Source: Bacteroides sp.
Lineage (GTDB): Bacteria > Bacteroidota > Bacteroidia > Bacteroidales > Bacteroidaceae
Direction: 5' to 3'
Assembly (NCBI GenBank): GCA_051878775.1
Contig: JBJEKT010000223.1
Location: 1,520 to 65,519, forward strand
DNA length: 64,000 nt
Part shown: piece by piece, positions 1 to 64,000 of the stretch
How the letters are laid out: every line of letters starts with the position of its first letter
Numbering within the stretch: the stretch's first letter is position 1
Program-made: the position numbers and the translations under genes
Notes under the pieces: generated by a model
What the model saw: only the letters and a program-made list of their open reading frames with translations
What the model was told of the DNA's origin: nothing
Database searches by the model: none

Positions 1-414
1 CTCCATCTGGTGGATGAAGATACGGAGGCTTTCAATCGCATCATGGCTGCCTTCGGGATGCCCAAGGGAACGGACGAGGAGAAGCGACTGCGCTCGGCTG
101 CTATCCAGGCTGGTACGCTCTTTGCCGCCCAGGTACCGCTGCAGACCATGAAGGTGGCTACGAAGGTCTTTGCCCTCTGCCGCGCGATGGTGGAGCAGGG
201 TAACCCCAACAGTGTATCGGATGCCGGAGTGGGTGTATTGGCTGCCCGTGCCGCCGTGATTGGTGCCGGCCTGAACGTGAAGATCAACGCCTCCTCGCTT
301 AAGGATAAGGAGAAGGCCGCTCAGCTCATCCAGGAAGCCGAACAGCTCATTGCCTCAGCCAAGCAGGAGGAAGCAGAAATCATTGCCCTCGTAGAACAGG
401 TTATTTTAAACTAA
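1..414 (+). CDS. Formiminotetrahydrofolate cyclodeaminase domain (C-terminal part of FTCD-type protein; 5' end outside window)
   Basis: Frame is open from base 1; motifs DEDTEAFN, GNPNSVSDAGVG, NVKIN; lies directly upstream of hutU. Confidence 0.85.
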   Translation, partial: LHLVDEDTEAFNRIMAAFGMPKGTDEEKRLRSAAIQAGTLFAAQVPLQTMKVATKVFALCRAMVEQGNPNSVSDAGVGVLAARAAVIGAGLNVKINASSLKDKEKAAQLIQEAEQLIASAKQEEAEIIALVEQVILN

Positions 415-479
415 AAACTAAAAGATAAAAACTAAAAACTAAAAATTTTTTAGCTTACTAACTTATTGATACTATTACC

Positions 480-2492
480 ATGACCAACGAACAATTTGCT
501 GCGGAAATCCGTGTGGGGATTCCTGAGGTGCTGCCTCAGGTGAAGCCCTACGATACCGAGATTAACCATGCACCTCGGCGTAAGGAGATTCTCACGCCTG
601 AGGAGAAGCGCTTGGCGCTCCGCAACGCGCTGAGATACTTTCCCAAGAAGCTGCATCAGGAGCTGGCTCCTGAATTTGCACAGGAACTGGAGTCCTACGG
701 ACGCATCTACATGTACCGCTTGCGTCCCGACTATGCGATGTACGCCCGTCCCATGGATGCCTATCCTCACCGGTCGCAACAGGCGGCGGCCATCATGATG
801 ATGATTCAGAATAACCTGGACCCCGCCGTGGCGCAGCATCCGCACGAGTTGATTACCTACGGTGGTAACGGGGCAGTGTTCCAGAACTGGGCACAATACC
901 GCCTTACAATGAAGTACCTCAGCGAGATGACTGACGAACAGACGCTGGTGATGTACTCCGGGCATCCGCTCGGTCTCTTTCCCTCCCACCGGGGAGCGCC
1001 GCGTGTGGTGGTGACCAACGGCATGGTGATACCCAACTACTCCAAGCCGGACGACTGGGAGCGGATGAATGCGCTGGGGGTGAGTCAATACGGACAGATG
1101 ACCGCTGGCTCCTACATGTACATCGGGCCGCAGGGCATCGTACACGGCACTACCATCACCGTGCTCAATGCGGCACGCAAACAGCTGAAGAAGGAGCCCG
1201 GACGGAAGGATATCCGCGGGATGCTCTTCGTATCGTCAGGTCTGGGAGGTATGTCGGGCGCTCAGCCTAAAGCTGGTAACATAGCAGGTGTGGTAAGTGT
1301 GGTGGCTGAAATCAATCCCAAGGCGGCGCAGAAGCGTTTTGACCAAGGGTGGGTGGACCAGCTCCACGACAACCTGGATGAATTGCTGCCTGCCATCCGT
1401 GAGGCAGTGGCCAGCAAGCAGACCCTCTCGATGGCCTACGTGGGCAACGTGGTGGATCTCTGGGAACGGCTGGCTGACGAGCAGGTGCCTGTCGATTTGG
1501 GCAGTGACCAGACCTCGCTTCACAACCCTTGGGCGGGAGGCTACTACCCCGTGGGCCTCACGCTGGAGGAGTCGAAGCAACTGATGGCCGAGCAGCCTGA
1601 GCGCTTCCGTGAGAAGGTGCAGGAGTCGCTTCGCCGACAGGTGGCTGCCATCAACCGACTCACGGCCCAGGGGATGTACTTCTTTGACTACGGCAACGCC
1701 TTCCTGCTGCAGTCGCAGCGTGCCGGAGCTGACATCCTGGGGGCCGACGGCAACTTCCGCTATCCCTCCTACGTGCAGGACATCATGGGACCGATGTTCT
1801 TTGATTACGGCTTCGGACCCTTCCGCTGGGTATGCACGTCGGGTGACGCCAACGACCTGGCCACCACGGACCGCCTGGCGGCCGAGGTGATGGAGCAGAT
1901 CCTGAAGGAGGCGCCTGAGGAGATACACGGCCAGATGGAGGATAACATCCACTGGATTAAGGAGGCGGGAAAGAACCGCCTGGTGGTAGGCTCGCAAGCC
2001 CGTATCCTCTATGCCGATGCCGAAGGACGCACCAAAATTGCCCTGGCCTTCAACGAGGCCATCCGGCGCGGCGAAATCAGCCGTCCCGTGGTGCTGGGAC
2101 GTGACCACCACGACGTGTCGGGCACCGACTCGCCTTTCCGTGAGACCAGCAACATCTACGACGGCTCGCAGTACTGTGCCGACATGGCCGTGCAGAACGT
2201 CATCGGTGACTCCTTCCGTGGTGCCACGTGGGTATCCATCCACAACGGAGGCGGCGTAGGCTGGGGCGAGGTAATCAATGGAGGCTTTGGCATGGTGATT
2301 GACGGCAGCGAGGAGAGCGACCGCCGCATCCGCGAGATGCTCTTCTGGGACGTCAACAACGGCATTGCCCGCCGCAGTTGGGCTCGCAACGAAGGCTCCA
2401 TGCACGCCATCCAGCGTGAGATGGAGCGCACCCCGGGCCTGCAAGTCACCCTCCCCAACCTGGTAGATGAAGAGATACTAAACATACTATAA
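480..2492 (+). CDS. hutU: Urocanate hydratase
   Basis: 670 aa long-form urocanase; YGQMTAGSYMYIGPQGIVHGT, GRDHHDVSGTDSPFRETSNI, HNGGGVGWG. Confidence 0.97.
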   Translation: MTNEQFAAEIRVGIPEVLPQVKPYDTEINHAPRRKEILTPEEKRLALRNALRYFPKKLHQELAPEFAQELESYGRIYMYRLRPDYAMYARPMDAYPHRSQQAAAIMMMIQNNLDPAVAQHPHELITYGGNGAVFQNWAQYRLTMKYLSEMTDEQTLVMYSGHPLGLFPSHRGAPRVVVTNGMVIPNYSKPDDWERMNALGVSQYGQMTAGSYMYIGPQGIVHGTTITVLNAARKQLKKEPGRKDIRGMLFVSSGLGGMSGAQPKAGNIAGVVSVVAEINPKAAQKRFDQGWVDQLHDNLDELLPAIREAVASKQTLSMAYVGNVVDLWERLADEQVPVDLGSDQTSLHNPWAGGYYPVGLTLEESKQLMAEQPERFREKVQESLRRQVAAINRLTAQGMYFFDYGNAFLLQSQRAGADILGADGNFRYPSYVQDIMGPMFFDYGFGPFRWVCTSGDANDLATTDRLAAEVMEQILKEAPEEIHGQMEDNIHWIKEAGKNRLVVGSQARILYADAEGRTKIALAFNEAIRRGEISRPVVLGRDHHDVSGTDSPFRETSNIYDGSQYCADMAVQNVIGDSFRGATWVSIHNGGGVGWGEVINGGFGMVIDGSEESDRRIREMLFWDVNNGIARRSWARNEGSMHAIQREMERTPGLQVTLPNLVDEEILNIL

Positions 2493-2520
2493 ACTTGTAG
2501 CTTGTAGCTTGTAACAAAAA

Positions 2521-3996
2521 ATGAAAAACCATCAAATATCATCCGAACACCTCACCATCCAGCGGATTGGTGAAATTATCGAACAGCGCCTGCACTTGGA
2601 GCTGAGCGAAGAGGCCCGTCAGCGCATCGTGCATTGCCGCGAATACCTCGACAAGAAGATTGCCGACAACGAACGCCCCGTCTATGGCGTGACCACGGGC
2701 TTCGGTTCGCTCTGCAATGTTTCCATCGGTCAGGACCACCTGGCCCATCTGCAGATTAACCTGATGATGTCGCATGCCTGCGGCACGGGCGACCGTGTAC
2801 CCAACGAGATTGTGAAGATTATGCTGCTGCTCAAGATACAGTCGTTGAGCTACGGCTATTCAGGCTGCAAGCTCGACACCGTGGAGCGGCTCATCGACTT
2901 CTTCAACAATGACATCTACCCCGTGGTCTATATGCAGGGTTCGCTCGGTGCCTCGGGCGACCTGGTGCCGCTGGCCCACCTCTCTCTGCCCCTCATCGGC
3001 ATGGGTGAGGTGGAGTACCAAGGGGAGGTCATCACGGGCAAGCAACTGCTCAAGACGATGGGTTGGCAGCCCATTCAGCTGGCTTCGAAGGAGGGACTCG
3101 CCCTACTCAATGGCACGCAGAATATGAGTGCCTTTGCCGTGTGGGCCCTGCTGCAAAGTCACCGGCTGAGTGAGTGGGCCGACCGGATTGCAGCCATGTC
3201 ACTCGATGCCTATTGCGGTCTGTTGGAGCCCTTTGCTGATGCGGTGCATCAGGTGCGTCCCCACAAGGGACAGATAGCCACTGCGGCCCGTCTGCGCGAG
3301 CTGCTGGCCGGCAGCGAAATCATGGAGCAGCCCAAGTCGTACGTGCAGGACCCGTACTCTTTCCGCTGCGTGCCGCAGGTACATGGTGCGGCTAAGGATA
3401 CCATCGGCTACGTGGAGAAGGTGATTGATACCGAAATCAACTCCGCCACCGACAATCCCACCGTCTGTCCCGACGAAGACCTCATCATCTCCGCCGGCAA
3501 CTTCCACGGCGAGCCCATCGCCCTGCCCATGGACTTCCTGGCTATCGCGCTGAGTGAGCTGGCCAACATCTCCGAGCGTCGCATCTACAAGCTCGTCTCC
3601 GGCACCCGTGGCCTGCCCAGCTTCCTGGTGGCCAATCCGGGCGTGAACAGCGGCTTCATGATTACGCAATATACCGCCGCCAGCATCGTGAGTCTGAACA
3701 AGAGCCTCTGTAACCCTGCCTCAGTGGATAGCATCCCCTCGTGCCAGGGGCAGGAGGACCACGTCAGCATGGGAGCCAATGCCGCCATCAAGCTCTATAA
3801 GGTGGTGCTCAACACCGAGCGCGTGCTGGCCATCGAGCTCTTCAATGCCGCCCAGGCGCTGGAGTTCCGCCGCCCGCTCAAGTCCTCGCCCGCCATTCAG
3901 GAAATCTTCAAGGCTTACCGCAAGGAGGTGCCTTTCATTATAAATGATGAAGTCATGTATCCCTACATTCAGAAGTCGATTGACTTCTTGCGCTGA
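2521..3996 (+). CDS. hutH: Histidine ammonia-lyase
   Basis: GSLGASGDL (MIO-forming ASG), VYGVTTGFG, QDPYSFRC, QEDHVSMG. Confidence 0.97.
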   Translation: MKNHQISSEHLTIQRIGEIIEQRLHLELSEEARQRIVHCREYLDKKIADNERPVYGVTTGFGSLCNVSIGQDHLAHLQINLMMSHACGTGDRVPNEIVKIMLLLKIQSLSYGYSGCKLDTVERLIDFFNNDIYPVVYMQGSLGASGDLVPLAHLSLPLIGMGEVEYQGEVITGKQLLKTMGWQPIQLASKEGLALLNGTQNMSAFAVWALLQSHRLSEWADRIAAMSLDAYCGLLEPFADAVHQVRPHKGQIATAARLRELLAGSEIMEQPKSYVQDPYSFRCVPQVHGAAKDTIGYVEKVIDTEINSATDNPTVCPDEDLIISAGNFHGEPIALPMDFLAIALSELANISERRIYKLVSGTRGLPSFLVANPGVNSGFMITQYTAASIVSLNKSLCNPASVDSIPSCQGQEDHVSMGANAAIKLYKVVLNTERVLAIELFNAAQALEFRRPLKSSPAIQEIFKAYRKEVPFIINDEVMYPYIQKSIDFLR

Positions 3997-4013
3997 GCAG
4001 AAAGGAGGAACGG

Positions 4014-5279
4014 ATGATGCGTACATGGATATACAATATCGGATGCCTGGCTGGGGTGGATCACCACGGTAAACTGCGCCTGCAAGGGAAGGAAATGGCC
4101 CACTTGGAGCGTCTGGAGAATGCCTGGTTGCTCGTAGAGGATGAGCGGATAGCCGGCTTTGGAACGATGGCCGATTGGCACATGGCACAGGGCCAGATGG
4201 GCGCTACGACTGGACAGGTGGACGTGGAGGTGGATGCCCGGGGCGGCTACGTGCTGCCCTGCTGGTGCGACCCCCATACCCACATTGTCTATGCCGGCAG
4301 CCGGGAGGGGGAGTTTGTGGATAAAATCCGTGGTTTGAGCTACGAGGAGATTGCAAAGCGGGGTGGGGGAATACTCAACTCCGCCGACCGCCTCCATCAG
4401 ACCTCCGAGGAGGAGCTCTACCGCCAGGCCCTGGAGCGTGCCCACGAGATGATGCACAAGGGTACAGGTTGCATCGAGATAAAGAGCGGCTATGGGCTCA
4501 ATACGGCCGACGAGCTGAAGATGCTCCGCGTCATCCGCCGCCTGAAGGAGAGCCTGCCCGTGCGTATCGTCTCCACCTTCCTTGGCGCCCATGCCGTGGG
4601 CAGAGGCTACAGTCAGACTGAGTATGTCGATAAGGTGGTGAACGAGATGATACCCGAGGTGGGCCGGCAGCAGTTGGCCGACTATATCGACGTCTTCTGT
4701 GATAAAGGATTCTTTACACCCGAAGAGACCGCACGCATCCTGGAGGCTGGAGCCAAGTGGGGGATGCAGCCTAAGATTCATGCCGACGAACTGGCCTCGT
4801 CGGGTGGTGTGGTGGTGGGCGTGGAGCATCAGGCCCTCTCGGTGGATCACCTGGAGCGCATGGCCGATGAGCAGCTGGAGACCCTGCGGGGCAGCCGGAC
4901 GATGCCTACCGCCCTGCCTGGCACCTCCTTCTTCCTCAACATGCCCTTCGCACCGGCCCGACGGATGATTGATGCTGGACTGGGTGTGGCCGTGGCAAGC
5001 GATTACAACCCGGGTTCCACCCCCTCGGGCGACATGAAGTTTGTGGTCTCCCTGGCCTGCATCAAGATGCGTCTGCTGCCCGAGGAGGCGCTGAATGCGG
5101 CCACGCTCAACGCCGCCTACGCCATGGGGCTGAGCGAGGAGTACGGCTCCATAGCCGTGGGCAAGGTGGCCAACTTCTTCCTCACCAAGCCCATTCCCTC
5201 GCTGGATTACATCCCGTATGCCTACACCACGCCGCTGGTAGAGCGCCTCTTCCTCCGTGGAAAAGAGTGGATGATGTAG
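4014..5279 (+). CDS. hutI: Imidazolonepropionase
   Basis: DPHTH, EIKSGYGL, TFLGAHA, SDYNPGS amidohydrolase motifs; hut context. Confidence 0.95.
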   Translation: MMRTWIYNIGCLAGVDHHGKLRLQGKEMAHLERLENAWLLVEDERIAGFGTMADWHMAQGQMGATTGQVDVEVDARGGYVLPCWCDPHTHIVYAGSREGEFVDKIRGLSYEEIAKRGGGILNSADRLHQTSEEELYRQALERAHEMMHKGTGCIEIKSGYGLNTADELKMLRVIRRLKESLPVRIVSTFLGAHAVGRGYSQTEYVDKVVNEMIPEVGRQQLADYIDVFCDKGFFTPEETARILEAGAKWGMQPKIHADELASSGGVVVGVEHQALSVDHLERMADEQLETLRGSRTMPTALPGTSFFLNMPFAPARRMIDAGLGVAVASDYNPGSTPSGDMKFVVSLACIKMRLLPEEALNAATLNAAYAMGLSEEYGSIAVGKVANFFLTKPIPSLDYIPYAYTTPLVERLFLRGKEWMM

Positions 5280-5303
5280 TTGATGTAAATCAAAAAATTG
5301 TAT

Positions 5304-5342
5304 AGCCCCGTATTTTGCTCGATGCAATCTGCGGGGCTTTTT
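5304..5342 (+). terminator. Probable intrinsic terminator after hutI
   Basis: AGCCCCG...CGGGGCT stem followed by a T-run. Confidence 0.55.
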
Positions 5343-5407
5343 GTACCTTTGCCGGCTGAAAACAAAAGAATGCTATCTGTATGATTTGGCTGATAAAGAA
5401 TAAAGGG

Positions 5408-6730
5408 ATGAAGGGACAGCTTGGCAAACTGGTTCTTCCTATTTTTATTGAGACTTCGCTTGTCATGATGCTGGGTGCCGTGGACACGGTGATGTTGAGC
5501 CAGTACTCGGACAACTCGGTGGCCGCAGTGGGGGTGGTGAATCAGTTGGTCAACCTGGCCGTACTGGTCTTCCAGGTCATTAGTTTCGGCACGACGGTGC
5601 TCTGTTCACAGTATCTTGGTGCAGGACTCAAAGAGCGAATGGTGCAGGCCACGGGTGTGGCTATCGTGCTGAATGGGGTCTGTGGCTTGTTGATCAGTGC
5701 GTTGCTCTATGGGTGTTGCACAGGGATGCTGCAGCTGATGGGGCTTCGTCCCGAACTGCTCACTGAGGGGGTGAGCTATATGCGCATAGTGGGGTTGTTT
5801 GCCTTTTTCCAGGCCATCTCGTTGGCCATCAGTGCCTCACTGCGCAGTGCGGACAAGGTTATCTATCCCATGATGGTCACTGTGGTGGTCAATATCCTCA
5901 ATATCCTGGGCAACTATACGCTGATTTTCGGTAAATTCGGTATGCCGGCCTTGGGGGTAGAAGGGGCTGCCATATCCACCAGCATAGCCCGTGGTGTGAG
6001 CATGGTGATCCTGCTTGTCATCCTGTTTCGCAAGCACATACCCTCCTTTCCGTTGAGGTTGTTCCGGCCCTTCCCGTGGATTGAACTCAAAAACCTGTTG
6101 AAGGTGGGTACTCCTGCAGCGGGCGAGGAAATCAGCTATAGCGGGTCACAGGTGGTGATAACCTTTTTCATCAACATGTTGGGCAACGAAGCGCTTGCTA
6201 CCCGTACGTATTGTTGGAACATGATATTCTTTGTCTATATTTTTTCCATCGCCGTAGGGCAGGGAGGGGCCATACTTATCGGACATCTGGTGGGAGAGAA
6301 GAAGGTGACCGCAGCCTATCTGCTGGGGTGCTACACCCGGCGTCTGGCTATCATGGTGTCCGTTGTGCTCTCCTTGGGATTGGCCCTTTGCGGAGGCTGG
6401 GTATTGGAGTGGCTCACGGACAATCCGGCTATCATCGAGATGGGTAAGATTATTTTGTGGATTGACGTCGTACTGGAGGTGGGGCGTGCCATCAACATCT
6501 GGGCTACCCAGGCCCTGCGTGCTACGGGTGATGTGAATTATCAGTTTTATGTGGGCATCACCGTGCAATGGCTGGTATCAGTACTGCTCAGCTACCTGTT
6601 CGGCATCCATTGGGGGTATGGGTTGATAGGCATGTGGATAAGCTTTATGTTGGACGAGAATATCCGTGGGCTGATCTTTATCCATCGTTGGCATTCCATG
6701 AAGTGGGCCACGAAGAGTTTTGTCAAATGA
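5408..6730 (+). CDS. MATE family efflux transporter
   Basis: About 12 hydrophobic segments; GAVDTVMLSQYSDNSVAAVG and FGKFGMPALGVEGAAIST motifs; TACCTTTG -7 box at 5344. Confidence 0.9.
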   Translation: MKGQLGKLVLPIFIETSLVMMLGAVDTVMLSQYSDNSVAAVGVVNQLVNLAVLVFQVISFGTTVLCSQYLGAGLKERMVQATGVAIVLNGVCGLLISALLYGCCTGMLQLMGLRPELLTEGVSYMRIVGLFAFFQAISLAISASLRSADKVIYPMMVTVVVNILNILGNYTLIFGKFGMPALGVEGAAISTSIARGVSMVILLVILFRKHIPSFPLRLFRPFPWIELKNLLKVGTPAAGEEISYSGSQVVITFFINMLGNEALATRTYCWNMIFFVYIFSIAVGQGGAILIGHLVGEKKVTAAYLLGCYTRRLAIMVSVVLSLGLALCGGWVLEWLTDNPAIIEMGKIILWIDVVLEVGRAINIWATQALRATGDVNYQFYVGITVQWLVSVLLSYLFGIHWGYGLIGMWISFMLDENIRGLIFIHRWHSMKWATKSFVK

Positions 6731-6790
6731 CCTGGTTCTCATGCAATTTAGTTGAATGGAGTCCCGTACCTGTAGGGGCGGAAAAACTCT

Positions 6791-7570
6791 TCAGCAGATG
6801 CGCAGCCGTACCCAGAGCCAGCGGGGAATCAGCTGCCAGAAGAAGACCAGCAGCCGGTAGAGCCCGTTGATGGTGACCACGGATTGACGGCGTTCTATGG
6901 CACGAACAATAGCTACAGCCACCTGCGCGGCATCCAGCTGCATGGGGAAGTGGCTGCCTTCGATGAGCGGTGTGCGAACGAACCCCGGGCGGATGTCGGT
7001 GATGTGGATGTGGTGCAGGCGCTTGATGTGCGCCAGCTGGCAGAGGCACTCCAGGTAGTGGCTTGTAAACCTTTTGGAGGCAGAGTAGGCCGGAGCCGCC
7101 CCAAGTCCTTTGGTACGTGCGATGGAGCTGATGACGGCCAGTTGTCCCTCCCTTTCGGGATGCGCCTCAAAGTAGCGGAACGCCTCGCCCACGAGCCGCG
7201 TCATACCTAGGCAGTTGGTTTCCACGGTGCGCAGCTCCTTCTCCGCCTCAAGCGGTGTGTTCTGGTAGCCGATGCCCGAGCTATGGAAGTAGAGCTCCAT
7301 GCTCCCCAGTTTACCGATAAGACGATGCAATCCCTCAGCAGCGTCAGCAGCCGTCACATCAATCACCTCGTACGCCACGATGCCCTCGTGCTCAGCGACC
7401 ATCCTGCGCAGTATCTCCTCCCGTCTGCCAGCCACGCCCACGTGCCATCCCTGCCGTGCGAGCAGCAGTGCCACCTCCTGTCCAATCCCCGAGGTAGCCC
7501 CCATGACAACGACCCTCTTCGGATACATCTCCTCTTTCTTTTCCTTTATCTTGTCTGTCATATCCTTCAT
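6791..7570 (-). CDS. Short-chain dehydrogenase/reductase
   Basis: GATSGIG Rossmann motif, YSASK catalytic motif, RPGFVRT. Confidence 0.9.
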   Translation of the reverse strand: MKDMTDKIKEKKEEMYPKRVVVMGATSGIGQEVALLLARQGWHVGVAGRREEILRRMVAEHEGIVAYEVIDVTAADAAEGLHRLIGKLGSMELYFHSSGIGYQNTPLEAEKELRTVETNCLGMTRLVGEAFRYFEAHPEREGQLAVISSIARTKGLGAAPAYSASKRFTSHYLECLCQLAHIKRLHHIHITDIRPGFVRTPLIEGSHFPMQLDAAQVAVAIVRAIERRQSVVTINGLYRLLVFFWQLIPRWLWVRLRIC

Positions 7571-7737
7571 GCAATGCTTCTGCTATGGTTTAAAAATTCA
7601 TCGGCAAAGATAGCCTTTTATGTTTGAACCACTACGCTAAGGGGTGAAAAAAAGGAGTTACCGTAGTAGTTTAACGCGATTTTTCCTATTACATATCAAA
7701 AAAACGATTATCTTTTCACCCAGACAATAGTGATGGT

Positions 7738-8564
7738 ATGACAGAGAACAGAATCATTGGACGCAAGCAGGAGATTCGCTTATTGGGTGAACTCTATGAC
7801 AGCCCTAAGGCTGAATTGGCAGCCGTGTATGGGAGACGACGCATCGGTAAGACATTCCTTATCGACAAACTTTTCGGTGGCCAATACGATTTCTACATGA
7901 CGGGTATCTATGAAGGTACTCGCAAGGAGCAACTGCAGAACTTTGTCTCAATGAACTGAAGTGTGAAGACACGGGATTCTTTTCAGAGGTGCTGGCCGAT
8001 CTCTGCAACTGCGACTTCATCCGTCGCTATTCAGCTTTCGGCAGGAGCGAACGTGATATGATGTATCAGCTGACTGACCTTTATACCTTGTTTTACCTGC
8101 GTCACGTCAGGACGTACAATGGGGGTGACGTAGATTATTGGAGCCACCGTCAGATGGACATCTCCCCGTGGGAGGGGTATGCGTTTGAGCAGGTATGCCT
8201 TCACCATATCCAGCAGATTAAGTCAGCCTTAGGCATCTCGGGCATATTGGCTAATGTCTGCTCCTTCTCTTGGCAGGCCTTCATTGACAAGGAGGGGAAG
8301 AACCATCGTGGAGGTCAGATAGACCTGATTATCGACCGTGGCGACAAGACAATCAATCTGTGTGAGATGAAGTATGTCAGCGGTAAATATGCCATTTCGC
8401 AGGAGTATGCTCACCGCCTCGTGGAGCGACGCGAGGCCTTCAGAAGCCTGACTTCGACAGATAAGTCCCTCAACCTGACCATGATTACAGCCGATGGCCT
8501 TGAACACAATGAAGGTTGGCATACCGTACAGAATGAGCTGACGTTGGATGATTTGTTTCAGTGA
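7738..8564 (+). pseudogene. Internally deleted archaeal-type ATPase (ATPase_2) with C-terminal PD-(D/E)XK-like domain
   Basis: N-fragment IIGRKQE...YGRRRIGKT stops at 7959; C-fragment in another frame (QIDLIIDR...NLCEMK); the Walker B/central region expected for the family is absent. Confidence 0.75.
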
Positions 8565-8565
8565 A

Positions 8566-8603
8566 AAAAAGGGGACCAGCCTTCTGGTGGCCAATCCCCT
8601 TTT
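8566..8603. terminator. Bidirectional terminator between convergent genes
   Basis: AAAAGGGGA...TCCCCTTTT stem. Confidence 0.55.
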
Positions 8604-8624
8604 CTCAAAGAACGTCTGGAATGC

Positions 8625-9059
8625 TTATTTGATTTCGATTACCTTGCACTCCTTGGCTTTCTCGTCCTGAGTCTTTTGCTTCTTCGGCAGGTCAATGGTC
8701 AGCACGCCATCGTTGACGGCGGCACTGATGTGCTCCTTCTCCACGTCATCAGGCAGAATCAGTGTCTGCTGGAACTTAGAGTAAGAGAACTCGCGTCGCA
8801 GGTACTTGTTGTTGTTATCCTTCGTCTCGTTTTTCTTCTCCATCGAGATGACAAGCTGGTCTTCATCGGCCAAATGTACGCAGAAGTCCTCCTTGGTCAT
8901 ACCTGGAGCAGCCACTTCCACTTTGTAATCCGTCTCGTTTTCGATGACATTCACGGCCGGTGTTGTAGCGTTAGCTTTCGTCATCCAGTCGTTGTCAAAG
9001 AAATCACTAAAGATACTCGGTAACCATTCTTGATTGTTTCTTCTTACGGGTGTCATCAT
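8625..9059 (-). CDS. Hsp20/alpha-crystallin small heat-shock protein
   Basis: PAVNVIE...VAAPG, RREFSYSKF, AAVNDGVLTIDLPK. Confidence 0.95.
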   Translation of the reverse strand: MMTPVRRNNQEWLPSIFSDFFDNDWMTKANATTPAVNVIENETDYKVEVAAPGMTKEDFCVHLADEDQLVISMEKKNETKDNNNKYLRREFSYSKFQQTLILPDDVEKEHISAAVNDGVLTIDLPKKQKTQDEKAKECKVIEIK

Positions 9060-9125
9060 TTTAATCTCCTATAATTTAATTGTTTAACTTCTATCTTGAT
9101 TGCTTTCGCAATACACCCATGGTTG

Positions 9126-9142
9126 GGCAAAAGCTGTGCCTA
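9126..9142 (-). promoter_or_regulatory. Sigma54-like -24/-12 promoter for hsp20
   Basis: Minus strand TAGGCACAGCTTTTGCC, i.e. GG-N10-GC, about 65 bp upstream of the start codon. Confidence 0.55.
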
Positions 9143-9230
9143 TCCCCCACTAGGCCGGAGATGAAGCGTGACGTTTAACCCCCGTTGCACATTCAGGCGC
9201 AGAATTTATACATGTGCAAACATTGACGTG

Positions 9231-9281
9231 GACAAAATGTCTGCATAGTGGACAAATTGTCACCAGGATTGACAAAGCATC
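9231..9281. promoter_or_regulatory. Three GACA-N3-TGTC-type boxes at 20-bp spacing upstream of hsp20
   Basis: GACAAAATGTC (9231), GACAAATTGTC (9251), degenerate GACAAAGCATC (9271). Confidence 0.5.
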
Positions 9282-9441
9282 ATTTCTTTGTGCCCGTCGG
9301 CCTTTTCGGACAGCAATAGTCAATGATGACAAGCAAATCTTCCTATAGTTTTATCGTAGGGTTATAAATCTTAACAAGTAATTCTAAAGAACCTCTAAGG
9401 TAACTCTATGGTAACTCTGTTGCAAGGCTAAAGTGAAGCCC

Positions 9442-9524
9442 ATATGAAGTCGATATGAACTCGATGAATCTCTACTATTTCATCGACTTCATATCGAGTT
9501 CATATCGAGTTCATATCGAGTTCA
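9442..9524. repeat. 11-bp tandem repeats (CATATCGAGTT) arranged as a 27-bp-arm inverted repeat
   Basis: 9442-9468 is complementary to 9479-9505 with 2 mismatches; further direct copies run to 9524. Confidence 0.75.
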
Positions 9525-9768
9525 CCCCCTAGTTACTTTAGTGTAAGTATAGAGGAACGTTAGATTGGCTGTTGAGGAGCGCCCTCCATGAGTGCGAAAG
9601 AAAAATATAGACAATAGGACATTGTTTACCTTTTAACGCACTTGTTCTATTGCAAGAGCAAGAACAGGGAAACTGATGCCGACTGAGAAAATTCCACCAA
9701 GAAAGTTTGTTTATTGGATAGAATGCCTTAATTTTGTACACGTAAGTTGAACATAAAACCTGAAACGT

Positions 9769-9960
9769 ATGGGACTTTTTGATTTCTTCATTGCAAGCAC
9801 AGTGATTAACGGCGTGAAAAAAGCAAAGCGTAATGATTCGCATTCTACGTATGACCGTTCGTCAGACCATTCTGATTATAGGTATGGGGAGGACCATAAT
9901 GACAGTCCCTATGATTCTGGTTATGGAGATGATGGTTGTGACAATGATAGCGACTGGTAG
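9769..9960 (+). CDS. Small hypothetical protein (hydrophobic N-terminus, D/S/Y-rich tail)
   Basis: ATG with A-rich leader; TAATTTTG -7 box near 9728; strongly biased composition. Confidence 0.45.
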   Translation: MGLFDFFIASTVINGVKKAKRNDSHSTYDRSSDHSDYRYGEDHNDSPYDSGYGDDGCDNDSDW

Positions 9961-10390
9961 TATAGATGCCATACATAGGTAGAATCCTATGCTCTACAAA
10001 AGATTTTTTTGAGTCATTTTGTTGTCATGTTGCAACACTGATTGATATACAACGTATTACGGGTGGCAACAAGGGTGGCAACAACACGTTTTATCTCTCA
10101 TTTCATACCCTTTTTGAGGGTGCTTTTGATGGGTTATTCTCTTTTCGGTTATTCATGCGATACATCCTTACTATTAGAGATACAGTTGTTCCGCACAGGT
10201 CTGGAAAACTGTCCAGACCTATGCGGACAAACGTCCGGACATGCTCGGACAAATGTCCGCGCCTGTTGTCCCATAGGTGTTATCTCTTCTTTTTAATAAT
10301 TAGGGGTGGTATACTTTTAAGTTAGAATATACAGAGCAGTATTTGTAATGTGAGATAGTGTATTAAATTTGCTACCGATAGAATAGAAGA

Positions 10391-10496
10391 AAATCTCAAA
10401 TAACTATTGCAAGAAATCTCAAAAAGGTGTATATTTGCATCGTAAAAAATCTCAAAAAGGTGTATTATATGGCAGGCCAAAAATCTCAAAAAGGTG
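10391..10496 (+). repeat. Direct repeats AAATCTCAAAAAGGTG x3 (plus one partial) around the promoter of the AAA gene
   Basis: Copies at 10414, 10447 and 10481 (33-34 bp spacing), partial at 10391; TATATTTG -7 box at 10430. Confidence 0.8.
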
Positions 10497-10510
10497 CAAA
10501 TAACATTGGT

Positions 10511-11860
10511 ATGAAGCGCAAAATATATAAGCAACTCCTTGATTGGAAGAAGAATAGAAACGGTGAGGTAGCACTTCTTGTAGAGGGAGCGCGACGCATC
10601 GGAAAGAGCTATATCGTAGAGGAGTTTGCCAGGAATGAATATGAGTCATATATCCTTATCGATTTCAATAAGGCCCCCCAAATGGTCAGAGACTGGTTCG
10701 ACCGCTACCTGGAAGACCTTGATACGCTGTTCCTCTATCTGAGTCAGCACTACAAAGTGAGGCTCTATGAACGCAAGTCGCTGATTATTCTCGACGAGAT
10801 ACAGCTATGTCCTAGAGCGAGAGCTGCCATCAAGTTTCTGGTGGCTGACAGAAGGTATGACTATATTGAGACAGGCTCCTTGGTAAGCATTAAGAAAAAT
10901 ACACAAGGTATCGTACTCCCTTCGGAAGAACGTTCAATACAAATGTACCCGATGGACTTTGAAGAGTTCCTCTGGGCTACCGGCAGCGACATGCTGATGG
11001 ACTTGATACGGCAGATGTATGCAGAGCGGAAACCGATGGGACAAGCTTTCCATCGTCAAGCCATGGATGCTTTCCGTCTCTATATGATAGTAGGAGGAAT
11101 GCCGCAAGCTGTCAAAAAGTATATTGAGACAAAGGATTTTGATGCCGTAGATGTTGCCAAACGCGATGTGCTGGCTATCTATCGTAATGACATCTTTCAT
11201 TATGCTGCTGAGATAGCCGATAAGGTGGTGTCAATCTTCGATCAGGTTCCTCCTCAGTTGTCCAAGCACGAAAAGAAATTCCGTCTTTCTGCCCTGAAGC
11301 CAGGTGCAAAATACCGTGATTGGGACGATGCTTTCTTCTGGCTGAAGGATGCGAGAGTTGTCAATATCTGCTACAACTCGACAGAGCCGAACATTGGACT
11401 TAAGATGAACGAAGACCGCACGACATTGAAATGTTATATGAACGATACGGGCTTATTGGTCAGTCATGCTTTCGATGAAAAGGGCATTGTGTCTTCTGAG
11501 ATTTACCGGAAACTGCTTTTTGATAAACTGGAGGTAAACGAGGGAATGCTCATTGAGAATATCGTGGCTCAGATGTTGACAGCTAGCGGCAACAAGCTCT
11601 TTTTCTATAGTAAGTCATCAGAGGAGGCCGAAGAACGGATGGAAATAGACTTCCTGCTTCAAAAGGACAGAGTGACCAGTCGCCATAATATCTGCCCGAT
11701 AGAGGTCAAGAGCGGCAAGAACTACACGTTATCTTCCCTTACGAAGTGCATGAAGAAGTTTGGAGAGTATATGGCCACTCCGACTGTCTTGCATGCGGCC
11801 GATTATAAGGTAGAGGGTGGTGTCACCTTTCTACCTCTTTATATGGCACCCTTGTTGTAA
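10511..11860 (+). CDS. AAA family ATPase (AAA_14 + DUF4143-type C-terminus)
   Basis: GARRIGKS Walker A, IILDEIQ Walker B, ETGS, GGMP, EIDF...PIEVKS. Confidence 0.9.
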   Translation: MKRKIYKQLLDWKKNRNGEVALLVEGARRIGKSYIVEEFARNEYESYILIDFNKAPQMVRDWFDRYLEDLDTLFLYLSQHYKVRLYERKSLIILDEIQLCPRARAAIKFLVADRRYDYIETGSLVSIKKNTQGIVLPSEERSIQMYPMDFEEFLWATGSDMLMDLIRQMYAERKPMGQAFHRQAMDAFRLYMIVGGMPQAVKKYIETKDFDAVDVAKRDVLAIYRNDIFHYAAEIADKVVSIFDQVPPQLSKHEKKFRLSALKPGAKYRDWDDAFFWLKDARVVNICYNSTEPNIGLKMNEDRTTLKCYMNDTGLLVSHAFDEKGIVSSEIYRKLLFDKLEVNEGMLIENIVAQMLTASGNKLFFYSKSSEEAEERMEIDFLLQKDRVTSRHNICPIEVKSGKNYTLSSLTKCMKKFGEYMATPTVLHAADYKVEGGVTFLPLYMAPLL

Positions 11861-11956
11861 ATCCAAGGATCTATTATCTTTGCCACTTGAATTGTAACAG
11901 ATATAATTTGTAAATGCACTATGTGTATTCCTGGATGGTGGATGCATAGACGAAGA

Positions 11957-11999
11957 TAAACTAACGGGCAGCCTCGTGTGGGGCCGCCCGTTAGTTTAT
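11957..11999. terminator. Bidirectional terminator
   Basis: ATAAACTAACGGGC...GCCCGTTAGTTTAT stem between convergent genes. Confidence 0.7.
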
Positions 12000-12022
12000 A
12001 GGGTTGAAATGAGTTCAGGCTG

Positions 12023-14041
12023 TTACTTCACCTGGAGATTGAGGATGCGGCTCTTGAACTGGCCGGCTTGGCGCAGGGGGAAGGAGAGGGTGCGCTGGTA
12101 GTACATCTTGGCACGCGGGTTGTACATCACAGGCTTCCATTCGTTCTCGCCGGGCTGGAAGTCGGTGAGGTCTTTCTCCTGGAAGGCTACCATCGTGATG
12201 GGGTTCAGTACCTCGCGCTTCTTGCCATCTACGTAGAGCGTGGTGTTGCGGTTGGTGCATTCGATGCTGATTTCCACCTTGCCCTCAGAGGGCAGACGGT
12301 AGTTGAAGGTGTTGTAGTAGCCATCGCGGGCAAAGCCGAGCCGACCGGTGCGGGGGTCAGAGAGGTAGAATACGGCTCGCTCTGAACGGAAGAGTTCGGT
12401 ACCCTTCTCTTCGGGCTGAAGCTCGATGGTGAAGCTGACGGTGTGGCCATAGCCGGCCTGCTCGATGGGGAGGATGCTACCGGCCTTCACTTCAGCCTGC
12501 GTGTAGCCACCTGCTACGCGTCCGGCTTCGTTCTCACCCGGTGCTTCGCCCAAGGCGGCACGCTGGGCATCATATTGGGCATAGGGGAGGGTTACGGCCG
12601 AACCGCTCCAGCACTTGGCAGCCATGGTCTGCAGGGCAGGGAAGAGGCGGTCATGGATGTCGGCCACGGAGATACCGTTACCACAGTGGTCGTTCCATAC
12701 GGCAAACATACCACCTTCCAGACAGGGGTCACCCTCTTCTAAAGTCTGTCGGCCCACCACAGCGGGTGTCCAATGCTCGTAGAGGTACTTGCAGTTGAGG
12801 TAGTCGTAGTAGTAGCCGGCGGCGGGCACGATATAGACGTAGCCGTCGGGGATGCTGATGAGTCGGTAGCCCAGCTCCTTCATCTCAAGTGGGTTAGCAT
12901 AGTCGTTTGACCAGCTGTGCATCAGTACGTTCTCCGACTTGACAGGCGTGTCACCCTTGGCATGGGTGAGTGAGCCCCACAGCACAGCCTGCTTGCCATA
13001 CTGCTCTACGAACTTGATGTAGCGGTCGGTGAAGTAGCGGAACTTCTCCACGACCTCCTTCTTGGCGTTGGAGTACTCGTCGGTGCCGATATGCACGCGC
13101 TTACCGCGGAACACAGGGTTCTTGCCTTCCAGGTACTCGCGGAAGAGGCCATCGCAGAATTCGTAGGTCTCGGGCTTGAAGAGGTCGAGATGGTCCATGC
13201 CATACTCTTGCGAACCAATCACGGGCTTGTACTGCGTGAAGGCCAGCGAGTGAGCAGGGATGTCAATTTCGGGGATAATCTCCACGCCGCAGCTGTCGGC
13301 CAGAGCTTGCAGGGCGATGAATTCAGCCTTCGTGTAGTAGCCATCCTTGGCGGCAAGGCCGGGATAGGTGTTGCACTCCAGGCGGAAGGCCGACTGCGTC
13401 TTGCTCCAGTCGTTGCCGAAGAACTGGCGGAAGCCGTTGTCATTGAGGTGTACCTGTAGGGTGTTCATCTTGTAGTAGCCCATCGTCTTGACCAGGCTGC
13501 GCATGTAGCTCATGGGGATGAACTTACGTCCGCAGTCCATCATGAAGCCGCGCATGGCGTAGCGGGGTGCATCAGTGGCTTCGCCCTGCGGCAGGGCTAC
13601 GTGCTGACGCGTGAGTTGGAGCAGCGTGCTGGCCGCCCACTGCAGGCCACGGAGATCGTGGGCCTCGGCCACTACCTGCTGGTTGATGCGCAGGGTGTAG
13701 CTCTCGTCGGCCTCTCCTTTCTTCTTGCGGAGTACGAAAGCGAAGTCGCCCTGGCGTGCCTTACCTTTCACTACGGCGAGCTTCATGCCTGTCAGTTCCT
13801 CATACGATGCCGCAAAGCGGCTGGCTGTAATCTGCGCTTCGTTGCCTCCTGAGTAGGTTACTCGGGCTGTGGGGGAAGGGGTGAAGGTGCCTTCTCCTCC
13901 GTTCCAGGTCTGTAACTCTGGTACTACGAAGGGTTTCTGCTGTTCCTGCGCATGGGCGGCAGGCGATAGAGTGAGGGCCGCACAAAGGGCCACGGCCGGC
14001 ATGATGCGCCGGCAGATTGCTGTCAACTGTTTTTTATTCAT
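12023..14041 (-). CDS. GH20 beta-N-acetylhexosaminidase-like protein, secreted
   Basis: Signal peptide, RGFMMDCGRKF, HLND, PEIDIPAHS, catalytic HIGTDEY. Confidence 0.9.
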   Translation of the reverse strand: MNKKQLTAICRRIMPAVALCAALTLSPAAHAQEQQKPFVVPELQTWNGGEGTFTPSPTARVTYSGGNEAQITASRFAASYEELTGMKLAVVKGKARQGDFAFVLRKKKGEADESYTLRINQQVVAEAHDLRGLQWAASTLLQLTRQHVALPQGEATDAPRYAMRGFMMDCGRKFIPMSYMRSLVKTMGYYKMNTLQVHLNDNGFRQFFGNDWSKTQSAFRLECNTYPGLAAKDGYYTKAEFIALQALADSCGVEIIPEIDIPAHSLAFTQYKPVIGSQEYGMDHLDLFKPETYEFCDGLFREYLEGKNPVFRGKRVHIGTDEYSNAKKEVVEKFRYFTDRYIKFVEQYGKQAVLWGSLTHAKGDTPVKSENVLMHSWSNDYANPLEMKELGYRLISIPDGYVYIVPAAGYYYDYLNCKYLYEHWTPAVVGRQTLEEGDPCLEGGMFAVWNDHCGNGISVADIHDRLFPALQTMAAKCWSGSAVTLPYAQYDAQRAALGEAPGENEAGRVAGGYTQAEVKAGSILPIEQAGYGHTVSFTIELQPEEKGTELFRSERAVFYLSDPRTGRLGFARDGYYNTFNYRLPSEGKVEISIECTNRNTTLYVDGKKREVLNPITMVAFQEKDLTDFQPGENEWKPVMYNPRAKMYYQRTLSFPLRQAGQFKSRILNLQVK

Positions 14042-14094
14042 AGGTTTAATATTAGAAAATAGTTCATACATATCATATAGGAGAAAGGTTCATA

Positions 14095-15258
14095 TCATAT
14101 CCACGTCAGTCGTTTCCAAAGCATCTCCAGCGGTCCTCGGCTGTGGCTTCTGAGCCACCAGCGGCAGAAGAGGTACTGCAGCAATACGCAGCAGACGCCG
14201 AGCAGCAGGCTCATGGTATGGCCGCTGTACTGATAGAGGCCGAGTCCCCAACCATAGAACAGGAAGCCCCCGATGACCGACTGACCCAGGTAGTTCGTGA
14301 GGCTCATCTTGCCGTAGGGTGCGATGGCGATGAGGCGCTTGCCCCACATCGTGCAATGGAAGGTCCACGTCACGGCGCAGACGATGAAGAGCATCATGGA
14401 GGCATTGCGCCACATGGTGAGCATTACCTGGAGCGAGTGGGACATGCAGGCGTTTTCCACCAACCTGGGCAACGTCTGCTGCACAGGCAGAATCAGGAAG
14501 AGGGCAAGGACTGAAGCCACCATCACGCGTACCCAGCGCTGGGCATTGTCTCCCTCCAGATAGAGGAAGCGCTTGCGGCCCATCAGGATACCCAGCAGGA
14601 AGAGGAAGAGGGTCTGCGTCATGCGGCCATTCTCAATGGCCCAGTAGAAATTGATGCGGAAGCCGTACTGGATGCCGGCCACGGCCACATCCCAGAGCGT
14701 GCCGTGGCTCTGCGGCTCAATCAAAGCGCCAAACAGGTTACCCGAACCCAGATCGAGCGGTTGCACGGAGGGGTCGATGGCTCCCCATACCAGATAGAGC
14801 AGCTCGATGGGTTGCAGGGCCAGGAAGAGGGCTATCCAGCCCAGGACCTTGTTGCTCAGCCGGATGAGCGGAAGCACCAACAGGCCACCCACGGCATAGA
14901 CTGTAAGGATATCGCCGTTGAAGAAGAGCAGGTCCAGCAGGCCGAAGCCCATGAGCAGTGCCATGCGCCAGGCAAAGCGCAGGCGGAAGTCCTTGCCTTT
15001 CTGGGCCTGGTTGTCGTGCTGGATGAAGAAACTCAGTCCGAAGAGGAGCGAGAAGATGGCGTACATCTTGCCGCCACAGAGGAAGAACATGGAGTCCCAA
15101 ACCACACGGTCGAGCGTGGAAAGCGCTGGAAACTTGTAGAAATTCATGTGCTCGATGAAGTGTAGCATCACAATGCCGCCGATGGCAATGCCACGAAGGA
15201 TGTCGGCTGCATCCACACGGGTATTGGGCAGCGACGAAGGTCTGTAGGTATAGCTCAT
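14095..15258 (-). CDS. DUF418/YeiB-like membrane protein
   Basis: DILRGIAI, FSLLFG, GDIL, GKMSLTNY, GPLE motifs. Confidence 0.85.
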   Translation of the reverse strand: MSYTYRPSSLPNTRVDAADILRGIAIGGIVMLHFIEHMNFYKFPALSTLDRVVWDSMFFLCGGKMYAIFSLLFGLSFFIQHDNQAQKGKDFRLRFAWRMALLMGFGLLDLLFFNGDILTVYAVGGLLVLPLIRLSNKVLGWIALFLALQPIELLYLVWGAIDPSVQPLDLGSGNLFGALIEPQSHGTLWDVAVAGIQYGFRINFYWAIENGRMTQTLFLFLLGILMGRKRFLYLEGDNAQRWVRVMVASVLALFLILPVQQTLPRLVENACMSHSLQVMLTMWRNASMMLFIVCAVTWTFHCTMWGKRLIAIAPYGKMSLTNYLGQSVIGGFLFYGWGLGLYQYSGHTMSLLLGVCCVLLQYLFCRWWLRSHSRGPLEMLWKRLTWI

Positions 15259-15487
15259 AACTATATTTATAAAGGTGTAACTATAATGTAATAATTAGGT
15301 TATTCAGCGTTTCACAATGCGTACAAAGTTACGCCATTTTTCCATAATGCAGAAGATTTTTCCAGGGAAATCCTCCATTAAGAGCCAATTTTGTGTTTTT
15401 TTAGGCAGAAAAGCATGAGGTTATGGAGGAAATGCCTATATTTGCGCGGAATTTAATTTTTTTGAACGTTTAAAGCAATTTGAAAGT

Positions 15488-15733
15488 ATGAAGACGAAAA
15501 TGTTTGTTGCTGCTTTTGCAGCTATGTTTGCATTCTCTGTAATGTCGTGTGGTAACAAGAAGGCTGCTGAGGCTCCCGCTGAAGGAGCTGCCGTAGAGTG
15601 TGCTGCTGCTGAAGGCTGCTGCAAGGGTGACTCTGCCAAGGCTTGCTGCAAGGGCGATTCTGCCAAGGCTTGCTGCAAGGGTGACTCTGCAAAGTGCGAG
15701 AAGAAGTGTGAGAAGGCTTGCGAAAAGAAGTAA
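15488..15733 (+). CDS. Small Cys-rich lipoprotein with CCKGDSAK repeats
   Basis: Lipobox VMSC, three 27-bp tandem repeats, TATATTTG -7 box at about 15437, hairpin terminator at about 15768-15810. Confidence 0.75.
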   Translation: MKTKMFVAAFAAMFAFSVMSCGNKKAAEAPAEGAAVECAAAEGCCKGDSAKACCKGDSAKACCKGDSAKCEKKCEKACEKK

Positions 15734-15953
15734 TTTTCGGAGCTGACTTATTTTACTCTAGACGAACAAAGGCATTCCCAGTCATTACTGATGGGGTGCC
15801 TTTCTTTTTTCTTCCACTTTATCTCTTATATTTTCATCGTCCATTTTCCCTTTTGATTATAAAATGATATTTCAGGAAAGAAAAAAGTGAGATTTTGTTT
15901 GTGTGATAGGATTTTTTGCTTACCTTTGCACCGTTTTTTAAAAAAGACGAGAA

Positions 15954-16040
15954 ATGATGGATTTGAATTCTACCTATATTCTGCTTTGCGGCATTATTAT
16001 TCTACTAAGCAAATTTAGTGGAAGTGAGTGTCGTGCGTGA
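15954..16040 (+). CDS. Leu/Ile-rich leader peptide (MMDLNSTYILLCGIIILLSKFSGSECRA)
   Basis: 28-aa ORF with ATT-CTG-CTT..ATT-ATT-ATT-CTA-CTA, located between the -7 box TACCTTTG (15921) and a terminator before leuA. Confidence 0.75.
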   Translation: MMDLNSTYILLCGIIILLSKFSGSECRA

Positions 16041-16067
16041 ATAGATGTGGAATACATCGGATATACG

Positions 16068-16103
16068 AAAGCCTTTCTCACTTCCCTGTGTGAAAGGCTT
16101 TTT
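16068..16103 (+). terminator. Attenuator terminator of the leu operon
   Basis: AAAGCCTTTCTCAC-loop-GTGTGAAAGGCTTT followed by a T-run. Confidence 0.8.
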
Positions 16104-16155
16104 GATTTTGCGAAGTGAATGAAAGATAAGATACAAATTAAAAAACGAAATAACA

Positions 16156-17652
16156 ATGAGTGATAGACTTTTTATTTTCGACACCACCCTCCGCGATGGT
16201 GAACAGGTGCCTGGCTGCCAGCTGAATACCGTAGAAAAGATTCAAGTGGCCAAGCAGCTGGAACTGCTCGGGGTGGATGTGATTGAGGCCGGATTCCCCA
16301 TTTCGAGTCCCGGCGACTTTAATTCGGTAATTGAGATTTCCAAGGCCGTGACATGGCCTACCATCTGTGCCCTGACGCGTGCGGTGCAGAAGGATATCGA
16401 TGTAGCGGTAGAGGCTCTGCGCTATGCCAAGCACAAGCGCATCCATACGGGTATCGGTACATCCGACTCGCACATCCGCTACAAGTTCAACTCCAACCGT
16501 GAGGAGATCATCGAGCGGGCTGTAGCTGCCGTGAAGTATGCCCGTCAGTTTGTGGATGACGTAGAATTCTATGCCGAGGATGCAGGCCGCACGGAGAATG
16601 AGTACCTGGCCCGCGTGGTGGAGGCTGTCATCAAGGCAGGAGCCACGGTGGTCAACATTCCTGATACGACAGGCTACTGCCTGCCGTCGGAGTATGGAGC
16701 CAAGATTCAGTACCTGATGGAGCATGTCAATGGCATTCACAACGCCATCATCTCCACCCACTGCCATAATGACCTGGGCATGGCAACGGCCAACACAATG
16801 GCTGGCGTGCTCAATGGTGCGCGTCAGGTGGAGGTGACCATCAACGGCATCGGTGAACGGGCCGGTAACACTTCGCTTGAAGAGGTGGCTATGATTATCA
16901 AGTGCCACAAAGATATTGATATAGAGACCAATATCAATACGCAGAAGATTTATCCCACGAGCCGCATGGTATCGAGCCTGATGAATATGCCCGTGCAGCC
17001 CAACAAGGCCATTGTGGGCCGCAACGCCTTTGCCCATTCGTCGGGCATCCACCAGGACGGTGTGCTGAAGAATGTGCAGACCTACGAGATCATTGACCCG
17101 CACGATGTGGGTATTGATGATAACTCCATCGTATTGACAGCACGCAGTGGACGTGCTGCCCTCAAGAACCGACTCCACGTGCTGGGTGTACAGCTGGATC
17201 AGGAGAAACTGGATAAGGTCTATGAAGAGTTCCTCAAGTTGGCCGACAAGAAGAAGGACATCAACGACGATGATATCCTGCTCCTGGCTGGTGCGGACCG
17301 TACGCAGAACCATCGCATCAAGCTGGAGTATCTCCAGGTGACGAGTGGAGTGGGAGTGAAGTCGGTTGCCAGTCTGGGCTTGAGCATCTCTGGTGAGAAG
17401 TTTGAGGCCTGCGCCAGCGGTAATGGTCCAGTGGATGCAGCCATCAAGGCGCTCAAGAAGATTATCGATCGCCACATGACGCTCAAGGAGTTTACCATCC
17501 AGGCCATCAGCAAGGGCAGTGACGACATGGGTAAGGTGCATATGCAGGTGGAGTACGACGGTCACGTCTATTATGGCTTTGGAGCCAACACCGACATCAT
17601 CGCCGCCTCGGTAGAGGCCTATATCGACTGTATCAATAAGTTTAAGAACTAA
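16156..17652 (+). CDS. leuA: 2-isopropylmalate synthase
   Basis: [31 protein letters not shown], regulatory domain GNGPVDA. Confidence 0.96.
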
Positions 17653-17701
17653 AGAGATACCTCATTATCTTTTTTTAATTTTACGTTTAAATTAAAAAGA
17701 C

Positions 17702-19102
17702 ATGAATACACTTTTCGACAAGATTTGGGACGCCCACGTGGTTCAGCAGGTGGAAGAGGGTCCCACACAGCTTTATATCGACCGCCTCTATTGCCACGAG
17801 GTGACCAGTCCGCAGGCGTTTGAAGGGATGCGTAAGCGTGGACTGAAGTGCTTCCGTCCTGAGAAGATCTACTGTATGCCTGACCACAACACCCCTACGC
17901 ATGACCAGGATAAGCCCATTGACGACCCTGTGAGCAAGACGCAGGTGGATACCCTCGCCCGCAATGCGGAGGAGTTTGGCCTGACCCACTTTGGCATGAT
18001 GAACCCCAAGAACGGCATCATCCACGTGGTAGGTCCTGAGCGCGGACTCACCCTGCCGGGCATGACGATTGTCTGTGGTGACTCCCACACCTCCACGCAC
18101 GGTGCCATGGGTGCTGTGGCTTTTGGTATCGGAACCAGTGAGGTGGAGATGGTGATGGCTTCGCAATGCATCCTGCAGACGCGCCCCAAGACCATGCGCA
18201 TCACCGTGGACGGTCGCTTGGGCAAGGGCGTGACGGCCAAGGACCTGGCCCTCTACATGATGTCGAAGATGACCACCAGCGGTGCTACGGGCTACTTCGT
18301 AGAGTATGCAGGTGAGGCTGTGCGCAGCCTCAGCATGGAGGGACGCTTGACGCTCTGCAACCTCTCCATAGAGATGGGTGCCCGAGGTGGTATGGTAGCC
18401 CCCGATGAGACCACTTTCGCTTACATCAAGGGACGTGAATATGCGCCGAAGGGTGAGGCATGGGAGCAGGCCGTGGCTTACTGGAAGACACTGAAGAGTG
18501 ACGATGATGCCGTCTTCGACAAGGAGGTGCGCTACGATGCTGCTGACATTGAACCGATGATTACCTACGGTACCAACCCGGGAATGGGTATGGGCATCAC
18601 GCAGCAGATTCCCACCACTGAAGGAATGGGTGAAGCTGCTCAGGCTTCGTTTGGCAAGTCGCTGGGCTATATGGGTTTCCAGCCTGGTGAGGCCTTGCTT
18701 GGTAAGCCCGTGGATTATGTCTTCCTCGGAGCTTGTACCAACGGCCGTATCGAGGACTTCCGCGCTTTTGCTTCAATTGCTAAGGGACGTAAAAAGGCTG
18801 ATAACGTAGTGGCTTGGCTCGTACCTGGTTCATGGATGGTGGATGCACAGATTCGTGAGGAGGGACTTGATAAGGTGCTTACTGAGGCTGGATTTGAGAT
18901 TCGTCAGCCGGGGTGCTCAGCCTGTCTGGCCATGAATGATGACAAGATTCCTGCAGGCAAGTACTCCGTATCGACCAGCAACCGCAATTTCGAAGGACGC
19001 CAAGGTCCCGGTGCGCGCACCCTGCTGGCTAGCCCCTTGACCGCAGCTGCAGCGGCTGTAACGGGTGTGATTACTGACCCTCGTACCTTGATGCAGGATT
19101 AA
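17702..19102 (+). CDS. leuC: 3-isopropylmalate dehydratase large subunit
   Basis: [43 protein letters not shown]. Confidence 0.97.
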
Positions 19103-19134
19103 ACATCTACTTCAATATCTAACCATAACAATAT

Positions 19135-19734
19135 ATGAAACAGAAATTTGACATCATAACAAGTACCTGTGTGCCCCTTCCGCTGGAGAATGTGGACACT
19201 GACCAGATTATTCCCGCCCGCTTCCTGAAAGCCACAACACGTGAGGAGAAGTTTTTTGGCGACAATCTCTTTCGTGACTGGCGCTACAAGGCCGATGGAA
19301 GCCTGAATCCCGACTTTGTGCTCAACAATCCGCTCTATAGCGGTCAGATACTGGTGGCAGGCAAGAACTTCGGTTCCGGTTCAAGCCGCGAACATGCCGC
19401 TTGGGCTATTGCTGGCTATGGCTTCCGCGTGGTTATCAGCAGCTTCTTTGCAGATATCCACAAGAACAATGAGTTGAACAACTTCGTATTGCCAGTGGTG
19501 GTAAGTGAGGATTTCTTGCAGGAACTGTTCGCCAGCATCGAGGCCAATCCCAAGATGGAGGTGGAGGTGAACCTGCCTGCCCAGACGGTGACCAACAAAG
19601 CTACGGGTCGCAGCGAGCATTTCGAAATCAACGCCTACAAGAAGCACTGTTTGATGAACGGTCTGGATGACATCGATTTCCTGGTGGAGAACAAGTCGCG
19701 CATTGAGGCCTACGAATCTATGGCACGCAGATGA
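19135..19734 (+). CDS. leuD: 3-isopropylmalate dehydratase small subunit
   Basis: NVDTDQIIPARFL, NFGSGSSREHA, NGLDDI. Confidence 0.97.
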   Translation: MKQKFDIITSTCVPLPLENVDTDQIIPARFLKATTREEKFFGDNLFRDWRYKADGSLNPDFVLNNPLYSGQILVAGKNFGSGSSREHAAWAIAGYGFRVVISSFFADIHKNNELNNFVLPVVVSEDFLQELFASIEANPKMEVEVNLPAQTVTNKATGRSEHFEINAYKKHCLMNGLDDIDFLVENKSRIEAYESMARR

Positions 19735-19765
19735 CCCGGATTTTTACGGATGACCACAATTTTTT

Positions 19766-21304
19766 ATGAATAGTAATCAACCGCAAATCGAGATAATGGA
19801 CACCACCCTGCGGGATGGGGAACAGACCAGCGGGGTGTCGTTTGTGCCGCATGAGAAGCTCATGATTGCCCGCCTGTTGCTTGAGGAACTGAAGGTGGAT
19901 CGTGTGGAGGTGGCTTCAGCACGGGTGTCGGAAGGAGAATTTGAGGCGGTGAGCAGTATCTGCCGCTGGGCCGGTCAGCACGGCTACCTGGATAGGGTAG
20001 AGGTGTTGGGCTTTGTGGACGATGGCAAGTCGCTTCAGTGGATTCATGATGCCGGTGGAAAGGTAATCAATCTCTTGACCAAAGGGTCATATCGACATTG
20101 TACTCAGCAACTTAAGAAAACACCTAAACAGCATCTCAGCGATATCAGAGCCAATGTGCGTATGGCGTTGGATATGGGGTTCAGCGTGAATGTCTATCTG
20201 GAGGACTGGAGCAACGGCATGAAGGATTCGCCCGACTATGTATTCCAGTTGATGGATGGACTGCAGGGTATCGGTATCAGCCGTATCATGCTGCCCGACA
20301 CGCTGGGTGTGCTCAACCCCTTGCAGCTCATCAGCTACATGCGCAAGATGGTGAAGCGCTATCCAAATGTTCACTTCGACTTCCATGCCCACAACGACTA
20401 TGACCTGGCTGTGAGCAATGTGCTGGCGGCAGTGTTGAGTGGCTGTAAGGGTCTTCATACGGCCATTAACGGACTGGGTGAACGGGCAGGCAATGCGCCA
20501 CTGGCCAGTGTGCAGGCCATCCTGAAGGACCACTTCCACGCCTCTACCCACATCAATGAGGAGAAGCTGAATGAAGTGAGTCACCTGGTGGAGAGCTACA
20601 GCGGCATTGCCATTCCGCCCAATAAGCCCATCGTGGGTAGCAGCGTCTTTACACAGGTAGCCGGAGTCCACGCCGATGGGGACAACAAGAACAACCTCTA
20701 CTGCAACGACCTCTTGCCCGAGCGCTTTGGCCGCAAACGCGAATATGCTCTCGGCAAGGCCAGTGGCAAGGCCAACATCCGTAAGAACCTGGAGGAGTTG
20801 GGCCTGCAGCTGAGCGAGGAGGCCATGAAGAGGGTGACTGAGCGCATCATCGAGCTGGGCGATAAGAAGGAACTGGTGACGCAGGAGGACCTGCCCTACA
20901 TCGTAAGCGATGTGCTGAAGCATACCTCTATCGATGAGAAGGTGAAGCTGCAGAGCTACATGGTCAGCACGGCCTACGGACTCAAGCCCATGGCCTGCGT
21001 GCGGCTGGAAGTGAACGGACAGGTGTATGAGGAGAATGCGGCTGGCGACGGTCAGTATGATGCCTTCGTACGGGCCATCCGGCACATCTATCGCGACAAG
21101 CTGGGACGGAAGTTCCCCTGGCTGGCCAACTACAACGTCTCTATTCCCCCGGGTGGACGGACCGATGCACTGGTACAGACCACCATCGAATGGACTTTCG
21201 AGGGAAAGAGCTACCGTACCCATGCGCTTGATGCCGACCAGACCGAGGCAGCCATGAAGGCTACCATCAAGTTGCTCAACCTCATTGAGTCGAGTTACAC
21301 CTGA
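19766..21304 (+). CDS. cimA: Citramalate synthase (LeuA paralogue)
   Basis: [31 protein letters not shown]; position between leuD and leuB as in Bacteroides. Confidence 0.85.
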   Translation: MNSNQPQIEIMDTTLRDGEQTSGVSFVPHEKLMIARLLLEELKVDRVEVASARVSEGEFEAVSSICRWAGQHGYLDRVEVLGFVDDGKSLQWIHDAGGKVINLLTKGSYRHCTQQLKKTPKQHLSDIRANVRMALDMGFSVNVYLEDWSNGMKDSPDYVFQLMDGLQGIGISRIMLPDTLGVLNPLQLISYMRKMVKRYPNVHFDFHAHNDYDLAVSNVLAAVLSGCKGLHTAINGLGERAGNAPLASVQAILKDHFHASTHINEEKLNEVSHLVESYSGIAIPPNKPIVGSSVFTQVAGVHADGDNKNNLYCNDLLPERFGRKREYALGKASGKANIRKNLEELGLQLSEEAMKRVTERIIELGDKKELVTQEDLPYIVSDVLKHTSIDEKVKLQSYMVSTAYGLKPMACVRLEVNGQVYEENAAGDGQYDAFVRAIRHIYRDKLGRKFPWLANYNVSIPPGGRTDALVQTTIEWTFEGKSYRTHALDADQTEAAMKATIKLLNLIESSYT

Positions 21305-21443
21305 GCAGTAAGACCTACTTCATGCAGCAAGTCATGCTTGGACAGCATATACAGCGCTTTTTCCGCAGGACTGTTGGCTCATTGAGCGGAAATACCTAAT
21401 TTTGTAGCCAAAAAATAAAAAACAACTAAATAAAAAAAACATC

Positions 21444-22505
21444 ATGGACTTTAAAATAGCCGTGTTGGCCGGTGACGGTATCGGCCCCGAAATATCTGCC
21501 GTAGGTGTAGATGTAATGACCGCCGTATGTGAGAAGTTTGGACACAAGGTGAGCTATCAGTATGCCATCTGTGGCGCTCATGCCATTGATGAGGTGGGCG
21601 ATCCCTTTCCTGAAGCTACTTTTGAGGCGTGTAAGCAGGCAGATGCCGTGCTCTTCTCAGCTGTAGGTGACCCTAAGTTTGACAACAATCCCACTGCCAA
21701 GGTGCGTCCTGAACAGGGCCTGCTGGCCATGCGCAAGAAGTTGGGCTTGTTTGCCAACATCCGCCCCGTACAGACCTTCAAGTGCCTGCTCCACAAGTCG
21801 CCCCTGCGTGCTGAGCTGGTGGATGGAGCCGACTTCCTCTGTATCCGCGAACTGACCGGAGGTATGTACTTCGGCGAGAAGTATCAGGACAACGACAAGG
21901 CCTACGACACCAACATGTACACCCGTCCCGAGATTGAACGCATCCTGAAAGTGGGCTTTGAATACGCTATGAAGCGCAACAAGCACCTCACGGTGGTAGA
22001 TAAGGCCAACGTATTGGCCAGCAGTCGCCTGTGGCGTCAGATTGCCCAGGAGATGGCTCCCCAATATCCTGAGGTGAAGACCGACTACATGTATGTGGAT
22101 AATGCCGCCATGCGCATGATTCAAGAGCCTAAGTTCTTCGACGTGATGGTCACCGAGAATACGTTCGGCGATATCCTCACTGACGAAGGCTCCTGCATCA
22201 GCGGTTCGATGGGGCTGCTGCCTTCAGCCTCTACGGGTGAGAGCACGCCGGTGTTTGAACCTATCCACGGCTCCTGGCCACAGGCTAAGGGGCTGAACAT
22301 TGCCAACCCCTTGGCACAGATTCTTTCCGTGGCTATGCTCTTTGAGTACTTCGACCTCAAGGCCGAGGGTGCATTGGTGCGGCAGGCTGTGGATGCCTCG
22401 CTCGATGCCAACGTACGTACCCCCGAAATCCAAGTAGAGGGTGGCGAAAAGTATGGCACCAAGGAGGTGGGCGCATGGATTGTGGATTATATTCGCAAGG
22501 CATGA
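21444..22505 (+). CDS. leuB: 3-isopropylmalate dehydrogenase
   Basis: [37 protein letters not shown]. Confidence 0.97.
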
Positions 22506-23377
22506 GCATGAGATATCACTTCAGACCAGGGTGGGGAGTGCGACTCCTCACTTTGGTCTGTTTTTTTATGCTCCAGGGGTATGCTTCCTCTGCCAGAGGG
22601 CAGAGCTACGACGAATGGGTGGAGCGGGCTATACAGGCTGTGGAGGCCGATAGCCTGGAAAGGGCGGTGGAGATGCTTCGGCAAGCCGTCAAGAGCGACC
22701 CAGCTCATGCTCATAATGTGTGGCTCTATACCAACATGGGCAGGCTGCAGGGGCAGTTGCAACACTTTGATGAGTCCGTGGAGAGCTATACCTTTGCGCT
22801 CAATGTGGCCCCCTATCATGTCCCGGCCCTGATGGGAAGGGCATCGGTCTATATGGAGATGGGAAGGTTGGAGCTGGCTCGGGTGGATTACTCGCTGGTG
22901 CTCGATATAGAGAAGGGGAATGAGGAGGCGCTCTTGATGAGGGCCTACATCTATAAAGTACAACGTCAATACAAATTTGCCAGGGCGGATTACGACCGTC
23001 TGCTGCAGCTTCATGCCGACCATTTCAATGCCCGGCTGGGGTTGGCGCTGCTCCTTCAGGCCGAAGGGGAGAGGGAACAGGCTATTCGCCTGCTCGATAT
23101 CCTGATTACCGAGGCCAAGGGCGATGTGGCACGTGCCACGTTGCTTTACCGGGCCCGGGCTGAGGTGGAGTGGGAGAGTGAACAGTATGATGCGGCTTTG
23201 GTGGATGTGGATCAGTCGCTCCAGCTCGACGCTGCGCAGGCAGAGGCTTATCTGCTCCGTGGACAGATTTACCTGGCTTTAGGCAAGAAGCTACAGGCCA
23301 AGCGTGACTTCAACCAGGCACAGGCCCTGGGCATCCCGCTCGCTCAGCTGAAGCCGTTGCTGGCCAGGTGCAGGTAA
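22502..23377 (+). CDS. Secreted TPR-repeat protein
   Basis: ATGA overlap with leuB stop; signal peptide; several TPR-like helical repeats. Confidence 0.8.
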
Positions 23378-23409
23378 TCAGTCTCTCAGGGTAATCCAGC
23401 ATGTGATGC

Positions 23410-25257
23410 TTACTCCACGTACCGCTTGATGACCTTGGTGAATATCTCGCCATATTTCCGCTTCTTGTATTCGCCGATGCCGTTGATTTCGCCGAAGGCC
23501 TCGATGGTAGTGGGGCGATAGCTGCAGAGCAGGTGAAGCACTTTGTCGGACATGATGACGTAGGGAGGTACCAGCTCCTCTTCGGATAACTGACGCCGCA
23601 GGGCACGCAGCTCTTCAAACAGCTGCTCGCTCTCCTCCTTGTCAAGCAGGGGTGCGCCGGCAAAGAGATTGAGCCTACCTCTCTTCACCTTTTCCTCTCG
23701 TTTCTCCTTGGCTCCCCGCTTGCTGTTTATCTTCTCCGGCTTCTCTTCAGGGATGATTGTGGAGAGCTGGGCTGTGGCCCGGCCGTAGAGCACCTCGATG
23801 CCTGCAGGGGTAATCTTCAGATGATTGCCCTCGTCGTAGGCTATCTCGAAGTAGCCCAGCTGGAGCATCTGCAGCAGGTAGTCCTTCCAGTCGCGTGCAG
23901 GCACGTCACGACCTACGCCGAAGGTCTTCAGCTTGTCGTAACTGTGTGCCCTGATTTCGGCACTCATCGTGCCCTTGAGCAGGTCGATCAGGGTATGGAT
24001 GGAGATGTGCTGCTCACAGCGCATGATGCCGCTCAGGGCTTTCTGCACCAGGAGGGTGCCGTCAAAGCGCTGGGGGGGATTGAGGCAGATGTCGCAGTTG
24101 TGGCAGTCGTGCGGCAGGCTTTCGCTGAAGTAGTTGAGCAGGATCCGCCGCCGGCAGATGCTGGCTTCGGCGTATTCCTTCATGCGGTTGAGGCGCTCCT
24201 GATTGATTTCGGCTTGTCCGCTCTCCTCAGCAAACTTCTGGAGCACGATGAGGTCCTCCAGTGAATAGAAGAGGATGGTCTCGCTCGGCAGTCCATCGCG
24301 TCCGGCACGTCCTATCTCCTGGTAGAAGGACTCGATGCTCTTGGGCAGGTTGAAGTGGATGACCCAGCGTACGTTACTCTTGTCGATGCCCATGCCGAAG
24401 GCTATCGTGGCGCAGACCACCTGGATGCGGTCGTTGATGAAGTCGTCCTGTGTACGGTTGCGCTCTGCGGCACTCATGCCGGCATGGTAGTAGGTGGCGT
24501 TGATGCCTTTCTCCTGCAGCTTGGCTGCCAGCTTCTCCGTGTTGCTGCGGCTTTGGCAGTAGATGATGCCGCTGCTGAAGGGGCGCAGCTTGATGAACTC
24601 GGCAATGGCTTTGGTCTTCTCGTTCTTCGTCAGTCCGTGCCTCACGCTGAGGCTGAGGTTGGGTCGGTCGAACGAGGAGAGGAAGATGCGTGGCTCCTTG
24701 AGGTGGAGCTGCTTGACGATGTCCTCGCGGGTCACCTTGTCGGCCGTAGCGGTGAGGGCCACCATGGGTACATCGGGAAACTGCTCGCGGAGTATGCCGA
24801 GCTGGGTGTATTCAGGGCGGAAGTCGTGACCCCATTGCGAGATGCAGTGTGCCTCGTCGATGGCAAAGAGGTCGATGTGCATGTCGCGCAGCAGGCTGTC
24901 CACCTCCTGGAGCAGCCGTTCAGGTGAGATGTAGAGCAGCTTGATGCGTCCCTCGATGCACTCGCGGCGGATGATGGCGTTGCTGGTCTCGTCGTTGTTG
25001 CTGTTGAGTGCAGCGGCAGGGATGTTGTTGGAGCGGAGCGCCTCCACCTGGTCACGCATGAGCGAGATGAGGGGTGACACCACCAGGGTGGTCCCCTTGC
25101 TCATCAGGGCCGGCAGTTGGTAGCACATCGACTTACCTCCTCCCGTAGGCATCAGGATGAGTGCATCCCTGCGGGAGAGGACATGTGCTATAATCTCTTT
25201 CTGCATCGGACGAAACTGGTCGTAGCCGAAATATCTTTTCAGGACTTGCTGCATCAT
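23410..25257 (-). CDS. recQ: ATP-dependent DNA helicase RecQ
   Basis: MPTGGGKS, DEAHCISQWGHDFRP, ATIAFGMGIDK, QEIGRAGRDG, Zn/RQC and HRDC domains. Confidence 0.96.
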   Translation of the reverse strand: MMQQVLKRYFGYDQFRPMQKEIIAHVLSRRDALILMPTGGGKSMCYQLPALMSKGTTLVVSPLISLMRDQVEALRSNNIPAAALNSNNDETSNAIIRRECIEGRIKLLYISPERLLQEVDSLLRDMHIDLFAIDEAHCISQWGHDFRPEYTQLGILREQFPDVPMVALTATADKVTREDIVKQLHLKEPRIFLSSFDRPNLSLSVRHGLTKNEKTKAIAEFIKLRPFSSGIIYCQSRSNTEKLAAKLQEKGINATYYHAGMSAAERNRTQDDFINDRIQVVCATIAFGMGIDKSNVRWVIHFNLPKSIESFYQEIGRAGRDGLPSETILFYSLEDLIVLQKFAEESGQAEINQERLNRMKEYAEASICRRRILLNYFSESLPHDCHNCDICLNPPQRFDGTLLVQKALSGIMRCEQHISIHTLIDLLKGTMSAEIRAHSYDKLKTFGVGRDVPARDWKDYLLQMLQLGYFEIAYDEGNHLKITPAGIEVLYGRATAQLSTIIPEEKPEKINSKRGAKEKREEKVKRGRLNLFAGAPLLDKEESEQLFEELRALRRQLSEEELVPPYVIMSDKVLHLLCSYRPTTIEAFGEINGIGEYKKRKYGEIFTKVIKRYVE

Positions 25258-25488
25258 ACGCGGTAGGGTAATAAAACGGCTGCAAAGGTAGGGAATAATG
25301 ATATAATAGTTGTTAAAATCGCTTTTCTTTTCTTCAAAATAACTTCATCTTGGCAAAAATCGCCTTTTTTTGTTCAATAAAGCAGGGAAATAGTTGTGTA
25401 ATTAAAAAAAAAGTCAGACATTTGTGAGGCCCATTCGGGTGAATGGGGCGAATGATTTTTATTAAATTATCCCTAACCAGTTAAATCT

Positions 25489-25953
25489 ATGAGTGATATA
25501 GAAGAAAAAAACCAGGGTGAGGAATCAAAGAAGAGACCTTACAATTTGCGTGAGAAAAAGAATAAGGATGCGGCTTATCGTTCGCTGATTCGTCCGGAGC
25601 TGGCAGACGAGCTGTATGACAAAATTATGGAGATTGTCGTTATTCAGAAACGGTATCGTGACGCCACCTTCTCTGCCAAGGAGCTGGCCGCCGAGCTGAA
25701 GACCAATACCCGCTACCTGTCGGCCGTGGTCAACTCACGCTTTGGCATGAACTACTCTTGCCTGCTCAACGAGTACCGTGTCAAGGAGGCCCAGCACCTG
25801 CTTACCGATAAGCGCTACGCTGACAAGACGGTGGAGGAGATCAGTACGATGGTGGGATTTGCCAACCGTCAGTCGTTCTACGCAGCGTTCTACAAGAACC
25901 TGGGCGAGACACCCAACGGCTATCGCAAGCGCTTTGCGGAGAAGAAGAAATAA
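25489..25953 (+). CDS. Single-domain AraC-family transcriptional regulator
   Basis: LAAELKTNTRYLS...VGFANRQSFYAAFYK...GETP. Confidence 0.9.
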   Translation: MSDIEEKNQGEESKKRPYNLREKKNKDAAYRSLIRPELADELYDKIMEIVVIQKRYRDATFSAKELAAELKTNTRYLSAVVNSRFGMNYSCLLNEYRVKEAQHLLTDKRYADKTVEEISTMVGFANRQSFYAAFYKNLGETPNGYRKRFAEKKK

Positions 25954-26063
25954 CCGGGAAGTCACCCTACACATATTGTGCATTGGAATACTGCAAGCTG
26001 CGGACGCATTTGGGCTGCAGCATGCAGTATTTTGCCGTTAGGACATTACGTTGTTATCCGGCG

Positions 26064-26173
26064 TATCATGGCGTTGAAAACTGCTTATCATCGGGATGAA
26101 AATAGCTTTTCATTGTGATGAAAATAGTATATCACTGTGATGAAAATAGTTTATCACCTTGCTGAAAAACGTT
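26064..26173. repeat. Five degenerate 22-bp tandem repeats (TATCACTGTGATGAAAATAGTT-like)
   Basis: Units start at 26064, 26086, 26108, 26130 and 26152. Confidence 0.75.
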
Positions 26174-26226
26174 GGTGCAATGCATATGTATCCGCTATTC
26201 CTTAATATATAGTATGTGATTACATC

Positions 26227-28278
26227 ATGAAGAGTTCAATAGCATCATGGGTTGCTGCCTGCGCGCTGTGTGTGGCATGTGGTGGCAACGTCAACAACGC
26301 CTCCTCTGAGGCAGAAAAATTTGATTATAACGTGGAACAGTTTGCCGATTTACAGATACTCCGTTACCGGGTACCTGGGTTTGAATCCCTCTCGCTCCAG
26401 CAGAAGGAGCTAGTCTATTATCTCACCGAAGCAGCCCTGCAGGGGCGTGATATCCTTTTTGACCAGAATGGTAAGTACAACCTCCGCATACGCAAGCTGC
26501 TTGAGGCGGTCTATACGGGTTATGAGGGTGACAGGACATCGGCCCCGTTCAAGGCCCTGGAGGTCTATCTGAAGCGTGTATGGTTCTCTAACGGCATCCA
26601 TCACCACTACGGTTGCGAGAAGTTCGCTCCCGGCTTTACCCCCGAGTTCCTGCGCGAGGCGTTGGCCGGCATTGACCCGTCAGCACTTCCCCTGGCCGAA
26701 GGAGAGCCGGTGGAGCAGCTCTGCCAGGAGCTCTTCCCCGTCATCTTCGATCCGTCGGTGATGCCTAAGCGTGTCAACCAGGCCGATGGCGAAGACCTGG
26801 TGCTCACCTCAGCTTGCAATTACTACGAGGGCGTGACCCAGGCTGAGGCAGAAGCCTATTACGGGGCCATGAAGGATCCCAATGATGCCACTCCCATCTC
26901 CTATGGTCTCAACTCCCGTCTGGTGAAGGAAGAGGGCCAGGTGAAGGAGAAGGTATGGAAGGTGGGTGGCCTCTACGGTGAGGCACTCGCCAAGATTGTC
27001 TATTGGCTGGAGAAGGCGGAGAGCGTGGCAGAGACACCCGAGCAGAAGGAGGTCATCGAGAAGCTCATTGCCTTCTATCAGACGGGCGACCTGAAGACCT
27101 TCGATGAGTATGCCATCCTCTGGGTAAAGGACCTCAATTCGCGCATCGACTTTGTCAATGGCTTTACTGAAAGCTATGGCGACCCCCTGGGCATGAAGGC
27201 AAGCTGGGAGTCGCTCGTCAACTTCAAGGACCTGGAGGCCACGCGCCGCACGGAGCTCATCAGCTCCAATGCCCAGTGGTTTGAAGACCATTCGCCTGTC
27301 GATAAGCAGTTCAAGAAGGAAGAGGTGAAAGGTGTGACAGCCAAGGTAATCACTGCCGCCATCCTGGCTGGTGACCTCTATCCCGCCACGGCCATCGGCA
27401 TCAATCTGCCCAACGCCAACTGGATACGCAGCGTGCATGGCTCCAAGTCGGTGACCATTGGCAACATAACCGATGCCTACAACAAGGCCGCTCACGGCAA
27501 CGGCTTCAGCGAGGAGTTTGTAGCCAGCCCCGAAGAACTGCGACTGATAGATACCTATGGCGACCTCACGGGCAACCTGCATACCGACCTGCACGAATGC
27601 CTGGGTCACGGCTCTGGCAAGCTGCTCCCCGGCGTGGACCCCGATGCACTCAAGGCCTACGGTTCGACCATTGAGGAGGCGCGTGCCGACCTCTTCGGAC
27701 TCTACTACGTGGCTGATCCCAAGCTGGTGGAACTGGGTCTGACACCCAACGACGAGGCCTACAAGGCTGAATACTACACCTATCTGATGAACGGCCTCAT
27801 GACACAGCTGGTGCGTATCGAGCCGGGCAATCAGGTAGAAGAGGCTCACATGCGCAACCGTCAGCTCATTGCCCGCTGGGTCTATGAGCACGGAGAGGCT
27901 GACAAGGTGGTGGAGATGATACAGCGCGAAGGCAAGACCTACGTAGTGGTCAATGACTATGCCCGCTTGCGTACCCTCTTTGGCGAGCTTCTGGCCGAGG
28001 TACAACGCATCAAATCCACAGGCGACCTGGCCGCCGCACGCCACCTCGTGGAGACCTATGCCGTCAAGGTAGATCCCACGCTCCATGCCGAGGTGCTGGC
28101 CCGCTACAAGAAACTCAATCTGGCTCCTTACAAGGGCTTTGTCAATCCCCGCTACGAGGCCGTGACCGATGCACAGGGCAAAATAACCGATGTACGCGTG
28201 ACCTACGACGAAGGCTATGCCGAGCAGATGCTCCGCTACAGCCGCGACTACAGCACGTTGCCCTACGTCAACGAATGA
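26227..28278 (+). CDS. Dipeptidyl-peptidase III (peptidase M49), lipoprotein
   Basis: HECLGH and EEARAD zinc motifs; GINLPN; lipobox VAC. Confidence 0.92.
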   Translation: MKSSIASWVAACALCVACGGNVNNASSEAEKFDYNVEQFADLQILRYRVPGFESLSLQQKELVYYLTEAALQGRDILFDQNGKYNLRIRKLLEAVYTGYEGDRTSAPFKALEVYLKRVWFSNGIHHHYGCEKFAPGFTPEFLREALAGIDPSALPLAEGEPVEQLCQELFPVIFDPSVMPKRVNQADGEDLVLTSACNYYEGVTQAEAEAYYGAMKDPNDATPISYGLNSRLVKEEGQVKEKVWKVGGLYGEALAKIVYWLEKAESVAETPEQKEVIEKLIAFYQTGDLKTFDEYAILWVKDLNSRIDFVNGFTESYGDPLGMKASWESLVNFKDLEATRRTELISSNAQWFEDHSPVDKQFKKEEVKGVTAKVITAAILAGDLYPATAIGINLPNANWIRSVHGSKSVTIGNITDAYNKAAHGNGFSEEFVASPEELRLIDTYGDLTGNLHTDLHECLGHGSGKLLPGVDPDALKAYGSTIEEARADLFGLYYVADPKLVELGLTPNDEAYKAEYYTYLMNGLMTQLVRIEPGNQVEEAHMRNRQLIARWVYEHGEADKVVEMIQREGKTYVVVNDYARLRTLFGELLAEVQRIKSTGDLAAARHLVETYAVKVDPTLHAEVLARYKKLNLAPYKGFVNPRYEAVTDAQGKITDVRVTYDEGYAEQMLRYSRDYSTLPYVNE

Positions 28279-28348
28279 CCTCCTGTGGAGAGGGCTTTGC
28301 GTCAATCATTCATTGTTTTTTAAATAATCAATAATTAATAACTTACCC

Positions 28349-29053
28349 ATGGATACCCTAACTCCTGACCCGCAGGGCGGACAGCTTCACGAACAACTTA
28401 GAGCCGTCAAGCAGCAGCTCAGGCTTGCCATGAACGGTGTTGCCTCGCAGAGTATGCGTCAGAAGGGACTGCTCTACAAGATTAACTTCGGTGTAGAATT
28501 GCCTCGCCTCAAGCAGATAGCTGCCACCTTCCCCAAGGAGCACCACCTGGCTCAGGCTCTCTGGAAAGAAGAGATACGTGAATGCAAGATATTGGCCACG
28601 ATGCTTCAGCCCGTGGAGAGTTTCCTGCCCGAGATAGCTGATATCTGGGTGGAGCGCATCCCTACCCAGGAGATGGCCGAGATAGCCAGTATGTACCTCT
28701 TCCAGCATCTGCCCTATGCGCCGCAGAAGTCGCTGCAATGGATGGCCTCCGAGGATGAAATGACCCAGGCCTGCGGACTCCTCACCGCGGCCCGTCTGCT
28801 TCAGCAGAAGGGTGACCTCACCGAGCGTGTGGAGAACGAACTGCTTGACCAGGGGATAGCCGCTTTCTTGAGCGGTCCCTATGTGGTCAGGAGTGCTGCC
28901 TCGGCCCTGCTGCGCCGCTACATGCAGCACAGTGATGCCCATGCATTCACCCTCTGCCGGCGCGTGGAGTGCATGAAAAACTCCCCAAAAGAGGCCGAAC
29001 AACTGCTCTATCAGCTCGTGGCAAGCGAAGTTGACCCATTTTTTGCTAAATAA
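28349..29053 (+). CDS. DNA alkylation repair (AlkD-like HEAT) protein
   Basis: MNGVASQSMR..NFGVELPRL..LAQALW..RECKILA. Confidence 0.8.
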   Translation: MDTLTPDPQGGQLHEQLRAVKQQLRLAMNGVASQSMRQKGLLYKINFGVELPRLKQIAATFPKEHHLAQALWKEEIRECKILATMLQPVESFLPEIADIWVERIPTQEMAEIASMYLFQHLPYAPQKSLQWMASEDEMTQACGLLTAARLLQQKGDLTERVENELLDQGIAAFLSGPYVVRSAASALLRRYMQHSDAHAFTLCRRVECMKNSPKEAEQLLYQLVASEVDPFFAK

Positions 29054-29131
29054 AGAGAGTTTCTTTCTTGCATTCCACAAAAAACAATTAACTTTGTACG
29101 CTGTGAATTGCGAATAAGAATAATGCGTATT

Positions 29132-29620
29132 ATGGATAGTCAGAACATCAAGGAGACGGTACGGCAGATATTCACGGAATATCTGAACCTGCACAGGCAT
29201 CGCAAGACGCCTGAACGCTATGCTATACTTGATGCCATCTACTCCTTCGACTCCCATTTCGATATGGACACCCTCTACACCCGCATGGCTGAAGAGGAGA
29301 AGTTCCGTGTCAGTAGGGCTACGCTCTATAACACCATTCTGCTCCTGCTCGATGCCCACCTGGTGGTGAAGCATCAGTTCGGGGGCAGCTCGCAGTACGA
29401 GCGCTGCTATCTCAGCCACACCCATCACCACCAGATCTGCACCCAGTGCGGCAAGGTGGAGGAGGTGCAGGATGATGTCCTGCGCGAGCTGATTGAGCAG
29501 TCCAAGCTGAAGCAGTTCACCCTGTCGCATTATTCACTCTACCTCTACGGGCTGTGCGCCAAGTGCAACCGGGTCAATAAGCGAAAACTTAAAGATAATA
29601 TAAAGAAAAAAGAAAAATGA
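29132..29620 (+). CDS. fur: Fur family transcriptional repressor
   Basis: RKTPER, VSRATLYNT, HHHQICTQCG, CAKC. Confidence 0.88.
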   Translation: MDSQNIKETVRQIFTEYLNLHRHRKTPERYAILDAIYSFDSHFDMDTLYTRMAEEEKFRVSRATLYNTILLLLDAHLVVKHQFGGSSQYERCYLSHTHHHQICTQCGKVEEVQDDVLRELIEQSKLKQFTLSHYSLYLYGLCAKCNRVNKRKLKDNIKKKEK

Positions 29621-30885
29621 AAGTAGATGTTCTATTAGGATTGCAATGGGGCGATGAGGGCAAAGGCAAGGTAGTCGATGTCCTTACTCCGAAGTACGAT
29701 GTAGTAGCCCGTTTCCAGGGCGGACCCAACGCCGGCCATACGCTGGAGTTTGAGGGGCAGAAGTATGTACTCCGCTCCATTCCCTCAGGTATCTTCCAGG
29801 GGGATAAAGTGAATATCATAGGCAATGGCGTAGTGCTTGACCCGGCTCTTTTCAAGGCCGAAGCTGAGGCGCTCGAGGCATCTGGACATCAGCTGCAGGA
29901 GCGGCTTCACATCTCCAAGAAGGCGCACCTGATCATGCCTACCCACCGCGTGCTGGATGCCGCCTACGAGGCTGCCAAGGGCGATGCCAAGGTGGGCACC
30001 ACAGGCAAGGGCATCGGCCCGACCTATACCGACAAGGTGAGCCGCACCGGTCTGCGCGTGGGTGATATCCTCCACGACTTTGAGAAGAAGTATGCCGCAG
30101 CCAAGGCCCGCCATGAGCAGACGCTCCAGAGCCTGAACTACAGCTACGACCTCACGGAGGCTGAGAAGGCCTGGTTTGAGGGCATTGAGTACCTCAAGAA
30201 GTTCCACCTCACTGACAGTGAGCACGAGGTCAACAACCTGCTGTGCAGCGGCAAGAGTGTGCTCTGTGAAGGGGCTCAGGGCACCATGCTCGACGTAGAT
30301 TTCGGCTCGTATCCCTTCGTGACCTCCTCCAACACCATCTGTGCCGGTGCATGTACCGGCCTGGGTGTAGCTCCCAACAAGATTGGCGATGTGTATGGCA
30401 TCTTCAAGGCCTACTGCACGCGTGTAGGTGCTGGTCCGTTCCCCACGGAGCTGTTTGATGAGACGGGTGACAAGATCTGCACCTTGGGTCATGAGTTTGG
30501 TTCTGTCACGGGGCGTAAGCGCCGCTGTGGTTGGATTGACCTCGTGGCTCTGAAGTATGCCATCATGGTGGATGGCGTGACCAAACTCATCATGATGAAG
30601 AGCGACGTGCTCGACACCTTTGAGACCATAAAGGCCTGCGTGGCCTATCGTGTCAACGGCGAGGAGATAGACTACTTCCCCTTCGACATCAACGAGGGTG
30701 TGGAGCCGGTCTATGTGGAGCTCCCCGGTTGGCAGACGGACATGACCTCCATGCAGAGTGAGGATGAGTTCCCCGAGGAGTTCAATGCCTACCTCTCATT
30801 CCTGGAGGAGCAGCTCGGTGTGCCCATCAAGATTGTCTCCGTAGGTCCTGACCGTGCTCAGACCATCGAGCGCTACATCGATTAA
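29617..30885 (+). CDS. purA: Adenylosuccinate synthetase
   Basis: QWGDEGKGK, GGPNAGHT, EGAQG, TRVGAGPFPTE. Confidence 0.98.
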   Translation: MKVDVLLGLQWGDEGKGKVVDVLTPKYDVVARFQGGPNAGHTLEFEGQKYVLRSIPSGIFQGDKVNIIGNGVVLDPALFKAEAEALEASGHQLQERLHISKKAHLIMPTHRVLDAAYEAAKGDAKVGTTGKGIGPTYTDKVSRTGLRVGDILHDFEKKYAAAKARHEQTLQSLNYSYDLTEAEKAWFEGIEYLKKFHLTDSEHEVNNLLCSGKSVLCEGAQGTMLDVDFGSYPFVTSSNTICAGACTGLGVAPNKIGDVYGIFKAYCTRVGAGPFPTELFDETGDKICTLGHEFGSVTGRKRRCGWIDLVALKYAIMVDGVTKLIMMKSDVLDTFETIKACVAYRVNGEEIDYFPFDINEGVEPVYVELPGWQTDMTSMQSEDEFPEEFNAYLSFLEEQLGVPIKIVSVGPDRAQTIERYID

Positions 30886-31106
30886 CACCACGCAATGATG
30901 TGATTTATGAAGGCCACACTTCCTCCCATCGGTTCATCTGTTCATGTCCAGGGAGGAAGTGTGGCCTCTCCGTATATGACGCATTATGCCATAGGCCCAT
31001 GCCGGGTGAGCTTGGCAGATGCCACTTGCTATAACCTGGCCCACCTGCTGGCCCTCTCGTTTGCTCCTTTCGTGGAGAAGGAGGCTGTTACGGATGAGCC
31101 GTTCTG

Positions 31107-31862
31107 TTAGTCTCTATCCCTCAAGACGGGGAATTTCTGCCGGAAGGTGCTGAGTTTCTCCAAATCCAGTGTACAGGTGATGAGTGACTCTTCACCGTCA
31201 GGACAAGCCTGTAGCGTATGTCCATAGGCATCGACGAAGCAGGTGCCTCCATTGTATTCGCAAGCGGGGTCATGACCTATGCGGTTGACGCCGCATACGT
31301 ATGCCTGATTTTCAATGGCACGTGCGCGCAGCAGCAGGTCCCACGGTTCGCGGCGGGAGGTGGGCCAAGAGGCTACATAGAGGGCTACGTCATACGATGA
31401 TGCCCCCTCAGCAGCATTACGCGCAAAGATAGGGAAGCGCAGGTCATAGCACACCTGCAGCAGGAAGCGAACACCACGCCACGTTACGATGACCTTCTCT
31501 TGCCCGGCGGTGTAACGCAGCTGTTCACCCCCGTAGGTGAAGAGGTGATGCTTGTCGTAGTGAGCCACCTCGCCCGAAGGTTTTACAAAGTAGAACCGGT
31601 TATAGTACCGTCCCTCTTCTTCGGTAGCGATACTGCCGGCTATGGCTGCATCCAGCTGTTTGGCCATCTGCATCATCCAGCGGAGCGATGCCCCGTCGGG
31701 TTCAGCTACCCCTTCCGGCTGGGTCACGAAACCTGTACTCCACATCTCGGGCAAGACGTAGAGGTCACTCTTGGGGGCTGCTGCCAACCGATGTGCCACA
31801 GCTTGCTGATTGGCGGCAGGATTACCCCATACGATATCTTGTTGTAATAAGGTGATAGTCAT
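31107..31862 (-). CDS. Carbon-nitrogen hydrolase (omega-amidase/YafV-like)
   Basis: Catalytic E-K-C in LPEMW, YDKHHLF, VCYDLRFP. Confidence 0.88.
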   Translation of the reverse strand: MTITLLQQDIVWGNPAANQQAVAHRLAAAPKSDLYVLPEMWSTGFVTQPEGVAEPDGASLRWMMQMAKQLDAAIAGSIATEEEGRYYNRFYFVKPSGEVAHYDKHHLFTYGGEQLRYTAGQEKVIVTWRGVRFLLQVCYDLRFPIFARNAAEGASSYDVALYVASWPTSRREPWDLLLRARAIENQAYVCGVNRIGHDPACEYNGGTCFVDAYGHTLQACPDGEESLITCTLDLEKLSTFRQKFPVLRDRD

Positions 31863-31874
31863 GATATAGAAAGT

Positions 31875-33185
31875 TTAGTGGTCGGCTTTAAACTGCTTCA
31901 TCCGTTCTTCCAACACGGGATAGAGTTCCTCCCTCATGCGTGAGGTACAGGCTCTGACACCTTGCTGCTTGGAGCCAGTGGTGTCCAGATTGATGCTTGA
32001 TACGCCGTAGCCTATCAGCTCTCTTACCAGCTCAGAACCGCTCAGCCCCGGGTAGGATAGGGAGAAGAAGAAGCCGTCGCCGATAGGTTCGCTGACATCG
32101 TGCGGATAGGTGATACAGAAGCCGTTGTCGCAAAAGATTTTCTTCATCTTCTCTGCCCGGATAGCATATTCGCGCGTATCCTCAACAAAGTTGATTTTCC
32201 CCTCACAACTGAGCCGCAGCATGTGGGCATAACCCATTTGCGTGGTGGCAGTGCAGCCAGAGGTAATCATGTACTGGATGCTGGCAATGAAGGTGGGACC
32301 GAAGACCCCTTCGTCGTGATAGCGCTCCACGAAGGCGGGGAACTGGCGGTCAAAGAGTCGGTCAGAGATGCAGACCAGGGCCATGCGTTGGCCGGCATAG
32401 GAGAAAATCTTGGAGGAGGAGAGCATCAGCAGGTAGTTGTCCGTATAGCGGGCCACGGTGCGTACGTAGGGTGGTTGGTAAGGGTGGCTCAGGTCGCGGC
32501 GGCTGTCCATGGCGAAGTAGGCCAGGTCTTCCATCACAATCACGTCGTATTGCGTGGCCAGTTCACCGATGATCTGCAGCTCCTCCTCTTCCAGGGAGAT
32601 CCAGGCCGGATTGTTGGGGTTGCTGTAGATGATGGCGGCTATGTCGCCTTGGTTCAGTTCCTCGACCAGCTTGGCCCTTAAGGCCTCGCCTCGGTAAGGA
32701 TAGATGTCAAACTCTCTCCACTCGATGCCCAGTACGCGGAGTTGTGATTTCTGAATGGGGAAACCAGGATCGATGAACAGTACCTTGCCCATCTGCGGAA
32801 AGCTCTTGCGCTGGCAGCAGGCAATGAAACCGCCGAATGACCCCGCTACGCTACCTACCGTAGGGATGCAGGCACGGGGAGAGATGTCTATATTGATAAA
32901 CGCCTTGACGAACTGGCTGGCAGCCTCCTTCAGCTCACCGATACCGGCAGCTGGAGGGTACTGCGCACCGATGCCGGCATCCAGAGCCCGCTTTTCGGCC
33001 TCGATGCCATGCCGGTTGGCTGGCAGCCCGGGTGATCCCTGGTCCATGCGGATAAAGGGAATGCCCGTCTTTTGTTCCAGGTATTGTGCCACCAGGAGGG
33101 TCTCACCGATGGTGGCGTGTGAGAGGTCGGCCACGTGGTTTACACGGGCCGCCTCTTCCACTAATGCATCACTGAATATTTTCAT
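31875..33185 (-). CDS. PLP-dependent class I/II aminotransferase
   Basis: SNPNNP, EDLAY, SSSKIFSYAGQR. Confidence 0.88.
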   Translation of the reverse strand: MKIFSDALVEEAARVNHVADLSHATIGETLLVAQYLEQKTGIPFIRMDQGSPGLPANRHGIEAEKRALDAGIGAQYPPAAGIGELKEAASQFVKAFINIDISPRACIPTVGSVAGSFGGFIACCQRKSFPQMGKVLFIDPGFPIQKSQLRVLGIEWREFDIYPYRGEALRAKLVEELNQGDIAAIIYSNPNNPAWISLEEEELQIIGELATQYDVIVMEDLAYFAMDSRRDLSHPYQPPYVRTVARYTDNYLLMLSSSKIFSYAGQRMALVCISDRLFDRQFPAFVERYHDEGVFGPTFIASIQYMITSGCTATTQMGYAHMLRLSCEGKINFVEDTREYAIRAEKMKKIFCDNGFCITYPHDVSEPIGDGFFFSLSYPGLSGSELVRELIGYGVSSINLDTTGSKQQGVRACTSRMREELYPVLEERMKQFKADH

Positions 33186-33234
33186 TTCTTTCGTTAAGTG
33201 ATTAGTGATTAGTGATGTGGTTCCTGCTCATCAC

Positions 33235-34548
33235 TCATTTCCAGTTGATGAGGTGTGTACGTTTGTCGTTCACGTGTTTGGCCTTGCCATTGGAGCGCTC
33301 GATAGTGCCCGGAGGCAGGATGTGGATGTTTGGCTTGATGCCACAGACGCTGACCAGACGGTCGTAGAGCGGCTTGATGAAAGGCATCTGCTTGGCAGGG
33401 TTGGGTGAGAAGTACTCTTCACGCAGCTCCACGTCGAGGTCGAAGGTATCTTCGTTGTCCCGGCGGTCCACGGTGATGAAATATTGCGGGGTATAGACTG
33501 TGAATTCAGAGAGCACTGATTCGATTTGCGACGGGAATACGTTGACGCCGCGAATGATGAGCATATCGTCTGAGCGGCCCAGTATTTTGCCGATACGCAC
33601 TGCCGTGCGACCGCATTTGCAAGGCTCGTAGATGAGGTGTGTCAGGTCACGCGTGCGGTAGCGCAGGATAGGCATGGCCTCTTTGGTGAGGGAGGTGAAG
33701 ACCAGTTCGCCCTCTTCACCTGGAGCTACAGGCTGCAGGGTCTCGGGGTTGATGATTTCGGGGTAGAACATATCCTCCCAGATGTGTGTGCCGTCCTGGT
33801 ATTCACATTCGCCGCCTACGCCAGGTCCCGACATTTCTGTCAGTCCATAGATGTCGATAGCCTTGATGCCCATCTTCTCCTCCAGTTCGCGGCGGATGCC
33901 CCAGGTCCAGGGCTCTGCTCCGAAGAATCCTACGCGTAGCTTCAGGTCCTCTTTGGTGATGTCCATCTTGGCCATGACCTCCGTCAGATGGAGTGCATAC
34001 GAGGGGGTGCAGCAGAGGGCCGTGGTGCCAAAGTCCTTCATCAGCATCACCTGTTTCTCTGAGTTGCCTGACGAGGTAGGCAGCTGTACAGCGCCCAGCA
34101 GTCCGGCTCCATCGTGAGCGCCCAGACCACCTGTAAAGAGTCCGTAACCATACGACACCTGAACCACGTCGCCTGGGCCTATATCTCCCACAGCCATCAC
34201 GCGGGCCACACCTTCGGCCCAGTTCTCGATGTCTTTGCTGGTGTAGGTGCCTACCACCGGCTTGCCCGTGGTACCTGATGAGGCATGAATGCGTACTATC
34301 TGCTCCATAGGCACTGCATTGAGACCGAAGGGATATTCGTCACGCAGGTCATATTTGGTGGTGAAAGGGAGTTTCGTAATGTCGTCGAGCGTTTGGATAT
34401 CCTCCGGCTTCAGGCCCATTTCATCGAATTTCTTCCGGTAGAAAGGTACCTTCTCGTAGCAGGTTTTTACGGTATTTTTCAGTCGCTCAGTCTGAAGCTT
34501 GCGCATCTCTTCGCGCGACATGCATTCAATGGCTGGATTGTGTATCAT
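33235..34548 (-). CDS. paaK: Phenylacetate-CoA ligase
   Basis: HASSGTTGKP, YGYGLFTGGLG, YGLTE, LRYRTRD, GRSDDMLIIRGVNVFPSQIE. Confidence 0.92.
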   Translation of the reverse strand: MIHNPAIECMSREEMRKLQTERLKNTVKTCYEKVPFYRKKFDEMGLKPEDIQTLDDITKLPFTTKYDLRDEYPFGLNAVPMEQIVRIHASSGTTGKPVVGTYTSKDIENWAEGVARVMAVGDIGPGDVVQVSYGYGLFTGGLGAHDGAGLLGAVQLPTSSGNSEKQVMLMKDFGTTALCCTPSYALHLTEVMAKMDITKEDLKLRVGFFGAEPWTWGIRRELEEKMGIKAIDIYGLTEMSGPGVGGECEYQDGTHIWEDMFYPEIINPETLQPVAPGEEGELVFTSLTKEAMPILRYRTRDLTHLIYEPCKCGRTAVRIGKILGRSDDMLIIRGVNVFPSQIESVLSEFTVYTPQYFITVDRRDNEDTFDLDVELREEYFSPNPAKQMPFIKPLYDRLVSVCGIKPNIHILPPGTIERSNGKAKHVNDKRTHLINWK

Positions 34549-34608
34549 GATAGTAATTATATAAATTTATGTAATGATTTATTTGTCATATAGATATTGA
34601 TTGGTTTA

Positions 34609-35007
34609 TCACACGAGGGGTTTGTTCAGTCGGTATCCCAGGCCGGTCATCACAGCCAGGATTGTACCGTCGGCTTTACGCACACGTACCTCGCAATAGG
34701 GCAGCCGGTGATGGTCCACCACCTCATGACATTCCGCTATCAGTCGGTCGCCCAACTGGGCCGACTGGATGAAGGTGATGGTGTTACTGATGCCCAGTGT
34801 AAGCATGCCCCTGCCATTGGCCACGGCGGCAAATGCCAGGTCGGCCAGGGTGTAGAACACGCCTCCCTGGCATACTCCCGCTCCATTCAGGTGACGGCTT
34901 TCCACCGTCAGTTCAGCCTGAGCAAATCCATCGCTCACTTCGGTCAGCTGAGCCCCGATGCTTTGGGCGAAGCGGTCTTCGTTATTCAATTTTTCCTTGA
35001 TGTCCAT
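34609..35007 (-). CDS. PaaI-family thioesterase
   Basis: HLNGAGVCQGGVFYTLAD hot-dog-fold motif. Confidence 0.88.
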   Translation of the reverse strand: MDIKEKLNNEDRFAQSIGAQLTEVSDGFAQAELTVESRHLNGAGVCQGGVFYTLADLAFAAVANGRGMLTLGISNTITFIQSAQLGDRLIAECHEVVDHHRLPYCEVRVRKADGTILAVMTGLGYRLNKPLV

Positions 35008-35566
35008 ATCCTTCTTCAAATGCTTTTAAGTTGGCTTCTACTACGGCTTCTCCCTTGCGGGCAAAGATAGTGGCTATGGCCTGGCGCAGCTGCTCGGGGG
35101 CAAGAATCTCCAGGTAGCGTGCCGCCATGCCCAGCAGCACCACGTTGGCACCTCGGGGATTGCCCGCCTCACGGGCCACCTGCTCAATATCCAGTTGCAC
35201 CACCCGGGGTAAGGAGTTCAGTTCAGCTTGGAGCGCCTCCTGGTCGGGATAGTTGGGGATGTTGACAAAGGGCTTGCTGCTGGTCACGACCACTCCCTCA
35301 CGGCTCAGGTAGGGAAGGTAGCGCAAGGCCTCCATAGGTTCCATGGAGATAATCAGGTCGCAGCTTCCCAGGGGGATGAGGTCGCTGTAGATGGTTTCTG
35401 TGGAGAGGCGCAGGTTGGATTGTACATCGCCACCGCGTTGCGACATGCCGTGTACTTCTGCCTGTTTCAGCTCGAGGCCAGCCAGGGTGGCCGCCTCACT
35501 GATGATGGTGGCTATTGAGAGGATGCCCTGGCCACCCACGCCACATAGTATGATATCTTTTTTCAT
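34982..35566 (-). CDS. iorB: Indolepyruvate:ferredoxin oxidoreductase beta subunit
   Basis: GVGGQG, EVHGMSQRGGDV, NVVLLG. Confidence 0.92.
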   Translation of the reverse strand: MKKDIILCGVGGQGILSIATIISEAATLAGLELKQAEVHGMSQRGGDVQSNLRLSTETIYSDLIPLGSCDLIISMEPMEALRYLPYLSREGVVVTSSKPFVNIPNYPDQEALQAELNSLPRVVQLDIEQVAREAGNPRGANVVLLGMAARYLEILAPEQLRQAIATIFARKGEAVVEANLKAFEEGYGHQGKIE

Positions 35567-35588
35567 GATGTTTTCCTCCTCATCTGTT

Positions 35589-37184
35589 TTACGCTTTGTG
35601 TTGTTTGGCTTCACGAGCATGACGGGCTGCCGTCTGGATGCATTCGCGCCGGGGGATGATGACGCTTACTCCTTCGTAGGCTATCTCCTCCTTGAGTAAC
35701 TGGGCTATGGCCGGGATATGCTTGGGCAGCGGTGTCACCACGTGGAGGTGAGCCGGGTCCATGCCCAGTCCCAGGCAGATGGCCTCGTATTTGTTCAGCC
35801 CGGCACTCTCCTGACCTCCTGTCATTCCTGTGGTGAGGTTGTCGCTGATGATTACCGTGATGGGCGCATTTTCATTGATGGCATCCAGCAGGCCGGTCAT
35901 GCCGCTGTGCGTGAAGGTTGAGTCGCCAATCACGGCGATGGCGGGGCGCAGTCCGGCATCGGCTGCCCCTTTGGCCATGGTGATGGAGGCTCCCATATCC
36001 ACACAGCTGGAGAGCGCCTTGAAGGGTGGGAGAGCTCCCAGGGTATAGCAACCGATGTCGCCGAAGACGCGTGCGTCGGGGTAGGCATTGATGATCTCCA
36101 CCAGGGCGCCATAGACATCGCGGTGTCCGCATCCCTGGCACAGCTGAGGCGGACGCGCTGCCAGCAGCTTGGCCGGTTCATACACCTGTGCCGAATGTCT
36201 TCCCAGGGCGGCAGCCACATGGTCAGGATTGAGCTCTCCCGTACGTGGCAGTGCTCCCGTGAGCCGTCCCTCCACACGGTAGCCCGCACCCAGTAGTCGC
36301 TTTATCTCTTGCTCGACCACCGGCTGTCCGTCTTCCACCACGAGGATGGCATCATGTTCGGCAGCCAGGGCGCGAATGGCATCCACGGGCAGCGGGTAGT
36401 GGCTTACCTTCAGCAGGTCGGTTTCCTCACCCCCTACCTCTTTAATATAGTTATAGCCTATGCCGCAGGCTATGACGCCTCGGCTTTCGTTTTTGGGGTT
36501 GGGCTCCCTGCGGTTGAAGGGAGAGGCTGCGGCCTCCTGCTCCATGAGGGGTTGCTTCTCAATCAGGGCCGCATACTTCTTGCGGGCAATGCCTGGCAGC
36601 AGCACCCACTGGTCGGTGGAGGGATTCATCTGGTTCGTTTCGCGCGGTTGCTCTGCAGTCTCTACGGCTGCACGGCTGTGAGCCAGGCGCGTGACGATGC
36701 GCAGCAGTACCGGCTCCTTGAGTCGTTCGCTCAGGTCGAAGGCAAACCCCATCATGTCGTAGGCCTCTTGCTGATTGGAGGGTTCCAGTATGGGTATCAG
36801 CGCAAACTGTCCGTAGAATCGGCTGTCCTGTTCATTCTGGCTGGAGTGCATGGAGGGGTCGTCCGCCGCCACCACCACCAGTCCGCCGTTCACGCCGGTA
36901 ATGGCGCTGTTTACGAAGGCGTCGGCACACACATTCATGCCTACATGCTTCATGCAGACCATGGCTCTTTTGCCGGCATACGACATGCCGAGGGCTGCTT
37001 CCATGGCGGTCTTTTCGTTGGTACACCACCGGGCATGCACTTTTCGTTCGCGGGCCAGTGGAGCCTGTTGGATATATTCAGTTATTTCCGTTGAAGGGGT
37101 TCCTGGGTAAGCGTACACGCCGGAAAGTCCCGCATGCAGCGCTCCCAATGCCACCGCCTCATCTCCCAATAAAAGTTGTTTCAT
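35589..37184 (-). CDS. iorA: Indolepyruvate:ferredoxin oxidoreductase alpha subunit
   Basis: YPGTPSTE, MKHVG, SSQNEQD, CQGCGH, GDIGC, GDSTF. Confidence 0.93.
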   Translation of the reverse strand: MKQLLLGDEAVALGALHAGLSGVYAYPGTPSTEITEYIQQAPLARERKVHARWCTNEKTAMEAALGMSYAGKRAMVCMKHVGMNVCADAFVNSAITGVNGGLVVVAADDPSMHSSQNEQDSRFYGQFALIPILEPSNQQEAYDMMGFAFDLSERLKEPVLLRIVTRLAHSRAAVETAEQPRETNQMNPSTDQWVLLPGIARKKYAALIEKQPLMEQEAAASPFNRREPNPKNESRGVIACGIGYNYIKEVGGEETDLLKVSHYPLPVDAIRALAAEHDAILVVEDGQPVVEQEIKRLLGAGYRVEGRLTGALPRTGELNPDHVAAALGRHSAQVYEPAKLLAARPPQLCQGCGHRDVYGALVEIINAYPDARVFGDIGCYTLGALPPFKALSSCVDMGASITMAKGAADAGLRPAIAVIGDSTFTHSGMTGLLDAINENAPITVIISDNLTTGMTGGQESAGLNKYEAICLGLGMDPAHLHVVTPLPKHIPAIAQLLKEEIAYEGVSVIIPRRECIQTAARHAREAKQHKA

Positions 37185-37304
37185 GATATTTGGAAAAATA
37201 AGTCAATAAATAAACCTTTTTGCTTTCAAAATGTAAAGGTACAAACCTTATCTTGAAAACAAAAAGGTTTTTAGATTTATTAAGTAATTTCTTCGGTTAT
37301 AGCT

Positions 37305-38384
37305 TTAGTTTGGGTCCGTGAGTTGCTCAATGAGGGGCTGCAGGAGGTCAGCATACCGCATGAAGCCCAGGTCGGTGAAGTGGATGCCATCCACACAGGC
37401 TTCGTCGTCAGTACCAATCATCTGTTCCGAGGTGAGGAGGTGGATGTTGCGGTCACCCTGCTGCTTCAGTTGCTCATGGATTTCATGGATTTTGGCGTTC
37501 TTGCTCCGTATCTCTTCGGCCATCTTCTGGTCGAGCCAGCTGTGGGTGAATCGTGGGTCCTCCACCAGCAGGATGGGTGCATCGGGGTGGGCAGCACGTA
37601 CCTTGCCGATGAACTTCACGGCTCGTTCGTCCATCTGTTGCACCGAGGCATTGGGCAGGAAGTCGAGGATGTACATGGCCGCATCCACCGAGGCGATGAG
37701 GTCGGCTATCTCCATGTCGAGCAGTGCGTTGCCGCTGAATCCCTTGTTGATGCACTCGCGCTGTAGTCGGCGCTCCAGGATGTTGGTGTACGCCATGCCC
37801 GGGCGTGTGGCGCAGCCGCCTTGCAGGATGCTGGAGCCATAGAAGAGAATGGGTCTCTTGCGGTGGGGCAGGGCCACCTGCGGTTGCTCAATGCGGGCGA
37901 GTGAATCCACGCCAATCTCCAGCGAGATGGGACCATCATAGAGGGGCAGGTAGAGGAGATACTCTCGCATCTCGGGGGTCATGTTGCGCACGATGGTGGC
38001 GGTGGAGAGCTTGTCGTAAGGACGGCCGCTACCGGCAAAGCGCCAACGTTCGCCATCCAGACAGTAGAGGTCGAGACCGCAGATGCCTGTAGGCGTCATG
38101 TGGTTCATGCGGAAGTTGTTGCGCGTCTCCCAGCGTGCCGTGATCTGGGTAGAGTTGCTGCGGAAGCGGATGGCCAGTCCGGCGCTGTTGCGTCCCAGGT
38201 ACCAGAGCTTCTCACGCGACACTGTCTGGCAGGAGTCGGGCAGTCGTTCATAGCGCGTCAGCGTCTGCTGTGTGGCTTTACCGAGCAGTGGAAATTCCAT
38301 CGCATCCACGAAGCGAGTTTGGGCCTGTAGCCCCAAGGCAGCAAGGCAGAAGGTTGCTGCCAACAGTAGATTCTTGTTTTTCAT
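37305..38384 (-). CDS. SGNH/GDSL esterase with N-terminal GxDLY domain, secreted
   Basis: GLDLY, YGSSI, GFSGN, DGIH. Confidence 0.88.
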   Translation of the reverse strand: MKNKNLLLAATFCLAALGLQAQTRFVDAMEFPLLGKATQQTLTRYERLPDSCQTVSREKLWYLGRNSAGLAIRFRSNSTQITARWETRNNFRMNHMTPTGICGLDLYCLDGERWRFAGSGRPYDKLSTATIVRNMTPEMREYLLYLPLYDGPISLEIGVDSLARIEQPQVALPHRKRPILFYGSSILQGGCATRPGMAYTNILERRLQRECINKGFSGNALLDMEIADLIASVDAAMYILDFLPNASVQQMDERAVKFIGKVRAAHPDAPILLVEDPRFTHSWLDQKMAEEIRSKNAKIHEIHEQLKQQGDRNIHLLTSEQMIGTDDEACVDGIHFTDLGFMRYADLLQPLIEQLTDPN

Positions 38385-38615
38385 TGAATGATTCTTTATG
38401 TAAATTAGAAGTAAGTGTCTCTAGATAGATTATCGAAAATCGTTGTACCTGCATAGCACTCAATTCATGGTGACAAACAATAATCATTCTGATTACAGGG
38501 GGCAAAATTACAGAATTATTTTGTATGGACGATGATTTCTGCAACATTTTTATCAGGAGAAAGTGTGGAACGTCTGCGTCGCCTGTCACCGCACGGGGAG
38601 AGGTTTATTCCACGT

Positions 38616-38703
38616 CGCCGAAGAGTTAAACTTCCAGCGCCGAACAGTTAAACATTCACGGCTGAACAATTAAACTTCCAGCGCCGAGGAGTTAACTGTT
38701 CAA
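38616..38703. repeat. Four degenerate 22-bp tandem repeats (CGCCGAAnAGTTAAACTTCCAG)
   Basis: Units start at 38616, 38638, 38660 and 38682. Confidence 0.75.
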
Positions 38704-38734
38704 GAAGTGATGATTTTTTCAGCTCAGATACCAT

Positions 38735-38941
38735 AGTTCTGCCGGAACTTATATCCCTTTGATACCGTATCTTGCGATATTTCTACATCTTTTTTATCAG
38801 TTTTTGCTATTTTAGAAACAGAAAAAACATGCTTTAGAACATATATTAAACAAAAATTTTCCTATCTGTGTGATAAATTAAAAAAATATGCTTATGTTTG
38901 CAGCGACAATAGGTGAAAGGGATATAAGTTCCGGCAGAACT
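38735..38941. promoter_or_regulatory. Candidate invertible promoter: perfect 26-bp inverted repeats enclosing the susC -7 box
   Basis: AGTTCTGCCGGAACTTATATCCCTTT (38735-38760) is the reverse complement of 38916-38941; TATGTTTG at 38893-38900 faces susC. Confidence 0.7.
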
Positions 38942-38986
38942 TATGTCGTTTTCCTCAGTTAACTGTATTAATTATTAATTTAAACT

Positions 38987-41900
38987 ATGGTAAAACGATT
39001 CAAATCGGTTAGTATGTTGCTTATCCTGTTGGCTGCGTCAACGGGAGCAACGAATGCCCTGGAGAGTAACGCACCATTGGACGTGCGGGTCGTACAGCAA
39101 AGCGGGACTTGTTCCGGCGTGGTAAAGGATGCTACTGGAGAGACTGTCATCGGTGCATCGGTAGTGGTCAAAGGTACTACCAATGGTACGATTACTGGAC
39201 TTGATGGTGACTTTACTCTGAGTAATGTAAAGAAGGGCGATGTGATTCAAGTATCATTTGTGGGTTATACCACGCAGGAAGTGACGTGGAACGGTCAACC
39301 ACTCAACATCACCTTGAAGGAAGACACCAAACTCCTGGATGAAGTGGTCATCACGGCTTATGGTGGTAAGCAGCTCCGTTCGAAGGTGACCAACTCAATT
39401 GCCAAGGTGGATAAGGAGACCATTGCCTCGGGTGTGCATGCCAACCCGGCACAGGCTCTTTCTGGTGCTGTAGCCGGTCTGCAGGTACGTCAGACCAGTG
39501 GTGACCGGGTGCAACGCCTACCTTGATTCTGCGTGGTGGTACCAGCCTGGACGGTTCGGGTTCGCCCCTCGTTATCATCGACGGTGCACAGCGCTCGATG
39601 AGTGACATCAACCCTTCAGACATTGAGTCCATCGAGGTGATGAAGGATGCCGGTGCTACAGCCATCTATGGTGCACGTGCAGCCAATGGTGTTATCCTGG
39701 TGACCACCAAGCGTGGTAAGGAGGGGACGACACAGATTGGTGTGAAGGCCAAGTTCGGTCTGAATTACTTCCAGAACAACTACGAGTTCCTTGGTGCTGA
39801 GGACTACATCTACTGGATGCGAAAAGCCTACCAGAACGCTTCTCAAACCTACAAGACTTCTACGGGTGACTGGGCAGGTTGGACGAACATGAGCAGTTTG
39901 TCGGGTGCTCAGCCTTACGGTACGGGTAACATCTACTTCAATGCAGATGGCACCGTGGCCGATGGTAACAAAGTGAATAACGCCAACTGGAGTGTTATGA
40001 AGTACACTGAAGACCTTGCTTTCTTGCTACAGCAGGGCTGGCGTACTATGATTGACCCCGTCTATGGTGACAAGCTTATCTTCAAGGAGTTCCACATGGA
40101 GGATGTGAACATCGAGAGCCCAGCCCTCACGCAGGACTATACCGTTGATTTCTCTGGTGGTAACGACAGAGGTAAGTACTACTCCAGCCTGGGTTACTAC
40201 AAATCAGATGGTAATGCTACGGGTAACTGGTACAAGCGCTTCACCTGGACTTTCAATGCGGACTATAAACTGAGAGAGTGGTTGACCTCTTCCTCTTCGC
40301 TTAACTATTCGCACAACACGTGGTACGGCATCGTGGGTGGCACTGATCCTGCCAACTACTTCAGCCGCGTCTTCTCCGTTCCGCCTACGTTCCGTGGCAC
40401 CAATGCCGATGGCGAATGGCTGATCGGTAACCGTGGTACGGGCGATGCCAACGTAAAGACCTATATGGATGCTCTGGAGCGCGACAACAATACCGACAAG
40501 TTCACCATGACACAAGCCTTTACCATCAATATCCTGAAGGGTCTGAGCTTGAAGCTGAGCGGTAGCTGGTACTATGAAGATACCAAGCAAGAGGCCTTCA
40601 ACCACGACTACATGACGGGTGTAAACAGATGGAATCGTGACCGTTATACTTCTGATTACTACAACCGTACGCTCAATCAGACGTACAACATCATCGCTAC
40701 TTACAATGGCTCCTACAAGAACCACAACCTGAATGCTATGGCTGGTTTCGAGTACTACGACCAGAATCAGAAAGGCTTCCAGGCTTATGGTTATGGTGCT
40801 CCCACCGATTCGTTCCAAGACTTGAACCTGACTGACCCTGAGCGTCGGTTCATGGACTCTTGGCACAGCCAGAACCGCATCATGTCGTTCTTCGGTAAGG
40901 TGGATTACGATTATGACAGCAAGTACCTGGTATCAGCTGTTCTCCGTCGTGATGGTTACTCCCGTCTGGCCAAGGATAACCGTTGGGGTTTCTTCCCCGG
41001 TATCTCTGCTGGTTGGGTGTTCGGTAAGGAAGAGTTCATGGAGCAGTTCAGGGATGTCATCTCCTTCTCGAAGGTTCGCTTCAGCTACGGTGCCAATGGT
41101 AACCTCGATACCAACTACATCGGCAACTATACCGTACAGGGTGCCTATAGCCCGCAGACCAAGTACAATGGTCAGGGTACGACACTGATGTCCACACTGC
41201 CCAACCCGAACCTGCGTTGGGAAAAGTCCTACACCTTTGAGGCCGGTCTAGACCTGGGCTTCTTCAATAACCGCTATACATTGAACATGACTTTCTATAA
41301 CCGTCGTACCAAGGATAAGCTGGCCAATATTACCCTGCCTTCGCATTCGGGTGTAAGCAGCATCCTGTCAAACAACGGTGAGGTACAGAACCAAGGTATC
41401 GAAATGGAAGTCACCACGCGCCTTATCGATCAGAAGGACTGGAAGTGGAACCTGAACTTCAACATCTCTTATAATAAGAATAAGGTCATCTCACTGCCTA
41501 ACAACGGTCTGCAAAACAACATGCAGAATGCCTTCCAAATCTATACCGGTAACGGTGACGAGAAAATCTGGGTAGGCGGCTATCAGGAAGGACAGGAGCC
41601 CGGTGCTATCTACGGTTTCCTCGCAGAGGGTATTTATAAGAGCTACGATGAGATTCCTGGCAACCTCAAGGATATCAGTAGCGGTAACAATGGCTCCAAC
41701 AACAAGCCGCTCTATGGCCCCGATGCCTGGGCAGCCCTGTCGGATGCAGAGAAGGCCAAGGGTCTCCCCATCCAACCGGGTGATGTGAAGTGGAAGGATG
41801 TCAACGGTGACGGTGTCATTGACAACTACGACTTGGTGAAGCTGGGTAGTGCCGTACCTCACTGGACGGGTGGTATCACGACCAATGTCTCCTGGAAGGG

Positions 41901-42348
41901 CCTGCGCCTTGATGCACGTTTCGACTATGCCCTGGGACACAAGATCTTCGATGGCAGAACACCGTGGATCATGGGTAACATGCAGGGTACATACAATACC
42001 ATTAAGGAAGTGTTTGACACCTGGACAGAGGATAATCCCGGAGCAAAGTATCCGAAGTACGTATGGGCTGACCAGCTGGGTAAGCGCAACTATGCCCGCA
42101 ATAACAACAGCCTCTTCGTAGATAACGCCAGCTACCTGGCCATCCGTGAGATCAGCTTGAGCTACAACCTTCCGAAGGTATGGGTGAAGCACCTCGCCAT
42201 GGAGAACGTGGTCCTCAACGTATCGGCCCAAAACCTAGGTTACATCACTGGTGCCAAGAAAGTGGCTTCGCCTGAATATGGATCAAACGGAATGGGTGGA
42301 TATCCCCTGCCGCGTACGCTGATTTTTGGTATTAACGTATCATTCTAA
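38987..42348 (+). pseudogene. SusC/RagA TonB-dependent receptor (NanO-like), split by a 1-nt frameshift at about 39505 (real or sequencing error)
   Basis: N-part LDEVVITAYG..QTSGD; C-part LRGGTS..PLVIIDG..KDAGATAIYGARAANGVILVTTK..INVSF; adding one C restores QTSGDPGATPTLILRG. Confidence 0.85.
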
Positions 42349-42369
42349 ACATCTAAAAACCATTTGAAC

Positions 42370-43962
42370 ATGAAAAAGATTTTCTCTATGATAGCCAGTG
42401 CGTTGTTGTTAGGCTTCAGTAGCTGCGACAACTTGGACCTGGCGCCAATTGACTACGCTGCCACGGGTAACTTCTGGCAGAATGAGTCGGAAGTGACGAC
42501 CTTTATGTATGGTCTGCACGGACATCTGAGAGCAGACTATCAGTCCCTGATGGTCTTGGGAGAACTCAGAGGTGGTGCGATGATGGACGGTACCTCTTCC
42601 ATCAACACCTCACTCAACTCTTCAGCCATCATCGTGAGCAACCTCACCACCTCTAGCACAGGTATCAGCAACTGGAACAGCTACTACAGCCGCTTGCTGC
42701 AGGTGAACCACTTCATCGAACAGCTTACCAATGGCTGTCCCTTCCTGAGTGATGCTAGCCGCAATACCTTCCTGGCTCAGGCTCACGGCTTGCGTGCTTA
42801 CTACTACTTCATGCTCTACCGTACTTTTGGTGGCGTGCCTCTGGAGAAGGACGTAAAGGTGATGTCGGGTACCATCGATGTAGTGAGCCTCTACCTGGCT
42901 CGCTCGTCAGCAGAAGATGTACTGCAGTTCATCAAGGATGAGATTAAGGCCTCGGAAGAGGGCTTCGGCAGCAGTTCATCGTTCGACTGCTACACCTGGA
43001 ATGTACTGACGACGCAGTTCCTCAAGGCTCAGGTTTATCTCTGGTCGGCCAAGGTGACCACCAATGACTACGAAAAGCCCCATACGGCAACAGGTGCTTC
43101 GGACCTCAACGTAGCCAAGGAGGCATTGGATAAGATTATCAACAGCGGGAAATTCAGTTTGCAGGCTAACTTTGCTGATATCTTTGAATACAACAAGAAG
43201 AAGAACAGCGAAATCATCCTGGCCATGCCTTGCGACTTCAATGAGTATTCCAACTGGGGTGTGAACTTTGTCTATACACCCTCTATCGTAGTAGGTTCTT
43301 ACTATGCTCCCGATGGTAGCAGGATGGAAGATGTCCTCGGACTGGGTACAGCTGGTATCGTGCGCTATGAATGGAAGGAGTCACTCGTTAAGTCGATGGA
43401 TCTCACCGACAGCCGTCGTGCAGCCACCTTCCTGGAGTATTACCAGGACGAGGCACTGACGAAGTTTGGCTCCAGCATGTTGAAGATGAAGGGCCATATC
43501 GAGAGTGGTATCCGTCAGTTTGACTCTGATATCATCATGTACCGTTACGCCGATGTACTGCTGATGCGTGCTGAGGTGGAGAATAGTCTGACAGGCAAGT
43601 GTGCTACGTACATTAACCAGATTCGCCAACGTGCTTATGGTGACAACTACAGCAATGAAGTGGCCTATGTGGATGGTTCGTTTGCTGAGAATGAGCTGGC
43701 TATCCTCCACGAGCGCGACAAGGAGTTTGTGAGCGAAGGTTGTCGTTGGTTTGACGTAGTCCGTCTGCAGGATGCTGCCAAGCAGCCGTTGGTCTTTTCT
43801 GCTGAAGCTGCTTATCCCAAGGTGTATGGCGCAGTTGCACATCCTGTACTTGACAAGGCAACTGAACAGCATAAGCTCCTGTGGCCTGTGAATGTCGCTA
43901 CGCTGACCGCTGACCCTGAGCTGAAGCAGACTTGGGGCTATAACGAGGCCGAAGGCAAGTAA
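42370..43962 (+). CDS. SusD-family lipoprotein (NanU-like)
   Basis: Lipobox FSSC, RAYYYF, YRYADVLLMRAE, ER..EF..EG.RWFD; adjacent nan genes. Confidence 0.88.
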   Translation: MKKIFSMIASALLLGFSSCDNLDLAPIDYAATGNFWQNESEVTTFMYGLHGHLRADYQSLMVLGELRGGAMMDGTSSINTSLNSSAIIVSNLTTSSTGISNWNSYYSRLLQVNHFIEQLTNGCPFLSDASRNTFLAQAHGLRAYYYFMLYRTFGGVPLEKDVKVMSGTIDVVSLYLARSSAEDVLQFIKDEIKASEEGFGSSSSFDCYTWNVLTTQFLKAQVYLWSAKVTTNDYEKPHTATGASDLNVAKEALDKIINSGKFSLQANFADIFEYNKKKNSEIILAMPCDFNEYSNWGVNFVYTPSIVVGSYYAPDGSRMEDVLGLGTAGIVRYEWKESLVKSMDLTDSRRAATFLEYYQDEALTKFGSSMLKMKGHIESGIRQFDSDIIMYRYADVLLMRAEVENSLTGKCATYINQIRQRAYGDNYSNEVAYVDGSFAENELAILHERDKEFVSEGCRWFDVVRLQDAAKQPLVFSAEAAYPKVYGAVAHPVLDKATEQHKLLWPVNVATLTADPELKQTWGYNEAEGK

Positions 43963-44019
43963 CTATTTGTTCGTTAATGCTTTTACTAAGGGCATAATTC
44001 AATAGGCTAGATTAGATAT

Positions 44020-44076
44020 GGTGCCAAGTTTGGGGTAGTAAACAGATTTTTCTTCCTACAAGCTTGGCACCTTTTA
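44020..44076 (+). terminator. Probable terminator after susD
   Basis: GGTGCCAAG...CTTGGCACC followed by TTTT. Confidence 0.55.
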
Positions 44077-44187
44077 GTAATCTTTTTGCAAGAAAATAGG
44101 AGAAAAAGTTGGCGGTGTCAGAAAAGTATCGTACTTTTACGCCGACAGATTGAACATCTAGTATAGTTAACTTTATAATTTACTGAT

Positions 44188-45105
44188 ATGGAAAAAATTA
44201 TCGGACTTATCAATGCTCCTTTTACTCCGTTTCATGCAAACGGTGACGTGAATTTCGAACCCATTCCCGCGTATGCTGCCATGCTGGCCAAGAACGGGCT
44301 GAAGGGTGTGTTTATCAACGGTTCGTCGGGCGAGGGCTACATGCTCACCACCGAAGAGCGTATGCAGCTGGCTGAGGCTTGGATGGCTGCACGGCCTGAG
44401 GGCTTCAAGGTGATTGTCCACGTGGGCAGCTGCTGTCTGCGCGAGAGTGCCAAGCTGGCCGCTCATGCCGCCCAGATTGGGGCTGATGCCATCGGTGCCA
44501 TGGCGCCTCCCTTCCCGAAGATTGGTCGCATCGAGGAGCTGGTGAAGTACTGTGAGGCCATCTGTGCTGCTGCGCCTGAGCTTCCCTTCTACTACTACCA
44601 CATCCCTGCCTTCAATGGCGCTTTCCTGCCCATGCTTGACCTGCTGAAGGCCGTGGATGGCCGTATCCCCAACTTTGCCGGCATCAAATACACCTTCGAG
44701 AGCCTCTATGAGTACAACCAATGCCGCCTCTACAAGAACGGCAAGTACGACATGCTCCACGGTCAGGACGAGACCATCCTGCCGAGCCTGGCTCAGGGCG
44801 GTGCACAGGGTGGCATCGGCGGTACGACCAACTACAACGGCTGCAACCTGGTGGGCATCATCGAGGCCTGGAAGGCAGGCGACCTGGAGAAGGCCCGCGA
44901 ACTGCAGAACTTCTCGCAGGAGGTGATCAACGTAATCTGCAACTTCCGTGGCAACATCGTGGGTGGCAAGCGCATCATGAAGCTCATCGGCCTTGACCTT
45001 GGTCCTAACCGCGTGCCCTTCCGCACCGTGACTGACGAGGAGGAGGTAGAGCTCCGCAAGCAGCTTGAGGCCATCAACTTCTTCGAGCGTTGCAACAAGT
45101 TCTAA
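44188..45105 (+). CDS. nanA: N-acetylneuraminate lyase (DHDPS family, NanL/NanA)
   Basis: NGSSGEG, YYYHIP, GIKYT, GIGGTTNY; nan context. Confidence 0.88.
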   Translation: MEKIIGLINAPFTPFHANGDVNFEPIPAYAAMLAKNGLKGVFINGSSGEGYMLTTEERMQLAEAWMAARPEGFKVIVHVGSCCLRESAKLAAHAAQIGADAIGAMAPPFPKIGRIEELVKYCEAICAAAPELPFYYYHIPAFNGAFLPMLDLLKAVDGRIPNFAGIKYTFESLYEYNQCRLYKNGKYDMLHGQDETILPSLAQGGAQGGIGGTTNYNGCNLVGIIEAWKAGDLEKARELQNFSQEVINVICNFRGNIVGGKRIMKLIGLDLGPNRVPFRTVTDEEEVELRKQLEAINFFERCNKF

Positions 45106-45147
45106 GCGGACTGACGTGGCGACAAGTATTCACTTTCTAAACATGAG

Positions 45148-46407
45148 ATGACCATGAAAAACTCTAAAGCATATCCTTGGGTAGTGGTCGGCCTGCTGTG
45201 GGTCGTAGCGCTGCTCAACTACATGGACCGACAGATGCTCTCCACGATGCAGGAGGCCATGGGACATGACATCGTGGAGCTGCAGAATGCCGAGGCATTC
45301 GGCTTCCTGATGTCGGTGTTCCTCTGGATCTATGCCGTGATGAGCCCTGTATCGGGAGTGATTGGTGACCGGCTTAACCGCAAGTGGCTCATCGTGGGCA
45401 GCCTCTTCGTCTGGTCGTCGGTGACGCTGGCCATGGGCTTTGCCGAATCCTATAATCAGATTCTGGTACTGCGTGCCGTGATGGGTATCAGCGAGGCGCT
45501 CTACATGCCTGCGGCCCTCTCGCTCATCGCCGACTATCACCAGGGCAAGTCCTGCTCCCTGGCCGTGGGCATCCACATGACCGGTCTCTACTGCGGACAG
45601 GCCGTGGGAGGCTTTGGTGCGACGGTGGCTGCTGCCTTCTCATGGCATGAGGCTTTCCTCGGATTTGGTCTCATTGGCGTGATTTACTCCTTGATTCTCA
45701 TTGCCTTCCTGCATGATAAGGGTAGGGGACGTGAGGTGGATTCACCCGCTCAGCTGGCGGCTCAGAAGGCGGCTCAGCAGCCCAAGGAGAGTATCTGGAA
45801 GGCATTCCCCATCCTCTTCAGCAGCCTGGCCTTTGGTGTAATCCTCTTCTACTTTGCCGTGCTCAGCCTCCCCGGATGGGCCACGAAGAACTGGCTCCCC
45901 ACGCTCTTCGCCAACAGCCTCGACATCCCCATGTCGCAGGCCGGTCCGATGAGCACCATCACCATCGCCTTCTCGTCGTTCCTCGGCGTGATTATCGGTG
46001 GTGTGATGAGTGACCGCTGGGTGAAGGTCAATCTCCGTGGACGCGTCTATACGAGTGCCATCGGCCTCTCGCTCACCATTCCCTCGCTCGTGCTGCTGGG
46101 TACGAGCCACGACATCGTGGGAGTGGTCAGTGCCGGCCTGCTCTTCGGAATCGGCTACGGTATGTTTGATACCAACAACATGCCCATCCTCTGCCAGTTC
46201 GTGTCGAGCAAGTACCGTGCTACGGCCTATGGTATCATGAACATGACCGGCGTGGTCTTCGGTGCCATCGTCACGCAGCTGCTCGGTAAGCTGAAGGACG
46301 GCGGCATGGACCTGGGTGTAAGCTTTGCCTGCATGGGGGCTGTGGTGGCCGTGGCCGTCATCCTCCAGCTGCTCTTCCTCAAACCCCAGAGTGACAATAT
46401 GGAGTAA
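45148..46407 (+). CDS. MFS transporter, probable sialic acid permease (NanT-like)
   Basis: LNYMDRQ, GDRLNRK, hydrophobic 12-TM pattern; follows the lyase. Confidence 0.85.
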   Translation: MTMKNSKAYPWVVVGLLWVVALLNYMDRQMLSTMQEAMGHDIVELQNAEAFGFLMSVFLWIYAVMSPVSGVIGDRLNRKWLIVGSLFVWSSVTLAMGFAESYNQILVLRAVMGISEALYMPAALSLIADYHQGKSCSLAVGIHMTGLYCGQAVGGFGATVAAAFSWHEAFLGFGLIGVIYSLILIAFLHDKGRGREVDSPAQLAAQKAAQQPKESIWKAFPILFSSLAFGVILFYFAVLSLPGWATKNWLPTLFANSLDIPMSQAGPMSTITIAFSSFLGVIIGGVMSDRWVKVNLRGRVYTSAIGLSLTIPSLVLLGTSHDIVGVVSAGLLFGIGYGMFDTNNMPILCQFVSSKYRATAYGIMNMTGVVFGAIVTQLLGKLKDGGMDLGVSFACMGAVVAVAVILQLLFLKPQSDNME

Positions 46408-46426
46408 CAGTAAAGACATTTCTTGC

Positions 46427-49400
46427 ATGAAATCCGTACAACAATCCTTCGTGTGGGCCATGATTTTCATGGCCCACATTTGCCTTACCTGCAGCTTCCA
46501 AGCCTGCAGTGAGGTCCATCCCTATGCGGCTGATGAGTTCAGCATGGAGCCCCAGCCGCTTCCCCTCATCATCGATGAAGGTAGTAAGGGTATCGAACAG
46601 GGTGTATCCGCCATGTTCACCGGTGTGATCGATGGCCAGCTCCTCGTGGCTGGTGGTTGCAACTTCCCCGACAAGCCCGCCTCTGAAGGGGGCAAGAAGC
46701 GTTACTACGACGGCATCTACCGTTTGAAGCTCAGCGGACCTGACTCGCTCACCTGGCAGCGGGTGGGGAGTCTGCCTCAGCCTCTGGCCTACGGAGCCTT
46801 TGCCACGTGGCGCGGACAGCTGCTCTGCGTTGGTGGTCAGACTCCTGAGGGGTCCAGCAGTCAGGTATTTGCCCTCCGTATCGAGCAGGGGCAGTCACTC
46901 ATCGAGCCGCTGCCTTCGCTGCCCTGCACTCTCGACAACGCCTATGCTGCGCTGCTCGACGAGGTGCTTTACGTGGCGGGTGGCCAAGCCGATGGCACCC
47001 CTTCGGATGCCCTCTATGCCCTGCCGCTGAGTCGTCCTGAGGAGGGGTGGAGTCAGGTGGCTACCTTGCCTGATGGGCCGAGGGTACAGCCCGTGCTCGC
47101 CGCCCTCGGTGGGGAGCTCTACCTCTTGGGAGGATTCTCCAACAAGGCTGGTGAGACCCCCTGCGTGCGTCGCACCGCTTGGCGCTATCAGGTGGCTCAG
47201 AAGGAGTGGACGGAGATAGCAGCCCCCGAAGCCTTTGTGGGCGGTGGGTGTGCCGTAGCGCTCGATGAGGAGCATCTGCTCTGTGCCGGAGGGGTGAATG
47301 CCGATATCTTCGAGCGGGCCATCCGGGGTGAATATCCTCAGCCCGACTACCTGCTCCACCCCAAGGAGTGGTACCGCTTCAATCCCCTCCTGCAGTGTTA
47401 CAACGTCCGGACGGGCGTGTGGAGCTGCATGGCTCAGGAGGAGCGGCTGGCACGTGCCGGTGCCGGCATGGTGCTGACTGACCACGGCTTCATCCTCGTG
47501 CAGGGTGAAGAGAAGCCCGGTATCCGTTCGCCGCAGATGACCTGCTTCAGCCGCCGTGGGCTCGACCGCGCATTGCCCCTGGTGGAGCAGTTGCCGCTGT
47601 TGCCTCGTCCGCAGCACATCGTCTTCGGCCCGGGCCGATGCTTCACCACAGGTGGTTTCCACCTGGGAGGTGGCTCCGACAGCTTGCGGCTCGTGGAGGA
47701 TGCCTCCATCCAGCTCGTTGACAACCTTCAGAACGACGAGGCCTACACCCTCGACGTCACCCCTGAGGGCATCCGCATCCAGGCCATGAGCGAGCAGGGC
47801 GTCTATTGGGCTAAGCAGACGCTGGCTCAGCTGGCCCTCTACGACGAGGGTGCCTTTGCCGGCTTTATGGGATGCCATGTGGAGGATTGGCCCTCGTTCC
47901 GCATCCGGGGCTTCCTCCAGGACGTGGGGCGGAGCTACATCTCCCTGCCCGAGCTCAAGAAGGAGATTGCCCTGCTGAGCCGCTACAAAGTAAATGTCTT
48001 CCATTGGCACCTCACGGAGAATCAGGCCTGGCGCCTGGAGAGCAAGCGCTATCCGCAGCTCAACGACCCCGCCATCACCCTCCGTATGCCGGGTAAGTAT
48101 TATACCCATGAGGAGGCCCGGGAGCTGGTGGAGTTCTGCCGTGCTCACGGGATGACACTGATTCCGGAGATTGACGTCCCGGGCCATAGTGCCGCCTTTG
48201 AGCGCGCCTTCGGCTGCTCCATGCAGAGCGAGCAGGGTGTGCCCATCGTGCGCGAACTGCTCACCGAAGCGTGCGACCTCTTCCACGACGTACCTTATTT
48301 CCACCTGGGTACGGACGAGGTGGCCTTCACCAACCCCGACTTCGTGCCCGAGATGGTGGCACTGGTGCGCTCCAAGGGGATGAAGGTCATCTCCTACAAC
48401 CCGGGTTGGCGCTACCAGGTGGGTGAGATTGATATGACCCACCTCTGGAGCTACCGAGGCAAGGCCCAGCCAGGCATCCCCGCCATCGACAGTAAGTTCC
48501 ATTACCTCAATCATTTCGATACCTTTGCCGACCTTGTGTCGCTCTACGGAAGCCGTATCTACAACACGCCCCAGGGCAGCGACGACATTGCCGGAGCTAT
48601 CCTGGCCCTGTGGCATGACCGCCTTTCGCCTACCGAGGGGGAGATGATTCGCAACAACCACCTCTATCCCAACATGCTCGCCCTGGCTGAGAGGGCCTGG
48701 AGGGGTGGGGGATACGCCTACTTCGACGGCCTGGGCACGATGATGCCGCCACGTGGCAGCAAGGATTTCCTGGCCTTTGCCGACTTTGAACAGCGCCTGA
48801 TTCATCACCTCAGTCGCTACGCCGACCCTGCCGACTACTGCTACGTCCGGCAGTCGGACCAGGTGTGGGCCATCACCGATGCCTTCCCCAACAAGGGCGA
48901 CCTGGCGGCCATCTTCCCGCCTGAGAGCCAGCCGCTGCCCGAGCGCCTGGAGGAGGCCACCTACCGCTATGAAGGTACTGACTACGGGGTACGCACAGCC
49001 ACCGGTGCAGGCATCTACCTGCGTCACGTATGGGGCACCTTCGTCCCCGGATTCTATGAGCACCCCGAGCCCAACCACACCGCCTATGCCTATACCTGGG
49101 TCTATTCCGACAAGGAGCAGCAGGTGGGACTCCTGGCCGAAACGCAGAACTACAGCCGCTCAGAGAAGGACTTCCCACCCGTGCAGGGCACGTGGGACTA
49201 CCGAGGCAGTCGCATCTGGCTTAATGGCCAGGAGATAGCACCACCCCACTGGAGCAACCAGACGATGGAGCACGACAACGAGCTCCCCTTGGGCAACGAG
49301 AACCTGGCCGTGCGCCAGCCGATACCCGTCACCCTGCAGAAGGGGTGGAATACGCTGCTGCTCAAGCTCCCTGTGGGGCAGTTTAATACCCCCGAGGTGC

Positions 49401-49489
49401 GCCTCGTGAAGTGGATGTTTGCTGCCACGCTCACCACCCTGGATGGACGTGAGGCAGCCCACGGCATCCGCTATGCGGTGCAGAAATAA
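46427..49489 (+). CDS. Fusion lipoprotein: Kelch/NanM-like mutarotase + GH20 hexosaminidase
   Basis: N-half AGGCNFPDKPA..GGKKRYY..QGEEKPGIRSP; C-half RGFLQDVGR, HWHLTENQAWR, PEIDVPGHS, HLGTDE; continuous ORF. Confidence 0.85.
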   Translation: MKSVQQSFVWAMIFMAHICLTCSFQACSEVHPYAADEFSMEPQPLPLIIDEGSKGIEQGVSAMFTGVIDGQLLVAGGCNFPDKPASEGGKKRYYDGIYRLKLSGPDSLTWQRVGSLPQPLAYGAFATWRGQLLCVGGQTPEGSSSQVFALRIEQGQSLIEPLPSLPCTLDNAYAALLDEVLYVAGGQADGTPSDALYALPLSRPEEGWSQVATLPDGPRVQPVLAALGGELYLLGGFSNKAGETPCVRRTAWRYQVAQKEWTEIAAPEAFVGGGCAVALDEEHLLCAGGVNADIFERAIRGEYPQPDYLLHPKEWYRFNPLLQCYNVRTGVWSCMAQEERLARAGAGMVLTDHGFILVQGEEKPGIRSPQMTCFSRRGLDRALPLVEQLPLLPRPQHIVFGPGRCFTTGGFHLGGGSDSLRLVEDASIQLVDNLQNDEAYTLDVTPEGIRIQAMSEQGVYWAKQTLAQLALYDEGAFAGFMGCHVEDWPSFRIRGFLQDVGRSYISLPELKKEIALLSRYKVNVFHWHLTENQAWRLESKRYPQLNDPAITLRMPGKYYTHEEARELVEFCRAHGMTLIPEIDVPGHSAAFERAFGCSMQSEQGVPIVRELLTEACDLFHDVPYFHLGTDEVAFTNPDFVPEMVALVRSKGMKVISYNPGWRYQVGEIDMTHLWSYRGKAQPGIPAIDSKFHYLNHFDTFADLVSLYGSRIYNTPQGSDDIAGAILALWHDRLSPTEGEMIRNNHLYPNMLALAERAWRGGGYAYFDGLGTMMPPRGSKDFLAFADFEQRLIHHLSRYADPADYCYVRQSDQVWAITDAFPNKGDLAAIFPPESQPLPERLEEATYRYEGTDYGVRTATGAGIYLRHVWGTFVPGFYEHPEPNHTAYAYTWVYSDKEQQVGLLAETQNYSRSEKDFPPVQGTWDYRGSRIWLNGQEIAPPHWSNQTMEHDNELPLGNENLAVRQPIPVTLQKGWNTLLLKLPVGQFNTPEVRLVKWMFAATLTTLDGREAAHGIRYAVQK

Positions 49490-49528
49490 CAGATAAATAG
49501 TAACCGGAAAACATGTTCATATTGACCT

Positions 49529-50080
49529 ATGATTGACGAAATAATTGCTTACAACAAGTCCTTCGTGGAAAAGAAGGGTTACGAGAAATACCTGACGGAT
49601 AAGTATCCTGATAAGAAGTTGGCTGTGCTCTCCTGCATGGACACTCGCCTTACGCAGCTGCTGCCCTCGGCGTTAGGGTTGAAGAACGGTGACGCCAAGC
49701 TCATCAAGAACGCCGGTGGGTTGGTCATTTCAGCCTTCGACTCGGCCATGCGAAGCCTCATTGTGGCCATCTACGAGCTGGGTGTGGAGGAGATTATGGT
49801 GGTGGCTCACTCGCATTGCGGCGCCTGCCACATGAGCTACGACCACTTTCATCACGCCATGATAGCCCGTGGCGTGACCGACCAGACGCTGGACACCATC
49901 CAGAAGTGCGGCATTGACCTGCACCACTGGTTGGAGGGTTTCAAGGACACGCACGAGTCGGTGCGCAAGACGGTGGAGACCATCGTGACCCATCCGCTCG
50001 TGCCGAGCGACGTGGTGGTGCGCGGCTTCATCATCGACTCCGAAACAGGTGAACTCGAAGAGGTGGATTGCCTGGAATAA
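49529..50080 (+). CDS. Beta-class carbonic anhydrase
   Basis: CMDTR, KNAGG, HSHCG zinc motifs. Confidence 0.92.
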   Translation: MIDEIIAYNKSFVEKKGYEKYLTDKYPDKKLAVLSCMDTRLTQLLPSALGLKNGDAKLIKNAGGLVISAFDSAMRSLIVAIYELGVEEIMVVAHSHCGACHMSYDHFHHAMIARGVTDQTLDTIQKCGIDLHHWLEGFKDTHESVRKTVETIVTHPLVPSDVVVRGFIIDSETGELEEVDCLE

Positions 50081-50105
50081 TTGAATAACTATTTTTACAA
50101 AGTAT

Positions 50106-52283
50106 ATGTTTACGAGGCAAGGTTTGTGTCTGATTAACCGGCTGCGTCGTGTGGTGCTGTTGGTTGCTTGTGTGTTTGTATTATCGCCGGTAGCGGCGCA
50201 GGTGAAGGTGGCTTGCGTAGGTAACTCCATCACCTACGGGTATGGCACGGCCAACCCGCTGACGGATGCTTATCCCGCACAGCTGCAGGAGTTGCTGGGC
50301 GAGGGATACGAGGTGGGCAACTTCGGACGTTCGGGCACGACGCTGCTGCGCCGCGGACACCGTCCCTACGTGGAGACGGAGGAGTTTCGCAAGGCACTTG
50401 CCTTCCAGGGTGACGTGGTGGTGATTCACCTCGGCGTGAACGATACCGACCCGCGCGACTGGCCGCTCTACCGTGACGACTTCATCCCCGACTACATGGC
50501 GCTGATTGACTCCTTCCGGGTGGCCAATCCCCTCTGCCGCATCCTCATAGCCCGCCTCTCGCCGCTGGGCGTACACCACTACCGCTTTGAGTCGGGCACG
50601 CGCGACTGGCAATGGCAGGTGCAGGAGGCCATCGGGCAGGTGGCGCGTAACACGGGGGTGGAGCTCATCGACTTCCACCGCCTGCTCTACGCTTACCCCC
50701 ACCTGATTGAGGACCAGATCCATCCCGTGAAGGAGGGGCTGGGCATGATGGCGGCTTATGTGAAGAGCGTGCTCACAGGCGACTTCGGTGGTCTTCGTCT
50801 GCCCGAGGCCTACAGCAGCCACATGGTGTTGCCCCATGGCCGCAAGCTGACCATCCGGGGCATGGCCAATGCCGGAGCCCAGGTCAGGGTTACGGTGTCG
50901 GGCCTGCAGCAACCGGGCCAAGCACCGGGCCCTGGGAAGGGTGCCGTGAAGGGTCGTGGGAAAAGGGGGAAGGCTGCAAGCCGCTGCATTGAGCAACTCA
51001 CGGCGGTGGCATCGCCTCTCGGAGAGTGGGAGGTGGAGCTGCAGCCCCTGGCCGCCGGAGGTCCTTATGCCCTGGAGCTCACTGACGGGGTGAAGCGCAT
51101 CACGCTCGATGATGTGCTGGCCGGTGAGGTATGGCTCTGCTCCGGCCAGTCCAACATGGCCTTCATGCTCGGTCAGGACCGTCAGGCCAAGGAGGTGGTA
51201 CCCTCAGCTTCCCATCCGCTCATCCGCTTCCTCGACCTCAAGCCGCGTTGGGAGACGCAGGACGTGGAGTGGGAGCCTTCCGCGCTCGACAGCCTGGGTC
51301 ACCTCAACTATTTCCGTCACGACGGCTGGCAGCCCTGCACCTCGGCCACGGCACAGCGCTTCTCTGCCGTGGGCTACTACTTTGGCCGTATGCTGGCCGA
51401 CTCGCTGCAGCTGCCCGTGGGGTTGATTTGCAACGCCGTGGGTGGGGCAGGCACGGAGGCCTTCATCGACCGTAAGACGCTGGAGTTTGAGTTTCCTGCC
51501 ATCCTCCGTCTTTGGCGCAGTAATGATTTCATACAGGATTGGGTGCGTGAACGCGCTTCGAAGAATGTGGCTAAGGCCACCAATCCGCTGCAGCGCCACC
51601 CCTACGAGCCCTGTTACCTCTTCGAGACGAGTGACCGCATCCTGGGGCACTACCCCCTCAGTGGGGTCATCTGGTACCAGGGAGAGAGCAATGCCCACAA
51701 CTGGGATACGCACACCAAGCTCTTCCAGCTGCTGCTCCGCTCCTGGCGTACCTATTGGGACAACCCGCAGCTCCCCTTCTACTACGTGCAGCTCTCCAGC
51801 CTTGAACGCCCCTCGTGGACCTGGTTCCGTGACAGTCAGCGCAGGCTCCTGGAGCTGACGCAACACACCGGTATGGCCGTGACCCACGACGTGGGCGACC
51901 GCTACGACGTACACCCCACCGACAAGCAGCCCGTGGGCCAACGCCTGGCCCGCTGGGCGCTGAGCAGCACTTACGGCAGGCCCTGCATACCCTCAGGCCC
52001 CCTCTACCGCTCCAAGCAGCTGGAGGGTGACAGGGTAATCATCACCTTCGACTACGCAGAGGGTCTTCAGGGCAGGGATGCGCAGCCTGTGCAGGGCTTT
52101 GAGGTGGCTGGTGCTGACGGTCTCTGGCATCCCGCCCAGGTGGAGATAAGGGGCAGCAGGGTCATCGTGTGGAGCTACGAGGTGCCGCACCCCGTGCAGG
52201 TGCGCTACGCCTGGCAGCCCTACACGGAGGCCAACCTGGTGAATGGAGCCGCTCTTCCGGCCTCCACGTTCCTTACGGAATGA
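50106..52283 (+). CDS. Sialate O-acetylesterase (GDSL + SASA domains)
   Basis: GNSIT, GEVWLCSGQSNM, IWYQGESN, DVHP. Confidence 0.9.
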   Translation: MFTRQGLCLINRLRRVVLLVACVFVLSPVAAQVKVACVGNSITYGYGTANPLTDAYPAQLQELLGEGYEVGNFGRSGTTLLRRGHRPYVETEEFRKALAFQGDVVVIHLGVNDTDPRDWPLYRDDFIPDYMALIDSFRVANPLCRILIARLSPLGVHHYRFESGTRDWQWQVQEAIGQVARNTGVELIDFHRLLYAYPHLIEDQIHPVKEGLGMMAAYVKSVLTGDFGGLRLPEAYSSHMVLPHGRKLTIRGMANAGAQVRVTVSGLQQPGQAPGPGKGAVKGRGKRGKAASRCIEQLTAVASPLGEWEVELQPLAAGGPYALELTDGVKRITLDDVLAGEVWLCSGQSNMAFMLGQDRQAKEVVPSASHPLIRFLDLKPRWETQDVEWEPSALDSLGHLNYFRHDGWQPCTSATAQRFSAVGYYFGRMLADSLQLPVGLICNAVGGAGTEAFIDRKTLEFEFPAILRLWRSNDFIQDWVRERASKNVAKATNPLQRHPYEPCYLFETSDRILGHYPLSGVIWYQGESNAHNWDTHTKLFQLLLRSWRTYWDNPQLPFYYVQLSSLERPSWTWFRDSQRRLLELTQHTGMAVTHDVGDRYDVHPTDKQPVGQRLARWALSSTYGRPCIPSGPLYRSKQLEGDRVIITFDYAEGLQGRDAQPVQGFEVAGADGLWHPAQVEIRGSRVIVWSYEVPHPVQVRYAWQPYTEANLVNGAALPASTFLTE

Positions 52284-52413
52284 TGTGCACAATAGGTTGA
52301 TTGCTGTAGGGGGGTAGGGAGGCTTTCAGTCAGCGGGAGGTGTGCTCTATCCTGCAGGTATGCTGCTTGGTCTCCTTGTCGTAGCAGTTTGCTGACGTTG
52401 CGACGGGGTATCA

Positions 52414-52935
52414 TCACGAGGTCTGCATAGCCCTTGCCCGTAGCGTATTCACGGTGGATGACATACTCGTTGCGTGCCCAGATATAGGCAATGATGTATT
52501 CACTGAGTCGTAAGCCCCCGTGGTAGCCAAATAGCTCCGATACCAGTCATCCTCTATGGCCCGCATGACGGAATATGGATTGTATATATGCGATTCGTTT
52601 CCTATTTTAATGACGCCTTGCTTCTTCTTTAGGTCTTTTTCTATCGCTGTCAGTACGGTTTCTATCAGTGTGAGCTTAGTGTCTTCATAGTTTTCAAACT
52701 GCCAACTGTTAAACTGTATCTGAGCAACTTTTTCCTTTTTATTGGCTTCTTCTTTCATCCATTGGTCAATGCCCTCTTTCATCAAGAGCATCAGACTGCT
52801 CTTCCCTGAACCCCAATCACCGAATATTCCTATGGTAATTGGGAGCATGGTTGAATCAAGAACCACCTCTTTCAGAAGGTCTGCATGAACTTGATAGCCC
52901 AACAGGTCTTCATTTGTCTCATTATCTGCCCACAT
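52414..52935 (-). pseudogene. Truncated KAP-family P-loop NTPase (QatA-like N-terminus) joined to a fragment of another AAA-ATPase-like gene
   Basis: MWADNET..IGIFGDWGSGKSS..FNSWQFE, then an abrupt switch to IGNESHIYNPYSVMRAI..SY..TGAYD; no Walker B. Confidence 0.75.
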
Positions 52936-52950
52936 ATCTTCTATCCTCCT

Positions 52951-53649
52951 TTATTTCTTTATTAACAATAATTCCGGGTGCTCAAGTTCCTCCACTAACT
53001 TGTCAACCATCGTGCAAGGCTTATGGGTTGCATAGTCGGTGCCAGTGTATAATGCACGTAGCTGCTGGGCAAAGCGCTTGGCCAGATTCTCGCGGCCATA
53101 CTGCTGGAGTAGGCTGTATATATCAGGGTTGCCTTTCCGATACTTAAAAGTCTCGTCACCCATTCTGTTTCTAAAAGATTCTTCGAGTTTCTCAATATAG
53201 TCAGAGCGGCTGATGCCTGTATCAAGGTATTCAAAGTGCAGGTAGTACCATAGTTCAAAGGCTTCGTTCGTCCAAGCACTGTGGAAGCCCAACTTATGGG
53301 CTTTTTTGATGGCTTCGTTGAAGTCTTCAAAGTCATCCTTATCAAAAACGACCCACACGCGGTCAAAAGTCATGGCATTCTTCCGCTCCAGTTCCGTTTT
53401 TATTTCCTGCGTTCTATCCACCAGAGCAACTGTTGCCCGGCCCTCGCCCTCAATCGTCACCTCGCGAACGGCTGAGATGAAATTATTGATAAGAGCCTTG
53501 AAGTAGTGCGGCTCTGTCTTCGTACCTTCACAGACTATGAGGAAACGCACTAGTTTTTCGCGGATGTTCTCCTTGCGTTTCTTGGCAGCCTTGGCTTCTT
53601 TACGTTCCCGCCTCAGCTTTGCGATTTCTTCTTTTCTCGAATATCCCAT
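52951..53649 (-). CDS. RloB-like (AbiLii-like) protein
   Basis: LIVCEG.KTEPHYF, VWVVFDKD, NEAFELWYYLHF. Confidence 0.88.
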   Translation of the reverse strand: MGYSRKEEIAKLRRERKEAKAAKKRKENIREKLVRFLIVCEGTKTEPHYFKALINNFISAVREVTIEGEGRATVALVDRTQEIKTELERKNAMTFDRVWVVFDKDDFEDFNEAIKKAHKLGFHSAWTNEAFELWYYLHFEYLDTGISRSDYIEKLEESFRNRMGDETFKYRKGNPDIYSLLQQYGRENLAKRFAQQLRALYTGTDYATHKPCTMVDKLVEELEHPELLLIKK

Positions 53650-53658
53650 AGCACCACT

Positions 53659-54924
53659 TTATTTTCCAATGAAAGGTATGGCACCATAGCGGCCACGAAT
53701 ATAGTCGCGCTTGATGTCACGGTCGTTGCGCACTTTTTTCCCGTCCTCGTCCTTGAACTCCACAAGCGAGTAGATGTCAGTAGACTCAACCTTGTCCTTC
53801 TCTGCAAACCAAATCTGATCACGACGAATAATCTCCAAATCAAGCAGATTGGTGTCGTGGGTGGCGAAAATCAGCTGTGCTCCGTGTCTATTCTTCTCTG
53901 GATCCATGAACAGAAGTACGATGTTGCGCGTCAGCAGTGGGTGAAGCTTGGCATCCAGTTCATCGACAATCAGCGTCTTGCCCTCGTTCAGCGTATCGAA
54001 TATTGGGCCGGAAATCTCTATCACTTTCTTCGTCCCCTCTGACTCCATCTGGTTCTTGTGGAAATTGCGCTCGCCGATTACCAGCCCTTTTTCGTCATAT
54101 ACATGATGAGTGGTTATCGGCTCGACTACATTCCCTGTCGCCAAGTCCTTCTCGAACTGTGACCTTAACGACCTTGGGGCACTGTCGAATGCCTCTTTTG
54201 GAATATCAACCTTCTTGACAGAAAAACGGGTAAAGCCCAGTTGCAGGGTCTTGAAGAACTCCTGTGCCTGGTCAGCTCCATTCAGATGTTCCAAAAACAA
54301 TCTGAGCGTAAATGCCTCGTAGCCTTCGCTGTCGATTCCAGAAAGTACATTGCATTCTCCAAACCAGCCCAATATGGAATTGGACTTCTCGCCCTTCAGC
54401 TGAGCTACAAGCGACAGGAAGAGGCGATTTGAGTTTGTCAAGTCTTCCTTTCCCTGACCCTCTATAAATCTTTTAGGAGATACCTCTATAATATCTCGTG
54501 AACGCACGAAGAGCTCGTACTCTTTCTCTCCAAACCGTTTCTCGTATAGCCACTCTGAGATAATGTCAGTTTTGTTGTATTCGAAGCCATAGCGATAAAG
54601 CACCTCTGCATTAATGAATTGTATCTCAAACAATGTTGGTTGGGAATCAGAGCTTTCATCCAATGCAAAAGGATCATAGGGTAGTGCATCACCTTCATTA
54701 AGCCTGACGGAACGCCTAACCATGCTACGCATAGTAGATATGGCCTGAATCAAGTTACTCTTGCCCCCAGAGTTGGCACCATACAAGACTGCCAACGGAA
54801 GCAAACTATACTTACCTTCGCTGATTACAGACTCTTTATGCTCCTTTATGGAACTCGCCTCCATACTAAAGGTTCGTTCCTGTTTGAAAGAGCGATAATT
54901 CTTAACTGTGAAATTTACTAGCAT
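53659..54924 (-). CDS. RloA-like AAA_21 ATPase (AbiLi-like)
   Basis: NYRSFK, YGANSGGKSN, ESEGTKK, VDELDAKLHP, QLIFATHD, GRYGAIP. Confidence 0.9.
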   Translation of the reverse strand: MLVNFTVKNYRSFKQERTFSMEASSIKEHKESVISEGKYSLLPLAVLYGANSGGKSNLIQAISTMRSMVRRSVRLNEGDALPYDPFALDESSDSQPTLFEIQFINAEVLYRYGFEYNKTDIISEWLYEKRFGEKEYELFVRSRDIIEVSPKRFIEGQGKEDLTNSNRLFLSLVAQLKGEKSNSILGWFGECNVLSGIDSEGYEAFTLRLFLEHLNGADQAQEFFKTLQLGFTRFSVKKVDIPKEAFDSAPRSLRSQFEKDLATGNVVEPITTHHVYDEKGLVIGERNFHKNQMESEGTKKVIEISGPIFDTLNEGKTLIVDELDAKLHPLLTRNIVLLFMDPEKNRHGAQLIFATHDTNLLDLEIIRRDQIWFAEKDKVESTDIYSLVEFKDEDGKKVRNDRDIKRDYIRGRYGAIPFIGK

Positions 54925-55372
54925 ATCTCAATATTTTTGTGTAAAGATACAATTAATTTTCGATATAGGATGTATAATATGAGAAAAAATCTCAAAAATC
55001 GAGCATGTTTAACAAGATTTCGGTTTTATAAGGTTTGAAAATGCGAAAATGACTCGTTATTTTAACTTGGTTGAGTTTTTTGTGGGGTATGTATCTTATT
55101 GGGATATGACATATAATTACAAAACAAATTTGAGTATTCAAGATAACATTCTTCCATAGTTGCACATTCACACCTCTTTTGTGGTTTATAAATGTTAAAT
55201 ACATTAATTCTTCATCTTTTTCGCCTTACTCAGAATTTACGTCATCACTTTTCTACCGTTTAAAGTGTAAATTATTGATATAAAGCATTTTGCAAATACT
55301 ATCAATGATTCTGTAGCCCGGATGGGGTGAAAAAATGAAATCTCCCTTGATGCTGTATGCTGCCAGGGGGCG

Positions 55373-55717
55373 TCAGAGCACAGCTGCTGTACGACGGATG
55401 AGCTCCAGTCGCTGCATGAAGGATTTATCCTTGGTCATGGTCTGGAGGTTATATTTCATTTGCAGATGGAGCAGAGGCTCAGCATTGATGCCGAGAGCTG
55501 CCTCAAAGAGCAGTGCAGTCTTCTCCGTCAGGGGGCGATGACCGTTGAGGATTTCATTGAGTGCAGAGTTGGCGATGCCCATCTGCTTGGCCAGTTGGCG
55601 TTGGGAGATGCCACGATATTCCACTTCATCCTTGATGATTTCGCCCGGGTGAGTGGGATAAGCTGGGGTAAGGTTGTTTGCCACCATGTTTGCTGCAAAA
55701 GTCTTTTCGTTGTTCAT
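55373..55717 (-). CDS. higA: HigA family antitoxin (Xre HTH)
   Basis: PTHPGEIIKDE..ISQRQLA..NEILNGHRPLT..LQMKYNL. Confidence 0.85.
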   Translation of the reverse strand: MNNEKTFAANMVANNLTPAYPTHPGEIIKDEVEYRGISQRQLAKQMGIANSALNEILNGHRPLTEKTALLFEAALGINAEPLLHLQMKYNLQTMTKDKSFMQRLELIRRTAAVL

Positions 55718-55748
55718 TGTTCCTTAATCATAATGGTTAGACAATCTG

Positions 55749-55958
55749 TTATGTTGCATTTGCTAATATTACCCAGTGTCCGTCTTTACGCCCTCCTTCA
55801 CGTTTAATTATACCCTTCGATTGAAGGGCGGCGAGATCTCGTTTAATGGCTCGCTGAAGGCTGCTCTCTTTTTGGGACATCTTTTGGGACATCTTTTGGG
55901 ATGTAATAGTGTTATCTTCGGCAATCCGATGTTTTGGTCTTCTATCTTCATACGTCAT
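55749..55958 (-). pseudogene. C-terminal winged-HTH remnant with SQKM repeats
   Basis: SQKMSQKMSQK 12-bp repeats, then IKRDLAALQSKGIIKREGGRKDGHW, typical of Fic/ATP-binding protein tails. Confidence 0.55.
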
Positions 55959-56199
55959 TGTAAATGAAATGTTCTTCCATACTGCTTATCCTATTGTTGT
56001 GCCTCTTTCTTCTTGGTTATAGATTATTCAATGTGCAAAAATAACAATTATTCTTGAGATAGAGGCAAGAAATCTTGTCAATCTCTCTATTATACTTGCC
56101 TAATGATTGCCCCATTTGATTTTTTTTGCGATTTTGTTTGGATAATCGATGGATATTGTTGTATCTTTACACCACATAATATAATAAACCTAATCTATC

Positions 56200-57204
56200 A
56201 TGAGTGAACAAACCTATGCCATCTACACTTACGAGGTGAAACCTCGCGGGAACATGAAGCTTCAATTTGCAGGCTCCGACGACCTGAAGTTTGATATGAA
56301 CGATACGCCTGAAGAGAAGGCGCATCTGATTATCAACCATGTCATGACACACAGATTGACCGTAATAGGTAAAAAACGTAAGCAGGATGTTCCGCTCATC
56401 GTCAAGGAGCTGCACAGACACGGTGATGTCTTTGCGTTCGTGCTTTGCAACGAACGCGACATGACTTACTACGAGGGGAAGCAGAAGGAGAGCATCGTGA
56501 CGCACCCGGGATGCTACATCGTGGTGGATAACCGCAGGGGCGTGTGCCAGATTGCCATTGAGAAGGACGATGCGTTCGATATGGAGAGCAATCAGGCCGT
56601 AAAGTACCTGAGCCGCTCCTTCAATGACCGGCTGCACGACTATGGATTCGAGATTGTCATCAAGCACAAATTCAGCGCCGAATCCTTCACGAAGCAGATT
56701 AAGGAACGCCTCTTTGTACGGCGCGATGTGGTCACCCGCATTGTGTGGGATTTCCCCAATACCAAGCGGGTGATGGGTATCGATGCCACGGAGGAGCAGA
56801 GGCAGTGGCTCACCTCGATTGTCAATACGGCGGTTACGGCTAAAGCCCTGAGCGGTAAGCTGACGCTGGTGGGCAGCAAGCAGAATCCACTGGAGGCGGA
56901 CAGCGAATACAATCAGCAGATTGGCCTGATGATTATGCTCAGCGCGCAGAACGGTTACAACATCACCTACCACTTTGCCGACTCTGAGAAGATGTCGTTC
57001 AAGCACGCTTCACATGCCTTCATGACCATTAAGGAGGAGCTGATTCGGGACTTCATGCAGGGCGTGTCCGTGCATGGTGATGGGGTGGTGGGTGAAGAAT
57101 CTCCAGAGCCCACCTTCGAACTCATTTGGCGGCTGGATGACATACGGCGCGAGATTGTGACTTACAATCATGAGGATATCATCCGTACGGATGAGTATTG
57201 TTAA
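56200..57204 (+). CDS. Hypothetical protein (334 aa)
   Basis: Long ORF with good codon pattern and AT-rich leader; no recognised motif. Confidence 0.8.
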   Translation: MSEQTYAIYTYEVKPRGNMKLQFAGSDDLKFDMNDTPEEKAHLIINHVMTHRLTVIGKKRKQDVPLIVKELHRHGDVFAFVLCNERDMTYYEGKQKESIVTHPGCYIVVDNRRGVCQIAIEKDDAFDMESNQAVKYLSRSFNDRLHDYGFEIVIKHKFSAESFTKQIKERLFVRRDVVTRIVWDFPNTKRVMGIDATEEQRQWLTSIVNTAVTAKALSGKLTLVGSKQNPLEADSEYNQQIGLMIMLSAQNGYNITYHFADSEKMSFKHASHAFMTIKEELIRDFMQGVSVHGDGVVGEESPEPTFELIWRLDDIRREIVTYNHEDIIRTDEYC

Positions 57205-57228
57205 CCTGCTGAATATTATCTACATATC

Positions 57229-58158
57229 ATGGAACGACTACTAGAATATCCCCGCAGCAGGGAACTGAGGGTGAACTATCGCAACAACCCCTGGCTTCAG
57301 CTGATAACCAATTGCTTCCGTCCGCAGGAGGCTGTTATGCAGAAGTTCCGGTTCACGGCTGAGGAGCTGTGGCTGAACACCTTCATCTGCTTGGACGATG
57401 TCATTGCGCTGCCTGCAGGCGAGCGCGAAGCAGCCGTTGCCCGGCTATGGGACGACCTGAACTGTGAGCTGCGTAACGAGGCACTGGATTTGGGCCGGGA
57501 GTTTCAGGATGAGGAGCTCACGATGGTCACGAGCTGGGTCGTGTTCTTCGTCGCGGTGGCACTCGGATGGACCGAACGATCCGACCTCTACCGGTACAGC
57601 GAGACATTGCTCCAGCAGGTTGCGCGGCATCACGATGCGTTGCCTCAGCTGACCGAGGAGTATCTCAGCCGGTGTGACTCCTCCTTAGGCTCCTACATGC
57701 AGGAGCATCTGGCTCAAGGGGTGCGGCTCAGCGACCGCCTGTCTAAGCGCGGGGCTGACATTCTCCCTGCACAGCTTCCGCCCGCGAAGGTGGCCTCACT
57801 GAAGGAGGAGGCTATCAAGCTGCTCCTCTTCATGAAACGCCAGCTGAAGGATAGCACGAAGCCCGTCATGCGGCAGGGTGATTACGACCGGATGGTAGAG
57901 GCGATAGGTCGGTTTGTCACATCAAGGAGAGTCGAGCCAATCGAGCCTCCTATCCAGACCAACCTCAAGGCCACAGAGCTGAGATATACCTTCTACCTTG
58001 TATGGAAATATTGTTGGAAAAAGGATGTCGAGCGTGACAAGGTGGTAGACTTCCTAAAGGCTACATTCAGCCAATTCAGTGAGGTGGAAAGGGAGACCAT
58101 CAAGAAGAAATTCTCAGAAAAAGTGACGGGATATTCTTACATCATGGTGGTAAAATAG
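57229..58158 (+). CDS. Hypothetical protein (309 aa, mainly helical, basic C-terminus)
   Basis: Long ORF 24 bp after the previous gene. Confidence 0.8.
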   Translation: MERLLEYPRSRELRVNYRNNPWLQLITNCFRPQEAVMQKFRFTAEELWLNTFICLDDVIALPAGEREAAVARLWDDLNCELRNEALDLGREFQDEELTMVTSWVVFFVAVALGWTERSDLYRYSETLLQQVARHHDALPQLTEEYLSRCDSSLGSYMQEHLAQGVRLSDRLSKRGADILPAQLPPAKVASLKEEAIKLLLFMKRQLKDSTKPVMRQGDYDRMVEAIGRFVTSRRVEPIEPPIQTNLKATELRYTFYLVWKYCWKKDVERDKVVDFLKATFSQFSEVERETIKKKFSEKVTGYSYIMVVK

Positions 58159-58404
58159 CACGTGAATCGGGGTGAAAGGTGATTTGCACCATATCACCTT
58201 CACTTTTCCCGTGGAAATCCCATTATTTTTTTCGTTTTCTTTCAGAATGTTTATTTGTTCTGATATATAGCATATTATATATTCTATTAGTCGCAGTAAT
58301 CCCCTATTGCGGCCGAGGGTGATTATCCTCTTTGCAGAATCACCCTGAAATCACCACGAAATCACCTTGCATCTTTGCGCCGTAATCTATCAATGAATTG
58401 CTTT

Positions 58405-58539
58405 ATGGACAAAGTAAAAACATTAGGAGATATCCTTAGGGATTTCTTTTCAGAGAGTAAGGAACCGCTTGCAGCTCATTACCGTCAATGGAGATGCCGC
58501 AAGCAGGAGTGTAGAATGTATATATGTAATCAATTATGA
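58405..58539 (+). CDS. Small protein (44 aa, MDKVKTLGDILRDFFSESKEPLAAHYRQW...)
   Basis: Below the ORF-track cutoff; its TGA overlaps the ATG of the next gene (ATGA at 58536-58539). Confidence 0.5.
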   Translation: MDKVKTLGDILRDFFSESKEPLAAHYRQWRCRKQECRMYICNQL

Positions 58540-59537
58540 AGATGAAAAGCTTGATAAAGAGAGGAATGATAGACTGGGTCAAGCTACCCGTCAATCTCGT
58601 AAGTGATGACCGTGTGGCTGAGCTCATGGCCCGGAAGGGCATGTTGGGGTTGGGCGTTTACTTCAGGATTGTGCTCGAGATGTACCATCGTAGGAGCCGT
58701 TGCCTGACCGTAATCCAGCTTAAAGAATTTAGGTTGAAGGGGGCCACGGAGAGGACCGTGATGCAGGTGGTGGAGGATTTTCAGCTGTTCCGCAAGGACA
58801 AGCACGGGCACATCTATTCGATGATTGATTTCCTCGGTTTCGGGGATGAGGATTCCAGTGTTGAGGATGAGGATTCCAGTGTTGAGGATGAGGATTCTTG
58901 TTCAGAGAATGAGGAATCCTGTCCCGAAGCAGAATCTGATTTAAATCCGATTGCAATCCGATTTGAATCTGATGCCTCTCCAATTCCCGCGCGCATAAAT
59001 AGAGACAAAGACAGAGACAATATTCTTCTTGAAGGAGAAGCAGCAGAACAGAGGGCAGGAGAGGGGGAGGTCCGGTCGCCGGAGGAGCGGGCTGGGGAGT
59101 ATATCCGGCAGCTGAAGATGGCGGACGAGTGGGCCGAACTCACCATGATGAAGTCGGGCTTCAGTCAGCTGCTTCTGCGCAGCTGGACGCAGGCCCTGGA
59201 GGAGTTCCGCAGGCACGTCGTGGTCAACCGCACAGCAGAGAGCATCCACGATGTAGAGTGTGCCAAGCAGTACTTCTCCCGCTACGTCACCAACGCCACC
59301 ACGGGCGCTCAGCTCCGCAAGGCGCTGGAGGAGTACGAGCGGACGCAGCAGGGCAGCAGCCCCTACAGCCACGAGGACCGCAACAGCGCCCCGGGTCACC
59401 GCTCTTACCACGGCTTCCCCTTGCCCGACGACGCCCCACCGCGTCCCGACGAACAGTCGGAGTGGGACTACGAGGAGCATTGCTGGACCTGTTGCCGCCA
59501 TGCCCAGGAGGATAAGTATGCCACTGAGCAGTTCTAA
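58536..59537 (+). CDS. DUF4373/Lin1244-like putative replication initiator (replisome organiser type)
   Basis: N-terminal WVKLPVNLVSDDRV..GMLGLGVYF; internal tandem repeats; C-terminal LPDDAPPRP; precedes a primase-helicase. Confidence 0.65.
   Translation: MKMKSLIKRGMIDWVKLPVNLVSDDRVAELMARKGMLGLGVYFRIVLEMYHRRSRCLTVIQLKEFRLKGATERTVMQVVEDFQLFRKDKHGHIYSMIDFLGFGDEDSSVEDEDSSVEDEDSCSENEESCPEAESDLNPIAIRFESDASPIPARINRDKDRDNILLEGEAAEQRAGEGEVRSPEERAGEYIRQLKMADEWAELTMMKSGFSQLLLRSWTQALEEFRRHVVVNRTAESIHDVECAKQYFSRYVTNATTGAQLRKALEEYERTQQGSSPYSHEDRNSAPGHRSYHGFPLPDDAPPRPDEQSEWDYEEHCWTCCRHAQEDKYATEQF
58844..58976 (+). repeat. Intragenic iteron-like repeats (4x21 bp, then 4x11 bp)
   Basis: GGATGAGGATTCCAGTGTTGA x2 exact plus 2 degenerate; AATC(C/T)GAT x4 at 11-bp spacing. 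Confidence 0.8.
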
Positions 59538-59610
59538 ACAGCCCGTTTGCACCCCGTAAACAGCATGGTTAGGGATGTATTATGCAGCACCTCAATGGAT
59601 GAAGGACCAT

Positions 59611-59685
59611 TTTTAGCTTTTAGTTTATAGTTTATAGTTTTTAGTTTATAGTTTAATTGTTTTTAGTTTAATTGTTTTTAGTTTT
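59611..59685. repeat. Heptamer tandem array (TTTTAGT/TTATAGT)
   Basis: About 10 degenerate 7-mers immediately before the primase-helicase ATG. Confidence 0.85.
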
Positions 59686-59690
59686 CTCCT

Positions 59691-61514
59691 ATGACTTACA
59701 ATTTGAAATCCTATGGCATTGACCGTGAACATGCCACTCCCGTGAATGGGCAGAACGCCCTGCGTGCCATCTGTCCCCACTGCTCCTCTTCGCGCAAGAC
59801 CGAGGCTCACCGGCACGAAAAGGTGCTCTACGTCAACCTCGACAACGGCTCCTGCTACTGCCACCACTGCGGTGCCCAGTGGCGCATGGACTCTGAGGAG
59901 TACCTGGCCCGACGCGACAAGGCCCGCCAGCTGGCCCAGGCTCCCTCCACCTTCCGCCGCCCCAAGCAGCCCAAGCCGCTCCCCGAGGGGGCCGACCAGG
60001 ACTACAGCAAGGTATTCAGCTCCACCACCCTCCGCTACCTCACCCAGGTGCGCGGCATCCCCCTCGACGTGCTGCGCCAGGCCGCCGTCACCGAGCAGGT
60101 GGAGCGGATGCCGCAGACGGGACGCGACGAGCGCTGCATCGTCTTCAACTACATGGAGCAGGGATTCCTCATCAACCAGAAGTTCCGCGACGCGAAGAAG
60201 AACTTCAAGATGGTGCAGGGGGCCGAGCTCATCCCGTACCTCATCGACAGCTGCCTGGGCGAGGAGGAGGTCATCGTCACTGAGGGCGAGATGGATGCCC
60301 TCTCCTTCCTGGCCGCCGGGTTCCGCAGCGTGATCAGCATCCCCTCAGGGGCCAACGGCAACGCCGGCTGGATGAACCGCTTCTACGACCTCTACTTCAG
60401 CGACAAGCAGCGCGTCTATATCGCTACGGACATGGATGCCCCCGGGCAGCAGGCCGCCGAGGAGCTGATACGCCGCTTCGGGCCTGAAGTGTGCCTCAGG
60501 GTGCAGTTCAGCGCGGGATGTAAGGACGCCAACGAGGAGCTGCTGAAGCACGGGGCCGACAGCCTGCGCAGCCGCATCACCGAAGCGCAGCTCGTCCCCC
60601 TGAAGGACATCAACCGCCTGGAGGACTTCGAGACGGAGCTCGACGCCTTCTATGCCAACGGCCCGGAGCCGGGGGCCGTCACGGGATGGGCCAACCTCGA
60701 TGCTGTGGTCAACTTCGGCACCGGCCAGCTGGCCCTCGTCACCGGACGCTCCAACGACGGCAAGTCGGAGTGGGTCGATGAACTGGTGCTCCGCCTCATG
60801 CTGCGCACGGGCTGGAATGCCGCCTTCTGGACGCCGGAGAACGGGCTGCTGGACCACAGCCGCAAGGTGATCGAGAAGCTCACGGGGCGCGACTTCGTAC
60901 ACCGGGGTACCTCGGGCGTGCAGCCCGCACAGTATGCCCTCTGCAAGCGCTGGATGAACCGCCGCCTCTGCTGGCTCGACCTCCCCTTCGACCAGCTGCA
61001 CCTGGACATCATCCTGGAGCGTTGCCGCACCATGGTGCGCAAGTTCGGCATCCGCATCCTCGTGCTCGACCCCTACAACTTCATCGAGAAGGAGAACAAC
61101 TCCACCCGCTCGGAGAACGCCTGGGATAGCCACGTGGTGGGGGCTCTGCGCGAATTTGCCCGCAGTCACGACGTGCTCGTCATCCTCGTGGCCCACCCGC
61201 GCAAGGTGGAGATGCAGCTCGACGGGCGTAAGCGACGCATCACCATGGAGGACATCAGCGGCACCGCCGACTTTGGCAACAAGGCCGACTACTGCTTCTG
61301 CGTGGACCGCGACGACGAACACCGCGTGGTGACCATCTCCATCGACAAGGTGCGCTTCAAGCAGTACGGCACCAAGGGCCATCAGCTCTACTTTGTCTAT
61401 CAGACCAGGTGCGGCCGATACTGCCCCTGCAAGCTCGATGCCAACCATGACACGGTGGACTGCGACTTCAAGTCCGGCGCCGGCATGTGGCTCCAGCCGC
61501 AACTGTTTGATTAG
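59691..61514 (+). CDS. Bifunctional primase-helicase (T7 gp4/Twinkle-like)
   Basis: Zn ribbon CPHC..CHHC, TOPRIM VTEGEMD/ATDMDAPG/KDANE, SF4 helicase GRSNDGKS, LVLDPYN, LVAHPRK, DISGTADF. Confidence 0.9.
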   Translation: MTYNLKSYGIDREHATPVNGQNALRAICPHCSSSRKTEAHRHEKVLYVNLDNGSCYCHHCGAQWRMDSEEYLARRDKARQLAQAPSTFRRPKQPKPLPEGADQDYSKVFSSTTLRYLTQVRGIPLDVLRQAAVTEQVERMPQTGRDERCIVFNYMEQGFLINQKFRDAKKNFKMVQGAELIPYLIDSCLGEEEVIVTEGEMDALSFLAAGFRSVISIPSGANGNAGWMNRFYDLYFSDKQRVYIATDMDAPGQQAAEELIRRFGPEVCLRVQFSAGCKDANEELLKHGADSLRSRITEAQLVPLKDINRLEDFETELDAFYANGPEPGAVTGWANLDAVVNFGTGQLALVTGRSNDGKSEWVDELVLRLMLRTGWNAAFWTPENGLLDHSRKVIEKLTGRDFVHRGTSGVQPAQYALCKRWMNRRLCWLDLPFDQLHLDIILERCRTMVRKFGIRILVLDPYNFIEKENNSTRSENAWDSHVVGALREFARSHDVLVILVAHPRKVEMQLDGRKRRITMEDISGTADFGNKADYCFCVDRDDEHRVVTISIDKVRFKQYGTKGHQLYFVYQTRCGRYCPCKLDANHDTVDCDFKSGAGMWLQPQLFD

Positions 61515-61588
61515 CTACGAGCCACCATGAATCCCTATTCATTAATCCCTAATCCGTAATCATTAATCGCTAATCCCTAATCACAAAA

Positions 61589-61816
61589 ATGACGGACATA
61601 TTCCCTCTTCGGGCTTACGGCAAGGCAGAGCTGGCGCAGCTCTACTTTCCCGATGCCGACCCTGTGGTGGCTGCCAACCGCCTGCGCCGCCAAATTGAGC
61701 GTGCCTATGGACTCCTGCAGGCGCTGGAGCCTACGGGCTACCCCTCACGCGCCCACTTCTTCACCCCGCGCCAGGTGGCCATCATCGTCCGTTTCCTGGG
61801 CGAACCGCTGGGTTAA
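61589..61816 (+). CDS. DUF4248 domain protein
   Basis: YGKAELAQLYFP...TGY...FTPRQVAIIVRFLGEP. Confidence 0.85.
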   Translation: MTDIFPLRAYGKAELAQLYFPDADPVVAANRLRRQIERAYGLLQALEPTGYPSRAHFFTPRQVAIIVRFLGEPLG

Positions 61817-61975
61817 GCCAGTTTTTTCTATCATTTTGCACAGCTACATGCAATATGCACAGTAAGCGTCACTGCCAAAATAGAATGTCGTAACTTTGCA
61901 TCGTAATCCAAAGGGTAGGGCCCACCCGGGTAGGTTACAGTGTAGATAACCAAACTAATAATTGTTTTACAGCGT

Positions 61976-62488
61976 ATGGTAAAATTTGTATTGCGTCAGA
62001 ACAAGAATGAGCAGAGCTCGGCTTACGGCAAATGGTATGCCTATCCGCAGCCCGACGAGACGATGGACCTGGCCGCCCTGGCCAAGCACATGGAGGAACA
62101 CAACACGGGCTTCTCCGAGGCCATGTGTACCGGCGTGATGAAGGCCATGGTGAAGTGCATCAAGGAGCAGATCCTCTCCGGCAAGAACGTGAAGATTGAC
62201 GACCTGGCCATCTTCTCCATCGGCCTGAAGAACCGCATGGGCTCCGCCACACCCGAGGAGTTCAGCGTAGCCACCAACATCGAGGGGGTGAAGCTGCGTG
62301 CCCGTGCCACGGGTATCCTGAGCAACGCCCAGCTCACCCTGTCGGCCAGTCTGAAGCGGGCCACCAGCATCCTGGGCGGTACCAGCAGCGGCTCTGGCAG
62401 CAGCGGCAACACTGGCGGCAGCAATGACAACACCGGCGGCGGCAGCAGCTCCGGCGGCAGTGGCGATGACCTCCCTGGCTACGAGTAA
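61976..62488 (+). CDS. Bacteroidetes HU-like (HU-HIG) DNA-binding protein with Gly/Ser tail
   Basis: GKWYA..LAKHM..GKNVKIDDLAIFSIGL; TAACTTTG -7 box at 61891. Confidence 0.85.
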   Translation: MVKFVLRQNKNEQSSAYGKWYAYPQPDETMDLAALAKHMEEHNTGFSEAMCTGVMKAMVKCIKEQILSGKNVKIDDLAIFSIGLKNRMGSATPEEFSVATNIEGVKLRARATGILSNAQLTLSASLKRATSILGGTSSGSGSSGNTGGSNDNTGGGSSSGGSGDDLPGYE

Positions 62489-62544
62489 ACCACGAGGGGG
62501 TACGCTCCCTTACCCATCACTCCGTGTCTGCGTAATTCATAACC

Positions 62545-62576
62545 TGTAGGGGCAGACACATCGGTCCGCCCCTACA
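62545..62576. repeat. GTAG-type REP-like palindrome
   Basis: TGTAGGGGCAGAC-loop-GTCCGCCCCTACA. Confidence 0.65.
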
Positions 62577-62695
62577 CTAAACGCCCCATGAAGAATAGTC
62601 AGCCAGTAATGATTCATTATAAATGGTTCATTGTAAATGGTTCATTGTAAATGGTAAATCGTTGATTATTAATTTTAAATTTTAAATTGAATCCC

Positions 62696-62800
62696 ATGAC
62701 CCCTGAAAATAAGAAAAAGTTAATCAAGTTCATCTGGAATCTGCTCACCTCACTGATGACAGCCATAGGTACTGCCCTGGGCGTAAGCAGCTGTTTCTAA
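62696..62800 (+). CDS. 'Smalltalk'-type peptide (34 aa, MTPENKKKLIKFIWNLLTSLMTAIGTALGVSSCF)
   Basis: Basic N-terminus, one hydrophobic helix, terminal LGVSSC; typical position between HU-like and cell-wall-enzyme genes. Confidence 0.8.
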   Translation: MTPENKKKLIKFIWNLLTSLMTAIGTALGVSSCF

Positions 62801-62847
62801 TCCCTAATCCCTTATCTCTAATCCCCTAATCCCTTATCCCTAAAAAA

Positions 62848-63270
62848 ATGCATCTCATCCTGCAACGTACCGAGCGGGGGTTCCTCTACACCATGGGAAC
62901 CCTCGCCATCGACGGGGAGCCCTTCTGCGACACCCTGGAGCCTACTGACCGTCACCTCACGGCGGAGACCATGCAGCCCGGTCAGAAGGTGTTTGGCCGC
63001 ACGGCCATCCCCACAGGCTGTTACCCCGTGGTGCTCACTTACTCCCCGCGCTTCCACCGCACGCTTCCCCTGCTGCGCGGCGTGCCCTGCTTCGAGGGCA
63101 TCCGCATCCACACGGGCAATGTCTCCACCGACACGGGCGGCTGCATCCTCGTAGGCCGTCGCCAAGCCCCGGGCCGGATTACTGACAGCCGCGCCACCCT
63201 GCGTCAGCTCCTCGACCACCTTGCCCGCCGTCCCCCTGCCGACCCCATCACCCTCCAGGTCACGGAGTAA
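62848..63270 (+). CDS. DUF5675 family protein (phage-associated, His/Cys motif)
   Basis: GTLAIDG..CDTLE..TAIPTG.Y..SPRF..GIRIHTGN..DT.GCILVG. Confidence 0.85.
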   Translation: MHLILQRTERGFLYTMGTLAIDGEPFCDTLEPTDRHLTAETMQPGQKVFGRTAIPTGCYPVVLTYSPRFHRTLPLLRGVPCFEGIRIHTGNVSTDTGGCILVGRRQAPGRITDSRATLRQLLDHLARRPPADPITLQVTE

Positions 63271-63295
63271 CCGCCGCATCAGGTGGCCTGCTAAC

Positions 63296-63330
63296 AAAAA
63301 TCCCAGGGGCAGTAGCCTTTGGGATTTTTT
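63296..63330. terminator. Bidirectional terminator
   Basis: AAAAATCCCAGGGGC-AGTA-GCCTTTGGGATTTTT. Confidence 0.7.
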
Positions 63331-63563
63331 CAGCAAGTGGTACTATGCTCATAGAGGTATTCTGGAGCAATATCTGCTCCGTTGGCCCATTCTATGGTAT
63401 TTCGGGTAAGACCGTATTGCACGAATTTTTCCCGGTCAATCAGTTCTCCAAACACCTCTCCTTGCAACATGGGCTTGAAGTCCATGCGCTTTCTGGTTCC
63501 GTCGCTGAACGTCATTTCCAGCACGTAGTCTTTGATATAGTCCACATCGATTACCCTAATCAT
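63330..63563 (-). CDS. DUF2442 protein (putative antitoxin)
   Basis: Y.L..TFSDG..DF..L.GEVF..L..TIEWANGADIAPEYLY. Confidence 0.85.
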   Translation of the reverse strand: MIRVIDVDYIKDYVLEMTFSDGTRKRMDFKPMLQGEVFGELIDREKFVQYGLTRNTIEWANGADIAPEYLYEHSTTC

Positions 63564-63570
63564 ACTGACA

Positions 63571-63828
63571 CTATTTTAAAGGTTCTATTTTATCAATCTT
63601 CTCACCTTTTTGGGCTTTCTCCCACAAAGATAAGATTTCTGTCTCATGAAGGTCAATCCACTCATTCACTTTGGCGATGACTTTTGCAGGTGCCTTGCCA
63701 TCAACTATCCTGTCGAGTACGCTGATAGAGCAGGTGTAGTCTCCGTATTCAAAATGAACATGAGGAGGGTTATGATCCTTCCAATATAAGAAAATGATGA
63801 TTCCAAAGAATCGACAAATCTCAGGCAT
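63571..63828 (-). CDS. DUF4160 protein (putative HicA-like toxin)
   Basis: MPEICRFFGIII..DHNPPHVH..Y..W..KIEPL. Confidence 0.88.
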   Translation of the reverse strand: MPEICRFFGIIIFLYWKDHNPPHVHFEYGDYTCSISVLDRIVDGKAPAKVIAKVNEWIDLHETEILSLWEKAQKGEKIDKIEPLK

Positions 63829-64000
63829 ATCAATTATATTTTATACTGACTGTTGCAAAGATAAGGGATTTAATCTACCGATGATGTGACTATATTATTA
63901 AAATATATTAATAATAAGAGGCTTGCGAGAAATCTTGTGCTCTTGCAACGAAAAAGAGGAAACTCCATCAGGAATTTCCTCTCTTCTTCCGGGTGACTAG

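Follow-up and report, generated by a model that had tools for sequence, protein, structure and literature searches.

What is a block of co-oriented genes that joins a predicted replication module to a predicted wall enzyme, in a region free of recognisable phage structural genes? We addressed this question in a 64,000-nucleotide stretch of Bacteroides sp. DNA (hereafter the window, to which all positions refer), in which a preliminary description had proposed an undescribed element at 58405-63270.

Gene content of the cassette and its flanks

An ORF check placed all seven plus-strand genes of this cassette at the positions first given (Table 1). The closing terminator corresponds to a hairpin whose stability was matched by 0/200 shuffles, and the flanking defence and toxin-antitoxin (TA) genes were recovered as AbiL-like, KAP/QatA-like, HigA and DhiT/DhiA-like genes. 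Terminase, capsid, tail, relaxase and integrase genes, likewise described as missing, were absent among the window proteins scanned, a set that left out a 259-aa ORF at 6791. A consensus terminator scan overlooked the hairpin, and the preliminary description overlooked both the tRNA-His at the window end and two co-oriented upstream genes (56200-58158). The first of these, encoding a 334-aa protein, occupies the same position in a sister species (G274) with 94% identity and a dN/dS of 0.07, and has paralogues upstream of two other cassettes; its DUF4747 lead is an atlas annotation on 11% of one cluster. The 309-aa protein (89% identity in the sister species, dN/dS 0.17) had no match in Pfam, PHROG, NCBIfam or PADLOC, and the sister-species counterpart of the 44-aa peptide is 76% identical over 46 aa.

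Table 1. Features of the cassette and its surroundings in the window
Feature	Position	Strand	Basis or remark
Variable defence/TA cargo	52414..55958	-	truncated KAP/QatA-like gene, AbiL-like RloB + AAA_21 pair, lone HigA
334-aa protein	56200..57204	+	no Pfam; DUF4747-like lead; accompanies cassette
309-aa protein	57229..58158	+	no family; accompanies cassette
44-aa peptide	58405..58539	+	overlaps initiator start; no family
Predicted replication initiator, 333 aa, Lin1244_N (= DUF4373) + DUF7833	58536..59537	+	Pfam
Origin-like segment within initiator gene	58837..59030		3 x 21-bp + 4 x 11-bp repeats, A-rich purine tract
T7 gp4/Twinkle-type primase-helicase, 607 aa	59691..61514	+	Toprim + DnaB_C; motifs intact
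DUF4248 hallmark small protein	61589..61816	+	Pfam, 89.8 bits
HU-HIG protein, Gly-rich tail, genome-specific C-terminal tag	61976..62488	+	Pfam HU-HIG
Smalltalk protein, 34 aa	62696..62800	+	NCBIfam NF033879, below cut-off
DUF5675, predicted L,D-transpeptidase-fold peptidoglycan peptidase	62848..63270	+	structure model
Bidirectional terminator-like hairpin	about 63294..63330		z -4.55
DUF4160/DUF2442 (DhiT/DhiA-like) TA pair	63330..63828	-	below NCBIfam cut-offs
3' end of tRNA-His(GTG)	63991..64000	-	contig stops 26 bases beyond

A replication pair shared with tailed prophages

Both domains of the initiator scored above the Pfam cut-off, and the primase-helicase matched phrog_239 (E 8e-79), a phage-type replication module as expected of tailed prophages. 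Its motifs lie at residues 28 and 57 (presumably a Zn finger), 197/245/278 (presumably TOPRIM), 352 and 457 (which we take to be Walker A and Walker B), 500, 522 and 553; all are intact, as stated earlier, and they are conserved across a 15-sequence alignment. A homologue of the initiator precedes the primase-helicase in 68/73 cassette loci and 60/69 prophage loci, and from this position and its internal repeats the Lin1244_N + DUF7833 protein is predicted to be a replication initiator. Repeats do lie inside its gene, where iterons had been claimed; the 21-bp set (58837-58920) is in frame and differs in copy number between strains, and the four 11-bp repeats (58933-58976), followed by the A-rich purine tract, are the better iteron candidate. 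Clustered repeats were found in 65/114 homologous initiator genes versus 6/60 and 1/40 in controls, and their enrichment in the linker of the initiator holds for both cassette and phage genes.

A survey of 177 primase-helicase loci (157 after duplicate removal) separated two genomic contexts: 73 loci had cassette genes, 69 had phage genes, 35 had neither and none had both. Integrase, which was not used in these labels, occurred in 3/73 cassette loci versus 30/69 prophage loci; DUF4248 occurred in 0/69 prophage loci; and an HU gene and an amidase gene lay within 65/73 and 57/73 of the cassette loci, respectively. In a quick tree of 87 chosen rows, built without bootstrap or root, 38 cassette rows and 3 unassigned ones including the window formed one clade (SH-aLRT 100) that held no phage row and left 2 label changes; the window enzyme sat on a long branch (1.09), and 3 divergent cassette rows fell outside. 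A 157-row FastTree placed all 60 phage rows on one side of a single branch. The replication pair descends from a lineage common to tailed prophages, and in these sequence trees the cassette enzymes, the window's included, form a clade separate from the phage enzymes.

Purifying selection

Cassette genes had dN/dS values mostly of 0.04-0.3. The medians for sister pairs were 0.13 for the primase-helicase (n=11), 0.18 for the initiator (n=7), 0.12 for HU (n=9), 0.12 for DUF4248 (n=7) and 0.06 for the amidase (n=5); between the window and the sister species, values ranged from 0.04 to 0.20 (0.15 for the primase-helicase), with 0.47 for the initiator. Neutral decay, named at the outset as an outcome that would overturn the proposal, is not what these values indicate, all being far below 1. 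At the level of coding sequence the cassette is under purifying selection, which cannot separate host benefit from selfish spread.

The small proteins and the wall enzyme

DUF4248, present in 1-9 copies in 13/151 genomes of the order, is likely a DNA-binding regulator. The C-terminal tag of the HU-slot protein is common to six HU-slot genes of the source genome. The smalltalk protein (18.4 bits versus a cut-off of 24.7) is 88-97% identical to sister-species copies, with a dN/dS of 0.04-0.05 in four comparisons. It has one hydrophobic stretch (mean 1.55) and the layout of a bare signal peptide, its lipobox lying one residue ahead of the stop. Because an AxA or lipobox, a signal-peptidase-like motif, stands a few residues before the stop in 21/27 members of the family, the holin-like role first proposed is doubtful, and by sequence the protein looks more like a signal peptide. 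A structure model of DUF5675 (pLDDT 96) matched Pgp2 (Z 10.0, rmsd 2.6, 109 aligned), its best 20 structural matches were all of the L,D-transpeptidase fold, and H88 and C99 were conserved in at least 90% of 57 sequences; no signal peptide was found. As modelled, the protein has an L,D-transpeptidase (YkuD/C82-like) fold with a His/Cys pair and a predicted wall peptidase activity, and a preprint agrees in calling DUF5675 C82-like.

Module exchange among copies

At least seven cassettes of this kind occur in the source genome, and replication, HU-slot and wall-enzyme modules have been swapped among them. The last gene encodes a wall enzyme of one of three unrelated folds (amidase, M15 or DUF5675), the replication slot is filled by at least four enzyme sets, and a DUF6266-like protein occupies the HU slot in two copies. 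Modules have been exchanged between copies, and the variety of folds and enzyme sets therefore indicates that roles rather than genes are conserved. The parts also occur separately: 6/34 DUF4248 loci had no partner match, and HU-smalltalk-amidase trios and lone DUF4248 genes were found without replication genes. Among 19 DUF4248 loci in viral contigs, an integrase lay near 12 and a Mu-type transposase near 2, and an integrase match lay near 5/34 genomic loci; most integrase-linked versions had another initiator subfamily and no primase-helicase.

Chromosomal sites, amplification and expression

The preliminary description would have been overturned by an integrase or phage structural genes just outside the window. 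At the orthologous locus of the sister species, where the cassette is bordered by an intact tRNA-His followed by housekeeping genes, the 20 kb beyond the tRNA side held no integrase, and structural genes were likewise absent past the end. No second copy of the tRNA-His 3' end was found within the window, and no att or terminal repeat at the locus. The DhiT/DhiA-like pair is strain-variable, with deletion joints in other strains, and largely absent in the sister species; the upstream cargo also shows strain-variable joints. Close relatives carry the cassette at tRNA-His (window, G274), at truA (G275, without DUF5675) and near tRNA-Lys (G351), yet the same site is also kept across species. Many copies lie inside polysaccharide loci, and at one such orthologous site in 30 genomes the initiator was present in 15, fragmentary in 4, absent in 7 and unclear in 4.

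A read-depth peak had been predicted. Contig depth, which does not measure copy number, gave no sign of amplification in 3/4 uninduced gut metagenome samples, the cassette matching its flank (e.g. 27-30 versus 29-30); one run gave a raised 17.9 versus 8.8 over 55.3-59.6 kb, yet 10.4 over the primase gene. Nor was a circular joint, as a sign of the circular forms also suggested, found in the samples. A search of the 80%-complete genome for the particle genes phrog_2, PF05065 and PF04860 returned none of them, and plasmid-database matches resemble chromosomal pieces. RNA contigs from four metatranscriptomes covered parts of the primase-helicase gene, a weak signal to which DNA may contribute. 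The lack of a relaxase among the window proteins scanned and of a circular joint in the samples speaks against a conjugative or mobilisable element or plasmid, and the lack of terminase, portal and capsid genes in the window and the orthologous locus speaks against a tailed prophage.

Interpretation and alternatives

These results support a phage-derived replicon that is conserved and comes with origin-like repeats and a predicted wall hydrolase. As our tentative overall reading, to which we give a probability of about 40%, the cassette may be a domesticated, inducible in-place replicon with a lysis module, a capsid-less counterpart of Bartonella run-off replication. In this scheme the operon would be held nearly silent by DUF4248 or by a host signal; upon induction the initiator would bind the 11-bp repeats that its gene contains, melt the A-rich tract and load the primase-helicase, and host polymerase would copy outwards without excision. 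The HU-like protein would coat the amplified DNA, smalltalk and the L,D-peptidase would breach the envelope, and a small fraction of cells, once induced, would set free the cassette and the flanking capsule, defence and TA genes in many copies. These could pass to kin by uptake, in vesicles or in co-resident phage particles. Such delivery to kin would explain why the cassette is retained and also why it relocates. Against this reading, cassette copies do decay, as seen at the orthologous polysaccharide site, and lysis and replication parts can be separated (G275; 6/34 DUF4248 loci). The flat depth in 3/4 runs, the lack of a circular joint, att repeat or particle genes, the signal-peptide look of smalltalk and the long branch of the window enzyme weigh against it as well.

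A selfish, non-autonomous mobile element, which would have its own origin, depend on a helper (a prophage or a conjugative or mobilisable transposon) for recombinase and vehicle, and time its escape by lysis genes, is rather unlikely: the varied sites in close relatives, the seven or more copies, the TA and defence genes on either side and the integrases and transposases near DUF4248 speak for it, whereas the missing terminal repeat or att duplication, the site retained across species, flank depth in 4/4 samples and the different initiator subfamily of most integrase-linked versions speak against it. A capsid-less gene-transfer system or captured non-tailed virus of gut Bacteroidales that, once induced, would amplify the chromosome around it, coat this DNA with the HU-slot protein (HU-HIG, or the DUF6266-like type that small virus-like genomes also have), sort it by the genome-specific tag and the small membrane peptide, and lyse the cell is unlikely; if real, it would drive capsule and defence locus exchange between strains. 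A captured minimal non-tailed virus is distinctly unlikely; its replicon, small membrane protein, endolysin and DNA-coat protein (HU-HIG or DUF6266-like) would yield nucleoprotein or membrane-wrapped particles. Over about 270 residues the DUF6266-like protein shows homology (hhalign 97%, E 5e-11) to the sole structural-gene candidate in MT836516, a 10-kb virus-like record that also has an SSB, a 522-aa ORF (presumably Rep-like), a holin-like ORF, an M15 peptidase and a lipoprotein; the family is very diverse (3390 clusters), and 12 faecal records that bear the name 'Bacteriophage sp.' in their deposition contain DUF4248. But the DUF6266-like model matched no capsid fold (best Z 3.8, Ig-like), the viral contigs scanned held no relative, the window copy has HU instead, the faecal records are linear and unverified, those with the cassette including chromosomal flanks, and there is no excision system.

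Abortive infection, in which a phage would trigger runaway replication and the wall enzyme so that the cell dies before the phage matures, the HU-like protein serving as decoy or sensor, seems quite unlikely. AbiL-like and TA genes adjoin the cassette, the initiator turns over fast while the helicase is conserved, and HU-HIG proteins have been proposed to intercept invading DNA (available text of Burroughs et al., PMC5499826); yet the cassette genes had no PADLOC match save a weak one to Toprim, a full origin, initiator and primase-helicase exceed the needs of a suicide switch, and many copies lie in polysaccharide loci, not defence islands. It is improbable that the cassette is a loose pairing of two units without an amplification-release cycle, one an operon for envelope remodelling or signalling (HU-like protein, smalltalk as peptide precursor, wall enzyme), the other a replication pair for repair or restart: the smalltalk C-termini, the trios and lone DUF4248 genes without replication genes, and the cross-talk or channel formation suggested in the available text of Sberro et al. 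(bioRxiv 10.1101/494179) fit such a pairing, but the HU and amidase genes accompany most cassette primase-helicases, and four unrelated replication sets show this linkage again and again. The least probable, by far, is a prophage remnant of the ordinary kind that is decaying neutrally, or else a prophage fragment continuing past the contig; the shared replication pair, the tRNA neighbour and decayed copies elsewhere suggest it, but it is largely refuted by the separate clade, the low dN/dS and the housekeeping flank in the sister species, as also by the lack of DUF4248 in prophage loci. With its own clade and purifying selection, the cassette is therefore not ordinary prophage decay.

In gut Bacteroidales, genomes can have several DUF4248-marked cassettes, often within capsular or exopolysaccharide loci, and annotation treats their genes as hypothetical and unrelated. 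Should the cassettes prove to be in-place replicons that are inducible and equipped with lysis genes, they would be a route by which capsule and defence loci are exchanged; they would also supply extracellular DNA and vesicles and account for false 'phage' or 'plasmid' calls in gut data, and functions would follow for DUF4248, DUF4373/DUF7833, HU-HIG, smalltalk, DUF5675 and DUF6266.

Comparison with known systems

PICI/SaPI satellites are small, with a primase-helicase, an iteron origin and defence cargo but no full capsid set. The cassette resembles them in its primase-helicase, candidate iteron origin, defence cargo and lack of a full capsid set, and differs in its own wall enzyme, its long vertical residence and the absence at the site of integrase, att sites and a packaging-redirection gene. 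The satellite reading offered initially fails because no integrase was found in the window or in the 20 kb beyond the tRNA side in the sister species. Tailed Bacteroidales prophages share the homologous Lin1244/DUF7833 and gp4-like pair in the same order, with the same repeat-in-initiator layout, but carry integrase, RecE-like nuclease, helicase, terminase and portal genes, never DUF4248, and form a separate clade.

The HU-HIG clade, with its HU domain and Gly-rich tail, is expanded in Bacteroidetes and, in the available text of Burroughs et al. (PMC5499826), almost without conserved operon links, whereas here 65/73 cassette loci tie it to a replicon. The available text of Sberro et al. (bioRxiv 10.1101/494179) describes the neighbourhood of small-protein family #350024 (smalltalk, NF033879 in NCBIfam), in which a DNA-binding protein, a membrane protein of about 33 aa and a wall enzyme, often near VirE, are proposed to form a channel and translocate DNA. 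The cassette has the same tandem arrangement, with DUF5675 as its wall enzyme. That text treats VirE as a virulence gene and mentions no replicon, origin or DUF4248, nor phage ancestry, module exchange or selection. The label 'undescribed' thus applies in part: the trio of DNA-binding protein, membrane protein and amidase is published, and its link to a replicon was not found in the literature searched.

A further parallel is the run-off replication locus of Bartonella (brr, BaGTA; PMC5496983), described in the available text as a chromosome-fixed, phage-derived origin that amplifies in place, with a TOPRIM gene and an HTH regulator, and an induced subpopulation that lyses. The cassette is likewise a chromosome-fixed, phage-derived replicon under selection, its activity being predicted. 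BaGTA has capsid, baseplate and tail-fibre genes, whereas none was found for the cassette among three families searched in the 80%-complete genome; and a further difference is that one genome can have several copies of the cassette, among which enzymes are swapped.

The cassette and its signals

All seven co-oriented genes of the preliminary description were recovered as ORFs, and every motif of the primase-helicase is in place. The 34-aa ORF matches smalltalk under the cut-off. A hairpin (z -4.55) ends the unit, confirming the proposed terminator, and the flanking defence and toxin-antitoxin genes were likewise borne out (AbiL-like, QatA-like, HigA and DhiT/DhiA-like); the remaining genes of the window serve housekeeping and sugar use. 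Within the initiator gene lie three 21-bp repeats in frame, four 11-bp repeats out of frame and an A-rich purine tract; repeats and an A-rich tract inside an initiator gene are the layout of lambdoid origins. Clustered repeats were found in 65 of 114 initiator genes, hence not in every one, versus 6/60 primase stretches and 1/40 codon shuffles. Heptamer tandem repeats of three kinds lie between cassette genes, and such arrays are common genome-wide.

Upstream of three cassettes with different replication modules, a DUF4747-like gene is followed by a gene of no known family; pairwise comparison of the 309-aa and 318-aa upstream proteins gave no significant match. The 405-aa gene that survives as a 3′ remnant in the cargo zone is whole in the sister species, G274; the cargo zone decays and the cassette is conserved. 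Contigs from three other runs skip a stretch within the carbonic anhydrase gene region.

Features of the window and of loci fetched for comparison (L-numbers)
Feature	Location	Strand	Description
Initiator gene		+	333 aa; Lin1244_N + DUF7833
Primase-helicase gene		+	607 aa; Toprim + DnaB_C; phrog_239, E 8e-79
DUF4248, HU-HIG and DUF5675 genes		+	family matches
Heptamer tandem repeats	window 59610-59684, 61520-61587, 62608-62653, 62796-62843
Upstream gene pair	window 56200-58158; L001 3933-5832; L321 12304-14181		DUF4747-like, 334 aa; then ~310 aa
Cargo-zone remnants	window 52414-52935 and 55749-55958		truncated KAP/QatA-like gene; 3′ remnant of 405-aa gene
Skipped stretch	window 49611-50055		443 bases
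C-terminal tag of HU-slot protein	window 62462-62488		Gly-rich tail
Mu-type transposase + ATPase cluster	L029 13306-18592; also L031, L057, L058, L061		downstream of cassette
MT836516	L279 7393-9763		10-kb virus-like record

Selection, residence and relocation

For 14 sister pairs, with saturated or distant comparisons dropped (5-11 pairs per gene), median dN/dS per gene was 0.06-0.18. Between the window and G274, the values were 0.15 for the primase-helicase, 0.20 for DUF4248, 0.19 for HU, 0.04 for smalltalk, 0.19 for DUF5675 and 0.47 for the initiator; the neutral decay that the preliminary description had considered is not seen in these values. At one orthologous polysaccharide site in 30 genomes, the initiator was present in 15, fragmentary in 4, absent in 7 and unclear in 4, a pattern of long vertical residence and repeated loss. 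Close relatives of the window's copy lie at other sites, at truA in G275 and near tRNA-Lys in G351, and therefore relocation or rearrangement occurs.

Prophage remnant or separate lineage

We compared the window with 176 primase-helicase loci (20 from relatives, 79/80 from genomes and 77/80 from viral contigs); with the window included, 157 loci were distinct once duplicates had been removed, and some loci were cut short. Labels were assigned by profiles, with RecE-like nuclease, helicase, terminase and portal as phage genes. Cassette genes accompanied 73 loci, phage genes 69, neither 35 and both none; because the labels are defined by these very genes, the informative results are the lack of any locus with both and the frequency of integrases, 3/73 for cassette loci versus 30/69 for phage loci. 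In a quick, unrooted maximum-likelihood tree of 87 rows chosen from the 157, 38 cassette rows and 3 unassigned rows, including the window on a long branch, formed one clade (SH-aLRT 100) with no phage rows; three divergent cassette rows lay apart on a long branch. In a FastTree of all 157, a single branch had all 60 phage rows on the same side. From these sequence comparisons we infer that the cassette is probably an old lineage rather than the product of repeated prophage decay. In several Bacteroides genomes, a Mu-type transposase and ATPase cluster lies downstream of the cassette.

An ordinary prophage with its integrase beyond the window was also considered. The contig ends 26 bases beyond the window, within a tRNA. 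In G274 (79-89% nucleotide identity across the cassette), the same cassette genes adjoin an intact tRNA-His, followed by 17 kb of ordinary host-type genes as judged by ORF starts rather than a Pfam scan, with no integrase match beyond the tRNA at this orthologous locus. The tRNA-His was rejected as an att site: its 3′ end has no second copy in the genome or window, its own terminator stands behind it and it is intact in G274. The search for att repeats was likewise negative, and the tRNA link is not general, because a scan of 71 related loci turned up a tRNA or tmRNA gene in just 4. The genome, which is 80% complete, yielded no terminase, capsid or portal family, and its four integrase matches all lie on contigs other than the window's. 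The designation "integrase-less" thus fits the window copy and the majority of its clade but does not extend to all relatives, since integrases occur near 12/19 DUF4248 loci in viral contigs. The cassette is real and conserved, and it is not a decaying prophage.

A modular cassette family

The genome carries at least seven cassettes (C223, C93, C219, C28, C83, C6 and C17, named by contig) plus fragments. Their replication slot is filled by the gp4-like pair, by a BT4734/PriCT-2/DUF3987 protein, by AAA_25 with CHC2/DUF6371, or by CHC2-Toprim; the final gene encodes an amidase, an M15 peptidase or DUF5675; and either HU-HIG or a DUF6266-like protein unrelated to it occupies the HU slot. PMC5862659 predicts that DUF3987 and VirE act as helicases for the primases of mobile elements. 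Six HU-slot ORFs of this genome end in an identical short C-terminal tag. More widely, HU-slot proteins that have no relation to one another but come from one genome carry a Gly-rich tail with identical last residues, and the tag varies by genome (here C83, C28, C93, C219 and C80; elsewhere L317 and L320); in G275, a different tag occurs both on an HU protein and on a 160-aa protein unrelated to it. The common tag could reflect gene conversion among the copies or binding to a shared partner.

DUF4248 was found in 13 of 151 genomes sampled across the order, in 1-9 copies. Among 34 DUF4248 loci fetched, 19 had a replication gene match, 19 HU, 5 an integrase and 6 no partner; none had a terminase or portal. 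Integrase-pair elements carry another Lin1244-type initiator, DUF4248, an amidase and HU, with no primase-helicase match (L291, L295-L302 and L304). In one genome, a tyrosine integrase adjoins all four DUF4248 genes (L232-L235), a hint that DUF4248 may have an excisionase-like or regulatory function.

The DUF6266-like protein aligns over ~270 residues with the sole candidate structural gene of MT836516, and it had one viral model match (E 2e-8, TM 0.41); four scans of viral contigs yielded no relatives. As a capsid it was rejected, its model having no fold match above Z 3.8, and the viral link of the HU slot is a lead only. MT836516 encodes an SSB, a Rep-like ORF, a DUF6266-like plus Ig-domain protein, a holin-like ORF, an M15 peptidase and a lipoprotein, with no recognised capsid; by gene content, it may represent an unclassified small virus group.

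Candidate lysis genes

The DUF5675 model (pLDDT 96) matched L,D-transpeptidase-fold enzymes (Pgp2, Z 10.0; Csd6, 9.0; Tlde1a, 8.5; next unrelated row, 3.5), and H88 and C99 are conserved. PDB sequence searches with DUF5675 and HU returned nothing significant. A phage DUF5675 lysin candidate is classed as C82-like in a preprint (10.64898/2026.04.11.717860). Among 27 distinct smalltalk members, 17 have AxA just before the stop and 4 a lipobox; smalltalk also has a single hydrophobic stretch, and its candidate roles are those of a holin, a lipid anchor or a peptide precursor.

Activity and comparison with known systems

According to their records, most runs containing the stretch come from pig gut, and the host's relatives are Bacteroidaceae. 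The cassette was found next to the same flanks in each of four gut DNA runs. The anticipated depth peak did not appear in three of them, where contig depth (contigs rather than reads, from uninduced samples) equalled that of the flank; the fourth showed approximately twofold contig depth over the left half only. A spike in the 59342-60008 bin was discounted as amplification, as it stems from intergenic heptamer repeats common in the genome. Nor were circular forms seen in contigs of these uninduced runs. Two candidate free replicons were rejected: a 190-kb B. ovatus circle in a plasmid database also carries a conjugative transposon, a prophage and housekeeping genes, and a 3850-bp B. finegoldii record holds only an initiator piece with no terminal overlap. 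RNA contigs matching portions of the primase-helicase gene were present in four runs; stretches without RNA cover are uninformative.

No description of a replicon-bearing cassette was found in the open-access literature, subscription papers being outside that scope, and the accessible portions of PMC8530359, PMC6231650 and PMC10434189 do not describe it. Among the known families tested, none includes the cassette. By analogy, its most likely mode of action, to which we assign a probability of roughly 0.4, would be that of a run-off replication locus, amplified in place without excision as in Bartonella BaGTA (PMC5496983), joined to lysis genes.
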